A stretch of DNA of 64,000 nucleotides from Candidatus Marinacidobacterales bacterium. Lineage in GTDB: Bacteria; Acidobacteriota; Vicinamibacteria; Marinacidobacterales; SMYC01. Below the pieces are notes generated by a model that saw only the letters and a list, made by a program, of their open reading frames with translations, was not told the origin of the DNA and did no database searches. Of the stretch, positions 1-64,000 are shown in pieces; position 1 is the stretch's first letter, and each line of letters starts with the position of its first letter. A program made the position numbers and the translations under genes. The stretch lies in contig OZ250169.1 in the NCBI GenBank assembly GCA_965237955.1, positions 4,320,001 through 4,384,000 of the forward strand. Direction: 5' to 3'.

Positions 1-65
1 AGGCGAGCGACCTCCAGGTGGTGAGGGCGGCGATGGATGCGCTGGCCCGCATCAAAGTCAGCTAG
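1..65 (+). CDS. 3' end of a gene entering the window (ASDLQVVRAAMDALARIKVS*), HEAT-repeat-like
   Basis: Open frame from nt 3 to TAG 63-65; VRxAAxxAL pattern resembles a HEAT repeat; only 20 codons visible. Confidence 0.35.
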   Translation, partial: ASDLQVVRAAMDALARIKVS

Positions 66-81
66 TCCGGCCTGTTTTTGT

Positions 82-165
82 AACGCAAAGACGCCAAGCC
101 GCAAAGAAGGGGATCGCGCCGAAGGCGCTTCACGTTGCGCCCTCGCGACCGTGCGCCTTTGCGTT
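82..165. repeat. REP-like imperfect palindrome between convergent genes (possible bidirectional terminator)
   Basis: AACGCAAAGACGC at 82 pairs with GCGCCTTTGCGTT ending at 165; CGCAAAG unit repeated. Confidence 0.55.
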
Positions 166-243
166 TGTTTTTCGCGAGTGGGGCGGAGGATTCACCATCC
201 GGTTTTAGAAGGCTGAAGACGACTGCAACGGACCGCGACCGCT

Positions 244-966
244 TCATGCGAGCATTGCCTTGCGTCGCTCGACGACGTCCGCCGAGAACCACGAATCGAG
301 GAACCCGCGCCGGGCTTCATCGCGCGTCGCCCGGATGCGCTCGAGCATGGGCGCCCGGAGCGCTAGCTTGGTGTGATGGAACGCGTGGCTAGGCTGGTCC
401 CCGAGCTCTCGAGCGGCTGCCATTGCTTCGTCGAGCAGTGTCTCCCCGGAAACGACACGATGGAGGATACCGGCGGTTTGCGCCTCACGGGGCGACAGAA
501 GCTTCGCACCGAGCAGAACCTCGGGAGTCGATGCTTTTGTCAATGCGTGGCGCATGATCTCGAACGCAGTCGCGGGGAAAACGATCCCGAGGCTGACATC
601 GGAAACGCCGAGCTTGTGACTGCCCTCGGCACCGATTCTGAGATCCGCGGCGCACGCGAGCACGCACCCACCCGCGATCGCGTGGCCGTTCACCGCGGCG
701 ACAACGGGCAGGGGAAACTGCAGGAGTGCGAGGTGCGCCTCTTCGAAGCTATCGACGAACGAGGCCATGCCGTCCCGGTCTTCCGGCAAGCTCTTGAGGT
801 TCAACCCCGCGGAGAAGAACTTGTCGTACCCGGTGAGAACGACGGCCTTCTTGTCGGCATCGACCGCCGCACGCAGACCTCTGGTGAGCGTCTCGAGAAG
901 TTTCTCGTCGATCGCGTTCGCGTTATCGCACTCGAGCCGAATTAAATGGACGTCGCTTGCGCTCAT
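244..966 (-). CDS. Enoyl-CoA hydratase/isomerase (crotonase) family protein
   Basis: Motifs FSAGLNL and PVVAAVNGHAIAGGCVLACAADLRI; start placed at MSASDVH (966), just after the upstream gene's stop. Confidence 0.9.
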   Translation of the reverse strand: MSASDVHLIRLECDNANAIDEKLLETLTRGLRAAVDADKKAVVLTGYDKFFSAGLNLKSLPEDRDGMASFVDSFEEAHLALLQFPLPVVAAVNGHAIAGGCVLACAADLRIGAEGSHKLGVSDVSLGIVFPATAFEIMRHALTKASTPEVLLGAKLLSPREAQTAGILHRVVSGETLLDEAMAAARELGDQPSHAFHHTKLALRAPMLERIRATRDEARRGFLDSWFSADVVERRKAMLA

Positions 967-973
967 GGAGTTT

Positions 974-1576
974 TCATTCGAGACGGTTGAGGGCATCGAG
1001 CAACGGCTCGTAGTCCTCACGTACCTTGTAGTTGTAGTTGACGTAGCGGAGGATGCCTTTTTTGTCGATGACGAACGTCGCCCGGCTCGCGTACTTCGAT
1101 CCGTTGATCTCGAGCGGTTTGACGCCGTAAGCGTCGATGACCTCGGCGTTTCTGTCGGACAAGAGCACCAGTCCTTTCATCTCTCCCGGCTTCGCGACCA
1201 CGCGCATGCCTTCCGATTGCTCGCCCACGCTTTTCAGCCAGTTCCACTGCGAGTAAGGAGTGTCGACACTGATGCCGAAGACTTGCGTATCTTCATCCAG
1301 AAACTTCTGGATGTCGTCCTTGTAGGACGAGAATTGGAGCGTTCACCCGCCGGTCCAATCGGCGACGTAGAAGGCGAGAACGATGTTCTTCTTGCCCAAC
1401 ACGTCGCTGAGAGATAGCTTCACCTCTCCGGGGTTTTCACCAGCCGAGGAGGGTAAGGGGTTCGGGAACTCGGGTGCCTTGTCACCGACTTCGAGTGACC
1501 CCTCGGCCGCGACCGCGGTCGCGACCAACAACACCCAAGCCATCAGCCAAGCGGCGATCCGGTTGCGCTGTCGCAT
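974..1576 (-). CDS. Peroxiredoxin (AhpC/TSA family) selenoprotein with N-terminal signal peptide; TGA 1343-1345 read as Sec
   Basis: ORFs 1343..1576 and 974..1228 share a frame with no other stop between them; joined motif FYVADWTGG-U-TLQ aligns with Prx FYPxDFTxxC; downstream VFGISVD and RATFVIDKKGILRY are Prx hallmarks. Confidence 0.88.
1295..1330 (-). promoter_or_regulatory. Candidate bacterial SECIS region: two tandem hairpins 3' of the UGA
   Basis: Minus strand TCGTCCT-ACA-AGGACGA (1330-1314) starts 12 nt after the UGA, followed by ATCCAGA-AGTT-TCTGGAT (1312-1295). Confidence 0.5.
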
Positions 1577-1608
1577 TTCTGATACCTCCGTTCGGAGGGG
1601 ACGATACG

Positions 1609-2955
1609 CTACCGGTCTTTGTTTCTCAAGCTCTTCTTTGTCCGGTCGATGTGTGCGAGCCTCTCCCGCATCCGCTTCTCGAAGCCCTCGTCGGTGGGCG
1701 TGTAGTAGCGCCTTGTGCGCAGACGCTCGGGAAGGCAGTCCATCCCGGCAACCTTCTCGTCGTTGTCATGCGCGTACTCGTAGTCCTTGCCGTAGCCCCA
1801 CGCTTTCATGTGATCGGTGACCGCGTTTCGCAAATGAAGCGGCACCGGCTCGGTGGCGTCCTCGAGCGCATCCTTCGCGGCGGCGGCGTACGCGCGATAG
1901 ACGGCGTTCGATTTCGGCGCCGCCGAGAGATACACGACGGCTTGAGCGAGGGCGAGCTTGCCTTCCGGAAGACCGATGAAATGGTAGGCCTCTTTCGCAG
2001 CGACGGTGTGCGCGAGCGCACCCGGCTCGGCGAGACCGACATCTTCCGAGGCAAAACGGACGAGCCGTCGCGCGATGTAGAGCGGATCTTCGCCGGCCTC
2101 GAGCATGCGAGCGAGCCAGTAGAGGCTCGCGTCGACGTCCGAGTTTCGGATCGACTTGTGAAGCGCGGAGATGATGTTGAAGTGCTCCTCGCCGCTCTTG
2201 TCGTATAGGAGAGCTTTTTTTTGGAGTGCGGTCTCGAGCTCGGCGATGCCGATGACACCACCGGGCGCGGACAAGGACGTGACCGCCTCGAGCACGTTGA
2301 GAACGAACCGCGCGTCGCCGTTCGCTTGCCGCGCCAGCCACTCGAGCGCCTCGTCGTCGACGCGCAGGCGTCCGCCGAGTCCGCGCTCGTCGTCCCCGAG
2401 CGTCCGCTGCATCAGGGTGACGAGCTCGACCGGTGTCAGTTGGCGAAGGATGACGACGCGGCAGCGCGATAGCAGCGCGGCGTTGACTTCGAACGACGGG
2501 TTCTCGGTGGTCGCGCCGATGAGGATCACGTTCCCGGACTCGACGTGAGGAAGGAACGCATCTTGTTGAGCTTTGTTGAAACGGTGGATTTCATCGACGA
2601 ACAAGAGCGTGCGGCGTCCGTAGACGTTTCGCTGATGCTCGGCCTCTTGCATGACCGTTTTGATCTCTTTGATGCCGGAAACGACGGCGCTGAAGGGGAC
2701 GAAGTGCGATCCACTACGATGCGCGATGATGCGAGCGAGGGTGGTCTTGCCGGAGCCCGGGGGACCCCACAGAATCAGCGAGCCGACGGCGTCTTTTTCG
2801 ATCGCGGCCGCGAGCGTTGTGTTCGGACCGGCGATCTCCTCCTGGCCGATGAGCTCGTCGAGATCGCGCGGCCGCACGCGCTCCGCGAGCGGGCACGTCT
2901 CGTCGATGGCCGCTTCCGGTCTCGGGGGTCTAGAGAAGAGATTTCTCTGGTCCAT
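1609..2955 (-). CDS. rarA: Replication-associated recombination protein A (AAA+ ATPase, MgsA)
   Basis: PLAERVRP, WGPPGSGKTT, DEIHRFNKAQQD, GATTENPSF, ISALHKSIR, PVPLHLRNA. Confidence 0.96.
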   Translation of the reverse strand: MDQRNLFSRPPRPEAAIDETCPLAERVRPRDLDELIGQEEIAGPNTTLAAAIEKDAVGSLILWGPPGSGKTTLARIIAHRSGSHFVPFSAVVSGIKEIKTVMQEAEHQRNVYGRRTLLFVDEIHRFNKAQQDAFLPHVESGNVILIGATTENPSFEVNAALLSRCRVVILRQLTPVELVTLMQRTLGDDERGLGGRLRVDDEALEWLARQANGDARFVLNVLEAVTSLSAPGGVIGIAELETALQKKALLYDKSGEEHFNIISALHKSIRNSDVDASLYWLARMLEAGEDPLYIARRLVRFASEDVGLAEPGALAHTVAAKEAYHFIGLPEGKLALAQAVVYLSAAPKSNAVYRAYAAAAKDALEDATEPVPLHLRNAVTDHMKAWGYGKDYEYAHDNDEKVAGMDCLPERLRTRRYYTPTDEGFEKRMRERLAHIDRTKKSLRNKDR

Positions 2956-2973
2956 GCGCAGAGTATATGCGCA

Positions 2974-3711
2974 CTAGCTCTCGCGTCGAGTCGCCTCGTA
3001 GAGTACGAGCGCTGCGGCGGTGGCGACGTTGAGAGACTCCACCTTGCCTTGCATGGGGATGCTCACGTTCGCATCGCAACGCGCCAACATCTCGTCGTCG
3101 ATCCCCGCGCTTTCACCGCCGAGAACGACGGCGCACGGTGAAGCCCAGTCCATCTCGCGATAATCGCTGCCGCCACGCGGCACGAGCGCGATGTTCCGAA
3201 ACGCGTCGAGCTCGCTCATGTCAGAGATCTCGCACACCGGTACACGGAGGACGCTCCCCATGGAGCCGCGCACGGCTTTCGGGCCAAAAGGATCCGTCGA
3301 GCCTTTCAGGACTACGAGCCCGGCGGCGCCGGTCGCCTCGACCACGCGCGCGAGAGCGCCGAGGTTGCCGGGATCCTGGATCCCGGCGGCAACGGCGATG
3401 AGCCCCGACCGCGGAGCCTCGGGTGACGGTCTACGGGCGATCGCTAGGATCCCATCGGGGGATTCGAGCGTCGACACGTTGCGAAACAACGCTTCGTTGA
3501 GCTCGACGAGCTCGAGCGTAGGAGCGTTTGGGGGTGGCGTGCCACGGTACGCGCTTGACACGACGATCGTTTCGACCTCGGTACCACTTGCGAGCGCGGC
3601 GTCGACGAGTTTTTTCCCCTCGAGCAGAAACTGCACCTCACGCTTGCGCGGGTGAGCGAGCCGGCGCAGAGTTTTGACGAGCGGGTTGGTCGGTGACTCG
3701 ATACGTCTCAT
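2974..3711 (-). CDS. TrmH/SpoU family RNA methyltransferase
   Basis: IQDPGNLGA, LGGESAG, IPMQGKVESLNVATAA; start placed at MRRIESPTN. Confidence 0.93.
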   Translation of the reverse strand: MRRIESPTNPLVKTLRRLAHPRKREVQFLLEGKKLVDAALASGTEVETIVVSSAYRGTPPPNAPTLELVELNEALFRNVSTLESPDGILAIARRPSPEAPRSGLIAVAAGIQDPGNLGALARVVEATGAAGLVVLKGSTDPFGPKAVRGSMGSVLRVPVCEISDMSELDAFRNIALVPRGGSDYREMDWASPCAVVLGGESAGIDDEMLARCDANVSIPMQGKVESLNVATAAALVLYEATRRES

Positions 3712-3759
3712 TAATCTCTTGCGCAAGCAGAAGTGCGTTCGCTATCATGCCAAAAAGTC

Positions 3760-4233
3760 ATGACCCAGGAAATCACCAAAAAGCTGAAGGACGAGATCAA
3801 AGCACTCGAGGAAGAGCTTCGCGTCGAGCTTCCCAGAGCGCTCAAAGTGGCGCGCGAGCACGGGGACTTGTCGGAGAACGCCGACTACGATGCCGCCAAA
3901 GAGCGGCAAGGGTTCGTGAACGCCCGTCTCGGGCAGCTGAAAAAGCGTCTCGCCGAGCTGTCGATGGTCAACTTCGACAACATCCCGCACGGCAAAGTGT
4001 CGTTCGGCTCAACGATCACGCTCTACGATCTCGAAAAAGAAGACGAGGTCGTTTACAAGCTAGTGATGAGCGAAGATGCGGATGTCGCCAAAGGTTTGAT
4101 TTCCACGACGTCACCCATCGGACGCGCGCTCATGGGAAAAGAAGAAGGCGACGAGGTCGACGTCCAGACGCCGGGCGGCGTCAAGAATTTCGAGATCACC
4201 AAGCTCGTCACGATCCACGACGCGACTGATTAA
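3760..4233 (+). CDS. greA: Transcription elongation factor GreA
   Basis: AREHGDLSENADYDAAKERQ; ISTTSPIGRALMGK. Confidence 0.95.
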   Translation: MTQEITKKLKDEIKALEEELRVELPRALKVAREHGDLSENADYDAAKERQGFVNARLGQLKKRLAELSMVNFDNIPHGKVSFGSTITLYDLEKEDEVVYKLVMSEDADVAKGLISTTSPIGRALMGKEEGDEVDVQTPGGVKNFEITKLVTIHDATD

Positions 4234-6122
4234 CGCCTAACGGCCCTAGGGAGCTCGTAGACCCGTCCTTCGTCGAACGAGGCGACGAGTAGAAAGCCCA
4301 AGCTCTCCGTGAGCGCTTCGGCTCTTTGAATCAGCGCCTCCCATTCGCGATCGGTGTAGCCGTTTCGGTGGAACACCGCGAAACGCACGCCGAGCTTCTC
4401 GAGCTCAGCGAGCCCGTCGTCATCGGGAAAGCGCGCCAAGCGCTGGAACAATCGCTCGTGGGATTGCGGTGTGAAACCGCTGTAGCCGTTTACCAGCGGC
4501 GCGAAGTGCGCGAGCGAGTACAACATATAGGTCGAGTGTGTCCTCGCCGACGCGACGTCGTCACGCGGATCCGGAATCGGAAGGACGACGATCGGATCCG
4601 ATGTGGAGCTATCCGCGAGCCACTGGTCCATGGGCGACGTCGTTACTTCGTAGTGGGTCGTCTCGAGCGGAAACGCGGCGAACTCAACTAGAAGGAGGAC
4701 AACGAGTAAAACGATCGTAGGCGCGATTCGCTTCCGTTTCGAGACAACGAGCTCGGCGCCGAAACCTGCGAGCACCGAGAGCGCGAGCACCGTGAGGAGC
4801 GTCAACCGCGATGGCACGCGGATGAAGTCGAATCCGGGGACCACCCGGTATAGGGCCGTATAGAGACTCGCGGGTGGACCGAGCGACGCCCACAACGAGA
4901 ACGCGCCCAGCCAAAAATAGAAACCGGCGGCAACGCCGATACGACGCTCCGTCCATGTCTTCCACCGCGCCCGATAACCTTTGGCAAAAGGCGCGCGACG
5001 ATAGATTAGAAACCGCACGGCGAGAAGCACGATCGTGAGAACGAGAGCTCGCTCGCCGCCGCTAGCTGAAAACCCACCGATTCGGACGCCCCCGGCCAAC
5101 TCGATTCCGATCGCCATGAGCGCGAGCGCGAGGATGATCAGATCCAGGAGCGGTCCCGCCGGCGGCGCTCTCGTCCCGTTTCTCGCGGGGACGAACGCGA
5201 ACATCGCGAGCACGAGCGGAAGGAGCCCGGGAAAGAGGTACGCTTTTGCTTCGCGGCGGACGCGGTCTTCCCAGCCGAGAACGCGGAGCACCCAGCGATC
5301 GACATGGGTCGGGGACGCGATGAAGCTCTCGGCGTTCGGAGACCACACGATCGCCTCTTGCAAGCTGCGTTCGAGCCCGAGCTCTCGCTGGACTGTCAGG
5401 TACGGCAGCACGAACGGGATGTTGAGAGCGAGCACGAGAAGCGTCGTCCCGGCGAAGTCGACCGAGAGCCGGCTTCCGGGTTTCACCTCACCGAGGACGA
5501 GTTGGTAGAGCCCGAGTGCTAAGGCGGCGAGCGCGAGAAAGAGACCGCTCTGACCGCCGGACCATGCCTGCACTGTGAAAAACAGGCCAGCGCCGACGAG
5601 GTGGCGTGTCGTTCCTCCACGCGCGTAGCGATGGAGGAGCGCGAGACAAAACGGGATCCATTGCACCGTCGCCAAGTGAAGCTGCCCGAGTCGAAAAAAC
5701 CGCGGCGGTGTGAGCGTGAAGACGATCCCGCAAACGAGCGCGCCGAACCAGCCGAGCCCGAGCTCGCGCCCGAGAAAAAACGCGCCGATCCCGGAAAGCG
5801 CGCACGAAAGCAAAACCACGAGGTTCATCGCCAGCAGTGGATTGCCACCCGCGGCGATCACCGGTGCTGCGAAAAGCGCGCTACCGATCTGATGCTCCGA
5901 GTAGGCGAGCGTTCTCGACTCAGGATAGAAGATATTGGCGTCGAATATCGCGAGCGGTTGCCGTACCAACGCGTGCACGTCCCATACGAGAGTCCACAAG
6001 AACAGCCGCGTGTCCGGACCGAGGTCGAGCGCTTCCGTGGCCGGGTGGAGGCTGAGCGGCAGCGCGAAGACCGACGTCAGGACAAAGAAGACGAGAGCGA
6101 TGGCGAGAAGGCGAGCGAGCAT
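4230..6122 (-). CDS. Multi-pass membrane protein, YfhO-like / GT-C-fold glycosyltransferase-like
   Basis: Many TM segments; FDANIFYP..TLAYSEH, IRVPSR, PLVNGYSGF motifs. Confidence 0.7.
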   Translation of the reverse strand: MLARLLAIALVFFVLTSVFALPLSLHPATEALDLGPDTRLFLWTLVWDVHALVRQPLAIFDANIFYPESRTLAYSEHQIGSALFAAPVIAAGGNPLLAMNLVVLLSCALSGIGAFFLGRELGLGWFGALVCGIVFTLTPPRFFRLGQLHLATVQWIPFCLALLHRYARGGTTRHLVGAGLFFTVQAWSGGQSGLFLALAALALGLYQLVLGEVKPGSRLSVDFAGTTLLVLALNIPFVLPYLTVQRELGLERSLQEAIVWSPNAESFIASPTHVDRWVLRVLGWEDRVRREAKAYLFPGLLPLVLAMFAFVPARNGTRAPPAGPLLDLIILALALMAIGIELAGGVRIGGFSASGGERALVLTIVLLAVRFLIYRRAPFAKGYRARWKTWTERRIGVAAGFYFWLGAFSLWASLGPPASLYTALYRVVPGFDFIRVPSRLTLLTVLALSVLAGFGAELVVSKRKRIAPTIVLLVVLLLVEFAAFPLETTHYEVTTSPMDQWLADSSTSDPIVVLPIPDPRDDVASARTHSTYMLYSLAHFAPLVNGYSGFTPQSHERLFQRLARFPDDDGLAELEKLGVRFAVFHRNGYTDREWEALIQRAEALTESLGFLLVASFDEGRVYELPRAVRR

Positions 6123-6254
6123 GGAATCCGAGCGACACTAGCACGAGTGTCACGGACCGCGCCAGGTTGCTCTAACAGTATGTTCTGGATGGACTTAAGC
6201 GTTTCGCTGCCTTGACAGCCGTTCACCCCGAAGGCTATAATTCCGAGATAAAGC

Positions 6255-7559
6255 ATGCGACTATCTCGCCTACTATCAACCGCTTCTGTCGGTCTTGCCG
6301 TGATGGTGGGTTTCCCGCTTTCCGCGCTCGCGGCACCGATTTACAAAGTCGTTTTGAACGACGTCATCCACGGGGTGACCGCGGGACACGTCATCGACAC
6401 CATCGACGCGGCCGCCGAAGATGACGCCGAGCTGGTTCTCATCGAGCTCGAGACTCCGGGCGGCCTCCTGGTGTCGACGCGCGACATGATCGAGGCGATT
6501 CTCGGAAGCGAGCGACCCGTGGTCGTGTACGTTGCTCCGGCTGGAGCGCGGGCGGCTTCGGCCGGTTTCTTGATCATGATCTCGGCCGACGTTGCCGTCA
6601 TGGCGCCGGGCACGAACACCGGGGCGGCCACACCCGTGTCCGGAATCGGCCCGGAGCTCGAGGGCACGATGCAGAAGAAAGTGATCTCGGACGCGGCCGC
6701 CTACACCCGATCGATTGCCGAGAGACGGGGTCGCAATCCGGAGACGGCAGAAAAGGCGGTGACGGAAACGCTTTCGTGGACCGCGACCGAGGCAAAAGAA
6801 GCCGGGCTCATCGACTACATCGTGGAGAGCGAGGAAGAGCTTCTCGACATCCTCGACGGGATGACCATCGAGCGCGCCGGCGGTGACATCGTCCTCGCGA
6901 CCGCCGGTCAGGAAGTCGTCGTTCGCGAGATGACGCGCAAGCAAAAGATTCTGTCGTTCATCGCCAACCCGAACATCGCCGTCTTGCTCGGTATGATCGG
7001 CCTCGCCGGTCTCTACCTCGAGTTCTCGAATCCCGGAAGCTTCGTTCCCGGAATTCTCGGCGGCATCGCGATTCTCCTCGCCGCGTTCGCGTTCGAGATC
7101 CTTCCGGTGAACATCGTCGGCGTCATTTTGCTCGTCGCCGGCTTCGGGCTTCTGATAATAGAAGCGTTCACGCCGTCGTTCGGCGTGATGGGTGCCGGTG
7201 GGGTCATCGCGATCGTTCTCGGTGCGCTGTTTCTATTCGAAGAGCAACCGCTACCGACACCTGCTCTGCAGGTCAGCCTGGGGATGATTCTACCGGTGGC
7301 GATTCTTCTCGGGCTCATCGTCGTTTTCGTGGGCCGCAAGATCGTCGAGGCCCAGCGGCGGCCTCCGCTCACCGGCAACGAAAGCCTCGTCGGCCGTTTC
7401 GCGACGACGAGGACCGTAATCGACGGTGAGGGCAAAGTTTTCATTCATGGCGAATACTGGGATGCTCGCTCGGCCGAATCGATCGACGAAGGCGAGCGCG
7501 TCAAAGTCGTCGCTGTCGACGGCCTGATGCTTCAAGTCGAGCGCGTACCCGAATCCTAA
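6255..7559 (+). CDS. nfeD: NfeD family membrane-bound serine protease (ClpP class)
   Basis: Signal peptide, LETPGG, ARAASAG, MAPGTNTGAATPV, TM block, C-terminal OB domain (GKVFIHGEYWDA); next to an SPFH gene. Confidence 0.93.
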   Translation: MRLSRLLSTASVGLAVMVGFPLSALAAPIYKVVLNDVIHGVTAGHVIDTIDAAAEDDAELVLIELETPGGLLVSTRDMIEAILGSERPVVVYVAPAGARAASAGFLIMISADVAVMAPGTNTGAATPVSGIGPELEGTMQKKVISDAAAYTRSIAERRGRNPETAEKAVTETLSWTATEAKEAGLIDYIVESEEELLDILDGMTIERAGGDIVLATAGQEVVVREMTRKQKILSFIANPNIAVLLGMIGLAGLYLEFSNPGSFVPGILGGIAILLAAFAFEILPVNIVGVILLVAGFGLLIIEAFTPSFGVMGAGGVIAIVLGALFLFEEQPLPTPALQVSLGMILPVAILLGLIVVFVGRKIVEAQRRPPLTGNESLVGRFATTRTVIDGEGKVFIHGEYWDARSAESIDEGERVKVVAVDGLMLQVERVPES

Positions 7560-7586
7560 TCCTAATCCTAATCAAAGGGAGTCATT

Positions 7587-8369
7587 ATGCTTGGACTACC
7601 AATCGGAATCCTTGCTGGCCTGATTTTTGGCGCAGTTTTTCTGCTCAACTGGCTCAAAGTTCTCAATGAGTACGAACGGGGCGTCGTGTTCCGTTTGGGT
7701 AATTTGCTCCCGATGCCGAAGGGACCGGGACTGGTGATAGTGTTCGCGCCCATCGACCGCATGGTGAAGGTGAGTCTCCGCCTCGTTGCGCTCGACGTGC
7801 CGCCGCAGGACGTCATCACCAAGGACAACGTGACGGTGAAAGTCAACGCTGTCGTCTTCTTTCGCGTGGTCGATCCCATCAAGGCGATCGTCGAAGTCGA
7901 AAGCTTCCTCCATGCGACGTCGCAGCTCGCACAGACGACGCTCAGGAGCGTCCTCGGTCAAGCGGAGCTCGACGATCTTCTCGCCGAGCGCGACCGCCTG
8001 AACTTGCAGCTCCAGGACATACTCGACAAACACACCGATCCTTGGGGTATCAAAGTCACTTCGGTCGAGGTCAAACACGTCGACCTTCCGAGCGAGATGC
8101 AGCGCGCCATCGCCAAACAGGCGGAAGCCGAGCGCGAGAAGCGCGCCAAAGTGATCCACGCCGAAGGTGAGCTGCTCGCATCAGAACAGCTCTCCGAGGC
8201 CGCGGCAATCGTCGGCAGGCATCCTCTGGGCGTGCAGCTTCGCTACCTCCAGACGCTCACCGAGATCGCGACCGAGAAAAACTCTACTATCATCTTTCCA
8301 CTGCCGATTGAGCTCGTCGAGCCCTTCCTCGGCGGATTCAGGGAGTGGAAGAAGAAGCAGGGCTCGTAA
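7587..8369 (+). CDS. SPFH/stomatin (slipin) family protein
   Basis: [42 protein letters not shown]. Confidence 0.95.
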
Positions 8370-8403
8370 CCGCAGAAACAGCGGCACTGTCAAAGGAGCG
8401 TTC

Positions 8404-9522
8404 ATGACCATGGAAAGTGAAGACCTGACTATCCGTGGCTCTTTGTCCAAGTCGAGCCTGCCCGAGCTGCTCGCTTCCATCAGCCGGAGCAAAGAGACGG
8501 GGATCTTCAACTTCCATGATGCGGGGCGGTGGAAGGCGATCTATTTCAAAGAGGGCCGCATCATATATGCGATGTCGAACGCGCAGGACGATCGCCTTGG
8601 CGAGTTCCTGCTCAAGACCGCCAAGATCACGGTGCGTCAATTTCTCGAAGCGAGCAAGATGATCCAGCCGGACAAAAAGCTCGGCGCGGTTCTGGTGGAG
8701 CAGCGCATCATCACCCCGGACGATCTGTTCGTCGCCATCCACCGGCACGCCGAGGCCATTGTCTACAGCCTGTTCGATTGGACCCGCGGAGAGTACGAGT
8801 TCGTCATCAAGGACCTCACCGCGGAAGGTCCGATGGTGCTCGATTTGGACTCCGAGAACGTCATCCTCGAAGGGATTCGACGGCTCATGGACTTCACCCG
8901 TATCTACGCGGGAGTGGGGCCGCTCGAGACGGTGCTGCGGCCGTCGGACAACGCCGACAGCCTCACCCATAAGCTGAATCTCGACGAGGACGAATCGCAG
9001 GTCCTGTCGCTCGTCAACGGACGGCTCAACGTCGAGCAGATCCTGGCGATGAGCTATTTGCCGAACTTCGAGACACTGCGCATCCTCTTCGGCCTCCTCT
9101 CGGGCGGAGTTCTCGAGCGCGGCGGCTCGGAGGAAGCCGAAAAGCGCGGCATCGAGCTCGAATACGAGCTCCAGGAAGTCGTGGAGCACTATAACGGAAA
9201 CTTCGAAAGAGTGTGCGGTTTCCTGCGCGAGAAGCTCGATGATGACGAGGCGATCCAGTTCACCGACCGCGTCATGGGGGAAGTGGCGAAGCAGTTTCTG
9301 CTCCTCTTCGAAAGCGTCGAGCTCGGTAGTGCGGGGCGCGTGGATTTCGACCAGCTGCTCCAGAACCTCGGCGACAAGCCTCACGAGGCCAAGAAAGCCG
9401 TCCTCGTCGACGGTCTGAACGAGCTTACTTATGCGTTGTTGCTCCAGATCGGGCGCGAGCTCGGCAAGAGCGAGCAGGAGACGGTGGCAACGAGCATTCT
9501 CAGCCAGACACAACCTGGATGA
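8404..9522 (+). CDS. DUF4388 (PatA-N-like) domain protein
   Basis: GSLSKSSLPELL..ETG..IYFKEGRIIYA..DRLGEFL, LFDWTRGEYEF; AAAGGAG RBS before ATG 8404. Confidence 0.8.
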   Translation: MTMESEDLTIRGSLSKSSLPELLASISRSKETGIFNFHDAGRWKAIYFKEGRIIYAMSNAQDDRLGEFLLKTAKITVRQFLEASKMIQPDKKLGAVLVEQRIITPDDLFVAIHRHAEAIVYSLFDWTRGEYEFVIKDLTAEGPMVLDLDSENVILEGIRRLMDFTRIYAGVGPLETVLRPSDNADSLTHKLNLDEDESQVLSLVNGRLNVEQILAMSYLPNFETLRILFGLLSGGVLERGGSEEAEKRGIELEYELQEVVEHYNGNFERVCGFLREKLDDDEAIQFTDRVMGEVAKQFLLLFESVELGSAGRVDFDQLLQNLGDKPHEAKKAVLVDGLNELTYALLLQIGRELGKSEQETVATSILSQTQPG

Positions 9523-9643
9523 GAAGACAGCTTCCAGTCGCTGGGAGCTGCATGAAACTTGAAATCCCACGCTCACTGTGGGTTACAATACGTTATTCTG
9601 AGACAACCTAAACTTCTCTGGGGTTACAAAGGAGTGATGGGAG

Positions 9644-10264
9644 ATGGCCGAGTACGATGACGGGGCCTACTATGAGGTCCAGCTGAACAATAAGCAGCTG
9701 GTCTTCTTCTTCATGGCGACCCTAGCCATTGCTGTAGTTGTTTTCCTCTGCGGTGTCATGGTCGGTCGCGGCGTTCACGACGCGACGCTCGCAGCGGATC
9801 AGAACGACATCGCGGCGATGAGCCTCAGAACCAACACGACGGAAGCGCAACCGATGCCGGTCGCGAACAAGCCCAATTTGGACTACACCAAGCGGCTCGA
9901 GAGCGACAAGGAGCAGCACAGGCTCGAACCGGTGCAGTCGGTGAAATCCGAAAGCCCAGAGACCGTGGCCCGTGTCACCAGCCGGTCCAAAGCACCACCG
10001 CCGCCGCCAAAACCGCGGGCGACGACTCTCGGCAAGAGCGAAGGTGCGTTCACGATTCAGGTGGTTGCGCTCAAAACGGAAGACGCGGCTCAGTCGCTCC
10101 TGAACCGACTCAAGCAGAAGAACTATCGGGCTTATCTTGAGGATGGCGGTGAAGCTGGGCTTCACCGCGTTCGGGTGGGCCGGTTCTCGACCCGAGCCGA
10201 AGCCAAAAAAGTCGCGCAAAAACTACAGGACGAGGAGAGGTTCAAGCCCTACATCACCCAATAG
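9644..10264 (+). CDS. SPOR domain cell division protein (DedD/FtsN-like)
   Basis: N-terminal TM, Pro-rich linker, C-terminal FTIQVVAL...HRVRVGRF. Confidence 0.88.
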   Translation: MAEYDDGAYYEVQLNNKQLVFFFMATLAIAVVVFLCGVMVGRGVHDATLAADQNDIAAMSLRTNTTEAQPMPVANKPNLDYTKRLESDKEQHRLEPVQSVKSESPETVARVTSRSKAPPPPPKPRATTLGKSEGAFTIQVVALKTEDAAQSLLNRLKQKNYRAYLEDGGEAGLHRVRVGRFSTRAEAKKVAQKLQDEERFKPYITQ

Positions 10265-10288
10265 CCAAACTTGGAGCGAGCAATAACG

Positions 10289-11384
10289 ATGATCTCGACT
10301 ATCGAAGGACTGCTGGATCGTTACCAGGACCTCAAACGTCGCGCACATGACGTGCGAGGTTATCTTTGACGAGGCCGCGCTTCGAAAATCGCTTCAAGAG
10401 TTAGAAGGCAAGCTCGCAAACCCGGAGGTTTGGGCCGATCCAGCCAAAGGCGAAAAGCTCTCGCGCGAGCGCGGCCGTCTGCAAACGGACCTCGATCTCA
10501 TCCGCAAGCTGAACGACTGCGAGGAAGAAGTCTCGACGCTCGTCGACTGGGCCAAGGAGGGCGAGAGCGTCGGAGACGATCTCGTTTCCCACCTCGACAA
10601 GTGGCACGAGGAAGTCGAAGCGGCGGAGCTACAAAAGCTCCTCGGCGGAGAGCATGACAGAACCAATGCCATCGTTAGCATCCACCCGGGCGCCGGCGGC
10701 ACCGAGTCGCAGGATTGGGCAGAGATGCTCTTGCGCATGTACCTCCGGTGGGCCGAGAAGCACGAATTCGAGACCGAGATGATCGACTACCAGGAGGGTG
10801 AAGAGGCGGGGCTCAAGAGTGCCACGTTCACCGTGACCGGGCCGTACGCCTATGGCTATCTGAGCTCCGAAGTGGGCGTGCATCGTCTCGTCCGGATCTC
10901 TCCTTTCGATGCCGCGAAGAGGCGGCACACGTCGTTTGCTTCGGTGTTCGTCTTTCCCGAGATCGATCAAGACGTCGACGTCGAGATTGACGAGAAGGAC
11001 CTCCGCATCGACACCTACCGCTCGAGTGGCAAGGGTGGCCAGCACGTGAACGTTACCGATTCCGCGGTGCGGATCACGCACATCCCGACCGGCATCGTGA
11101 CCCAGTGCCAGAACGAGCGATCACAGCACCGCAACAAGGAGATGGCGATGCGCGTGCTGAGGGCGCGAATCTACGACCTGAGGCTCAAAGAACAGCAGGA
11201 AAAAGTTGATGCGATGCATGAAGTCAAGAAAGACATCGCCTGGGGGAATCAGATTCGCTCGTACGTGTTCCAGCCCTACCGCATGGTCAAAGACCACCGC
11301 ACCAAAGTCGAAACGGGCGACGTCGACCGCGTCATGGACGGCGACCTGGACGCTTTGATTAAAGCCTTCCTGTTGGATCGCTGA
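10289..11384 (+). CDS. prfB: Peptide chain release factor 2 with programmed +1 frameshift at CTT-TGA-C (10364-10370)
   Basis: MISTIEG...RGYL then GAGGT-TAT-CTT-TGA-C slippery site; SPF and GGQ motifs in the +1 frame. Confidence 0.97.
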
Positions 11385-11502
11385 AGAAACTTATCTTCCT
11401 TAATACGGAAACCGGTTCCGCGGCTGCAAACACCTCTGCGAGCACTGGCTGCTGCTACACTAGTTCTCATTCCGCGGGGACAATTCAGCTCGATAACAAG
11501 CC

Positions 11503-14118
11503 ATGAATTTGGCCTTTGGGGTCTGTGTCGCTACCGTCGTCTGCTGGGCGGGGCTCGCGCTCCTCGTCGCACGCTTCCGGCCGCCCAGACCGGTGTGGCC
11601 CGCTCTGTTCTGGTTCAGCGTCACTGGTCTGCTCTGGTCCCTGGGTGAGTTAGGCACCGCGTTCGTCCGGTCCAGCGAGTCATTGGAACTGGCTTTTGGT
11701 GCTGTACACGGGCGTCCTGACCGGTCCGCCGACATGGTGGTCGGTCACGCTCCGGTTCGCACAACTGCGAGCACGAAGGCCCGAGTGGGCAACACCCTTC
11801 ATTGAGTTTGCTCCGCTCGCGATCGGCATCTTCTGCTGGCTCGTCCTCGTGACCAATCCACTTCACGGGGGGTTCATCGAACCGGTTTGGAACGGGCGCA
11901 ACGAATACCGCCTGCTTTGGTATGTTCAAGCGGTCTCGGGTTATCTGAGCCTTTTGGGCTCGTTCGCGCTCATCGCATGGTTGCGGATGGGGAAGGAGCA
12001 GCGCGCTTCGACGCGCACGCAGCTCGACATTCTCCTGCTCGCGCCGGTCTTGCCGATCGTCGCCAACTTTCTGTACGTGACTCGGATCTGGAACCCGAAT
12101 TTCGATCCGACCGTCGCCGCTTTCGGCGTCGGTCTCGCTCTTGTCTTCTTCGGCATGTTCAGGAACCGGTTGTATCAGCGGGCTCACTCTGGATCACCTC
12201 ACCCGCCATAAGAGCGACGGCGTGGCGGTGTTGGACAGCGATGGAAGACTCGTTCTCGCCAATCCCGCGGCAGCGCGTCTCGTCGGTGCCGACGCACTCA
12301 CGCCGGATTCGTTCTTCGTCGAGTTTCTCGCGGCGCGGCTCGGCGTCAACGGGAAAGACGCGCTCTCGATCTTGATGGCCGAAGACCAGCCCGAGCAAGG
12401 TCATCTGTTCCAAGTGTGCCGGACCGACGACCCGTGTCGGTGGATGCGCCTCCAATCCACTCCTATTCCCGGACGGTGGCCGTCACGCGGCGGCCTCGGG
12501 ATTCGGCTTCGAGACGAGACCAAGCTGCACGAAGCAACCGAGAGAGCGGCGCAGCAAGCCGCGAGCATCGAAGCCATTCTCGGCTCCATCCACGACGGTC
12601 TTTTCGTCGTCGATGCCTTGGGCCGACTCGTGTACGCGAACGACAGGTTCTGGCAGATGTGGGATCTCTCCCGCGTCGTTCCCGCCGGGATTGACGAGCG
12701 AGGTCTCGTGGATGAGCTCGTAACGCGCGTCGATGCAAAAGACGCCGAGCGCGTGCGCGCGTTGGCGCGCGACACCAAAACCATGGCCGAAGGCGTCGAC
12801 CTCGAGCTCAAATCGGGCGGTGTGTTGACGTTGGCAACCGCTCCGCTCATCCGAAGCCAGCAGGTCGTTGGGCGGGTTTGGACTTTCCGAGACGTCACCG
12901 AGCGCGCGAAGACAGAGCACGAGCGCCGCCAAATGGAAGAGCGCATGCGCGAGAGCCAGAAGCTCGAGAGCCTGGGGGTTCTCGCGGGCGGCATCGCCCA
13001 CGATTTCAACAACATTCTCGTCGGTATTCTCGGAAACGTCGACCTCGCGATGACGGGCCTCGACCGAGGCGCATCCGCGAACCGTCACCTCACCCGCGTC
13101 CGGAAATCGGCTGACCGCGCCGCCGAGCTCGTCCAGCAACTGTTGGCCTACGCCGGTCGCGGACAAGTCCCGTCGGTTACGGTGGACCTTTCGCGACTCG
13201 TTCGAGAAACCAGGGAGCTCCTGAGAAGCGCACTCTCGAAAAAGGCAGAGCTCAAAGTCGACTTGGTGTCCGATCTTTTCGTCGAAGGCGATCCGGTGCA
13301 GCTCGGCCAGATCGTGATGAACATTCTCACCAACGCTTCGGACGCCCTCGGAGACGAAGCCGGTGTCATCCGTATCGAGACTGGCGTTCGCCGCGTAACC
13401 GATGCTCTGGTGACGGACGCGCTTCCACAGCAACAGGTGGAAGAGGATGACTACGCCTTCCTCGAAATCTCGGACACCGGTTGCGGCATGGATGCCGATA
13501 CGATCGGGCGTATCTTCGAGCCATTTTTCAGCACCAAGTTCACTGGACGAGGACTCGGTCTGTCGGCGGCGCTCGGGATCGTTCGACGGCATCACGGGTT
13601 CATCAAAGTCCGCAGCGCGCCGGCAGAGGGCACGACGTTCTTGCTACTGTTGCCCCTCGTCACTGTCAGAGTGAGCGTCGGGGCCCAGCCTTCGAAGACG
13701 AGGTCTCCACGGGCGCCGCTGCCGCTGCCGCAGCCGTGCGGGACGATCCTCGTGGTCGATGACGAAGAGCCGGTCCGCGCGCTCGGTGCTCGAGCTCGAA
13801 GGGTTTCGCGTGCTCGTGGCGGAAGACGGCCATGATGGCCTGCGCCGCTTCCGTGCGCACGTTTCCGAGGTTGGAGCGATCCTGCTCGATATTACCATGC
13901 CGCGGATGGACGGCGTGGAAGCGCTCTTCGCCATCCGCCAGATCTCGCGCGAGGTACCGGTGATCCTGTCGAGCGGCTACAGCGAGAAGGACACGATGGT
14001 CCGGTGCGCGGGACTGTCGGGAACGAGCTTTATCCAAAAGCCGTACACCGCCCAGGCGCTGGTCGCGAAGGTGCGTGACGCATTGGTGGCCGTCGTCGCC
14101 GAGCCTGCCCGCGACTAG
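11503..14118 (+). pseudogene. Hybrid sensor histidine kinase (7TM, PAS, HisKA, HATPase, REC) broken by about 3 frameshifts
   Basis: Consecutive ORFs 11503, 11696, 12141, 13759; SQKLESLGVLAGGIAHDFNN, FSTKFTGRGLGL, ILLDITMPRMDG; real decay versus assembly error not resolvable. Confidence 0.82.
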
Positions 14119-14291
14119 CGCGGGCCGCCCTTCGGTTCGATTCCTCGGACCAACTTGTTACCACTCGCTCGGTCCCGACGGTGGCTCGGGCGCACACGTG
14201 TGCGCGGAGGATGTGAGCGCGGGAGCGTCAGATCGAGAGCCATCTCTGGGGGGGACCGCCCGGTGGGGGATCTGCTATAACTAACTGTTCA

Positions 14292-17004
14292 ATGACTCTC
14301 GAATCCGGCAGTCGGTTAGCGAATTACGCGATCGTCGAGCTCATCGGTAGGGGTGGTATGGGCGAGGTATACCGCGCCCGCGACGAGAGGCTCGGGCGCG
14401 ACGTCGCTATCAAGGTCCTGCCCGAAGAGTTTGCGAGCGACAAAGAACGACTCGCCCGGTTCGAGCGCGAGGCGAAGCTGCTGGCTTCGGTCAACCATCC
14501 CGGCATCGCGACGCTGCATGGTCTCGAAGAATCCGACGGCACGCAGTTTCTCGTTATGGAGATGGTGGAAGGGGAGACGCTCGCCGAGCGGATCGCCCGA
14601 GGACCGGTAGCTATCCAAGAAGCCATCCCGCTGTTCATCCAGATTGCCGAAGCCCTCGAAGCGGCGCACGAGAGGGCAGTCATCCACCGCGATCTGAAGC
14701 CGGCGAACATCAAGATCACGCCGGACGACCGCATCAAAATCCTCGACTTCGGTCTCGCGAAAGCGTGGCGAAGCGAAGCCTCCGCCGCCACTAGTTCGCA
14801 GTCGCCGACGCTGACCCGAGGAACTGCTGCCGGCGAAATCATGGGCACCGCCGCCTATATGAGCCCGGAGCAGGCGCGCGGTAAACCCATCGACAAGCGA
14901 ACCGATCTGTGGGCGTTCGGTGTCGTCGTCTACGAGACGCTAACCGGCAAGCGCGCGTTCAAGGGTGAGAACGTCACGGTGACGCTGGCCTCTCACGGTT
15001 CTCGTCGACGAACGACATCACCTCGGTCGGCGGGACGCCTTGCCGGCGGACACGCCGCCGTCACTGCGCCGACTGTTGCGTCGCACGCTGCAACGAGATC
15101 GCCGTGAACGCCTTGCCGATGCGGCAGACGCCCGCATTGAGCTAAAAGACGCGGCCGTGTCCGAGGACGCGAGCCATGCCACCCCGGAAACTGCGGCGAC
15201 GGGTTGGCCGAAGCTTTTAGCCGCTGCTGCCCTCGCTGCCATTGTTTCCGGCCTCGCGGTTTGGAGTAGCACTCGCACGAAGTCGCCTCCGGTTGCTCGG
15301 CTCATGATCTCTCCTCCACCTTCCGAGCCGATCCTGCTCGATCCGAGACGCTCGAGCCTTGCGATCACGCCCGACGGTACGATGTTCGTCTACCGCACCA
15401 ACGTTGACGGAGACCAGCAGCTCCGGCTCCGCCCTCTCGACGGCACCACGACAACCGTCCTCACGAGCTCGGAGAGTCTTTCCCTGAATTCGCCGTTCGT
15501 TTCTCCTGATGGCGACTGGGTTGGATTCGTCCATGGCCACGAGCTGAAGAAAGTCTCCATCCGCGGGGGCGCCCCGACGCCGATCTGCGCGATTCCGGGG
15601 GGAGTTGGGTTGGGTTTCAGCGGAGGCCTCCACGGCGCCAGTTGGGGAGACGACGGCTCGATCGTATTTGCCCTCGGTGGAGCTAGCCTAGGAAGCGGAC
15701 TGTTCCGCGTCTCTGCGCGTGGGGGTGAACCGGAAGCGTTGACCGAGCCTGAAGGGCTCGCTCACCACTGGCCGGAGATCCTGCCGGGCAGCCGCGCCGT
15801 GTTGTTCACGATTCGGCAAGGAGTTGATGCGCGCAATTGGAAGATAGCGGTGCGCTCGCTCGAAACCGAGCGAGAGGAAGTTCTCGTCCTCATCAATGGT
15901 GGGACCTTTCCCCGGGATTCCCCTACGGGCCATATCGTCTACAGCTTGTCGGGCCAGTTGCAGGCGGTCCCTTTCGATGCGAACCGTCTGGAGGTGACGG
16001 GTGATCCGGTAGCTCTGTCCCAAAGTGTATTGGAAACCGGTAGCGGCGCTGCCAACTTTGCACTGTCGAACAACGGAGTTCTCGCATCCTTGCCTGCAAC
16101 GCGGGGCGGTACATTCGAGAACCGGCTGGCTTGGGTGGATCGGCAGGGCGAAGCGACACACTTGCCCTATCGCTCGGAGTTTTACGTTGATGTCGCTCTC
16201 TCACCTGACGGTGAGCAGATGGCTGTCGATCTAGCCTCGACGACCGCTGACGCCGTCCGTGATACTTGGATCTACGATGTGGAGAGAGGCGCTCGTACGC
16301 GACTGACTCTGGAGGGAGGCGCGCATCCCGTGTGGACGCCGGATGGGAAACGGGTCGCGTTCTCGATAGTTAGCGTTGGCCTCTTTTGGCGACCCGCGGA
16401 CGGTAGTCGCGAAGCCGAGTCGTTGCTGATGGACGAACGGGTGTGGATGGGCAACTCGTGGTCACCGGATGGATCTCTCCTCGCGTTCACGAGCAGGGCG
16501 TCGGAAACTGGAGCCGACATCTGGGTGCTGTCTCTCGACGAGGGGCCCTCGCCGTTCTTGGCGACGCCGGCTCACGAAGATGGGCCGATGTTCTCTCCCG
16601 ACGGTCGTTTCCTAGCCTATGTTTCGGACGAATCGGGTATCGAAGAAGTCTATGTTCAGCCCTATCCAGGTCCCGGTGGTAAGGTCGCGATCTCCATCGG
16701 TGGAGGACGCGCGCCGGTGTGGTCACCGGATGGAGCCGAGATCTTCTATCGCGGCTTGAACCAGGCTCAGATGATGGCCGTGGCTGTGGCAACCGATCCA
16801 ACGCTCGAAGCTGGGCGACCACAAGCTCTTTTCGATGAGCTGTACCGTGCCATGGGACCAGGCGACCCGCACTACGACATTTCTCGGAACGGGAAACGAT
16901 TCTTGATGATCGACGAAAGGGTGGCGGAGAGTGGCATGCCAACCCAAATCATGGTCACCCTCAACTGGCACGAAGAGCTGCTTAGGCTGGTTCCGGTGAA
17001 TTGA
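14292..17004 (+). pseudogene. Hanks-type Ser/Thr kinase fused to a TolB/PD40 beta-propeller, frameshifted near 14990-15040
   Basis: GRGGMGEVY, VAIKVL, HRDLKPAN, DFGLAK, YMSPEQ; then TM and SPDG repeats in ORF 15040..17004. Confidence 0.88.
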
Positions 17005-17049
17005 GTGGGGATGTGATGGACGCAGCTCGCGAAAGAACATGAAAAACAT

Positions 17050-17250
17050 TTCCGGTTAAGGCAGACTGGTGCGGTCCGGAGCGGTGAGATCGACGAACCA
17101 GTGGGGCCGTTGAGACCGTTCAACTGGCTGATCCGGCGTGTGCGTTGGTAGAGCGAATAAGTAGGCGTCGCCGTGAGCGCTTTGTCCACGGTGCGAGCCT
17201 GAGATCCTGATTAATGAAGTTGATTAGCACGCGCTCCGCTGCGGCGATGA
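17050..17250 (+). ncRNA. Candidate IS110 bridge RNA
   Basis: Non-coding left end of IS110 with several stem-loops (CCAGT..GTTGA-GACCGT-TCAAC/ACTGG; CTGATTAA-TGAAG-TTGATTAG); position fits IS110-group bridge RNAs. Confidence 0.55.
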
Positions 17251-17259
17251 GGAGGAGCG

Positions 17260-18537
17260 ATGCCAAACCGGATTGCTGGGATAGACGTTCACAAGAAGAT
17301 GCTGGCGGTGGTGGTCGCCGACATCGCAGTAGAGGGCGAGTATAAGTTTTCGCGCCGGCGTGTGGGCACGAGACCGAGTGAGCTTCGGGCTCTGGCGGAG
17401 TGGCTGGTGGCCGAGGGGGTCGATGAAGTAGTGATGGAATCGACCGCGCAATATTGGCGCCCGGTGTGGGAGGCGTTGGAGCGGTCCTGGGCTCCGCAGT
17501 GCCGAGCTCGGCCGGGCGCGGGTGCGCAGTCGGGCAACTTGCATCTGGCGCAAGCAAAGTCGAATCGCGGCGCGCGGGGTCGGAAGCGGGATTTTCCGGA
17601 TGCCGAACGATTGGTGAAGCGTTTGGTGGCGCAGGAGCTGACTCTAAGCTTCGTTCCCGAGCCGGAGCAGCGCCTGTGGCGAACGGTGATGCGCCGCAAG
17701 TACCAGTTCACGCGTAACCGGGTTCAGCTCCAAAACCGCCTAGAGTCGTTGCTGGAGGAAGCGCATCTGAAGTTGTCGAGCCTGGTGTCGGATCTTCTGG
17801 GGCTGAGTGCGCGGCGGATGTTGCAAGCCTTGGCGGACGGGGAAACGGAGCCGGCCCGCTTGGCGGAGTTGGCCGACCGTCGATTGCGTGCCACGCCCGA
17901 GCAGTTGTGCGATGCGCTCGGCGCGTGTGCCGATCTCAACCCCGTCTATCGGAAGCTCGTGCAAATGACGCTCAAGGAATTACGATTGCTCGAAGAGCAG
18001 AGCGCGCAACTCGATGAAGAGATGGCGCATCTGCTCGGCGAGCATCAAGCAGCTGTGCAACGACTCGCTGAAGTGCCTGGGCTCGGCGTGGATTCGGCGC
18101 AGCAGATCATCGCGGAAGTCGGGGCGAGCGCCGAGACGTTTCCGTCGGCCAAGCACCTCGCGTCCTGGGTGGGCGTGTGCCCCGGAGAGCACGAAAGCGC
18201 CGGCAAAAGCTACAGCCATCGCTCGCCCAAAGGCAGTCGGCCGATGCGCCGCCTCCTCAATCAAGCCGCCAACGCGGCCGTCAAGACCAAAGGGAGTTTC
18301 TTCCAGCTCGTGTACCGGCGCTTGGTTCCACGCCTGGGGCACGCGCAAGCCATCTGGGCCGTTGCCCATCGGTTGTGTCGTTTAATCTGGAAGATTCTCC
18401 ACCAGGGCGTTGACTATGAGGAACGTGGCCCCAACGTTAGCCGCGCGCGCTCCAAACGACGCATTGCCAATATGATCCGCGACCTGCGCAAACTCGGATA
18501 TCACATCGAGCCTTCTCTACGGGGAGATCCAGCATGA
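17260..18537 (+). CDS. IS110 family transposase/recombinase
   Basis: GIDVHKK, VMEST, KRDFPDA (DEDD RuvC-like), VPGLG, ESAGK catalytic Ser; GAGGAGG RBS. Confidence 0.96.
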   Translation: MPNRIAGIDVHKKMLAVVVADIAVEGEYKFSRRRVGTRPSELRALAEWLVAEGVDEVVMESTAQYWRPVWEALERSWAPQCRARPGAGAQSGNLHLAQAKSNRGARGRKRDFPDAERLVKRLVAQELTLSFVPEPEQRLWRTVMRRKYQFTRNRVQLQNRLESLLEEAHLKLSSLVSDLLGLSARRMLQALADGETEPARLAELADRRLRATPEQLCDALGACADLNPVYRKLVQMTLKELRLLEEQSAQLDEEMAHLLGEHQAAVQRLAEVPGLGVDSAQQIIAEVGASAETFPSAKHLASWVGVCPGEHESAGKSYSHRSPKGSRPMRRLLNQAANAAVKTKGSFFQLVYRRLVPRLGHAQAIWAVAHRLCRLIWKILHQGVDYEERGPNVSRARSKRRIANMIRDLRKLGYHIEPSLRGDPA

Positions 18538-18588
18538 CGATAGATGTTTTTCGATCCTGGTTCCAAGAGCTCGAGCGGCTCGTGCCGA

Positions 18589-20361
18589 CTAAATGATGAG
18601 GCGCACCCCACCGAGCTCGGCAAGTCCGTACAGGAAGTGATCCCCCGGTGAGGCGATGAACATGAAGTTCGTCGGAATTTTCCACTCTTTCGAGAGCTTC
18701 TTGACGAGCTTGGGGCCGAACTCGCCTTTGTAGATGACGAACTCGATGTCGATCTCGGGATAGGCCTCGTCCAGAAACTGGAGATCTTTCTTCAAGCGCG
18801 GTGGCACCTCTTTCTCGTCTTGCACCACCGTCACCACTTTGATGCGGTTGGTGTGCTCGTTGTTGCGGACGTAGAGCATCGCCTCGTTCAAGTTGCCGAT
18901 ACTGTCGCCGCGGGTGAAGAAGACCACCTGTTGCGAGTTGATCTCGTCGATCTTGTCGTGGATCGCCTTGTACACCGCCCCGGTCACTTTCGAGATGCTC
19001 TGAGTTGTCTGACGGATGAAGTAGAGGCTGACTTTTAGAATCCAAATGCGTCCAAGCATGATGAACGCGACGAGTACCGTCGGGACGAAATACACCATGA
19101 ACACCCAGAAGTACTCAGGATGGAGGACGTAGTTACCTATTAGGCCCAGGAACACGGCGGCGATGCCGAGGAGCACCGCCGGCCACGGCGCGGTCGACGG
19201 ACGCGGAAGCCGCGCGCGCTTCACCTTCAACAAGACGTTGCCGATCCCGTAGAGCGCCATCACCGCGAGGAACGAGATCGTGTAGACGCCCGCGAGGGCT
19301 GCGATGTCGCCCGAGGTGATGACGTGGACGGACACGGCCAACAGAAAAAAGCCGATGATGATCCGGTGCGTCGTTCCCCGGCGGTTGGTTTTGAGCAGAA
19401 ACTGCGGCAACACGCGGTCGAGCGTCATCCGTCTCATCAGTCCGTTGACGCCCACGAACGAAGTCAACACTGCACCGCTCAACACTAGAGTGGCGTCGAT
19501 GGAGATGAAATAGGCGAGCCAGTCCCCGCCGGCAATGCCGCCCATGTGCGCGAGTAAATCCTCGCGGTGGTTGTCGACTTCGGGGATGGGGACGATGGCG
19601 AGTGCCAGAAGCGCAATCGCGGGGTTGAAGACGCTCACCGCGGCCCACATGTTCCGGAGCGTTTTCGGGAACACCCCCTGTGCTTGCTCCTCGACGAAAT
19701 TTGACGAGCTCTCGAACCCGGAGATGCCGAGCATGCCCGCGGCGAACCCGAGGAACAGCGCTTCGGGAATACTCAGATCCGATGGTGCGTTCCAGTTGAG
19801 ATTGAACGTCTCGAGCCCGTTCCGGAATAGGTAAATCAAGATCACGATGAGAAGGAGCGTAAGGCTCGCCAGGTGAAGCAGGAAGATCCCGACAGCGACA
19901 CGAGACGATTCCTGGATACCGATGATCGTCAATGTCATGAAGATGCCGAGTAGAACAATGGTCGCGATGAAGACGTCGAGGCCGGCCCAGAGCGTATGCG
20001 CGTAGTGCATCGACACGCCTGCCGAAATGACGGCGGTCGCCATGTACGAGAGGATGGTGAGACACGCGGCGATCGAAGCCCAGCGTTTGCTCGTCGTATT
20101 GAGAAGCGCATTGTAAGCGCCGCCGTTGAACGGGAGCGCGCCCACGACTTCGGCATAGATGCCACGGAACAAGAAGAGCACCGCCGCGACGAGCGCGAGC
20201 GACACCGCCGCCCATTTGCCGCCCGCGATGATCGCGAGCGCGGAGACGTAGAGAACCGACGATGTGATGTCGTTGCCGCAGATCGCGGTGGCGGGCAGCT
20301 CTTTCAAGCCGCCGTATTTGTGTGCCGTGCTGCTCTTTCTCTGGGAGTTGCCGCTAGCCAT
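18589..20361 (-). CDS. APC family amino acid permease with soluble C-terminal domain
   Basis: ATAICGNDITSSVLY, NGGAYNAL, GISGFESSSNFVEEQ, about 12 TM. Confidence 0.9.
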   Translation of the reverse strand: MASGNSQRKSSTAHKYGGLKELPATAICGNDITSSVLYVSALAIIAGGKWAAVSLALVAAVLFLFRGIYAEVVGALPFNGGAYNALLNTTSKRWASIAACLTILSYMATAVISAGVSMHYAHTLWAGLDVFIATIVLLGIFMTLTIIGIQESSRVAVGIFLLHLASLTLLLIVILIYLFRNGLETFNLNWNAPSDLSIPEALFLGFAAGMLGISGFESSSNFVEEQAQGVFPKTLRNMWAAVSVFNPAIALLALAIVPIPEVDNHREDLLAHMGGIAGGDWLAYFISIDATLVLSGAVLTSFVGVNGLMRRMTLDRVLPQFLLKTNRRGTTHRIIIGFFLLAVSVHVITSGDIAALAGVYTISFLAVMALYGIGNVLLKVKRARLPRPSTAPWPAVLLGIAAVFLGLIGNYVLHPEYFWVFMVYFVPTVLVAFIMLGRIWILKVSLYFIRQTTQSISKVTGAVYKAIHDKIDEINSQQVVFFTRGDSIGNLNEAMLYVRNNEHTNRIKVVTVVQDEKEVPPRLKKDLQFLDEAYPEIDIEFVIYKGEFGPKLVKKLSKEWKIPTNFMFIASPGDHFLYGLAELGGVRLII

Positions 20362-20487
20362 GGAGGTCGGTTCGCATGTGCCTGGAGGTCATTCGGGTGA
20401 GAAGGTGTTTTCGAGTGGAATCAGACGAACAGATCATGGTAATCCTCTCATTACCGCAACGCAACCAATCCGAGAGGAGAGCCTTCT

Positions 20488-20880
20488 ATGCTCAATGCGA
20501 CCGCGCCGATACATCAGTTCATGACACGATCGCTGCCGACGGTGACGCCGGAAACCGCGCTCTCGGAGGCGCGGGAGTTGATGGAGGAGAATCGCCTCCG
20601 TTATTTGCCGGTCGTTAGCCGCGGGCGTGTCGTGGGTATTCTCCGCGCGCGTTCCCAGGCGGTTGTTGACGATTTTGGGGTTTTCACCGTCGATGAGGTC
20701 CAAGGCGCGATGATGGCAGGCCCGGCGTGCGTGCCGTCGAGCTGCCGTCTTCGCGACGTCGTTCACACGATGGCCCATGAGGCTATTGCCGTGGTGCTGA
20801 TCGTCGACGGGGCCGAGCTGAAGGGGATGTTCACCGATGTCGACGCGGTGAAGCTCCTGGCGATGGTGCTTTCAGAGTAA
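20488..20880 (+). CDS. CBS domain pair protein
   Basis: MTRSLPTVTPET..ARELMEENRLRYLPVV..VVGI; second CBS domain GMFTDVD; GAGGAG RBS. Confidence 0.88.
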   Translation: MLNATAPIHQFMTRSLPTVTPETALSEARELMEENRLRYLPVVSRGRVVGILRARSQAVVDDFGVFTVDEVQGAMMAGPACVPSSCRLRDVVHTMAHEAIAVVLIVDGAELKGMFTDVDAVKLLAMVLSE

Positions 20881-20980
20881 CCTCTTCGTTTTGGGTTGTG
20901 CCTCGCGGGGAGGTCGCCTTCTTCGGCCTCGAAGTCGGAAGCGCCTTCGGGGAACGCCACCCCAACCCTAGGAGAGAGTT

Positions 20981-22084
20981 TCACGGAGGCTCGCTCGGGC
21001 ACTTCGAGCCGGGTGAGGGGGGCTTCCGCGCGAGCTCGATTTGGCCCGCGAGAAAATCCTTCATCGTCGTTCCTGCGGCTTCGAGCTGTTGCGGGATGAA
21101 CGATGCGGCCGTGAGACCAGGAAGCGTGTTGATCTCGAGAAACACGGGACCGTTCTCGTTCTCGGTTTCCTCAATGATGATGTCGGTCCGTGAATAACCG
21201 GCGCAACCCACGGCCTGGTGCGCGGTCATGGCGACGTGTTGCGCGGCCGCGGCAACCTCGTCGGATACGGGCGCCGGCGTGAGCTCGACCGTACCTTTCC
21301 CGAGATATTTGCCTTCATAGTCGAACGAGCAGCCCTGGTCGAGCTTCACCTCGGAGCAGGGAAGAGGTGTTCGCTCATCCTCGTCCCCATGCTCGACAAC
21401 ACCGACGGTAAGCTCGCGACCCATGATGAACGCTTCCGCCAGATGGGCAACGCCGCCGCCTTGTCGGATGGCGATGATCGCCGCATCGAGCTCGCGCTCG
21501 TTCTCGACGATACGAACCCCGTGACTTGAGCCATCCGCGACGGGCTTGACGACGACTTTGCCGTGCGTTTCGAAGAGCGCCGCAAGCTTTTCATGTGTTG
21601 CGGCATCGGCATCTACGATGCACGCGTCGGCCACTCGGATGTCTCGCGCGGCAACAACATCACGCGCGCGGACTTTGTCGAACGCGAGTCGACTAGCTTG
21701 CGAGCCCGATCCGGTGAAGGCGTGGCCAAGGGATTCGAGCTCGCCCTGTATCGTACCGTTCTCACCGGAGCCGCCATGGAGCGCAAGAAAAAAAACGGAG
21801 CCACCAGCCGAGTCGTCCCGAAGTGCCTGCGAAATACCCGACCACTCGATCTTGGACGCCGGGCTGAAGTCGTTCTCGAAAGGTCGTTCGAAGGAGAGAA
21901 GTTCCTCGGAGCTCACTTCGAGCACCGGTCCGCCGATCGTCCAATACCAAAGGCGCGCGTCGCGTAGGTGTGTTGCGACGTTCTGCGCCGACGCAACCGA
22001 TACGCGATGTTCGTTCCCATCGCCCCCGAAGAGAACGATGACGCGGTCGATGGCCGCGGCCGTCGGCCATCGGCCATCAGCCAT
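20981..22084 (-). CDS. ddl: D-alanine--D-alanine ligase
   Basis: VLFGG..EHRVSVASA, ALHGGSGENG, VVKP..GSS, YEGKY, RTD, LEINTLPG; true start uncertain because the first codons lie in a heptamer repeat. Confidence 0.92.
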   Translation of the reverse strand: MADGRWPTAAAIDRVIVLFGGDGNEHRVSVASAQNVATHLRDARLWYWTIGGPVLEVSSEELLSFERPFENDFSPASKIEWSGISQALRDDSAGGSVFFLALHGGSGENGTIQGELESLGHAFTGSGSQASRLAFDKVRARDVVAARDIRVADACIVDADAATHEKLAALFETHGKVVVKPVADGSSHGVRIVENERELDAAIIAIRQGGGVAHLAEAFIMGRELTVGVVEHGDEDERTPLPCSEVKLDQGCSFDYEGKYLGKGTVELTPAPVSDEVAAAAQHVAMTAHQAVGCAGYSRTDIIIEETENENGPVFLEINTLPGLTAASFIPQQLEAAGTTMKDFLAGQIELARKPPSPGSKCPSEPP

Positions 22085-22102
22085 CCGCCGGCCTGTCGCG
22101 CA

Positions 22103-23122
22103 CTACGAGCATCCTAAGTGGGCTCGGGGGTTCTCTTCGTCGAGCGACGCGAGCTCTTTCACCAGCTCCTGTTCGCGCTCATTGAGCTTCTTCGGCACCA
22201 CGACCGTCAGCTTGGCGAAGAGATCCCCTTCGTCTGTGTCCTTCAGCTTGGGCATGCCTTTGCCCTTGAGGCGCAGCAGCCGCCCGTTCTGAGACCCCGC
22301 AGGTACTTTGATCCCGACTTTTCCGGACATCGTGGGCACTTCGATCTTGGCGCCGAGCGCCGCCTCGGCGAAGGTCACCGGCACGTCGACATAGAGGTCG
22401 TCACCTTCGCGCCGATAGATGTGATGGGGTCGCATCTTCACGTCGAGATAAAGATCGCCGGGACCGGCTGCGCCAGGTTCTCCTTTGCCGGCGACGCGCA
22501 CCTTCGAGCCGTCTTTCACGCCCTTCTTAAGGCGGACGTCTATAGACTGACCGTCGAGCGTGAGTCTCTTGGCCGTGCCGTGGAACGCTTCTTCGAGCGT
22601 GACTTCGATTTGAGCGGTGACGTCACGGCCTGGTTGCAGCGGTGGTTGGCCGAACCCCTGCGCTCCGCGACCACGTCGGACGCCGCGTCTCGTGCCCCGG
22701 TGACTGCCTCCCGCCTGGCCGAAGAGGTCATCGATATCGACACCGCCCCCAAAAAACGTTCTGAAGAAATCGGAAAACCCGCCGCCTTCGCCGCTCTCGA
22801 ACTCGACGTTGAAGCCCCCACCGCCGAAATCGGGAAAACCGCCAGGTGCGCCGGGACCTCCTGGACCTCCTGTACGGGGACGGGCGTATTGCTCGTATTG
22901 CTTCCAGTTCGCGCCGAGCTGGTCGTACTTACGGCGCTTGTCGGGATCCGAGAGGACTTCGTGAGCCTCGTTGATCTCCTTGAACTTCTGTTCGGCACCG
23001 AGGTCACCGGGGTTGACGTCGGGGTGGTGCTTGCGGGCGAGCTTGCGGAACGCTTGCTTGATGTCCTTCTCGCTCGCGTTCTTCGCGACGCCAAGAAGTT
23101 GATAGTAGTCCTTGTAGTCCAT
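22103..23122 (-). CDS. DnaJ-class (type II, CbpA-like) co-chaperone
   Basis: J domain with HPD, G/F-rich region, C-terminal domain, no zinc finger. Confidence 0.93.
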   Translation of the reverse strand: MDYKDYYQLLGVAKNASEKDIKQAFRKLARKHHPDVNPGDLGAEQKFKEINEAHEVLSDPDKRRKYDQLGANWKQYEQYARPRTGGPGGPGAPGGFPDFGGGGFNVEFESGEGGGFSDFFRTFFGGGVDIDDLFGQAGGSHRGTRRGVRRGRGAQGFGQPPLQPGRDVTAQIEVTLEEAFHGTAKRLTLDGQSIDVRLKKGVKDGSKVRVAGKGEPGAAGPGDLYLDVKMRPHHIYRREGDDLYVDVPVTFAEAALGAKIEVPTMSGKVGIKVPAGSQNGRLLRLKGKGMPKLKDTDEGDLFAKLTVVVPKKLNEREQELVKELASLDEENPRAHLGCS

Positions 23123-23137
23123 CTTCTAGGCCGCGGC

Positions 23138-23205
23138 GCCATCCGCCATCGGCCATCGTCGCCCACTCGGATCTCGCTGATGGCTGATGGCTGATGGCTG
23201 ATGGC
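23138..23205. repeat. Heptamer tandem repeats in inverted arrangement (GCCATCN x3 ... CTGATGG x4) forming a hairpin
   Basis: Seen directly between lon and dnaJ; related units at about 22064-22086 and 33458-33474. Confidence 0.8.
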
Positions 23206-23237
23206 GGCAGCTAGACCACGTATGCATCCGAACGAGT

Positions 23238-25664
23238 TTATTGGACTCTAATCTCTGCCTTGTCGCCCGGCGGTCGCGCGGGCGCCATCTTCATCGGCAG
23301 ATCCGGAAACACGACGGGAAGGAGCTCATCAAGACTCGACACTAGATGAATCTTGAGCTCGTTGCGAATCTCTTCGGGCAAGTCCTCGAGTATCGCTTTT
23401 TCGTTGAGCTTCGGGATGAGCACTTCCTTGATCCCATAGCGATGCGCCGCGAGGAGCTTCTCTTTGAGCCCACCCACGGGCAGCACGTGTCCGGTCAGGG
23501 TGATCTCTCCCGTCATCGCGACTTCCGGACGCGCCGGGGTATCGGAGAGGATCGAGATCAACGATGCCACCATGGTCACGCCCGCGGAAGGCCCATCTTT
23601 AGGAGTCGAGCCCTCGGGCACGTGCAAGTGGAGATCCATTTTTTGGTAGAAGTCGCTCTCGAGACCGAGCGCCAAGCTGTTGGCGCGCACCCACGTCAAA
23701 GCGGCGGTTGCCGACTCCTTCATCACGTCGCCGAGCTGTCCCGTCAACGTGAGGTTCTTCGCACCCCGCACTTTGGACGCTTCGACGAACAAGATATCGC
23801 CGCCGACCGGCGTCCATGCGAGCCCAATCACGACGCCCGGCACTTTCACGCGATCATGGATCTCGCGCGACAGCGATGTGGGCGCTCCCAGAAGCTCTTG
23901 GAGGCCGTCGGCGGTTGCGTGTAGCGGTTCGGTCTCGCCCTCAGCGAGCTTGCGCGCTGCCTTCCGGCAAATCGTTGCGATCGAGCGCTCCAGATTGCGG
24001 AGCCCGGCTTCGCGGGTGTAGTAGCGGATGATGTGGGAGATCGCTTCGCGCTCGAACGTCGGTGCGATCTTCTCGTCGGTCAGCCCGTGATTGTCGAGCT
24101 GGCGCGGGATCAGATGCCGATGTGCGATCTGGACCTTCTCTTCTTCGGTGTAGCCCGCGAGGTTGATGACCTCCATGCGGTCTTTGAGCGCCGCCGGAAT
24201 CGGGTCCATGATGTTCGCGGTCGCGATGAACAAGACCTCGGATAGATCGAACGCCAAGTCGACGTAGTGATCGCGGAACGTGTCGTTCTGCTCGGGGTCC
24301 AAGACCTCGAGAAGTGCCGAGCTCGGGTCGCCGCGGAAATCCATTCCCAGCTTGTCGACCTCGTCGAGCATGAACACGGGATTCTTCGTGCCCGCGCGGC
24401 ACAGGTTCTGGATGACCTGTCCCGGCAGCGCACCGATGTAGGTGCGCCGGTGACCGCGGATCTCGGCTTCGTCGCGGATCCCGCCCAAGCTCATACGGAC
24501 GAACTTGCGTCCGAGCGCTTTGGCGATCGATTTTCCCAGGCTCGTCTTGCCGACGCCCGGAGGGCCGACGAAACAAAGGATCGGGCCCTTGATGTCGGGC
24601 TTTATCTTGCGGACCGCGAGAAACTCGAGGATGCGGTCTTTGACCTTTTCGAGATCGTAGTGGTCCGCTTCGAGAATGTCTTTGGCGCGGGGAATGTCGT
24701 AGACGTCTTCGGTTTTCTTCGACCACGGCACCCTTACGAGCCAGTCGAGATAGGTGCGCCCCACGGTGTACTCCGCGGAGGCCGGCGGAATCTTGGCAAG
24801 CCGGTTGAGCTCGCGTACCGCCTCTTTCTCCGCCTCTTCGGGCATCTTCGCTTCTTGGATTTTGAGGCGCATCTCGTCGATATCTTTCGCGTTCTCGTCG
24901 GATTCGCCGAGCTCTTTTTGGATGGCTTTCATTTGCTCGCGCAGGTAGTACTCGCGCTGCGTGCGTCCGACCTCGTTCTTGACTTGTGATTCGATCTTGT
25001 TGCCGACCTCGAGCACCTCCTGCTCGCGCTGAAGCGCTTCGTGGACGGTCGTGAGGCGGTCCTTCACCCGCGAGACCTCGAGCACTCGCTGGCGAGACTC
25101 GGTGTCGAGGCTCGGTAAACTTTGGGCAACGAAGTCGGCGAGCCGCCCCGGGTCGTTGAGCGTGGCGGCGAGAGAGCCGACTTCGTCCGCGAGCGACGGC
25201 GACATCTCCACGATCTTGGAGAACACCGAATGGACGTTTCTCGTCAGGGCATCGATCTCGATCGCGTCTTCGGGCAGTGCGAGGCTTTCCACGATCTCGA
25301 TGTCCGCGCGAATGTAGGGAGTGACCTGAGTGATTTTCAGAACGTTGAATCGGAATCCGCCTTGCACGACGAGGCGAATCGACCCGTCCGGCATGCGGAC
25401 GGATTTGTGAATGCGAACGCTGGTGCCCACGGCGTGTAGATCTGACGCGGTGGGCGACTCGATGGTCGCGTCCTTCTGGGTGACCACCCCGATGAAATCC
25501 GCAGAATCGCCGTTCTCGTTCAGGAGGCGCACCGTGGAGTCGCGCCCGACCGCGAGCGGCAGAATCGACTGCGGGAAAATCACCGTGTCGCGAAGGGGGA
25601 GGATCGGCACGGCCCGATGGATCTCGCCGTTCACGGGCCGTTTGATTTGTTCGGATTCTTCCAT
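23238..25664 (-). CDS. lon: ATP-dependent Lon protease
   Basis: [52 protein letters not shown]. Confidence 0.98.
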
Positions 25665-25897
25665 TTGCTACCTCGATGGTGTGCCGCTGGGTCCCCCATC
25701 TAGGGTATCAGTCCAGGCGAACTCTCTCAAGCCTTGCGCCATGAGCCCACAGCGCCATTATCGAGCTTTAGTGTTGAATTGTCAAATGATGTGTAAGTTA
25801 TTTATAACTAGTAATTTAAGAGTAACCTCCATCTGTTATATTTGAGTGTATCAACTGCATATTATTAAGTTTAAGCCCCTCACCACATCTTCACTCT

Positions 25898-28186
25898 TCA
25901 CTGGCCCGGGTAACCGGTTGGCTCAGAGCCGGAAATGAACGACTCGAGGATAACGTCCGAGCCTTGTCCGGAGTAGGTGGGGTATCCCGTCTTCTTGTCC
26001 ACCGGTACGAACACGATGTTCGAGGGGACGGGGAAGTCCTCAATGGGCTTGTCCTTGAGCGCGAATTCCATGAAATCGATCCACGCCGGTAGAGCCGCTC
26101 GCGCCCCGGTCTCACGATCACCCAGCGTGACTTTCTGATCGAATCCGACCCAGGTCCCGGCGACGAGGGTCGGGTCGAACCCAAGGAACCAGGCGTCGGT
26201 GTAGTCGTTCGTCGTGCCGGTTTTGCCTGCGATCGGTCGTCCGAGCCTCGAGGCGCGGATGCCGGTCCCTCTCTGTACCACGCCCCGTAACAGGTTGGTG
26301 ACGATGTACGCGGAGTCGGCGCGGATGGCCGAGGCGGCCTTCGGGTACGTCTCCTCGAGAACGTTGCCGTCGCGATCGGTGACCTTGGTAATGAACAAAG
26401 GCTGCATACGAATACCCTGGTTCGCGAACGCGGAATAAGCGGAGACCATTTCCAGAAGCGTCGCTTCGGCTGCTCCGAGGGTGATGCTGAGATATGGAGG
26501 AATCGGGCCGGACAGGCCGAGCCGCTTCGCGTAGTCTGCGACTTTCTGCGGACCGATCTGCTGCGTCAGCCGAACCGCAGGAACGTTACGAGAGGCCTCG
26601 ATCAGTCGTCTCAGCGTGATCCAGCCTTCGAATTTCCGATCGTAGTTCCGTGGCTCGTAGGCTTCCTCGATGTGCGGGTCGACGTAGCGCACCGGTTCAT
26701 CGAGGATGAGCGAAGTGGGGGTGTAGCCCTCGTCTACGGCGGCACCGAGAGCGAACGCTTTGAACGCTGAGCCAGGCTGTCGCCTCGCCTGGGTCGCCCG
26801 GTTGAACTTGCTCTTTTCGAAATCTAAACCGCCCACCATCGCCTTGATCTGCCCGGTTCGCGCTTCGATCGCAAGGAGCGCCCCGTTGGCGGCGGGTTCT
26901 TGCTCGACCTTTACCACCATCGTCGCAAGCTCGGAGTCGATGCTCGCGATCTCGAACTCCGACACGTCGCCGACGGCGAACAACTGGCCCAGCGGCTTTT
27001 CAGTCCACACGGCGGATTCGGGGTCGATCGTCGCGGTGAACCGGCCTATCCGCACTGTCGTGTCGCTCCCCGCCTCGGTGACCACGCCGGCAACGATCTG
27101 TCCCTGGTTAAACGGCTCCATCCAATCGTCGGAGTGGAACTCCTGAATGGAAATCTCCATGTCGCGCAGCACGTTGGTCGCCACCGGCCTGAGGCCTTGG
27201 CGTTTGTCCAGTTGTCGCACCGCCCGATCCATAGTGCCGTTGGCGCGCTCCTGCACCGCCCGGTTGAGCGTCGTGTATACCCGGAGGCCGCCGCGATAAA
27301 TACGCGTGGCCCCATATTTTTCCTCCAGGTATTGACGGACCTCTTCGACGAAGTAAGGCGCGATGTTCCCGCTCGCACCCCTGCGTCGGAGCTGGAGCGG
27401 CACGTTCTTGGCGCGCTCAGCCTCTTCCTTTGTTATGAAATCTTCCACTTCCATACGCTGCAGCACGACGTCGCGCTGCTCGAGCGAAGCCTCCGGGTTC
27501 ACGAACGGGCTGTAGTTTCCCGGCGATGGCGCGAGTCCGACGATCAGGGCCGCCTCCTCCAGCGTGAGGTCGCGCGTGTCCTTTCCGAAGTAGTACTCCG
27601 ACGCCGCCTGGACACCGTAGAGGCCGTGACCGAAATGCAGAAGGTTGCAGTAGTAAGTGAAGATCTCCTCTTTCGTATAGGCGCGCTCGATTTGGAACGC
27701 GAGAATGGCTTCTTTGATCTTGCGGGCGATGGTTTCCTCACGCGTGAGAAAGAGAAGTCTCGAGACTTGCTGTGTAATCGTGCTCGCGCCGGAAACGATC
27801 TCGCCCGCCCACACGTTGTCCCACGCGGCGCGCAAGATGCCGACGGGATCGAAGCCGTGGTGGCTCCAGAATCGCTGATCTTCTTTGGCGACGAAGGCGT
27901 TCCGCAAGACTTCGGGTACGTCCGCGTACGGAATGACGACGCGCTTTTCGACGGCGAACTCGGCGATCACCTCGCCGTCGTCGGCAAAAATCTGAGTGAT
28001 GATGCTCGGCTGGTAGTTCTCGATCTGCTCGATGATCGGGAGATCGCGCTGGTAGGCGAGGACGAGGCCCGTCAGTGTGCCGCCGACGGCGGCCAGGGCG
28101 AACAAGACGCCGACGACGATGAATCTCAGTAATTTGCGACCACGAACCGCTTTCTCAGGTGATTCCGGGGAGTTCTCGGTTTCCAT
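25898..28186 (-). CDS. Penicillin-binding protein 1A family (transglycosylase/transpeptidase)
   Basis: EDQRF, GASTITQQ, RKIKE, RQPGSAFK (SxxK), SRN, KTG; TATAAT -10 on the minus strand at 28214-28219. Confidence 0.95.
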   Translation of the reverse strand: METENSPESPEKAVRGRKLLRFIVVGVLFALAAVGGTLTGLVLAYQRDLPIIEQIENYQPSIITQIFADDGEVIAEFAVEKRVVIPYADVPEVLRNAFVAKEDQRFWSHHGFDPVGILRAAWDNVWAGEIVSGASTITQQVSRLLFLTREETIARKIKEAILAFQIERAYTKEEIFTYYCNLLHFGHGLYGVQAASEYYFGKDTRDLTLEEAALIVGLAPSPGNYSPFVNPEASLEQRDVVLQRMEVEDFITKEEAERAKNVPLQLRRRGASGNIAPYFVEEVRQYLEEKYGATRIYRGGLRVYTTLNRAVQERANGTMDRAVRQLDKRQGLRPVATNVLRDMEISIQEFHSDDWMEPFNQGQIVAGVVTEAGSDTTVRIGRFTATIDPESAVWTEKPLGQLFAVGDVSEFEIASIDSELATMVVKVEQEPAANGALLAIEARTGQIKAMVGGLDFEKSKFNRATQARRQPGSAFKAFALGAAVDEGYTPTSLILDEPVRYVDPHIEEAYEPRNYDRKFEGWITLRRLIEASRNVPAVRLTQQIGPQKVADYAKRLGLSGPIPPYLSITLGAAEATLLEMVSAYSAFANQGIRMQPLFITKVTDRDGNVLEETYPKAASAIRADSAYIVTNLLRGVVQRGTGIRASRLGRPIAGKTGTTNDYTDAWFLGFDPTLVAGTWVGFDQKVTLGDRETGARAALPAWIDFMEFALKDKPIEDFPVPSNIVFVPVDKKTGYPTYSGQGSDVILESFISGSEPTGYPGQ

Positions 28187-28500
28187 AGATTTTGTCTCGC
28201 GGGGCGCAACCTTATTATAGACGGTCAGGGACCAGCATCCAGCATTCAGCATCCAGCATCCAGTTGGACCCGCGAGCCTTGCCGTCGTTGACGTTTTCCG
28301 GACACGACAGGGCGTCGCCTTCGGCAGGTTGGGCTACTCGACGGCGAGCGCTCGACACGCGGCGGCGACGCTGCCGAAGTCTCAGTTCGGCTAGGTAGGT
28401 ATCGTCAAGTGCGTGTTTTCCGTTTAGTGTTATCTTTCAACATCTTAGACGGCTCCTCATGTCGCCGAGTATCGCGGTTTCCGTGCCGTCCTGAGAATTC

Positions 28501-28522
28501 CGTGACCATTTTGTGACCATTT
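28501..28522. repeat. Integrase arm-type binding repeat, left (CGTGACCATTT TGTGACCATTT)
   Basis: Tandem 11-mer that recurs at 32326-32347. Confidence 0.8.
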
Positions 28523-29685
28523 CATCCGTGGAGAACTGATCGGGTCTTTTCGACTGCGGCTTTCTGAAGCTCGGGCACTACGTGCGAATAAAGGTCGAGC
28601 GTGATTTGCGTTTTCGTATGGCCGAGCCGGAAGGAAACCGTCTTAACATCGACGCCAGCTATCAGCGCGAGCGTCGCAGCGGTGTGACGGAGGCCATGAA
28701 ACTTGATGGGTGGCAACCCGGCCTCCTTGACGAGCTTCGCGAATTCCCGCACGCCGATGCTTCTCACTGGGAGTGAGTCGCCAAGCATGGTGCGTTGATT
28801 CGTTTTCCTTAGGTCTTTCCATTCCTTCGCGAAGACGAGTTGATGGTCGCGATAGACGCCACGGTTCCTCATCTTCAACGTTGCCGGATGGGCTTTGTGA
28901 GTGCTGAGGAGGTCGGCTAGCTCGGGCGTGATTTCTAGCGTTCGCTCTTCTCCAGACTTCAACGGTCCGAATTCCGGCGATGATCCTTCCTTGGTGAGCT
29001 GATGCTTGAGCGTGATGGTGCACGCATCAACGTCAACGTCTTCCCACTTGAGCCCGCAAAGCTCGGCCTTGCGAAACCCGATTTCGAGCGCAGTCGTGTA
29101 AAACGCAATTTGCTGCGGTCCGGCTTCTTGGGCCGTCTTCAAGAACGTCTTCGCTTCATCGGATGTCCAGCAGTTCGCGCGGACGTCGGCGTTGTTTTCT
29201 TTGCTGCTCTTGGGGCGCGCGTCGATGAGCCGGGCCGCGTTATCCGTGACGAGCTTCTTCTTCTTCGCCGAGTCGAGAGCGGACTGTGTGACGACGTGGT
29301 GAAGCTCCAGCCCGGACGCGCACAGCTTCGACTCCCGGTAATACCGCTCGATGTGCGTCGCCTGGAGTCGTTGAAGCTTGATGCGACCGAGCTTCGGCTT
29401 CAGGTGCTTGTCGATGATTCCCTGGTAGCGCTCTTGCGTTGCTGGGCGTTTCTGGTGCTTGGTGTTCTCGTACCAAACATCGAGCCATTGGCCGAAGTTG
29501 GTTTTCTTCGGGTCGATGTAACTGCCCGCATCAATTCCGGCGCTGATCCTGGCAAGCTCCTTTTCCACCTCGTTCTTCGTGCGCTTCGTGACCGAGCGAA
29601 AGCGGCGCTTTCCGGTCGCGGAGTCGACGCCTACGTCGATTCTACCGCGCCACGAATTGCCGCGTCGCTTGATAGAGCCTTTCAT
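28522..29685 (-). CDS. Tyrosine recombinase/integrase
   Basis: MKGSIKRRG arm-binding N-terminus; catalytic GFRKAEL, K, HGLRH, LGH, Y. Confidence 0.95.
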   Translation of the reverse strand: MKGSIKRRGNSWRGRIDVGVDSATGKRRFRSVTKRTKNEVEKELARISAGIDAGSYIDPKKTNFGQWLDVWYENTKHQKRPATQERYQGIIDKHLKPKLGRIKLQRLQATHIERYYRESKLCASGLELHHVVTQSALDSAKKKKLVTDNAARLIDARPKSSKENNADVRANCWTSDEAKTFLKTAQEAGPQQIAFYTTALEIGFRKAELCGLKWEDVDVDACTITLKHQLTKEGSSPEFGPLKSGEERTLEITPELADLLSTHKAHPATLKMRNRGVYRDHQLVFAKEWKDLRKTNQRTMLGDSLPVRSIGVREFAKLVKEAGLPPIKFHGLRHTAATLALIAGVDVKTVSFRLGHTKTQITLDLYSHVVPELQKAAVEKTRSVLHG

Positions 29686-30152
29686 ATTTCTTCCGTCCTC
29701 GAGCCTTGCCGGGAGAGGGGCGCTAGTGCGCCCCTCGGGCCCGGCTTTCAACGTGAAGATGGCGACGGCGGGCTACGGCCGCCGCGACGAGCGCGCAGTG
29801 TCGCTGCTCTCGTGAGGGGGCTTGCGGCGGCAACTGGGGATGATGTTTACTTTTAGCCCCGATGGATTGGGCCTAAAGAAGTTTGGGCAAGAAAACCTCC
29901 CATTCCCTGGTTGAGGAGGGCGTGTGGCCGACGAACCGAAAACCGCAGAAACCCAATCACCATCAACCGCCGAGCCCGAGCCGGCAGTGGTCGCTGCAGG
30001 CGAAGAAGCTGCCGAGCCTGCGCGAGCCAAACAAGACGCCGCGTCGAAGGCAGACCCGTCACCGGGTACTGCCTCTCTGGACCGCGACATGATGAGGCTC
30101 ATGGTATGCGGATGTCCTTCGGAAACAGAAGAAATCCGGAATCGAGCGCGCA

Positions 30153-30644
30153 ATGCCTTGGTTCACTTTAGCGATCGCGCTAGTTGGTGCCGTGTTGGGC
30201 ATCTATAGTTCCCTGGCGACTCGAGACGCAGCTAAAAGGGAGACTGCTCAAAAGATACAGGAATTGCTCGATGAAGCGTTTGACCTGCTCGGCGGCGAAG
30301 AGGGGACACCGTTCATTTCTGGGAGTCTCAGAATCCGCGACCCGATTGTGCTGACAAAGGTCGATCGTTTGATTAGCGAAGCACTCCTCCTTGATCCTGG
30401 CAGCTCTGGCGCCCATATGCGTCGGGGGGATCTGCTCGACGTGAAAGGCCTACCAGAACAAGCCATCACCGCGTACCGCAAAGCCATCGAGCTCGACCCG
30501 AACAACGCGGCCGCCCACAGCCGCCTCGCGCTCAAGGACAAGGGGCAGCTCGACGACGCCATCGCCGAGTACCGCAAAGCCATCCAGCTCGACCCCAACT
30601 ACGCGCAGGCTAAACGCAACTTGGAAATAGCGCTCGGACAATAG
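30153..30644 (+). CDS. Membrane-anchored TPR repeat protein (island cargo)
   Basis: N-terminal TM; repeats AITAYRKAIELDPNNA and AIAEYRKAIQLDPNYA; one repeat looks shortened; may extend upstream via a frameshift into ORF 29924. Confidence 0.8.
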   Translation: MPWFTLAIALVGAVLGIYSSLATRDAAKRETAQKIQELLDEAFDLLGGEEGTPFISGSLRIRDPIVLTKVDRLISEALLLDPGSSGAHMRRGDLLDVKGLPEQAITAYRKAIELDPNNAAAHSRLALKDKGQLDDAIAEYRKAIQLDPNYAQAKRNLEIALGQ

Positions 30645-30849
30645 CGAACGGAGACGCTACGCGACCGCTCCCTCGCCGGCGACAAAGCTACCGGGAAGCT
30701 TACGTTCCCGCGACCCCTGGCCCTACCGCGCCTCTTTTCCTTGTAAGACGAAATTTAGAGCGGGAAGGCTCCTTCATGAAGGGAGTCCTTCGCACTTGTG
30801 GACTGCACGGTGCATACGGGTTAGCCTGGAAAAAGGCGGAGCCATCACG

Positions 30850-31518
30850 TCAATTGGTCTTGGTCACCTCGGTGAGACGCACGCGGTCGGGCGATAAGTT
30901 CTCCACACGAAGCTTGGCGTTCTTCTTGTCGACCTTCATCTGGACGGCCAGGCACAATGTGCCTTCCCCTTCGTTGTTTTCGTCTAGGCGGAGCTGGATC
31001 AGGCTGAACGGGTAGTGCACCGCAAAATCACCCGTGTCCCGCGCACCAACATCAGGGTCCGAAAGGTCCGAAGTAAATGGCGTATAATCAGCGATGGGCT
31101 CACCGGTGGCCAGTCGAATGATGCGTTTGCCCTCCACTCGGATCTCGCGGGCATAGCGCAAGCGGACGCTTGAAGCGCTGCGCCGGTGGACGAAGCCCGC
31201 GACTTCCTGTTTCTGAAGCGCCTTGAGAAAATCCTTAGGCCCGTTCTCCACGAGCGTTGTGATGAGCTGCTTGTGCTCCTCGTCGGTCGTCCAGCGGTCG
31301 ATGCTGATCGTCAACGGCTGCTTTCTGCCGAACCCGGTCGAATAAATGGCGCGCGCCCGATAGGTTTCCCGGATCCTCTCTTCCTGCTCTTCCTGCGCCC
31401 CGGCCAGGCCGGTTTGAACCACTAGCGCCGCAGCGAGGGCGAGGCCTACAACCACCCTGAACACAGCTGGACTAGATTGCATTGTTTCGATACTCGTTTT
31501 TGCTCTCATTGCTCTCAT
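30850..31518 (-). CDS. Hypothetical exported protein (island cargo)
   Basis: Hydrophobic signal-like segment, then ISIDRWTTDEE..LRYARE..YPFSLIQLRLD..GEG; GGGGGAG RBS. Confidence 0.7.
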   Translation of the reverse strand: MRAMRAKTSIETMQSSPAVFRVVVGLALAAALVVQTGLAGAQEEQEERIRETYRARAIYSTGFGRKQPLTISIDRWTTDEEHKQLITTLVENGPKDFLKALQKQEVAGFVHRRSASSVRLRYAREIRVEGKRIIRLATGEPIADYTPFTSDLSDPDVGARDTGDFAVHYPFSLIQLRLDENNEGEGTLCLAVQMKVDKKNAKLRVENLSPDRVRLTEVTKTN

Positions 31519-31686
31519 CGTTCTCCCCCCTTTTACTACATCCCGGCGCGGTGCTTCGATCAAAGGGTCGGGCCCGACCCCTTGATGGTGCTGGGAATCC
31601 TTATTCCCGTAACCCCTTTTCCATGGTTGTAGTAGGGTTTGATTCATGGCGGCATGGGTTGTTATCGCGAACGCGGCAGCGGAGAG

Positions 31687-31968
31687 TCATAAGGCGGGAG
31701 TCGTGAGCACGACGTAAGCAGCCAACTGATCGTTGCAAGGGCTCCTTGGTAAGTCAAACCCCCGCCGCATTTCCGCCAGCGACTCCGCTACCTCCAGAAG
31801 AGAAATATCTTCGCGGTGCTTCGTAATGAGTTGATGTGACTTCACAATCATGTCCCCAAGTTGCTGCCCCGACTCAGGACACAAGTCCTCGACCTCTTTC
31901 ATTACGCGTTCGAAGCTTCCTAACAATGCAATGGGGGGGTTCCATGTCCCTGCTTGAACGACTGCCAT
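31687..31968 (-). CDS. Hypothetical protein
   Basis: 93-aa ORF with GGGAG RBS; no recognisable motif. Confidence 0.35.
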   Translation of the reverse strand: MAVVQAGTWNPPIALLGSFERVMKEVEDLCPESGQQLGDMIVKSHQLITKHREDISLLEVAESLAEMRRGFDLPRSPCNDQLAAYVVLTTPAL

Positions 31969-32325
31969 CTTCTCCCAATAGGGTGATGTGCTCTGTACTC
32001 TATTCGGTTAGTGGGTCAGCGCACCCAGTGAGAGCACACGCGGTAACGGCGAGCGCGATAAGACGCATCGCTGATCTCCTTCACAATGAAAGCGAATTAT
32101 GAATACCATAGAAGTTGCATTTTTGGAAACGAGGGTATTGAACGCGAGCGAGCCGCGCGCGCAATCGCTGTAACTCACGCGTTCTCGGTAGGGGATCACC
32201 CTTCAAAACGATTCGGGGGGGATTCTCGTGCGTCGTTTTTGGCGAAACGCGTGTCGCCGATGATGAGATCGGCTTACAAGTGAAAGCCGGGCGCCAGGAG
32301 CGGGGTTAGCCTCGCTCCGGCTCGG

Positions 32326-32347
32326 CGTGACCATTTCGTGACCATTT
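32326..32347. repeat. Integrase arm-type binding repeat, right (CGTGACCATTT x2)
   Basis: Perfect tandem 11-mer matching the left-end repeat. Confidence 0.8.
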
Positions 32348-32492
32348 GGGCTTTTGCCCGGTGCCCGCTAATCCAGCGTATCTCGGTAATTCACTCTAAG
32401 CTCACTGTTTATGTTACGGATCCGGTCCGTGGGGCGCGAATGGCTGCCGAAGTCGCAGTTCGCGAATCGAACTGGATGCTGGATGCGGAATG

Positions 32493-33392
32493 CTACTTAC
32501 TCTGCGAGATCACATCTTCGAGCGCGTCCGACAGATCCGGATACTTGAACTCGTAGCCGGCGAAGAGGAGCTTTTTGGGAAGTGCCCGTTGGCCCTCGAG
32601 GAGGATTTGGGCCATTTCGCCGAACAGGATCTTCAGGGCGAATGCGGGGGCGGGCAGGAACGCCGGTCGGTGAAGCGCCCGGCCAAGCGCTTTGGAGAAA
32701 TCCGCGTTGGTGGCCGGGTTTGGTGACGTTCCGTTCACGGCTCCCACGAGGTCGTCGTTGGCCATCACGTAGCGGAACGCGCCGACGATGTCGTCGATAT
32801 GGACCCACGGCATCCACTGCTTGCCGCTTCCAATCGGTCCTCCCACGCCGAGCTTGAAGGGCAGGAGCATTTGTCCGAGGGCACCACCTTTCGTCGACAA
32901 AACGATGCCGGTACGCATGCACACGGCGCGGATGCCGAGCCCGAGCGCGTCCATCGTCGCTTTCTCCCACTCCCGGCAGACATCCGGCAGAAATCCTTCA
33001 CCCGGCGGGGCGGATTCGTCGAGCTCGGTGTCGCCGCCATCACCGTAGAAGCCCACGGCGGACGCCGACACGAGAAGTTTTGGCGGGTTCTTCAGGCTCT
33101 TGAGCCCTTCCACGATAAGCTTCGTCCCACGAACGCGGCTTTGTCGAATGGCCTGCTTGCGTGCTTCATTCCATCGCGTGGCTACCGGCTCGCCGGCGAG
33201 ATGGATCACGGCGTCGACGCCCTCGAGACCGCTCGCGTCGAAACGACCCTTGTCCACGTCCCAGGTGATCGTCTCCAGAGGCGGGAGGCTCGCCCGACGC
33301 GTCAGCGCAGCCACCTCATGCCCGTCGCTCGTCAAGCTCGAACGCAGCGCCGTTCCAATAAGGCCGGAAACGCCGCTGATCACGACTTTCAT
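32493..33392 (-). CDS. TIGR01777 family oxidoreductase (YfcH-like epimerase)
   Basis: GVSGLIG, IHLAGE, SASAVGFYG, GGPIGSGKQWMPWVHIDD. Confidence 0.93.
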   Translation of the reverse strand: MKVVISGVSGLIGTALRSSLTSDGHEVAALTRRASLPPLETITWDVDKGRFDASGLEGVDAVIHLAGEPVATRWNEARKQAIRQSRVRGTKLIVEGLKSLKNPPKLLVSASAVGFYGDGGDTELDESAPPGEGFLPDVCREWEKATMDALGLGIRAVCMRTGIVLSTKGGALGQMLLPFKLGVGGPIGSGKQWMPWVHIDDIVGAFRYVMANDDLVGAVNGTSPNPATNADFSKALGRALHRPAFLPAPAFALKILFGEMAQILLEGQRALPKKLLFAGYEFKYPDLSDALEDVISQSK

Positions 33393-33678
33393 CACGGACG
33401 TCCCGGGCCTGCTTCTACCGCTCCGCTCACAACGGCAACGATACCACGCCCACGGGCTGGCCGATGGCCGATGGCGCAGCTAGAACAGACTCACAAAGCT
33501 CACGGCAAAGACAGGCCCCGCCGGCCAATTCCGACCCCGCACGGAGACTGGTACGGTAACTTCCACGTAGCATCGAGGCGGCATTATCCTGTGAGCGCCG
33601 GGCAAGCCGGTGTGAGGAACTTAATACAGGTTCGTTTGCGAGCGCGATAGTGTCGAAGGCAAAGGGAGTCTACATCTG

Positions 33679-34736
33679 ATGCTGAAACGTCTCGTGCCCT
33701 TATTTGTTGTCGTCATCGGCGTCGCCGCGACCGCGATCGCCCAATGCCTCATCCCGCAGAATCTGATCGTGAGCGGTGGGCTCGGCAAAGACGGCATCCC
33801 TGCCTTGACCAACCCGGCAGTCGTACCGGCGGAGACCGCCACCACGTTTCTCGTGCCCGAGGATCTGGTGCTCGGCGTCGTCATCAACGGTGAAGCCAGA
33901 GCGTATCCGCACGGCGTGCTGTGGTGGCACGAGATCATCAACGACGTTCTCGGGGGCCGGCCGATCCTCGTGAGTTTCTGCCCGCTGACGGGAAGCGGCA
34001 TCGTCTCCGACCCCGACTTGAACGGCCAGCTTCATAACTTCGGCGTCTCAGGGCTTCTCTTCGACAACAACTTGATCATGTTCGACCGCACTACCGACTC
34101 GCTCTGGTCGCAGATGCGACTCGATAGTATTTGCGGCGATTTGTCGGGAACGCGGCCGCCGCTTCTTCCCGTCGTCCAGTCCACCTGGGCCGCGTGGAAG
34201 GCGATGCACCCGACGACCACGGCAGTGAGCTTCGATACCGGCTTCAGCCGGGACTACAACCGCTACCCCTACGGCGACTACGACCGCGTCGACAACGCCC
34301 AGCTGCTGTTCCCGCAAACGACCGTCGATCCCAGACTGCCGACGAAGGAGAACGTTCTCGGGATTACCCATGGCGGGATCTCGCGCGCGTACTCGATGAC
34401 CCGGATGGGGAGTGTTGCGGCGCGGGGCGCGATCAACGACGTGGTGAACGGGCTTTCGGTGCTGGTCGTCTTCGACGGCCCGTCCGAGCTCGCGATGCCG
34501 TTCGATCGTACCCGCGAGAGCGGAGAGGTGTTGACGTTCCAGCTCGCGGAAGACGCCGGCTTTCCGTTTTCGCTGCGCGACCAGGAAACGGGGTCGCTGT
34601 GGAACCTGAACGGTGTCGCCGTGTCGGGCCTATTGGAGGCGAGCGACTCAGGAAGATTCCTGCATTCACCGCGTTCTGGTTCGCCTGGGCGGCGTTCAAC
34701 CCTGGAACGGAGATTTACTCGTTAATAGGTGAGTGA
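33679..34736 (+). CDS. DUF3179 domain protein, frameshift near 34630
   Basis: KDGIPAL, ARAYP, WHEIIND, FCPLTGSG, FGVSGLL, TDSLWSQ; C-terminal FWFAWAAF lies in another frame. Confidence 0.85.
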
Positions 34737-36606
34737 TCGCTCGCACCGCAATTGGGATCGCGAGCACGAGAAAAAAGTACGCCGGCATTACGAAACGAGG
34801 CATCTCGCCTGAGGGGAAGTTCTGGATGTAAGCAAACGGGATGAGGTGACAAAAATAAGCGGCCGGCAGGAATCGATGCTCCGATCGAATACTGAGCAAA
34901 AGCCCGAGTGCTCCCAATCCAAGCGTTGCGGCGTTCAGGAACGGAAACAATTGTAGCCCTCTCCAAAACGTCTTGACGGGCAACGCTGTCAGGCCCAAGA
35001 AGCTTCCCTTCGCCACCGCTCCCGCTCGACCAAACTCCGTGAAGTAGCGACTGAAGGACACCGGGCCTTCGCTCGCATCGAGCCCCTCGGCCCGCATCCA
35101 AAACTCGGTGTGAAAACTCACCGCGTAGAACGGATCACCGTGTGCCACGGCGTTCGTCACCAGAAACGGGCCGACGAGCACCAGTAGTATGACGAGTGCG
35201 AGCCCGCCGTATTCGATCCGTTCGCGTCACGAAAGCGGCCAAAGCCTTAGTGCCAGAAGGGGCACGACCACGCTCAGCGCGCTCAAACGGATGAGACAGA
35301 GCAATCCAGACAGAGCACCCGACCACGCTCGGCCGCGCCGGCCCGCGGACAACAAGAACATCGCGGCCACCGCTGCGAGCAGGAAGAACGCATAGGCGCT
35401 CATGCGGTAACCGCTCGGCGCTTCGAGAATGAGCCATTCGTGGAGTGCTACCGGCACGAGAAGGCCTGTGGCCCACCAAATGCCGTGGAGCCTCTTTGCG
35501 ATCAAGAAGAACAGGACGAGGGCTGCGGAGGAGAAGAAAAAACTCTGGATGAGGATCCCGATCTCGCCGCCGGCAAGTTTCAGGAACGGTACGCTCAACG
35601 CGATGTAGAACGGCTCGCGGAACGAAGGCGCGTAAAATGAGCGCAACGAGAACGTCTCTGCCCTTTCGAGGTAGCTCCGGACGTCCGCGCGGTAGGGATC
35701 GTCGGGCGCGTTGGCGGGGTTGAACACGCCATAGTTCGGAACCCAGTGCCTGAGGTGCACGTGAGCGTCTTGACCCGAGTGGACCAAGAGAGCGTCGAAT
35801 CGCAAAAGGCTTCCATAAAGAATGATGACCGTGGCTGCGGTCGCCGGAACCCAGCGGCGCTCGAAAATCTGGACGCGGTACGGGGCGATCCGGGCGAGCC
35901 ATGTCGAAAACGCCCAGAACCAAAGGGTGAATAGCACGAGCGTCGCGTGGGCGCTCAGCCGTTGTGGCTTCCGGCTTTCCCCAGAGGGTGCCCGCAGGAA
36001 ATACTCCATCGGCAAGAGCTCGACAAAAGCCGGAGTGTTCCACCCGAATCGAAGCCGCGCGGGCCCACCGAGCTGTCGATAGACGAGAGAGAAGGAAAGC
36101 TCGCCGCGCTCGAGCACGAGCGTTTGGGTGCCACGAAAACGGGCTTCACCTATGACGATGTTGCATCCGTCGTCGCAGTCGACGTCGAATCGATAGTCGC
36201 CGTCTCCCGGAACTTCGAGCACGGCTTCCGACCGCAGCGTCACGTTGCGCCGGCGTCCGCTCAGACGTCTAAGATCGCGCCGTCGGTCGAGCTGCAGCGA
36301 ATCCGTAATCACGGTGCGATCACCATCCAGCGTCACCGCGAGCGAAAGGGGCGGGTGCAAAGCGCCGGCGCGCGCGAACGCGAGCACGGCGAACGAAAGC
36401 GCGAGCGCTGCGGCGAGGATCGAATCGCGTGCCCCGAGGCGCCTCCCGTTTTGCTTGGGCGTCAACAGGAAGATGGCCGCGAGGAGGAGCAGGATCCAGC
36501 GGAACGCAATTTCCGGAACGATGAAGGGACCGAACCGCGCTCCTTGCTGAGAGAGAAGTGCGACCGCCGCGAGAAGCGTCGGCGCCAGTATCCTCACTCG
36601 GTCCAT
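34696..36606 (-). pseudogene. PA14-domain, GT-C-like membrane protein, frameshift near 35200-35230
   Basis: PA14-like GDYRFDVDCDDG..YRQLGGPARLRFGW; TM-rich remainder continues in ORF 34696..35181. Confidence 0.65.
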
Positions 36607-37322
36607 TGAGGCTCGCCGTCGGGGAGCTTTCTCTGGAAGTCCTCGAACGCGCGCTCCACGGTGTCGCGCTCCTTGCCGTCGAACGTTACCTTCGTCTCGT
36701 AGGTGGGATCTTGCCAGCGTGGATACGAGCCGATGTCGACGTTCGGGTGCTCGGCGACGGTGCTATCCAGGATTGGTTTCAAGCGCGCCTCGTCGAGCTT
36801 CGTGAACACAGCGCGGCTCACGAACGGGACGTCACCTTTCAGATGCTCGGCAACGATGTCGAGCTTCATCTGGAAGATTTCGGGAACTCCGGGGAGAATC
36901 CAGACGTTGCGAAAAACGGTGAGCGGCCAGGCAGAGCGGTCGATGTACAGCTGCTCGGCGCCCTCGGGGACGTTTGCAAGCAACAGGTGATTGTCGGTGA
37001 CTGCCGGACCGTAGTGGTCGCGGAGAAGCCTTTCCAGCCGCGGCTCGCGGACGACGTCCACTCCGAAAGCGCTTGCGATGGCGGCCATGGTGACGTCGTC
37101 GTGAGTGGGCCCGACGCCGCCGCTGGTGAAGATGTGGTCGAAGCCGTGCGAGAGTGCGAGGACCTCTTTGGCGATCGTCGACACATCGTCAGGAACGACG
37201 AGAACGCGCGCGAGCTCGACCCCGAGGCCGCGGAGCAACCGCGCCAGCGCGTAGACGTTCGTTTCTTGAATCTTGCCGCCGAGGATTTCGTTCCCGATGA
37301 TGAGCGCGGCCGCGGTCTGCAT
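36594..37322 (-). CDS. CinA-like molybdopterin-binding domain protein
   Basis: IIGNEILGGKIQETN, TSGGVGPTHDDVT, LPGVP, IGSYP. Confidence 0.9.
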   Translation of the reverse strand: MQTAAALIIGNEILGGKIQETNVYALARLLRGLGVELARVLVVPDDVSTIAKEVLALSHGFDHIFTSGGVGPTHDDVTMAAIASAFGVDVVREPRLERLLRDHYGPAVTDNHLLLANVPEGAEQLYIDRSAWPLTVFRNVWILPGVPEIFQMKLDIVAEHLKGDVPFVSRAVFTKLDEARLKPILDSTVAEHPNVDIGSYPRWQDPTYETKVTFDGKERDTVERAFEDFQRKLPDGEPQWTE

Positions 37323-37355
37323 GGCGCACTCAGCGTACCGATAACGGACAGACAA

Positions 37356-38258
37356 TCATTGGGCTACTCGGCGGAGAACCGGTGGCGGCAGGCACGTGAG
37401 GGTGACGACGCTCCCATCCCGCGCGGGGTGGGGAAAGCGGATGGAACCTGCGTGAAGGAAATATCCCAGATCGCCGGGGAGCGAGCTCGTCGAGGCGTCC
37501 GGCACGCCGCCCGCCGGGTAGAGCGGATCTCCCTCGAGCGGATATCCCAGAGCGGCCAAGTGAATGCGAATCTGGTGGGTGCGACCGGTCTCGATCGTCA
37601 CTTCCACGAGCGATGTCGACTCGCGATGTTCCAGCAGCCGCACGTGGCTTGCGGCGTGCTTGCCGTCGGGGTTGACGGCGGCCACGCTCCCGAGACGCGC
37701 GTGGGGCACCGGGCCGATGGGCTCGTCGACACTAACCTCCCGCCACGGTGGCCTGCCGTCGACGAGCCCGACGTAGTTCCGCTCCACCGCGCCCGCCTGC
37801 CAGGCGTCCGTGAGGTAGCGGCGGGCAATCTTTCTGCGCGCAAAGAGAGTAATCCCCGAAGTGCCCCGCCCAAGCCGATGAAGCGGCGAAGCCGCTGGAT
37901 CGTACGCCGCCACGCGCCTTAAAAGCGTGCGCTCGAGAAAACCCCCGCCCGGCATCGCCGCCAACCCACGAGGCTTCGCCACCGCTAAAACGTCCGCATC
38001 CCGATAGAGCACGCCGAAGCTCGAAGGCGCCTCCGGCTCCACCCAAGGCGGCCGGTGCCACCCGAGAACCGCTCCAGGAGAGAGCTTCGTCGACGCCTCA
38101 ACCGGGGAGCCGTCCACGAACACACGCCCCGCCTCAATCCGCTGACCCCAAGCGTCCACAGAAGAATGCGGATACCGCTTGACGAGGTAGTCCAACACCG
38201 TGACCCCCGAAGCCGACCCATCCAGACGTTCCGAATAGCGATACCCGCCGTTGAGCAT
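37356..38258 (-). CDS. RluA family pseudouridine synthase
   Basis: AVAKPRGL, HRLGRGTSG, ETGRTHQIRIH, GDPLY; the usual catalytic HRLD reads HRLG. Confidence 0.85.
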   Translation of the reverse strand: MLNGGYRYSERLDGSASGVTVLDYLVKRYPHSSVDAWGQRIEAGRVFVDGSPVEASTKLSPGAVLGWHRPPWVEPEAPSSFGVLYRDADVLAVAKPRGLAAMPGGGFLERTLLRRVAAYDPAASPLHRLGRGTSGITLFARRKIARRYLTDAWQAGAVERNYVGLVDGRPPWREVSVDEPIGPVPHARLGSVAAVNPDGKHAASHVRLLEHRESTSLVEVTIETGRTHQIRIHLAALGYPLEGDPLYPAGGVPDASTSSLPGDLGYFLHAGSIRFPHPARDGSVVTLTCLPPPVLRRVAQ

Positions 38259-38320
38259 GGCTAGATCCTGCGGAATCTGCACCGCGTCTGCAACCGACTG
38301 GATGCTGGATGCTAACGCAA

Positions 38321-39136
38321 CTAGGGCTTTTGCCCAATCACGTACGCAATCCAAGCCTCTTCGTCGCCCCCACGCTCGACGCGACGGAAAACGCCGTTCC
38401 CTTCATCCGTCTCTTTGTCCGTCCCTTCCCACAGAACGTGAATACCCTGGAAGCCCGCATCCTCCATGAGCTCCCGCATTTCCGGCAACGTCCACAAACG
38501 CCAATCGTAGATGAACGCGTTTTTCATCTTCGAACCGTCTTTGAACGCGAAGTGGATCTTGCACACGATGTGGTGGTTGATCGGGTCGAAATCCGCCTGG
38601 TGCCAAACATACGTGGCGCCCTTCACCTTTTTTTTCTCTTTCATGAGAAATTGAGCCTGGCCTCCGCCCCACGCGTCGAGCGCGAACAGACCTCCCGGCT
38701 TCAAGGCTTTGAAGGCGTTCTGGATGTAAGCGGCAAAGCCTTTTCGCGTCTTGAACACCGAGTAGCTGAAGTTCAAGCCGGCAATCACGTCCGCCTTCGG
38801 GTCTCTCACATCGAGGACGTTGGCCTGGACGAGCGAAATCCTCTTCTGCTGCTCGGGCTCGAGGGAGCTCACGTTGTGCTTGCGCGCCCACGCGAGCGTC
38901 GGGCCGTGGAGATCGACGCCGATGGCGTGGTTGTCACGATGCCGGCGGACGAACTCGCACGAGAGGATGGCGCTGCCGCAGAAGTCCTCACGAAACATAC
39001 GAAGTGGCCTTCCGGTGTACTTCTTGTAGTAGCGCGCGAAAAAGTGGGCATCTTCTTCCGGAGCCTGGACGCTTTCCTGATAGAGGATGTGTTTGTCGGC
39101 GGTGCGAGCGATTGGCTTGGCTTTTTTCTTGGCCAT
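38321..39136 (-). CDS. Class I SAM-dependent methyltransferase
   Basis: LYQESVQ, REDFCGSA, GVDL, LKPGGLF, YDWRLWTLPE. Confidence 0.85.
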   Translation of the reverse strand: MAKKKAKPIARTADKHILYQESVQAPEEDAHFFARYYKKYTGRPLRMFREDFCGSAILSCEFVRRHRDNHAIGVDLHGPTLAWARKHNVSSLEPEQQKRISLVQANVLDVRDPKADVIAGLNFSYSVFKTRKGFAAYIQNAFKALKPGGLFALDAWGGGQAQFLMKEKKKVKGATYVWHQADFDPINHHIVCKIHFAFKDGSKMKNAFIYDWRLWTLPEMRELMEDAGFQGIHVLWEGTDKETDEGNGVFRRVERGGDEEAWIAYVIGQKP

Positions 39137-39154
39137 GAGGAAGCCCGAGGAGGA

Positions 39155-39571
39155 CTAGTGAACCGTGTAGGGCTCGCTCAACGTAAACGGTGCGATGGTC
39201 GCGTCGAAGGTCGCGCCGTCGTCGACCAGCATCTGATAGGTGCCGCGCATGGAACCGAACGGCGTCGACAGATGGCAGCCGGAAGAGTACTCGAACGCCT
39301 CACCTGCTTCGAGGGTCGGCTGCTCGCCGACAACGCCATCCCCTCTCACCTCATCGACGTCGCCATCGGCATTCTCGATGATCCAATGACGCGTGAGAAG
39401 CTGGACAGTCTTTTCGCCTTCGTTCGAGATGGTGACCGTATAGATGAAGAACCAGCGATTCTGCTCGGGATGCGACTGCTCTCGCGAATAGCGCGACACT
39501 ACACGCACCCGAACGCCGCGGGTAACGGCTTCGGAGGTGAACTCGTTCTGTCGTCGTTCTAGATTCGTCAA
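39155..39571 (-). CDS. apaG: ApaG protein
   Basis: YTVTISNEG, QLLTRHWII, GDGVVGEQP, GSMRGTY. Confidence 0.95.
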   Translation of the reverse strand: MTNLERRQNEFTSEAVTRGVRVRVVSRYSREQSHPEQNRWFFIYTVTISNEGEKTVQLLTRHWIIENADGDVDEVRGDGVVGEQPTLEAGEAFEYSSGCHLSTPFGSMRGTYQMLVDDGATFDATIAPFTLSEPYTVH

Positions 39572-39774
39572 CGGCCGTGCATGCTATCACGGTAGGCACC
39601 AGTGCCCCAACCCGGCTAGTGCGTTCACGCCGTGCCCGTGCCAGATCGCCTCGGTTGCGCGCAGTTTACGTCAACACCGGGCACGTGGACCAGACCCACA
39701 GATCGTGTGGAAAACTTTGTGGAAAAGCTGTGGTGCTGAGGGTCCGCGACCCTATTGATAAGGGACTTATACCG

Positions 39775-40963
39775 CTAGTCCCATGGAACAGAAAAAGCTA
39801 GACAACACTGGCACTTCTGTGATCTGCTAAATGCATGAAACACAAGGGCCGGCGAAAAGCCGAATTGAAGCTGTCGTCTCAAGAAAGCGAAGCGCTGACG
39901 CGACTGGCGCGACGCAGCCGTAGTTCGCCGCACCAAGCCTTCCGAGCGAAGATCGTGCTGGATTGCGCGGCGGGTCTGACGAATATGGAAGTTGCTAGGA
40001 AGATGCACACCATGAGGAGCACGGTGGGCAAGTGGCGAAGACGCTTTGTAGAACAACGAATGGAAGGGTTGTACGACGAACCTCGGCCGGGAGCGGCTCG
40101 CAAAATCGGCGATGACCAGATCGAGGAAGTCGTGACCAAGACGCTGGCGACGACTCCAAAGGGGAGAACCCATTGGAGTACGCGCTCGATGGCCAAGCAT
40201 CTTGGGCTGAGTCATTCGACGATTGGACGTATTTGGCGAACGTTCGGGCTTCAACCGCACCGCTCGGAATCGTTTCGTCTCTCGCAAGACCCACAACTGG
40301 TCGAAAAAGTACGCGACGTTGTTGGCCTGTATATGAACCCACCGGATAACGCGGTCGTCCTGTGCGTCGACGAGAAATCGCAGATTCAAGCGCTCGAGCG
40401 TGCTCAACCTGTCCTGCCCATGAGCTTGGGCCAGCCCGAGCGACAAACCCACGACTACATTCGGCATGGAACGACTGACCTGTTTGCCGCACTCGACGCC
40501 GCAACAGGTGAAGTCTTCGGAAAGTGCTACGCGCGACATCGAGCGCTAGAGTTCAAGAAGTTCCTCGCTGAGATCGAAGCAGCCGTTCCCAGCGAGTTGG
40601 ACATCCACGTCGTGCTCGACAATCTCGCCACGCACAAGACACCGGCGATCAAACGCTGGCTTTCCAAGCGACCTCGGTTCCACTTTCACTTCACACCGAC
40701 ACACGCCTCTTGGCTCAACTTCGCTGAGCGCTTCTTTGGCTTGCTCACCGAACACGCCTTGCGACGAGGCTCGCACACGAGCGTGCCTCAGCTCCGCGTT
40801 GCGATACAAGACTATCTCGATGCTCACAACGAGAACCCAAAGCCGTTCAAGTGGACGAAATCCGCCGACCAAATCCTCGAAACCATCGCTCGGTTCGCCC
40901 AGCGAACGCTCGATACACATGGCAAATCGAATTTGGACAGTAATTAAAGATCCAGGGGACTAG
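39775..40963 (+). mobile_element. IS630 family element, copy 1 (1189 bp)
   Basis: CTAGTCCC...GGGACTAG ends; near-identical to 57639..58827. Confidence 0.95.
39835..40947 (+). CDS. IS630 family transposase
   Basis: HTH N-terminus, [27 protein letters not shown] (DDE). Confidence 0.96.
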
Positions 40964-41092
40964 TCCCCTGGATCTTTGATTACTATACAAAGTTAGGCTT
41001 TTCGCCAGCCCATAATATTCATAAGATTCATGCACTTAGAAGGGTTCCGGCAAGCTCTGCTTTATCTAGTTTGTTCTGATACAGGGGACTAG
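40960..41092 (-). mobile_element. 133-bp IS630-derived MITE, tail-to-tail with IS630 copy 1
   Basis: CTAGTCCCCTGGATC / GATACAGGGGACTAG ends; minus strand resembles the IS630 left end and first transposase codons (GGGCTGGCGAAAAGCC vs GGGCCGGCGAAAAGCC). Confidence 0.85.
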
Positions 41093-41647
41093 CTTAACAA
41101 CCCCATAAGGGCGATAGTGGAACACGGAAGCCGCTAGGAAACAGGGAAATCCGCCGCCGCTACATGGCTGGGCTGCTGGCGCAGCCCACAGCGCCCGAAC
41201 TCACCGAGGCCGGGCTCGTCCGGCTGTCTCCCAACGGGAGACACGATGACTTATTACGATCCACACCGCGTACCTCAGCCGTTGTAAATAAACGACTTGC
41301 TTAGAAAACGCCCGCTACCACGCACCAAAAAAATCAAACCTAAGCCGCAGGACGGTGACGACGAGCGGAAGCGCCATGCCAAATCCAGCCTCGCCGCCCA
41401 CCGAAAGCGGCGGGCGCGTGTCAAGCCGTAGGTATAAGTCCCATTGATAAAGGCCGAGCAACAATCTGCACAGTTCTTGAGCAAATCTTCTTAGGTGGAA
41501 AGGGCGTGTTTCACGGGGTTTGTAAGGAGTAATCGCGTTTTGTGCGCGGGATCGAAAGCCACGCGTTCTTATCGTGACGGAACCAACCGAGGCCGGTTCT
41601 CTTGTGTAAAACTGCTCGGAAACCTGCGAATTTTCGGAGTACCGCGC

Positions 41648-42652
41648 CTACTCCGCCGCACGCTGTTCCTGGTCTTTCCGGAGCTCTTGGCTGAGCTGAT
41701 AAACGGCCATCGCGTAGTACGTGCTGTGGTTGTATCGCGTGATGACGTAGAAGTTATCGAACCCGAGCCAATACTCGGCACCGTCGCGGTTTTCGAGCGT
41801 GAGCGGGATGGCGCGTTTCGTGCCCGCAAACGCCCCTGGGGCGGTCACGCCTCGCCGCTTGAGCTCTTCCAAGCTGAAACGCGTCGACAGTTTCGATGCT
41901 TCGAATGGGGGTTTGGCTTGTGTGCCTTCGAGGATAGCGGGCGCTGCGACTGGCTCGTTCCGCTGCCACCCGTGAGCGGTCAGGTAGTTGGCAACACTAC
42001 CGATGGCGTCGGTGGTGTTGTCGAACAAATCGCGCTTGCCATCTCCGTCGAAGTCGACCGCGTAGCGCCGATAGCTTCCCGGCATGAACTGCGCGATGCC
42101 CATCGCGCCGGCGTACGAGCCGAGGGGAGTTCCGAGCTGCATCGACTCTTCGCGCGCCAAAAGCAGATAGTGCTCCAGCTCCAGGCGAAACAGGGAAGCC
42201 CTCGCGGGGTAGTCGAAGGCGAGTGTCGTCAATGCCTCGAGAACTTTGAAACGGCCAGTATGGCGGCCGTAATGTGTCTCGACGCCGATGACGGCGACGA
42301 CGATTTCTTCGGGAACCCCGTACTTTTCGCTAGCGAGTGCGAGCTGGGCGCGATTCGATTGCCAGAACCGGCGGCCTCCGGTGATTTTCTCGTTGTTGAT
42401 GAACAGAGACCGGTAGTCGTCCCAGGGCTTTCGCTTCGTCTGCTTGTTCATGAGCTCGACGATCCGGGGGCGAAAACGGGTGTCTCCGAACACTTCCTGG
42501 AGCTCAGCGTGGTCGAATCCGTGTTTGTCGGCCATTTCCGCGATGAACGACTGCACCGCCTGCGATTGCGAGCGTGTTTGGGAGATCGCGGGCGGAACGT
42601 TGCCAAGCGCCACCAGCGTGATGACGTAGATACTTCGTTGGAACATCATCAA
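41648..42652 (-). CDS. mltB: Lytic murein transglycosylase B
   Basis: IVVAVIGVETHYG, ALTTLAFDYP, GSYAGAMGIAQFMPGSY, DFDGDG, ITRYNHS. Confidence 0.95.
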   Translation of the reverse strand: MMMFQRSIYVITLVALGNVPPAISQTRSQSQAVQSFIAEMADKHGFDHAELQEVFGDTRFRPRIVELMNKQTKRKPWDDYRSLFINNEKITGGRRFWQSNRAQLALASEKYGVPEEIVVAVIGVETHYGRHTGRFKVLEALTTLAFDYPARASLFRLELEHYLLLAREESMQLGTPLGSYAGAMGIAQFMPGSYRRYAVDFDGDGKRDLFDNTTDAIGSVANYLTAHGWQRNEPVAAPAILEGTQAKPPFEASKLSTRFSLEELKRRGVTAPGAFAGTKRAIPLTLENRDGAEYWLGFDNFYVITRYNHSTYYAMAVYQLSQELRKDQEQRAAE

Positions 42653-42779
42653 CGGTGGCTCAAACAGCGGCGCAGTCCTCTAAAGCCCTTGTATGGTTGG
42701 CTTGTACGTATTATAACTCACGATTCATGGAGATCATCCCGACCGGTGGCGCGCTCGGCGACGCTCCCTTTCTCGAGCT

Positions 42780-43295
42780 GTGACCGTCTACCCAGCCCGG
42801 ATGGACGGCTTCGTTTTCTGGATGACGACGTCCGTCCTCGTCGTGCTCGGGTTCATCGTGTTCGGGATTCTGACGGCCGCGGCGACGCGCGCCGGCGGCA
42901 CCATCCTGAACGTCGGGCTGGTGGCGGCGACGATCTTCATCGTCGGCATTGCCGTGTACGCATATGTCTACACTCCGAAGGCGTTTCACCTTGGGGAGGG
43001 CGTGCTCCGGATCGAGCGGCCCGCCGGGGACGTAACGATACCGCTCGCGTCCGTCTCTGAAGTGAAGCCACTCGACGTGTTCCTCGGCCTCTCGCTGAAA
43101 GCACCGCCCGGGGGCAACAGCGGTCTGTTCGGCATTTACGGGACGTTCTATCGTAAGGATATCGGCAAGTATCAGCTATACGGCCGCGCGGCGAATCAAA
43201 CGGTGCTCTTGGTGACGACCCATGGCACGGTCGTTGTGGCTCCGGAGCGACGCGATGAGTTCATCGCTTCCGTGCGACAGGAGATCGGCGCGTGA
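42780..43295 (+). CDS. Bacterial PH domain membrane protein
   Basis: Two TM helices, then LRIERP..IPLASV..GNSGLFGIYGTF. Confidence 0.7.
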   Translation: MTVYPARMDGFVFWMTTSVLVVLGFIVFGILTAAATRAGGTILNVGLVAATIFIVGIAVYAYVYTPKAFHLGEGVLRIERPAGDVTIPLASVSEVKPLDVFLGLSLKAPPGGNSGLFGIYGTFYRKDIGKYQLYGRAANQTVLLVTTHGTVVVAPERRDEFIASVRQEIGA

Positions 43296-45196
43296 GACGA
43301 GTGCTACTCCTAGCGGCGGCGTGCCTCGTTGGGGCGGCGAGCGCGAGCGCGCGCCCGCGCGTCGTTCTCGTTTCCTGGGATGGAGCCGGCTACGCGATGA
43401 CGTCGCGGCTCCTTGCCGAGGGACGCATGCCCAATTTAACGCGCATGCTTCGAGAGGGAGCGTGGACGGACGGGATGGTTTCCAGCTTCCCCACCAAGAC
43501 CGCCGCGGCACACGCAGTGCTGTTCACGGGCTACTACGGTCACCAGAGTGGCATCACCGGAAACTCGGTCCTCATGCTTCCGGCGTCCGAGCATGATCGT
43601 CTCGAGACCTCGAACGGCTATTTTTCGACGGCTCTTCGAGTGGATCCGGTGTGGGTGCGCGTGGCGCGAGCGGGTCTCGATGCCTACGCCGTGCACGCGA
43701 CCCAGTCGTATCCTTTCGAGACCGCGATTCGAGATCTCGATGCGGACGAACAGAGACACCTCTTTTTGATCCACGGTTATACCGAAGTCCAAGAGCGGGG
43801 CGAGACCTGGAATGAACGCACCGCGCCGCTCAAGTTTCCGTCCGGCTGGGCGATTCCAGAAGCGCACGGTGCCGAGGCGCGCGCGTTTCGTTTCACCGTC
43901 GGGGACACGAGTTTCTGGGGACTTTTCTTCGATGACCCCTTGGACCCCGCGGAGGGCGTGGATACGCTCGGTGTCGTCCGTCATCGCGATGACACCGAGT
44001 TCGAAGCTCGCGTCAACACGGGAACCGACGCTGGGTTTTCGATACCGATCGTTGCTGCGACCTCCGGTACCAACGTCTGGTTCTCGATCCGTGTTTTCGA
44101 AGTCTCGACGAATGCCGATCGGTTTCTCTTGTATCGCTCCGGCGCGGTCGAGATGGCGCTCTCGAACCCGGACACACCGAGGGCGGACCTTCTCGTCATG
44201 CAAGTCTATGCGGGCCACAGCGCGACCCGATCGTACTCGAGGAGTGATTTCGGACCGACACGGAGCGCCGGCGGTGACGGCACTGCCGAAGCTCGTTTTC
44301 ACGAAACACTCGCGCATCTTCAAGAACAAATCATTCGCCAGGCGTCGGTCGCGCTCGACCAAGACTACTCGATCGTTGTGCTCTATAGTCCCGTCACCGA
44401 CGACTTGGCCCACGAGCTGACCGGCCTCGTAGACCCGACCCTCGCCGGCTTTGACCAAGAGCGCGCGGCAGCTCACTGGGAAGATATTGCCAAGGGATTC
44501 GAGCTGCAGGATCGCTATCTGGGCGCTATTCTCGAGGCGGCGGAGCGCGATTCCGCCCACGTGATCGTCGTGAGCGACCACGGGATGGCGGGAACCGATC
44601 GCCTCGTTCATCTCAACGTTGTCCTCGAGCAAGCCGGGCTACTCTCGCTCAACCCCGACCGTTCGATCGATCTTACGGCAACGCGGGCGCTCGCCCTGCC
44701 ACTCGCCGACGCGTCGATCGCGGTCAACACCACCGACCGCGCGGGAGGCATCGTAGTGCCCGAGGAACGCGACGACGTTCTTCGACTCGCTCGCGAAGCT
44801 TTGAGCGCGTTAACGGACCCTGAGACGGGGGAGAGCGTGATCACGGCGTTTTTCGAGCCAGCGTGGAATGGCTTGCTCCAGCCGGGAGGTGCGTCGACAG
44901 GAGATCTCTTCCTCGAGTTTGCGCCTGGCTACTACCCGACGGAGTGGACGGATGGGAAAGAGGTGATAGAGCGAACCGAGCCACGCGGGAACCACATCTT
45001 TGTCCCCACGCGCCGGGAGATGTTGTCGATTTGCGCCGCGTGGGGACCGCGGGTTCGAGCGGGCATCAACTGGGGCAAGGTGCGCTCGATCGATATCGTC
45101 CCCACGGTGCTCGAGCTTCTCGAGCTCGAAATCCCAGCCGACCTGCCTGGCCGAAGCCTCGTTCCCGCCCGAACGCTGCTCGATACGGCCCGCTGA
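43292..45196 (+). CDS. Alkaline phosphatase superfamily / nucleotide pyrophosphatase-phosphodiesterase
   Basis: Signal peptide, VSWDGAG, PTKTAAAH, DDLAH, VSDHG, DIVPT. Confidence 0.88.
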   Translation: MRRVLLLAAACLVGAASASARPRVVLVSWDGAGYAMTSRLLAEGRMPNLTRMLREGAWTDGMVSSFPTKTAAAHAVLFTGYYGHQSGITGNSVLMLPASEHDRLETSNGYFSTALRVDPVWVRVARAGLDAYAVHATQSYPFETAIRDLDADEQRHLFLIHGYTEVQERGETWNERTAPLKFPSGWAIPEAHGAEARAFRFTVGDTSFWGLFFDDPLDPAEGVDTLGVVRHRDDTEFEARVNTGTDAGFSIPIVAATSGTNVWFSIRVFEVSTNADRFLLYRSGAVEMALSNPDTPRADLLVMQVYAGHSATRSYSRSDFGPTRSAGGDGTAEARFHETLAHLQEQIIRQASVALDQDYSIVVLYSPVTDDLAHELTGLVDPTLAGFDQERAAAHWEDIAKGFELQDRYLGAILEAAERDSAHVIVVSDHGMAGTDRLVHLNVVLEQAGLLSLNPDRSIDLTATRALALPLADASIAVNTTDRAGGIVVPEERDDVLRLAREALSALTDPETGESVITAFFEPAWNGLLQPGGASTGDLFLEFAPGYYPTEWTDGKEVIERTEPRGNHIFVPTRREMLSICAAWGPRVRAGINWGKVRSIDIVPTVLELLELEIPADLPGRSLVPARTLLDTAR

Positions 45197-45720
45197 TTTC
45201 GCGGCCCCAAGGGGAGCTTGGCGATATCTAAATGACCAACAAACCCGAACCCATCCGAACGGCGCGGCTCGATCTCGTCGCGGGCCGCTGACTGCGTTGC
45301 CGCATTGTGGCAGTTCGGTGTAGCCCGCTCGACAGGCTCGCTGCGGAAGCCGGCTCGAAATATCTAGAGATGACTTCGTCGGAGCGCCTTAGCAGCACCA
45401 AAAATAGCCTCGAACGCACGCGCTCACACGTGTGCAGAGACGAGTCACGTGCTCCCTGGGCCCGAACCCGCTTTTCCTGTCGGGCGAATCCCAGCGTTGG
45501 ACATAGGGGGCGAGTGTAGTGACGTCCCAGAACATGCAGCCGCGCATTCCGTTGGTCGTCCCAGCCCTGGTGGTTGCAGCCGTCTGAACAGAGTCCGCGT
45601 GGTCCAACTGCTCCGAAATCAAACATCCGCGTCTTCGCCCTCGTATGGTGTCAACGCCGGCCGAAAACTGCGCATTCATGGCGGATGAAAATTACACACC
45701 CGAGCCATGGGTGGCGAACC

Positions 45721-46560
45721 CTATGACGCCGTCGCCTCCGTGTATTTCCTATGAGATTTAGCCGGCGGGTGAGGTTCGTCCGAACCCGCCGGATGGAGCG
45801 CTCGCCACAGTTCGGAGTGCTCTCTCATGCGGTAACTGTTTCCTCGGATGTTGACGAGGTGGCAGTGGTGCAGAATGCGGTCGATGAGAGCGGCGGCCAT
45901 GACTTCGTCGCCAAGGATCTCGCCCCATTCCTCGAAACTTTTGTTAGAGGTGAGCACGGTCGAAGCGCGCTCGTATCGCCTACTTATGAGCTGGAAAAAA
46001 AGCACCGCGCCGGTCTGGGTGACGGGTAGGTATCCGATTTCATCGACAACAAGCAGTGACGGATAACTGAGAACCGCGAGTCGACGAGTGAGGCGGCCCG
46101 CGTCACGAGCCTCTTCGAGGGAGGTGATGAGCTCAGCCAGGGTGCCGTAATAGACGCGCCGTCCATTCTGGGCAGCGGCGATGGCAAGACTAATCGCGAG
46201 ATGAGTTTTGCCCACACCAGGAGGTCCCAATAAGACGACGTTCTCCTTACGTTCAACGAACCCGAGCTCGTGAAGGTTCTCAATCTGCTCGCGTTTGATC
46301 GATGGCTGGAACGAAAAATCGAACTCATCGATTGTTTTGACCGCGGGGAGTCGTGAGGAGCGCATCGCCGCTTGGAGACGACGGTTGTTTCTCAACGTGA
46401 TCTGCGCTCCAAGAAGGTTCTCGATGGCCTCCGCCGTTGTGACCGCACCGCCATCGGCATCAGATAGTACGCGGTCGACAGCTTCGAGCGCGCCAGGCAT
46501 CTTTAGGTCGGCCAGCATCGTACGGATCTGCTCACGTCGCGATATTGTGCTCGCCTTCAT
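45721..46560 (-). CDS. istB: IS21 helper ATPase IstB
   Basis: [38 protein letters not shown]. Confidence 0.96.
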   Translation of the reverse strand: MKASTISRREQIRTMLADLKMPGALEAVDRVLSDADGGAVTTAEAIENLLGAQITLRNNRRLQAAMRSSRLPAVKTIDEFDFSFQPSIKREQIENLHELGFVERKENVVLLGPPGVGKTHLAISLAIAAAQNGRRVYYGTLAELITSLEEARDAGRLTRRLAVLSYPSLLVVDEIGYLPVTQTGAVLFFQLISRRYERASTVLTSNKSFEEWGEILGDEVMAAALIDRILHHCHLVNIRGNSYRMREHSELWRALHPAGSDEPHPPAKSHRKYTEATAS

Positions 46561-47600
46561 TGTCCACCTCCAACGAGCCGCGTGTAGACTTCGAGGGGAC
46601 GATGCTCGACATCCATCGAAGGCAGTGTGGTTAAGCAGGCTTTTGGAGTTCTTCTCGCGGGTTGGTTTGGCAGTACAAGAGAGCGATATGGCCGCTCAAC
46701 GAGCGGTCTCAGAGTGGCCCTTTCACCGCGCGCGAATCGTTCTATCGGTCGTTCGTTGGTTGTGCGATGGAGTCGGACGTTGGCGACGTCACTCAGCCAA
46801 CGCTCGAGCTGAGCATCGAGGTCGTCATCGTTGATAAAGTGGCGACCGTAGAAGAAGCTTCCTCTCACATAGCGGATTGGCCTTTCCACTTTGCCCTTGG
46901 TCTTCGCCCGATACGGGCGACACGCTCTTGTTCGAAACTCCCAGTGGTGGGCGAAGCGGACGAACTCTGGGTTCTCAACGAGAGGGCCACCTTCCCGGCG
47001 GTGATCCTCGACGATGACCGAACGCATCTGGTCAAAAAGGAGCTCTTTGGGAACTCCTCCAAAAAATAGGAAGGCCTGCTCAAGCCCCGCGAACAACGTC
47101 CGCATGTCCTGTCGCTTGAAAAACCGAAGCCATAGCAGCCTCGAGTATCCGAGCACCACGAGAAGTGCCCACCGACGACCCCATGGCAAACGAAAGTGTG
47201 CAAAATCGACCTGAGCTTGGTGGCCTGGTGGGGTCTCGAAACGCACCAGCGGCTCCGCCGGTGGCTGTGGGCGAATCTGCCGCACGTACTCCTTGACCTG
47301 CGTGTAGCCGCCTTCATAGCCCGCGGCACGGATCTCATCATGCAGGCGTACTGAACTCAGCTCCGGGAACTCGTGCAGGCGCGAATGAAGGATCTCCCGG
47401 TACGGGTCGATCCTGCGCTCGATCCGCGGACGCTTCTTGTAGCGCACCGTTTCCTCGTCCAACTCTCGGTCCAGTTGACCCGTCTTTATCCAGTGGTGGA
47501 CCGTTCGGCGGCTGATTCCTAGCTTGTCTGCTAGCGCCGCCTTCTTGATTCCCTGCTCCAAATACTCTCGTAGTAACACTCGTTTCTCCCTTCCGTACAT
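46557..47600 (-). CDS. istA: IS21 transposase IstA
   Basis: RFETPPGHQAQVDF, LGYSR, FGGVP..DQMR, TKGKVER. Confidence 0.95.
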   Translation of the reverse strand: MYGREKRVLLREYLEQGIKKAALADKLGISRRTVHHWIKTGQLDRELDEETVRYKKRPRIERRIDPYREILHSRLHEFPELSSVRLHDEIRAAGYEGGYTQVKEYVRQIRPQPPAEPLVRFETPPGHQAQVDFAHFRLPWGRRWALLVVLGYSRLLWLRFFKRQDMRTLFAGLEQAFLFFGGVPKELLFDQMRSVIVEDHRREGGPLVENPEFVRFAHHWEFRTRACRPYRAKTKGKVERPIRYVRGSFFYGRHFINDDDLDAQLERWLSDVANVRLHRTTNERPIERFARGERATLRPLVERPYRSLVLPNQPARRTPKACLTTLPSMDVEHRPLEVYTRLVGGGQ

Positions 47601-48185
47601 CGGCGCCTCCACTCCGGAAACGCCATTCTGATTGAAGGCGCGCCGTCATGTCTGGCACTCCAGACACACGACAACGGCCTCCTTTTACGGATGGCCGAGT
47701 GTGCAATTTACGCCCGCCGCTAACATATGGGACAGTCGAGTTTGTTCGGGGGATCGTCGTTAGGTGTTCGGATTCGGACACTTTCGGGGTAAGACGGTGT
47801 GAGAGAACTAGTGTTAAGTATTGTGATTGAAAGAGTTGGCTCGAGCACAGCCTTTGGCGTCAAACTTGCTTTTATGAAGGTTGTTCGGGGAGCCTATTAA
47901 TATGGATGTGAAACGGGAAGGCGTCGTCGAAGCGCGCCAGCGCAAACAGCGATCCTGTATGCGGTCGGTGCTGTCCTGTTTCTGATCCATCCTCGCACGG
48001 GTCCTGCAGCTCGAGCCGGCGGCTCCATCGGTCGATCGGTCGCAGGTGTGGATGGACACGGTCGCTCGGGGGCTGATGCGCCGTCAAGTGCGCGGCCCGG
48101 GCACCCTCGTTCCTGTAGAAATCCGCTGGCTCGCCGCGAGCACGGAAGGGCGAGTCGATCGCATCCTCGTGCTTCCGGGATCAAA

Positions 48186-48236
48186 CATGGCAACCGCATC
48201 GTCAGGCTGAAGGACGGGTGGGTCGAGAGAAATTGA
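48186..48236 (+). pseudogene. C-terminal stub of a MacB/LolD-type ABC ATPase (HGNRIVRLKDGWVERN*)
   Basis: Typical terminal RIVRLKDG motif directly before a sigma54 regulator; rest of the gene absent. Confidence 0.5.
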
Positions 48237-48237
48237 C

Positions 48238-49606
48238 GTGAACGTGAGCCGCGCGAGTCCAAGGGTCCTCGTCGCCGACGACCAGCCCGACGTGCGCGAA
48301 GCGTTGCGGCTCTTGCTGAAAGCAGAAGGCTACAGCACCGAAGCGGTCGACAATCCGAACGCCATCGTCAAAGCGGTCGAAGGCCAGGATTTCGATTTGC
48401 TGCTGATGGACTTGAACTACACGCGCGACACGACTTCGGGTCGTGAGGGCCTCGACTTGCTCGAGCGATTGCAGAACGTCGATGACACGCTTCCGGTCGT
48501 GGTCATGACCGCTTGGGGAAGCGTCGAGCTGACGGTCGAGGCGATGCGTTCCGGCGCGCGCGACTTCGTGCAAAAGCCGTGGGACAACGCGCGTCTTCTC
48601 AGCATTCTGCGGACTCAGATCGAGCTCGGCCAAGCGCTTCGTCGCGGAGATCGACTCCAGCGCGAGAACGAGCTCCTCCAGCAAGACTCGCCGAAGCTCG
48701 TTGCCGATTCCGCTGCGATGAAGCCGGTGTTGGAGCTCATCGAGCGAGTCGGTCCGTCGGATGCGAACGTACTCATCACCGGTGAGAACGGCACCGGCAA
48801 GGGGGTCGTCGCCCGGCAGTTGCATGCCTCGTCTCGGCGCGCGTCGAGAGCGATGATCCAGGTCAACGTCGGCGGTCTGTCCGAAGGAGTGTTCGAGAGC
48901 GAGCTCTTCGGGCACATGAAAGGCGCTTACACCGACGCCAAGGCCGACCGTGTCGGCCGTTTCGAGCTCGCCGACGGGGGAACGTTGTTTCTGGACGAGA
49001 TTGCGAACGTGCCCCATTCTCAGAAGAGGAAGCTCCTGCGCGTTCTCGAAACCGGGGACTTCGAGCGCGTCGGCTCGTCGAAGACGAAACGTGCCGACGT
49101 GCGGATCCTATCGGCCACCCATTCGAACCTCGGTCAAGACGTGGGCGAGGGACGCTTTCGCCAGGATCTGCTATTTCGGCTCAATACGATCGAGATCCAT
49201 TTGCCGCCGCTTCGCGATCGACGCTCGGACATCAAGCCTCGCGCGACGACGTTTCTCGATCACCACGCGCGGCACTACCGCAAGAATATCGGAAGCTTCG
49301 ACGACAAAGCGCTCTCGGCACTCGAGGATTTTCCCTGGCCCGGCAACATCAGAGAGCTCGACCACGCGATCGAGCGGGCCGTGTTGATGGCGCAAGGGAC
49401 GAACTATCAAGGTCTCGGACCTGGGCCTGCGAGCCGTTTCGGAGGACGATGTTGGTACGCTCGAGGACATGAGCCTCGATGAAGTGGAGCGCCTGCTGAT
49501 CCAAAAGGCGTTGGCTCGATACAATGGAAACGTCAGCCACGCGGCCAAAGCACTCGGCTTGAGCCGCAGTGCTTTGTATCGCCGCATTGAGCGATATCGG
49601 CTGTAG
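48238..49606 (+). pseudogene. Sigma54-dependent NtrC-family response regulator, frameshift near 49405 before the Fis HTH
   Basis: REC (LLMDLN), GENGTGK, ESELFGH.KGAYTDA, FRQDLLFRL, WPGNIREL; GNVSHAAKALGLSRSALYRR in another frame. Confidence 0.88.
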
Positions 49607-49633
49607 CGTGCTGGGCCGGCTCCCGGCCGCCGG

Positions 49634-50047
49634 TTGTCCCACGACGTTCACATCCTCCTCCTGACGCTCACACTGTTCATCGTTGGTGGCTGGCACGGGT
49701 TCTCGTGCGTGGTCCGGGAGCGCGTGGTCACCCCGCTGCAAACGCTATCGAATCTACTCGCGGCCCTGAGAGAAGGGGACTACTCGATCCGGGCGCGGGG
49801 TGCGAGCACGAAAGAACCTCTCGGCCAAGTCATGCTCGAAGCCAACGTGCTCGGGGAAACGCTCCACGATCAAAGACTCGGGGCGCTCGAAGCGACGAAC
49901 CTTGTCCGTACGGTGATCAGTGGTAGTGGCATCGGCCGCGTCCTCAGTCCCCAAATCGCGGAGGCGCATGGCGGGACGTTGGAGTTGGAGACTCGAAACG
50001 ACCGGCCTGGCTGCATGGCGCGACTAGAGCTTCCAATCCGCACCTGA
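49634..50047 (+). pseudogene. Sensor histidine kinase with large internal deletion
   Basis: TM/HAMP start (PLQTLSNLLAALREGDYSIR) joined directly to the G2 box GSGIG..QIAEAHGG; HisKA missing. Confidence 0.8.
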
Positions 50048-50063
50048 TAGAATTCGCGGCACG

Positions 50064-50428
50064 ATGACGCGCATCCTTTTGCCCACCGACCTTTCCGAGT
50101 CCGCCGATCATGCGATGCGGCAAGCTGTCGAGCTTGCCGTGCAACTGCAGGCGCGGCTCGATGTGTTCCACGTTGTCACGCTGCACGCGGCAGACCCTGG
50201 CAAGCTGAAAGACTCCCTCGAAGAAAAACGCTCTACGACGGGCCGGGCGAGCTCGTCGTCACCGAGGGCGAAGCGGCCCAGGAGATTCTCGACGCGGCCG
50301 CAAGCCGCAAGGTACAGATGATCGTCATGGGAACGCGCGGGCTCAGCGGTCTCGATCACGTGCTCTTGGGAAGCGTGACCGAGAGAGTGATTCGAAAGGC
50401 CAAAGTTCCCGTTCTTGCAGTGAAATAG
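50064..50428 (+). pseudogene. Universal stress protein, internally deleted and frameshifted
   Basis: MTRILLPTDLSESA start; MGTRGLSGLDHVLLGSVTERVIR end in another frame. Confidence 0.8.
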
Positions 50429-50464
50429 CGTCGTCTGACTCACCTGTGGGGGTGTGCTCCGACT

Positions 50465-50480
50465 TGGTACGGAGCCTGCA
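50465..50480 (+). promoter_or_regulatory. Sigma54 (-24/-12) promoter
   Basis: TGGTACGGAGCCTGCA = GG-N10-GC, 26 nt upstream of the intact USP gene. Confidence 0.6.
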
Positions 50481-50506
50481 CTGTTTCTTATCGGAGAACA
50501 AAGGCG

Positions 50507-51418
50507 ATGATCCGATTCAAGCGTATCCTCTGCCCCACGGATTTTTCGAAGTTTTCGTTTCGTGCTGCTGACTACGCGGTCGCGTTAGCGAAGCACTACG
50601 ATGGCGAGGTGCACTTTGTTCATGTCGTGCCCGAAGTGCTGCTCCATCCGGACCAATATCCCTATCTGGTCGAGCCGGTGCGCACCGAACCCGAAGTACG
50701 ACAACGCGCTCATGATCGCCTCGATGCTTTTGTCGCGCTGACCCGTGCGGAGCAGATCCGATCGCGCTTCAGCGTGAAAGAAGGCGCGCCGGTGACGACG
50801 ATTATGAGCTCGGCAGAGGACGCCGACGCCGATCTCATCTGTCTTGGAACGCATGGCCGAGAGGGCTTCGAGCGGTTGGTGCTCGGTTCGGTCGCCGAAA
50901 AAGTCCTCCGCAAAGCCGCGTGCCCGGTACTGACGATCTCCGAACCGGGCGAGGAAGGTGTGATTCAGCCTGCGGTTTTCCGGAGCATCCTTTGCGCCGT
51001 CGACTTTGCGCGACCGTCGCTGCGCTCGCTCGACTACGCTCTGTCGCTCGCCCAGGAAGCCGGCGGTAAGCTTCTTCTCCTCAACGTGGTGGAATGGTTT
51101 TCCGAAGAGCCCGGGTGGGAGACTCAATTCAACGTCGACGCGTACCGCACCGAGATGGAGAACAACGTCCGCAAACGCCTGGACGAGGTCGTTCCCAAGG
51201 AGGCTCGCGATTGGTGCGACAACGAGACGGTTGTCAAGTCGGGCAAACCCTACCGAGAGATCCTCCGGCTCGCGCACGAGCGGAGCGTCGACCTCGTGGT
51301 CATGGGTGTGCGCGGGCGCAATCCGCTGGATATGATGCTCTTCGGTTCGACGACCACACACGTCGTACGACATGCGGAGTGCCCCGTCCTTACGATCGCG
51401 GGAGGTGAGCGCCAATGA
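50507..51418 (+). CDS. Tandem-domain universal stress protein (intact)
   Basis: ILCPTDFS..LGTHGREG..LGSVAEKV; ILCAVDF..MGVRGR..FGSTT. Confidence 0.95.
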   Translation: MIRFKRILCPTDFSKFSFRAADYAVALAKHYDGEVHFVHVVPEVLLHPDQYPYLVEPVRTEPEVRQRAHDRLDAFVALTRAEQIRSRFSVKEGAPVTTIMSSAEDADADLICLGTHGREGFERLVLGSVAEKVLRKAACPVLTISEPGEEGVIQPAVFRSILCAVDFARPSLRSLDYALSLAQEAGGKLLLLNVVEWFSEEPGWETQFNVDAYRTEMENNVRKRLDEVVPKEARDWCDNETVVKSGKPYREILRLAHERSVDLVVMGVRGRNPLDMMLFGSTTTHVVRHAECPVLTIAGGERQ

Positions 51419-51847
51419 CAGAGTTCGCAAAAATTCTATGCCCGGTCGACTTCTCCGACAATTCCCAGTTGGCCGCGGAGGAGTAACGCATTGTTCGAAC
51501 GTATCCTTGTTCCCGCCGACCTCACCGAAAGGAACCGTGAAGCCGTCGCGATGGCGAGTCGCGTGGTGGCGCCGAACGGAAGCATTTGCCTGCTGCACGT
51601 GATCCAGACGATTCCGGGTGTAGGCGTGGACGAAGAAAAAGAATTCTACGAGAGGCTGGAGCAAAAGGCATCGACGTTTCTCGGGGAGCAGGGCAATGAG
51701 CTCGTGGTCTCTTCAAAGCTGGCGGAGCCGAAGCCGCGGCAACGCCAACCCCGTAACCGCAGGTGCGGCCAATACGAAAGCGAGCGCGAAACCTCGATGT
51801 GCGGTTGGACCTTCATCCTTGCGAGCCTTTCCTGCAACCGCGATTAA
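51415..51847 (+). pseudogene. Two truncated USP stubs (51415-51486 and 51491 to about 51720)
   Basis: [18 protein letters not shown] and MFERILVPADLTERN..LLHVI, both lacking the C-terminal GxxG/GSV motif. Confidence 0.7.
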
Positions 51848-53124
51848 AGCGCGTGACAATACAACCGGTAGACGTGCACTTGCTTGGATACGAACGCCCC
51901 CGAGATCCCGGCCAGGAAGACTCGCTTGGCACGAAAGACTCGCTCACCCACCAACCGCACCATCTCCGACCGATTGGCCATCATCCGTTCGTACCACGCC
52001 GCCGTCGTCTTGGCATAGTGCGCTGAGAGGTTGACGGCGCGTTGTACTTCGAACCCGTTCCGCTCGAGGGCGCGCACATGGGTGCCGAAGGTGAACCAAT
52101 GAAAGCCCGGCCACATGTATCGTTTGTTGAACGCGAGGCCAACCTGGAGATCGTGAGGGGTCGAGTCATGCGCGATCATGATGGCGTGATGAACGTATCT
52201 TCCACCACTTCGCATAAGGGTGCGGACCCTTCGTATATAGGGCACTAAGCCGCGTGGCCCGACGTGACTCACCATCCCCACCGAGCTGACGTGATCGAAG
52301 ACGCGAGACTCCTCACGATAATCTCCTTCGTGAAGCTCCCACCTGCCACGATCGTAACCTTCGAGTGAGGCCGTGCCCAACTTCGCCTGGTTCGAGGAGT
52401 GTGTCCAGCCGACCACCTTTCCGAACGGAGCCGTGTCCAGAGCGACCCTCAGCTGACCGCCATACCCGCAGCCGACGTCGAGGTAGGTTTCGCCTGCCGC
52501 GGGGGCGATGAAATCGACGACGACGTGGAACTTCCGCCATTGGGCCTTCTCGAGAGAATCGAAAGCGTCGTCCCTTCCGGTCCCCACGCGCAGGAGCTCG
52601 TCCCGTCCGAGGATCTCCGGATTCTCGAACATGGCGCAGGAATAGGACCGGTAGCTCTCGTCCAGGTAGAGATCGAGGGCCTCTTGAGGGATGTCGTAGT
52701 GGCTCTGGACATTCAACCGCGCCCGGACCTGGTTCTGGAACGCATTGTTTTTCAACATCGTCCAGAGACCGTGGAGGAATTTCATGGGAAATATTCCCGT
52801 TTGTGCAATATCAGACAGGATATAGAGATTCCCGTCGAGGTCCACTTCTCCTTTCAGGAAGCACTCGAGGAAACGGAACGCGTCGAGAGCCAAAAGCTTC
52901 CCGCCGGCGCGATCGCTCTTGATGGTGATTGTGAGCGGCTCGCCGCACCAATGCTGATGCTCGCCTCCGATTGCATACGTGGCGCCCGTCCAGTCGTAGA
53001 TCAGAATCGCCCACGGAAACTTCGAGAACCGGGTCTCGAGCATCTCACGAAGTCTCTCCGCACGGTCGCGTCGATGAAACGTCCAAGTCGGAAACCGCGG
53101 CACTCTCTGGGATTCTTCCGTCAT
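51844..53124 (-). CDS. Cyclopropane-fatty-acyl-phospholipid synthase family methyltransferase
   Basis: NVQSHYDI, YSCAMF, LEKAQ.RK, LDVGCGYGG, SVGMVSHVG, HYAKT. Confidence 0.9.
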   Translation of the reverse strand: MTEESQRVPRFPTWTFHRRDRAERLREMLETRFSKFPWAILIYDWTGATYAIGGEHQHWCGEPLTITIKSDRAGGKLLALDAFRFLECFLKGEVDLDGNLYILSDIAQTGIFPMKFLHGLWTMLKNNAFQNQVRARLNVQSHYDIPQEALDLYLDESYRSYSCAMFENPEILGRDELLRVGTGRDDAFDSLEKAQWRKFHVVVDFIAPAAGETYLDVGCGYGGQLRVALDTAPFGKVVGWTHSSNQAKLGTASLEGYDRGRWELHEGDYREESRVFDHVSSVGMVSHVGPRGLVPYIRRVRTLMRSGGRYVHHAIMIAHDSTPHDLQVGLAFNKRYMWPGFHWFTFGTHVRALERNGFEVQRAVNLSAHYAKTTAAWYERMMANRSEMVRLVGERVFRAKRVFLAGISGAFVSKQVHVYRLYCHAL

Positions 53125-53207
53125 GTTCCACCTCCTCTCGATTGGCCGGATCAGGACTCTCCTTTTTCCAGTTGGAGGTCCGACGCCACCTATCGCGCGA
53201 GAATAGG

Positions 53208-53451
53208 GGCCAACAACTGCTGCTAGATATCTGTTTCTATTTACTTATATCTGTTCAGTTTGATCAGATTTCTGATTTCTTGACATACTCCTAACATTTT
53301 ACTTATGCTGCTGATCCCGTGAAAGCGCTGCACTGCACACGCCCAACGACGCTCAGCCACAAGATACAGCTCGATCCTACACCGCAACAGGAAGTCTACC
53401 TCTATGAAGCAGGAACTTGGGCCTGATCAGATTTGAGGTTTCGGAGAGCGG
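53208..53451 (+). mobile_element. About 240-bp IS607/TnpB-derived miniature element (boundaries approximate)
   Basis: TnpB-like N-terminal peptide TLSHKIQLDPTPQQEVYL (53349-53402) joined to ATGAAGCAGGAA...GGAGAGCGG; TGATCAGATTT repeated at 53261 and 53424; AT-rich. Confidence 0.6.
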
Positions 53452-53613
53452 GACCCCTAGTTGAAGAATCCAAATGCCCTAGGACTTTGCCCGCCCGCCG
53501 CAGACGTTCTCTGGCTGGCACATGGCGCGTCGAAACGCCCGCCTCGTCGACGAAATGACACAGCCGTGGCCCGCCAACGTACGACAACGGACGGTCAAGG
53601 CCAGCGAGCATAG

Positions 53614-53883
53614 TTGGCCCGGTTCGTGACTGCAAGGGAGCCCGGGCTGCGCGAGAAAACCGTCGCAGCACTGACCGACACGTTGGGCGAGACCGAAGCG
53701 GAAGTCGCCGCGGTCGACGGGTCGTCGTCGTCGGGAGCTATTCTCAATTGGCGGGAGAAATTGGACGCGCGCCTCGTTGTCATGGGGAGTCGCGGACTCA
53801 CGGGCCTTCCGCACCTCCTCGTGGGAAGCGTAGCGGAGAAAGTCGCCCGATTCTGTGAAGTCCCGGTCATCATCGTGAAGTAG
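53614..53883 (+). pseudogene. C-terminal USP remnant
   Basis: [32 protein letters not shown]; no USP N-terminus. Confidence 0.75.
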
Positions 53884-53989
53884 TGGCTATCTCCTGCTGA
53901 TACTGTCGTAGCTCCCGCGCGCGATGTAGAATTGAAACAGATCCACGCCACCAATCGAAACTCGACAAAATCCAATCTGGAGGCCGTTC

Positions 53990-54988
53990 ATGCTGGGTTT
54001 TTGGTCTGGCGTCATCGCCGGAGTGTTTCTCTACCTCGCCGTGCGGGTCGTGCTTGCCGGCTTTTTCACCGTTCAACAGAACGAGCGTGCGGTATTGTCG
54101 TCGTTCGGCAGGGCCGATCGCATCGAAGGCCGCACGAGCCTGGACTCGCCGGTGGCCGAGCACCTCAATGAAGAGCAGCGGGAGCGTTACCGTTACCCGA
54201 TGGTACGCGTCATCGGTACCGGTGGGCCTTACTTCAAGTGGCCGTGGCAACGAGTCCACACGGTCGACGTCGCCATCCAGACGGTCAACGCTGCCTTTGA
54301 TCCCGAGGTGCCCTCGGCAAATCACAACAACACCATGCTCGATGCCGTCACCAAGGATCAGCTGAACATCGGGATTCGCGGTCAGCTTCGCTACAAGCTC
54401 AGTGAGGACAACCTGTACGCGTATTTGTTCGGAGTGAGTTATCCCATCGCTCACGTGATGGGCTACTTCGTCTCGGTGCTCCGCGAGCGCATTGCGACGT
54501 TCCAGGCCAAACAGGAAAGCCAAGAACCCGCGCCGGTCGACGGTGTGGCAGATACGCCGGCGATCGAGGGCATCTCGATCAACGACTTGCGCAAGAACCT
54601 GAACGAGGTGAACCTCGAAATGGATCGCGAATGCCTTTCGTCGGCTGCCCGCTACGGCGTCGTTTTGGACGCGTCCCTCATTACCGGTATGGATCCACCC
54701 GACGAGATCGAGTCTGCACTCGCCGCCATCAACACCGCGCACAACGAAGTGTCGGCGGCGGTGAGTCTGGCGCGTGCTACTGCGGACCAGAAGATCGAGC
54801 AGTCGAAACGGGCGGTCGAGATCGAGACCATGCGCGCTCGAGCCGAGGTCGAGCCGCTCCTCCGACTTTCGGAGCAACTTGCCGAGCTGAAGCAGCGTAG
54901 CGGCGAAGCCCTCGCGGCGTACCTTCGCAAGATCGAGCTCGACTTGTTGTCGCGTGCGAAGCGGATCATTGCCGAGGTGCGGTCATGA
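53990..54988 (+). CDS. SPFH/band 7 domain protein
   Basis: N-terminal TM, FTVQQNERAV, GGPYFKWPWQ, AVTKDQLN, coiled-coil C-terminus. Confidence 0.88.
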   Translation: MLGFWSGVIAGVFLYLAVRVVLAGFFTVQQNERAVLSSFGRADRIEGRTSLDSPVAEHLNEEQRERYRYPMVRVIGTGGPYFKWPWQRVHTVDVAIQTVNAAFDPEVPSANHNNTMLDAVTKDQLNIGIRGQLRYKLSEDNLYAYLFGVSYPIAHVMGYFVSVLRERIATFQAKQESQEPAPVDGVADTPAIEGISINDLRKNLNEVNLEMDRECLSSAARYGVVLDASLITGMDPPDEIESALAAINTAHNEVSAAVSLARATADQKIEQSKRAVEIETMRARAEVEPLLRLSEQLAELKQRSGEALAAYLRKIELDLLSRAKRIIAEVRS

Positions 54989-55875
54989 TCTTCATCGTGA
55001 CGACGTTCATCGTTTTCTTGATGTCGTTCATCGGAGTTCCGATTGGACTCGCGATGGGCCGCCTTTTCGGGTTCTACGCCATCGTTCACGAATGCCACGC
55101 GAAGGTGTACATCCTTTTCGGAAAGGTGCTCGGTGTCCTCGACGAGCCCGGGCTGCATTTCCCTATTGCGACGTTTGGCCCGCACGCCTGTCTGGTCTTT
55201 TTCTTCGGACGCGTCGCCGAAATCGACCTTCGGCTCGACCAGGTATATCTTCGAAGCCAGCCGGTGAACACGGAAGAAGGCACGCCGATGGGAATCGGGG
55301 TGTGGTACGAAATGCGCGTTCGCGAAGCGGTGGCGTTCCTCTTCGAGAACGCGGATCCTGCCGGCTCGCTTCGCGCCAACGTGGCCAACGCGACAGTGCG
55401 AGAGCTATCGAACCTGCCGCTGTCGGACATGTTGGAGGATCGACACGCGATGAGCCGCTCGGTCCGAAAGGACGTCACCCCGAAAGCGGCGGCGTGGGGT
55501 TACGAGATCGGCTCGGTCTATATCCGCAAGGTCCACTTTCGCGATCAACAAATGATCGACCAGATCGAGCAGAAAGTGGTCAACCGCTTGCGGCAGGTGA
55601 CGTCCGCCATACGCCAAGCGGGCGAGAATCGAGTCAACGTGATCGAGAGTACCGCTGAGAGAGAAGCAGCGGTCGAGTTCGCGCGAGCGGCTGCGGTCCG
55701 CCCACAGTTGGTCGGCGAAGCCTTCGGCGAGATCGCCAAAGACCAAGACGTGGTCACAGCACTCCTACGCGTCCTCGAAGTCAACAAACTACTCGAGACC
55801 AGCGGCGAGATCACTCTGATACCCGGAGGCGAAAGCGCAACGCTGCTGAGAGACCTAGTCGTCGCAAAAAATTAA
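54985..55875 (+). CDS. SPFH/band 7 domain protein (partner, ATGA overlap)
   Basis: TM, LFGKV..LDEPGLHF, VNTEEGTPMG, GSVYIRKVHF. Confidence 0.88.
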   Translation: MIFIVTTFIVFLMSFIGVPIGLAMGRLFGFYAIVHECHAKVYILFGKVLGVLDEPGLHFPIATFGPHACLVFFFGRVAEIDLRLDQVYLRSQPVNTEEGTPMGIGVWYEMRVREAVAFLFENADPAGSLRANVANATVRELSNLPLSDMLEDRHAMSRSVRKDVTPKAAAWGYEIGSVYIRKVHFRDQQMIDQIEQKVVNRLRQVTSAIRQAGENRVNVIESTAEREAAVEFARAAAVRPQLVGEAFGEIAKDQDVVTALLRVLEVNKLLETSGEITLIPGGESATLLRDLVVAKN

Positions 55876-57594
55876 GGTTCTCCTGTCGTTTCGGGGGATC
55901 TGATTTGTGTTGGAGGGCATGGCCTATGGACGCTGCCGCGATTGTGGAAAACGCCGGAAACTCCGGGCGAGAGAGGCGTTTAGGGAAAGGTTGTGAGCAC
56001 GTACAAACGTGGAGCGGCGTTTTCCACAATCGCTTGGAAAACGCTTCGCGTTTCCCACGAGCGCCCACAGGCCCCTCCTGATATATATACAAGAAAGATT
56101 AATTCATATGGAATAAGGAAGGGGGGGCTCGATTAGTGGAGGCTATGGAAAACGCCCTTCCAGGCTTCGAAGAGAACTCAGTCGTGAGCAAGGTCTGAAC
56201 GACCAGAACCGTGGGGGCGTTTCCCACAGCCTTGTCTCCCGCTGAGGGGCAGTGGCATTTGGTGAGGCCCGTGGGTTGAGAGGGTAAGCCATGTGTAGAT
56301 GCGCATCGGCGAGAACGCTAGAATCTTTTTTCCCGAAAGAGAAAAGAGCGTTCCCGCGATGCGCGTTACTACGTTAGTCAACAAGCTCATCGGATTGCAA
56401 GGCCTGTGGGTCCGAGGTTTCCACTTCCAGGCGGACAAAGCCAGAGTGGTGGTGGATGTAGTACCACGGAGGAGGAAGCCTCTGTGCGGGATTTGCGGAC
56501 GAAAGGTCCGCAAGAACAAAGATCGCTACAATCGCTACTGGCGGCACTTGGACCTGTTCGGAGTCCGGACCTATCTTCGCTACTCGATCCGACGAGTGGT
56601 ATGTCGGCGGTGTGGAGTGGTCAGAGAAAAGGTGCCTTGGGCAGACAAGGGAAGCCGCTTTACCAAAAGCTTCGAACAAGAGGTAGCGTGGCTGGCACAG
56701 AGGACGGACGTCAGCGCCGTAGCGAACTATTTCCGAGTGACGTGGCGTTCGGTGCGACGGATCATCCAGCGAGTGGTTGCCGAGCAGCGGGATGAGCGGC
56801 GCGAGCTCGATGGATTGCGGGTGATTGGGATGGACGAGATCAGCTACCGCAAACGCCACAAGTACTTAACAGTGGTAATAGACCATCTCAGCGGCCGGGT
56901 CGTCTGGGCGGGAAAGGAGCGCAAGGCCAAGACGCTGCTGCGGTTTTTCCGCAAGCTCGGACCACAAAGAGCCGCGGAGCTCGAAGCGGTCAGCATGGAC
57001 ATGTGGGAGCCGTACATAACTGTCGTCGGCAAAAAGGCTCCTCAGGCACGGGTGATCTTTGACCGCTTCCACATCGTCAAGCATCTGAACGAGGCCGTGG
57101 ATAAGACCCGGCGCGAGCTGGTGCGCGAGCTCAAAGGGACTGCCCGGCGCAACCTCAAGAACACCAAGTTTCCCCTTCTCAAGGCCAAACACAACCGCAG
57201 CGCGAAAGACAAACGGGTGCTCCGCGAGCAGGTGCGAGCTAATCGTCGCCTCTACCGCGCCATGCTTCTGCGCGACGACTTCATGGACCTCTACACCTAC
57301 AAAACCGAGACATGGGCCAAGAAGTTTCTCCGAGGATGGCTGCGGCGCGCTATGAGCTCGAGGATAGAGCCCGTCAAACGCGCGGCGAAGATGATCCGCA
57401 GCCACTTCGATGGCGTCATCGCGTGGGTCACGTGGAGACTCAGCAACGGCCGACTCGAAGGAATGAACAACAAAATCCGGCTGCTGAGCCACCGCAGCTT
57501 TGGACTCCACTCTGCCGAAGCTCTCATCAGTCTCGTCTACCTAAACTGTGGCGGTCTCACCCTCGAGAGGATCCACTGAAATGGCAGGAGAGGC
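55876..57594 (+). mobile_element. ISL3 family element
   Basis: Imperfect IR GGTTCTCCTGTCGTTTC..GGATC vs reverse complement GCCTCTCCTGCCATTTC..GGATC; flanks AAAATTAA / AAAATTAG (7/8 TSD). Confidence 0.88.
56359..57579 (+). CDS. ISL3 family transposase
   Basis: Zinc finger CGICG..CRRCG, IGMDE, SMDMWEPY, FDRFH, SNGRLEGMNNKI. Confidence 0.96.
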   Translation: MRVTTLVNKLIGLQGLWVRGFHFQADKARVVVDVVPRRRKPLCGICGRKVRKNKDRYNRYWRHLDLFGVRTYLRYSIRRVVCRRCGVVREKVPWADKGSRFTKSFEQEVAWLAQRTDVSAVANYFRVTWRSVRRIIQRVVAEQRDERRELDGLRVIGMDEISYRKRHKYLTVVIDHLSGRVVWAGKERKAKTLLRFFRKLGPQRAAELEAVSMDMWEPYITVVGKKAPQARVIFDRFHIVKHLNEAVDKTRRELVRELKGTARRNLKNTKFPLLKAKHNRSAKDKRVLREQVRANRRLYRAMLLRDDFMDLYTYKTETWAKKFLRGWLRRAMSSRIEPVKRAAKMIRSHFDGVIAWVTWRLSNGRLEGMNNKIRLLSHRSFGLHSAEALISLVYLNCGGLTLERIH

Positions 57595-57638
57595 AAAATT
57601 AGAAATAGTCGGGTGAGAGCGGCGACTCCCAACTCGCC

Positions 57639-58827
57639 CTAGTCCCATGGAACAGAAAAAGATAGACAACACTGGCACTTCTGTGATCTGCTAAATGCAT
57701 GAAACACAAGGGCCGGCGAAAAGCCGAATTGAAGCTGTCGTCTCAAGAAAGCGAAGCGCTGACGCGACTGGCGCGACGCAGCCGTAGTTCGCCGCACCAA
57801 GCCTTCCGAGCGAAGATCGTGCTGGATTGCGCGGCGGGTCTGACGAATATGGAAGTTGCTAGGAAGATGCACACCATGAGGAGCACGGTGGGCAAGTGGC
57901 GAAGACGCTTTGTAGAACAACGAATGGAAGGGTTGTACGACGAACCTCGGCCGGGAGCGGCTCGCAAAATCGGCGATGACCAGATCGAGGAAGTCGTGAC
58001 CAAGACGCTGGAGACGACTCCAAAGGGGAGAACCCATTGGAGTACGCGCTCGATGGCCAAGCATCTTGGGCTGAGTCATTCGACGATTGGACGTATTTGG
58101 CGAACGTTCGGGCTTCAACCGCACCGCTCGGAATCGTTTCGTCTCTCGCAAGACCCACAACTGGTCGAAAAAGTACGCGCCGTTGTTGGCCTGTATATGA
58201 ACCCACCGGATAACGCGGTCGTCCTGTGCGTCGACGAGAAATCGCAGATTCAAGCGCTCGAGCGTGCTCAACCTGTCCTGCCCATGAGCTTGGGCCAGCC
58301 CGAGCGACAAACCCACGACTACATTCGGCATGGAACGACTGACCTGTTTGCCGCACTCGACGCCGCAACAGGTGAAGTCTTCGGAAAGTGCTACGCGCGA
58401 CATCGAGCGCTAGAGTTCAAGAAGTTCCTCGCTGAGATCGAAGCAGCCGTTCCCAGCGAGTTGGACATCCACGTCGTGCTCGACAATCTCGCCACGCACA
58501 AGACACCGGCGATCAAACGCTGGCTTTCCAAGCGACCTCGGTTCCACTTTCACTTCACACCGACACACGCCTCTTGGCTCAACTTCGCTGAGCGCTTCTT
58601 TGGCTTGCTCACCGAACACGCCTTGCGACGAGGCTCGCACACGAGCGTGCCTCAGCTCCGCGTTGCGATACAAGACTATCTCGATGCTCACAACGAGAAC
58701 CCAAAGCCGTTCAAGTGGACGAAATCCGCCGACCAAATCCTCGAAACCATCGCTCGGTTCGCCCAGCGAACGCTCGATACACATGGCAAATCGAATTTGG
58801 ACAGTAATTAAAGATCCAGGGGACTAG
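57639..58827 (+). mobile_element. IS630 family element, copy 2 (1189 bp)
   Basis: Same ends and length as copy 1; only 3 substitutions noticed by eye. Confidence 0.95.
57699..58811 (+). CDS. IS630 family transposase
   Basis: Matches the copy-1 protein except LAT>LET and RDV>RAV. Confidence 0.96.
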
Positions 58828-59312
58828 CTACTCAACGCCCGCTCGGTCTCGACCAATTTCTCATCGTGTCCCATGAGCACGAGCACATCGCCGCCCATAA
58901 GCTGCTCTTGCGAACCCGGGTTGAACAGCATGTCATCGTGCCCGCGTCGTATGGCGACGATGATGACTCCGAAGTCGGCGCGAAGCTGGGCGTCGGCGAT
59001 CGAAAGCCCTGTCAGCTTCGAGGTTTCGGACACCTTGGCTTCGATGAGGCTCATCTCCATGTAGTGCCGGTCGGCGACGTGCTTCATGAACTGCAGCACC
59101 GTGGGGCTTGTGGCGGCTTGAAGAATGCGATGACTCGCGAGGTTATACGGCGAGATGACCTCGTTCGCGCCACCTCGTCTCAACTTGACTTCGCCGCGCT
59201 CGTCTAAGGTCCGTGCGAGTAACGTCCACAAGACGAGCATGGCGACGCCCAAGCGAAGTTCATATCGCCACCACCGTATGACCGGGCGGTTCTCCCACCG
59301 TCGCTTCCTCAT
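58824..59312 (-). pseudogene. Potassium channel / TrkA-C (RCK) protein with internal deletion
   Basis: First TM start joined to KLRRGGANEVISPY and the TrkA-C domain (IVAIRR..FNP..GDVLVLMG); pore and most of RCK-N missing. Confidence 0.72.
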
Positions 59313-60142
59313 CGACCGAAAGCATATCGCATCGGCGGTGCCCTCTCGGTGCGGACTTTGCCGCTTTGCTGTGGTAAAACTCGCTCAGTCCGCCATGCGA
59401 CTCCAGTTGGATCGGATCCCCCGGGTGGACGACAGTGATGGATTGCGGGCTGCTCGAGCACAGAATCGACCACTTGGCGAGCGAGCTGGATGCGGCGACA
59501 CAATACCTGTCCGTGGATGGCGGCGGTGATTGAGCACGAGTCCAAGAGGTGATTGTGTGACGACTCCCCACAAGAGCATTCTGTGCCCGGTTGATTTCTC
59601 GGACATTTCTCGGATGGCCGTGAGCTGGTCTTGCCAGCTCGCCAAAGAGCTCGAGGGCGAGCTCACCGTGCTCCATGCGCTCGACACGGCGTTGTTGAAC
59701 GTCGGGAATCTCGTGGCGGCTCCGGATAGCGCGGCCGAGCTGCGGAGCCAGGCGGAGAACGAGATGGCGGCGTGGGCCGACGAGCTGGACCTTGCGGGCT
59801 CGCGCGTTGTGATCGAGGACGGCGTTCCCGCGGACGTGATCGTCAAAGCGACCGAGGAACAAGACGTCGACTTGCTCGTGATGGGAACCCACGGGCTCTC
59901 GGGGCTCCAGAAACTGCTCCTGGGCTCGGTCATGGAGAAAGTGCTTCACCGCGTCCAGGTGCCGCTCCTGTCGTTTTCTCCCAGATCACGTAATGCCCCG
60001 TACGCCCCGAAGAACATCTTGCTCGCCGTTGATTTTGGTCCGGAAACGAAAGGGAATTACATCCAATCGTAACCAAAAACCCTCGACATCCTAGCCTCGC
60101 CATGTTACGATTAGACATTAAAATTAGACGAGGAGGTTAAAG

Positions 60143-61108
60143 ATGGTGCGGCAAGCACCGGGCAAACATTTTAGGAAGGGGCTTTCGCTAGTTGAGATCA
60201 CGCAGATGTTTCCGAACGATAGTGCAGCGGAAACATGGATCGCAAAAGCCAGGTGGGGGAACGATCCGGCTTGCCCGCATTGCGGAAGCCTTAACGTCCA
60301 GGTCGGTGCGAAACACCCATCCCAGAACTACCGTTGCAGGGAACAGCAATGCCGGAAGTTCTTCGGAGTGAAAACTGGGACCGCGATGGCTGGAAGTAAT
60401 CTAGGATTGCAAGTCTGGGCCATCGCCACGTATCTTCTCGCCACTGGCCTCAAGGGTCGGGCGAGTATGCAACTCCACCGCGATCTAGGAATCGGGCAGA
60501 AAGCCGCTTGGTTCTTGGCGCACAGACTCCGAGAAGCTTGGGGAGATAACCAACCTACATTCTCAGGTCCGGTGGAAGTGGACGAGACTTACATCGGTGG
60601 CAAGGAGCGGAACAAGCACTCCCACAAGAAGCTGAATGCCGGGCGCGGGACCGTCGGCAAGACGGCCGTCGTAGGCGTGAAGGACCGCAAGACGAACCGA
60701 GTCTCTGCTGCCGTCGTGGAGAATACAGATGGCCCAACGCTTCAAGGTTTCGTCAAGTCTCGGGTTGCCGAGGAAGCCACGGTCTACACCGACGACCACG
60801 GAGGCTACCATGGACTACCGAATCACGAATCGGTCCGGCACAGCGTCCGCGAGTACGTCAACGGACAAGCCCATACCAACGGGATCGAGTCCTTTTGGGC
60901 ATTGCTCAAACGTGGCTATTATGGTACGTACCATCGCATGAGCCCAAACCACCTTGGGCGTTACGTCTGCGAGTTTGAGGGCAGACACAACCAGCGTGAG
61001 TCTGATACGATCGATCAGATGACCGCCATGATTCGCGGCATGGACGGGAAACGGCTACGGTATCGAGACCTCACGGCCATCAAGCCCGGCGGACAAGTCG
61101 CTGGCTAG
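60143..61108 (+). CDS. IS1595 family transposase (ISXO2-like DDE domain)
   Basis: Zinc ribbon CPHCG..YRC..CRK, VEVDETYIGG, VYTDD, HTNGIESFW.LLKRG. Confidence 0.96.
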   Translation: MVRQAPGKHFRKGLSLVEITQMFPNDSAAETWIAKARWGNDPACPHCGSLNVQVGAKHPSQNYRCREQQCRKFFGVKTGTAMAGSNLGLQVWAIATYLLATGLKGRASMQLHRDLGIGQKAAWFLAHRLREAWGDNQPTFSGPVEVDETYIGGKERNKHSHKKLNAGRGTVGKTAVVGVKDRKTNRVSAAVVENTDGPTLQGFVKSRVAEEATVYTDDHGGYHGLPNHESVRHSVREYVNGQAHTNGIESFWALLKRGYYGTYHRMSPNHLGRYVCEFEGRHNQRESDTIDQMTAMIRGMDGKRLRYRDLTAIKPGGQVAG

Positions 61109-61111
61109 GCC

Positions 61112-61924
61112 ATGCCAAAACCAGAAGTTCAGACGGAACTTGGTCGCCTCTATCACGCCGACTGTCTCACGGTTCTACCGGAGATACCAGCCGGTATCGT
61201 AGATACCGTTTTTGCCGATCCACCGTTCAACCTCGGCAAAGAGTACGGTCCAAGCGTCAATGATAATCGATCGAATTCAGAGTATGTGCAATGGTGCGAG
61301 ATGTGGATTCGAGAATGTGTGCGCGTGCTGAAATCGGGTGGGGCGTTCTTCCTCTACAACCTGCCGCGCTGGAACGTCACTCTCGGCACTATTCTCCAAA
61401 AGCATGGACTCTCGTTTCGCCACTGGATCGCTATTGAGCACACCGGGCGGTTACCGATTCAGGGGCGTCTGTATCCCTCACACTATTCTTTGATCTACTA
61501 CACGCTAGGCAAGCCTGCGACGTTTCGCCGAATTCGGACTCCTGTTGAAACTTGCCGTCACTGCGGTTTGGAGATCAAGGATTACGGAGGTCATCGTCCC
61601 GCGATGAATCGAAACGGAGTAACCCTCAAAGACGTGTGGACTGATATACCGCCAGTTCGTCATGCGAAGTATAAGCCAGAAGGGCGTTCAGCTAATGCGC
61701 TCAGCACAAAAATCGTCGAGCGCGTGATCGAAATGAGTACTGATCCAGGCGACCTTGTATTAGACCCATTCGGCGGAAGCGGAACGACGTATGCGGTTTG
61801 TGAGCAACGCGGTCGGCGCTGGATCGGTGTGGAGCTTGAAGATCTTGAACCGATCCGGCAGCGTCTCGATGGTCAAGTTCAAAATCACGCGAACAGCGAC
61901 TATGTTGAAACATGCCGATCCTGA
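61112..61924 (+). CDS. Beta-class amino DNA methyltransferase, M.BamHI-like (probably N4-C)
   Basis: FADPPFNLGKEY before LDPFGGSGTT (beta order); LPIQGRLYP, TCRHCG.EIKDYGG, DVWTDIPPVRH match my recollection of M.BamHI. Confidence 0.9.
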   Translation: MPKPEVQTELGRLYHADCLTVLPEIPAGIVDTVFADPPFNLGKEYGPSVNDNRSNSEYVQWCEMWIRECVRVLKSGGAFFLYNLPRWNVTLGTILQKHGLSFRHWIAIEHTGRLPIQGRLYPSHYSLIYYTLGKPATFRRIRTPVETCRHCGLEIKDYGGHRPAMNRNGVTLKDVWTDIPPVRHAKYKPEGRSANALSTKIVERVIEMSTDPGDLVLDPFGGSGTTYAVCEQRGRRWIGVELEDLEPIRQRLDGQVQNHANSDYVETCRS

Positions 61925-62400
61925 CGGACAGCCGCGACTATAACGGATTTCTAGCGAAGGTCCAGCGTCTCGGACTGGATCGCCTTGTTGACGATATAGA
62001 AGCTGCGGTGACCGGTTTCCGGCTTCGCGTATTGGAAGAACGCCACGCGAACGGAACACGACAGATCCGGCAACAAATCGACGACCAGATCGAGGCTTTA
62101 GACGGTTGGCGTAAGCTAACGGTCGGTGGGGTAGACTGGACAAAGGGGAATGAGCAAGGTAGCAAGATTGGCGCAGAGATTCAGGTTTCTGGACGTAGTG
62201 ACCTTCTGGCCGTTGACGTACTGCACCTTCGCGAGGAGCTTATAGCTGGGAACCTTGATGCCGGAATTATCATTGTTCCAGACGATAAGCTGTCAAGGTT
62301 TCTGACAGACCGCACGCCGAACTTTCGAACAGCACGGCGACACAGAGAACACCGGAGACACTTAAATCAGAAGCATGGTTTACACCCGACACCGCTCTAA
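61912..62400 (+). CDS. BamHI/BglII-fold type II restriction endonuclease, possibly C-terminally truncated
   Basis: VD..GAEIQVS catalytic region; LDAGIIIVP..LSRFLTDRTPNF resembles the BamHI YYLTDRVTNF segment as I recall it; overlaps the MTase end. Confidence 0.7.
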   Translation: MPILTDSRDYNGFLAKVQRLGLDRLVDDIEAAVTGFRLRVLEERHANGTRQIRQQIDDQIEALDGWRKLTVGGVDWTKGNEQGSKIGAEIQVSGRSDLLAVDVLHLREELIAGNLDAGIIIVPDDKLSRFLTDRTPNFRTARRHREHRRHLNQKHGLHPTPL

Positions 62401-62409
62401 GGAGGAAAC

Positions 62410-62586
62410 ATGAAGCGCACGAGGGAGAAGTCGAAGAAGCGCAGAGGCCGCCCGGTCACCTACCCCATACCAGAGCCAATTCCAGACACGCCCGAGAACA
62501 TCATGAAGGCGATTCTGGCTACCCCACCGAAGGGCCGTGACGAGTGGAAATTCATGCAGGAACGGAAGCGGAAACGAGCTCGCTAG
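62410..62586 (+). CDS. 58-aa basic protein with AT-hook-like RRGRP motif (absent from the ORF track)
   Basis: AAGGAGG RBS; MKRTREKSKKRRGRPVTYPIPEPIPDTPENIMKAILATPPKGRDEWKFMQERKRKRAR*; ends 6 nt before the right IR. Confidence 0.75.
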   Translation: MKRTREKSKKRRGRPVTYPIPEPIPDTPENIMKAILATPPKGRDEWKFMQERKRKRAR

Positions 62587-63167
62587 AAGACCTGGTTACG
62601 ATTGGATGTAATTCCCAAACGAAAAGCGTCGTCCGCCACGGACCACGGAGTGTGGCTCGCCGAGCACTTCGGAGCCAGGCTTTTCGGTGCGCACGCCGTG
62701 CCGGTGCCGTACGTCGTGCTCAACGATCGATCGATGGAACGGCTGACACCCGAGCAGCTCGAGCGATTGAAGGACACGCTCACTGCCGAGAGAAGGGAGG
62801 AGCTCTCCGAGCTTTTCCCCGATTCGTCGTTACCGGTCGAGGTCGTCTCCACCGTGGGCTCCGCCTATCGCGCGATGCTGGACGCCGTCGAACAGCACGA
62901 CATAGACCTCGTCGTCATGGGACGCGGCGGGCACGGCCGGCGCAATCTCGGCTGGGTTGGCTCGACCTGCCACAAGATGGTTCGCTCGTCGCCGTGCCCG
63001 ATTCTCATCGTGCCGGAATGATGGCGAGAGCGGCGGTGGTGGCGTTTCTTCATTCGTGCTACCCGCTGGTTCCCGCCGCTCCAGTGCGTTAGCTGGCGCT
63101 GCCTACCAGCTCCACGAATCAGCTGCTTGCCGCCCGGCCGCGACCTAGCTCTGGTGCGGGAGCAAAA

Positions 63168-63460
63168 TTACGAATTCGGTACCCCCTCGGCGGGCGAGAC
63201 CACGGAAAGCGACCCGCCGTGAGCGTGGACGAGGGTTCGGGTGATCGCGAGCCCGAGGCCGAGCCCGCATTTTGCCAAGAGGCGCACGTCATCACCGCGG
63301 TCGCGGAGTCGGGGAAGCGAGATGGTGATGACGTTTAGCCGGTAGAACAGATCGCGTCGGAACGTCTCTGCCTCGATCATTTTCTTCAAGTCGCGGTTGG
63401 ATGAGGCGATCACGCGGACATCTACTTTGACGTCTTGCACGCCGCCGACTCGTACCGCTT
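63168..63460 (-). pseudogene. Chimeric remnant of a sigma54 activator and a histidine kinase
   Basis: [28 protein letters not shown] joined in frame to [18 protein letters not shown]. Confidence 0.72.
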
Positions 63461-63494
63461 CTTGGATGGCATCGGACTCGCCGACGATGTTCTC

Positions 63495-63692
63495 GAAGGA
63501 CAACCCGTCACGAGCATCGTCGTCCGCGAAGGCGACGTGTACGCGGAGATCGAAGATATCCGCAAAAACGTCGATCCGCAGCTCGTGGTCATGGGCACGC
63601 GGGGGCTCACCGGGCTGGACCATCTCCTGGTCGGGAGCGTGGCAGAAAAAATGGTGCGCATATCCGAGATTCCGGTGCTGACGGTGCATTAG
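63495..63692 (+). pseudogene. C-terminal USP remnant
   Basis: [36 protein letters not shown]. Confidence 0.75.
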
Positions 63693-63704
63693 AATCAAGC
63701 GGCC

Positions 63705-64000
63705 ATGTTGCCGAAAGTACGCTACGTCCTCATCGTGGAGGGCGCCTGTAACTTCGCCGTTCTCGTCGCCAAGGCCACTGTCGGGTTCACCACCGGCTCG
63801 TTTGCGGTCCTCGGCGATGCCCTTCACTCCCTGGCGGACCTCGCCAACAACGTCGTCGCCTTGATCGTCGTGAAGATCGCGAGCGAGCCGCCCGACCGCG
63901 AGCACCCCTACGGACACCAGAAGTTCGAGACGCTGGCCGTCTTCGGTTTGGCTGTGCTCCTCGCGGTGTTGGCGTTCGAGATCGTCGTGCGCGCCATCGA
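63705..64000 (+). CDS. Cation diffusion facilitator (FieF-like) transporter, runs off the window
   Basis: [35 protein letters not shown]. Confidence 0.9.

What the first reader, a model, noticed from the sequence alone, without database searches (positions are those of the whole stretch)
60044..62624. Single IS1595 element carrying a BamHI-like restriction-modification pair
Seen: perfect 24-bp IRs and an 8-bp TSD enclose transposase, beta-class MTase (starting 3 nt after the transposase stop), overlapping endonuclease and a small basic ORF, all co-oriented. The insertion cleanly splits a USP gene and looks recent. Established: IS1595 members can carry passenger genes, and type II RM pairs act in phage defence and as addiction modules. 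Inference: a compact 2.6-kb self-mobile RM unit that could spread defence, stabilise itself or rewrite the host methylome. GGATCC sites occur in the host DNA here (e.g. near 3290, 3371, 4567), consistent with recent arrival if that is the target.
Basis: partly seen in the sequence, partly recalled or inferred. Interest (0 to 1): 0.82.

Follow-up and report, generated by a model that had tools for sequence, protein, structure and literature searches.

The report
IS1595 element carrying a clipped nuclease
This is a real 2.6-kb jumping gene of a known cargo-carrying kind that landed in a stress-protein gene; it carries an intact BamHI-type DNA methylase but a cut-short, likely dead restriction enzyme, whereas related elements in other bacteria carry the same pair complete.

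Summary
The element is real: perfect 24-bp inverted repeats, an 8-bp target duplication, and the empty, intact USP gene seen in two other sequencing studies. It holds an IS1595 transposase, an intact methylase 52-53% identical to those of BamHI-type operons, a BamHI-fold nuclease and a small basic ORF.

It is 162 aa against a median of 179; its last core strand and DNA-binding arm are replaced by unrelated sequence. The same short form appears in contigs from three studies. This copy is therefore most likely a mobile solitary methylase, not a working defence or addiction unit.

The nuclease is full length in four other complete IS1595 elements (three with this methylase, one with a different one). 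Their transposases do not form one clade (p-AU 1e-8), and the nearest transposases carry other cargo, so the cargo slot is exchangeable. GGATCC is the likely but unproven target.

IS1595 elements with passenger genes, and restriction genes between inverted repeats, are published. This scan has already noted IS1595 restriction cargo on other DNA five times. New member of a known kind.

The parts
59530..60051 (+). 5' part of the host tandem-USP gene (target of the insertion)
   Evidence: Pfam Usp E 1.3e-30; joined empty allele in runs X9, X10
60044..60051 (.). left copy of the 8-bp target duplication AAACGAAA
   Evidence: empty site has one copy (both = 8)
60052..60075 (+). left terminal inverted repeat, 24 bp
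   Evidence: 24/24
60083..60115 (+). sigma-70-like promoter candidate (60083-60111) overlapped by a 12-nt echo of the inverted repeat (60104-60115); possible transposase self-repression site (inferred)
   Evidence: consensus match only, 9 of 12; D12, I17
60143..61108 (+). IS1595-family transposase, 321 aa, zinc ribbon plus DDE domain, intact
   Evidence: PF12762 133 bits, PF12760 34 bits; NF033547 175 bits, cut-off 75; motifs VEVDET 144, YTDD 215, HTNGIE 244
61112..61924 (+). beta-class DNA methyltransferase, 270 aa, M.BamHI-type without the N-terminal extension; DPPF and DPFGGSGT motifs intact
   Evidence: PF01555; PADLOC PDLC03238 343 bits; 53% and 52% to methylases of two BamHI-type R-C-M operons
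61912..62343 (+). BamHI-fold endonuclease, homologous part (residues 1-144; D75, E89, Q91, D133, R134 kept)
62344..62400 (+). unrelated 18-codon tail that replaces the conserved last ~35 residues of the endonuclease; origin not found
   Evidence: (pLDDT under 50 for 147-162); same sequence in runs X1, X2, X4, X7
62410..62586 (+). small basic ORF, 58 aa (RGRP...PDTPEN), a conserved backbone gene of this IS clade, no known family
62593..62616 (-). right terminal inverted repeat, 24 bp
62617..62624 (.). right copy of the 8-bp target duplication
62625..63021 (+). 3' part of the host USP gene
   Evidence: Pfam Usp E 4.1e-18
62636..62649 (.). 7-bp tandem duplication CCACGGA, a second lesion that arose after the insertion

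Best explanation
This is an IS1595-family insertion sequence that carries passenger genes and inserted into a host USP gene with an 8-bp target duplication; its methylase is intact and its BamHI-fold nuclease is truncated, so it likely acts today as a mobile solitary methylase, predicted to mark GGATCC, rather than as a restriction or addiction system. Shown: ends, duplication, empty site, gene families, fold and truncation. Inferred: one transcript runs from the left end through transposase, methylase, nuclease and small ORF; the transposase acts on the 24-bp ends; the methylase modifies the host's ~2,300 GGATCC sites (N4-cytosine, by recalled analogy with M.BamHI); the clipped nuclease cannot complete its core sheet or bind the minor groove and does not cut. 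The element has a fixed backbone (transposase, slot, small basic ORF) and an exchangeable slot. The complete methylase-nuclease pair travels in that slot in other lineages, and loss of the nuclease tail would remove the danger of arriving in an unmethylated host that has no controller protein to delay cutting.
For: Ends and empty site. Truncation: 118 of 119 listed homologs keep the K-x-x-T-N-x-G tail and 1 of 119 is under 170 aa; the family profile matches the window only over positions 1-149 of 179; no homologous tail in any frame and no second copy in the genome. The short form is in contigs of three studies. Models: the full-length homolog P0008 has strands 3-9 and 154-160 and pLDDT 92.2; the window protein has neither and pLDDT 80.9. 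Best TM to BamHI falls from 0.86 to 0.75. In BamHI and OkrAI strand beta-7 belongs to the six-stranded core and the C-terminal arm makes base contacts linked to metal binding (PMC3025578). Methylase identity. Exchangeable slot: four complete elements elsewhere carry the full-length nuclease (L013, L094, L179 with this methylase; L028 with another); their transposases are 48-65% identical to this one and are rejected as one clade (p-AU 1e-8); the sister transposase (L180, 71%, support 99/97) carries unrelated cargo.
Against: Inactivity is inferred from sequence and models; the catalytic residues D75, E89, Q91 and the D133-R134 recognition pair remain, and OkrAI works with a shorter arm, although it keeps beta-7. 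The target is not shown: the family lacks BamHI's E77, N116, R122 and has Q for E113, and GGATCC depletion in these genes (0.54) is about that of flanking genes (0.61). No RNA or methylome data. One copy only, so present-day mobility is not shown. Most homologous pairs are not beside an IS1595 transposase (7 of 80 genome loci and 4 of 80 metagenome loci have one; many contigs are short). Read evidence is from assembled contigs at depth 2-20, and run X1 may be the source sample.
Confidence: 0.7

Rival explanations
1. One reading: the pair is functional in this copy. The 162-aa nuclease still folds, dimerises and cuts, so the element gives phage defence and post-segregational stabilisation.
For: Catalytic and part of the recognition residues are kept; the model still matches BamHI (E 3e-6, TM up to 0.75); the ORF stays open and unchanged across three studies.
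Against: Last core strand and arm absent; tail motif kept in 118 of 119 homologs; other substitutions at near-conserved sites (F60 to I, V88 to A).
Confidence: 0.12
2. The whole element is a silent, decaying relic: nothing is expressed enough to matter and the host methylome is unchanged.
For: Single copy; nuclease clipped; the USP remnant has since gained a 7-bp duplication; sibling elements in the genome are frameshifted or interrupted by other IS.
Against: Transposase and methylase frames and motifs are intact; repeats are perfect; a promoter-like site lies inside the left end (consensus only).
Confidence: 0.13
3. The pair is ancestral cargo of one IS lineage, inherited vertically and lost many times; there is no exchange between backbones.
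For: Methylase (65-75%), nuclease (54-73%) and transposase (48-67%) identities among carriers are of similar size; L094 and L179 transposases are sisters and both carry the pair. Repeated loss could also break monophyly.
Against: L013 has the most distant transposase (48%) but the closest nuclease (71%) to the window; the pair also sits in IS1-family and transposase-less repeat-bound units; L028 has swapped the methylase.
Confidence: 0.2

Closest known systems
IS1595-family insertion sequences with passenger genes (transporter IS, e.g. MTnSag1/tISSag10, tISCpe8; Siguier, Gagnevin and Chandler 2009, not held, known from citations and from recall)
   Same: One IS1595 transposase, ~25-bp terminal inverted repeats, 8-bp target duplication, passenger genes inside a single element (PMC5704250 passages); A+T-rich 8-bp targets as for ISApl4 (PMC12561309 passages).
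   Different: Cargo is a type II methylase-nuclease pair, not a resistance gene; a conserved small basic ORF closes the cargo slot; no test of mobilisation.
Transposon-like restriction-modification units of Furuta, Abe and Kobayashi 2010 (PMC2853133; abstract and passages read): Xanthomonas oryzae type IIP unit and Neisseria gonorrhoeae NCCP11945 type IIG unit
   Same: Restriction genes between terminal inverted repeats with an 8-bp target duplication and an empty site; the Neisseria unit has 26/26 repeats, a transposase-like gene (COG3677) and a truncated restriction gene.
   Different: There the transposase is absent or likely inactivated; here it is intact. The enzymes are of other families.
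BamHI / OkrAI restriction-modification systems (PDB 1BAM, 3ODH; PMC3025578, parts 1-3 of 4 read)
   Same: Fold (Z 23, rmsd 1.8-2.5 A over 168-177 residues for the full-length homolog); D94 and E111 equivalents; LTDR recognition loop; methylase 52-53% identical to those of BamHI-type operons.
   Different: 18% sequence identity; Q in place of E113 and no E77, N116 or R122 equivalent; about 179 aa; no controller gene; methylase lacks the N-terminal ~110 aa; the window's copy lacks the last strand and arm.
BglII / BstYI endonucleases (PDB 1D2I, 1SDO)
   Same: E-x-Q active-site motif (their Q is recalled, not from a call); same fold family (Z 15-19); weak PF09195 match.
   Different: Lower structural match than BamHI (TM 0.57-0.66 against 0.81-0.86); they lack the C-terminal arm region that the full-length family aligns to in BamHI (model range ends at 161 for BstYI).

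Membership tests
IS1595 family | DDE transposase of the IS1595 type with N-terminal zinc ribbon | tested here: met
   PF12762 133 bits (cut-off 27), PF12760 34 bits (25.4), NF033547 175 bits (75)
IS1595 family | Terminal inverted repeats of about 25 bp | tested here: met
   24/24
IS1595 family | 8-bp target duplication on insertion | tested here: met
   empty site with one copy in runs X9 and X10
IS1595 family | Present transposition activity | not testable with these tools
   one copy in the genome; presence/absence among close strains shows past movement only
Transporter IS (tIS) | Passenger genes inside one IS, between its own repeats | tested here: met
   sibling elements with other cargo
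ISNwi1 subgroup of IS1595 | End consensus of the type GGnnATTAT (recalled) and clustering with ISfinder members | tested here: inconclusive
   window end begins GGGAATTAC, relatives GGG(A/G)ATTATA; no ISfinder set available, source paper not held
BamHI-type restriction endonuclease | BamHI-like PD-(D/E)xK fold | tested here: met
   window model E 3e-6; full-length homolog E 1e-10, Z 23
BamHI-type restriction endonuclease | Catalytic E77, D94, E111, E113 | tested here: not met
   D75 and E89 align to D94 and E111; Q91 replaces E113; no E77 equivalent
BamHI-type restriction endonuclease | Recognition residues N116, R122, D154, R155 | tested here: not met
   D133 and R134 match D154 and R155; G94 and V101 align to N116 and R122; invariant R95 and D97 may substitute
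BamHI-type restriction endonuclease | Complete core sheet (beta-7) and C-terminal arm | tested here: not met
   absent in the window; present in 118 of 119 homologs
BamHI-type restriction-modification system | Cognate M.BamHI-type beta-class methylase | tested here: met
   53% and 52% to methylases beside a near-BamHI nuclease (332 bits to 1BAM) and a nuclease annotated BamHI
BamHI-type restriction-modification system | Recognition of GGATCC | tested here: inconclusive
   avoidance 40 observed / 75 expected in the genes, but 0.61 in flanking genes too; needs a methylome or digest
BamHI-type restriction-modification system | Controller (C) gene between R and M | tested here: not met
   present in the plasmid operons; none in the element

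The most novel reading that the evidence does not exclude
A widespread IS1595 clade is a cassette carrier: a fixed backbone (transposase, slot, small RGRP protein) into which restriction-modification genes are fitted with translational coupling at both ends and swapped between backbones. It ferries an undescribed compact BamHI-fold, E-x-Q nuclease family across at least four phyla, and sheds the nuclease to leave mobile solitary methylases. This locus catches that last step, with empty, filled and further-decayed alleles all present in public data.
Probability: 0.35. Interest if true: 0.62.

Novelty: new member of a known kind. Interest (0 to 1): 0.36.

Why it matters
It is a clean, dated example of how a 2.6-kb insertion sequence can deliver a DNA methylase to a new host, and of how a restriction pair decays into a solitary methylase while still on the mobile element. 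Carrier and empty-site strains about 99% alike exist, so a methylome comparison would test directly whether one jump rewrites about 2,300 sites. The intact relatives (L013, L179) are ready-made candidates for testing a self-transposing restriction system, and the 179-aa nuclease family, with a BamHI fold but a glutamine active site and altered recognition residues, is a small new comparison point for how these enzymes read DNA. The general idea is not new.

Tried and rejected
Frameshift or assembly error as the cause of the short nuclease: no homologous tail in any frame; same sequence in runs X1, X2, X4, X7 (X7 shows one extra T at 62397 in a depth-3 contig, which does not bring the tail back). 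Origin of the foreign tail: no informative DNA match in the genome or 177 loci; peptide search gave only Arg/His-rich chance hits in the genome, and the locus listing was filled by the window's own locus. A zinc-finger-like look of the tail was noticed and not supported. Target-site inference by avoidance: GGATCC ranked first of 64 by z in 125 non-redundant loci but failed the flank control, ratio 0.88, rank 28 of 48; rejected as evidence. Host-genome avoidance is unremarkable. AT-hook role of the small ORF in choosing A+T-rich targets: not needed, since the 712-bp ISApl4 also has A+T-rich 8-bp targets. ESM Atlas gave only unnamed clusters for the small ORF. No nuclease match in 72,556 plasmid records; 2 distant loci in viral contigs (not examined further). 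No RNA holder listed. Nuclease tree is poorly resolved and was not used for direction of transfer. No same-element copy in 40 relatives. Literature searches for this element or clade; none listed a description of it; ISfinder and REBASE could not be searched, and Siguier 2009 and 2014 are not held, so 'not catalogued' is unproven. The last row of alignment A3 had wrong coordinates and was dropped (redone as A5). G089 (unpublished) is not used for any claim. No complex prediction was run.
Full report
OBSERVATION. The element spans 60052-62616 (2,565 bp, 54.7% G+C against 60.2% for the genome). Its ends are 24/24 complementary and flanked by AAACGAAA on both sides. It occurs once in the 8.13-Mb single-contig genome, and no other site matches the repeat with up to 5 mismatches. 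The transposase passes the IS1595 models, and the methylase is an N6/N4 enzyme whose best PADLOC model scores 343 bits against 136 for the next.

EMPTY SITE AND ORDER OF EVENTS. Of 22 runs listed I laid 8. Runs X9 and X10, from two studies, each have one contig that joins 60043 to 62617 with 8 ambiguous bases. That is the intact USP gene, and it proves the target duplication. Those contigs differ from the window at 9 positions in about 720 and 650 flank bases, so they are close relatives, not the same strain. Runs X1, X2, X4 and X7 (three studies; X1 may be the source) hold the filled allele; X8 and X15 gave only fragments. Removing the element from the window leaves a frameshift, due to a 7-bp tandem duplication at 62636-62649. 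Both empty alleles lack it, and so does the filled allele in X7 (one contig, depth 2.6). The order is therefore: clean insertion, then decay of the dead USP gene. The genome has USP paralogs about 9 kb upstream, which would buffer the loss (inference).

THE NUCLEASE IS CLIPPED. The ORF has 319 homologs among 438 candidates. Among the 119 best listed, the median length is 179 aa and one is under 170; 118 keep a K-x-x-T-N-x-G tail. The window protein is 162 aa. It follows the family to invariant H144 and then has 18 unrelated residues. The missing part is in no frame and nowhere else in the genome. Contigs of X1, X2 and X4 match this stretch with no difference, and X7 differs by one inserted base at depth 3. 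AlphaFold gives the full-length homolog P0008 pLDDT 92.2 with strands at 3-9 and 154-160; the window protein has pLDDT 80.9, neither strand, and a disordered tail. Both models find BamHI first; the full-length one aligns at Z 23 over residues 2-180. By profile alignment the lost strand matches BamHI's last strand. PMC3025578 (parts 1-3 of 4 read) places beta-7 in the six-stranded core and shows the C-terminal arm making minor-groove contacts that correlate with metal binding. I infer that the window's nuclease is inactive. This is not measured.

WHAT THE PAIR RECOGNISES. The methylase is 53% and 52% identical to methylases in two plasmid R-C-M operons; the nuclease of the first matches BamHI at 332 bits over 209 residues and the second is annotated BamHI. 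GGATCC is thus the best guess; N4-cytosine marking is recalled from M.BamHI. Against certainty: the nuclease family keeps D94, E111, D154 and R155 but has Q for E113 and no E77, N116 or R122. GGATCC is depleted in the genes of 125 non-redundant loci (40 observed, 75 expected), but nearly as much in flanking genes (0.54 against 0.61), so that test says nothing. The host has 2,312 sites at observed/expected 0.90.

THE PAIR ELSEWHERE. Of 80 genome loci with the nuclease, 76 have a methylase hit and 8 a transposase hit; I drop L090, a 26% hit that interrupts the methylase, leaving 7 with a whole or partial IS1595 transposase directly upstream, in records titled Paracoccaceae, Alphaproteobacteria, Acidobacteriota, Gemmatimonadota and Actinomycetota. 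Of 80 metagenome loci 4 have one, being two distinct elements, one of them also seen as L037. A 400-genome phylum sample gave 3 strong matches, one of them (G079, L179) in such an element. Four elements are complete with repeats and a full-length nuclease: L013 (2,581 bp, 8-bp duplication), L179 (3,092 bp, 8-bp duplication), L094/L095 (3,410 bp, none) and L028 (2,906 bp, none). In all four the nuclease stop overlaps the start of a small ORF by 4 nt. L028 has an SPPY-type methylase only 30% identical. The pair also lies in two units with IS1-like transposases (L026, L036; below the model's cut-off) and in short repeat-bound units with no room for, or no detected, transposase (L045, L144, L163). 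Most homologous pairs show no IS1595 transposase in the DNA held, which is often short.

AN EXCHANGEABLE SLOT. Three sibling elements in the host genome have related ends, 8-bp duplications, the small ORF and different cargo. Of 9 regions fetched from relatives for transposase similarity, 6 gave a delimited element; none has this pair, and 3 have other methylase cargo. In a 15-row tree the five transposases that carry this nuclease are rejected as one clade (p-AU 1e-8); the window's sister is L180 (71%, 99/97), which has unrelated cargo. L013 has the most distant transposase (48%) and the closest nuclease (71%). Exchange between backbones is the simplest reading; repeated loss is not excluded. 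The small ORF belongs to the backbone: it matches in 10 of 41 genomes, all among the 16 with IS1595 domains, and by my hand count 14 of 24 matches lie downstream of and co-oriented with a transposase domain within 4 kb. Its function is unknown; a DNA-binding accessory role is my guess from its basic RGRP stretch.

MECHANISM. Shown: insertion with an 8-bp duplication; intact transposase and methylase frames; clipped nuclease; variable cargo. Inferred: a promoter inside the left end (consensus only) drives the operon; the methylase marks host GGATCC sites; the nuclease is dead, so there is neither restriction nor post-segregational killing. With no controller gene, an intact pair entering an unmethylated host would be dangerous, which would favour the truncation; whether it happened before or after this insertion is not known, only that it predates the 7-bp duplication.

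COMPARISON AND NOVELTY. IS1595 elements with passenger genes, 25-bp repeats and 8-bp duplications are described (PMC5704250, passages; PMC12561309, passages). Furuta et al. 2010 (PMC2853133, abstract and passages) report restriction genes between inverted repeats with 8-bp duplications, including a Neisseria unit with a transposase remnant and a truncated restriction gene; its supplements, not read, may list more. Eight searches (listings only) showed no description of this element, clade or nuclease family, but ISfinder, REBASE and Siguier 2009 were out of reach. Earlier notes of this scan record IS1595 elements with restriction cargo in five other genomes; they agree but are not evidence. 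Verdict: new member of a known kind, interest 0.36.

Noticed in passing
G000:C1:7073990-7074042: A 53-bp miniature of the same IS clade: two near-perfect ends back to back, flanked by an 8-bp duplication TATATAAA.
   Followed up: partly
G000:C1:1023418-1024840, 2525674-2528416, 5934808-5942024: Three sibling IS1595 elements with 8-bp duplications, the same small basic ORF and other cargo; the third is interrupted by two other insertion sequences.
   Followed up: partly
L028:3079-5984: The same nuclease clade paired with a different, SPPY-type methylase (best PADLOC model PDLC03230, 30% to the window's), suggesting replacement by an enzyme with an overlapping target.
   Followed up: partly
L026:218-4133, L036:1726-5598, L045:4049-5576, L144:193-1900, L163:3673-5571: The same methylase-nuclease pair inside IS1-like transposase units and inside short repeat-bound units without a detected transposase; L026 and L045 have 8-bp duplications.
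   Followed up: partly
L185:1250-5278 and L184:1197-4916: Related IS1595 elements in the host's family carry a 906-aa type IIG-like methylase and a 514-aa methylase-HNH fusion. The L185 target TAACGAAA differs by one base from the window's.
   Followed up: partly
window 62269-62296, minus strand: A sigma-70-like site (10 of 12) pointing antisense through the nuclease gene; consensus match only.
   Followed up: no
window 56299-57579 and 57699-58811: An ISL3 and an IS630-type transposase gene lie 1-4 kb upstream; copies of both recur elsewhere in the genome.
   Followed up: no
window 63168-63692: A short USP fragment abuts, on the other strand, a fragment resembling a sigma-54 activator and a kinase tail, suggesting a local rearrangement (by eye).
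   Followed up: no
L094:2724-3173: This element has an extra 149-aa ORF upstream of the transposase, inside the left repeat; no clear family.
   Followed up: partly
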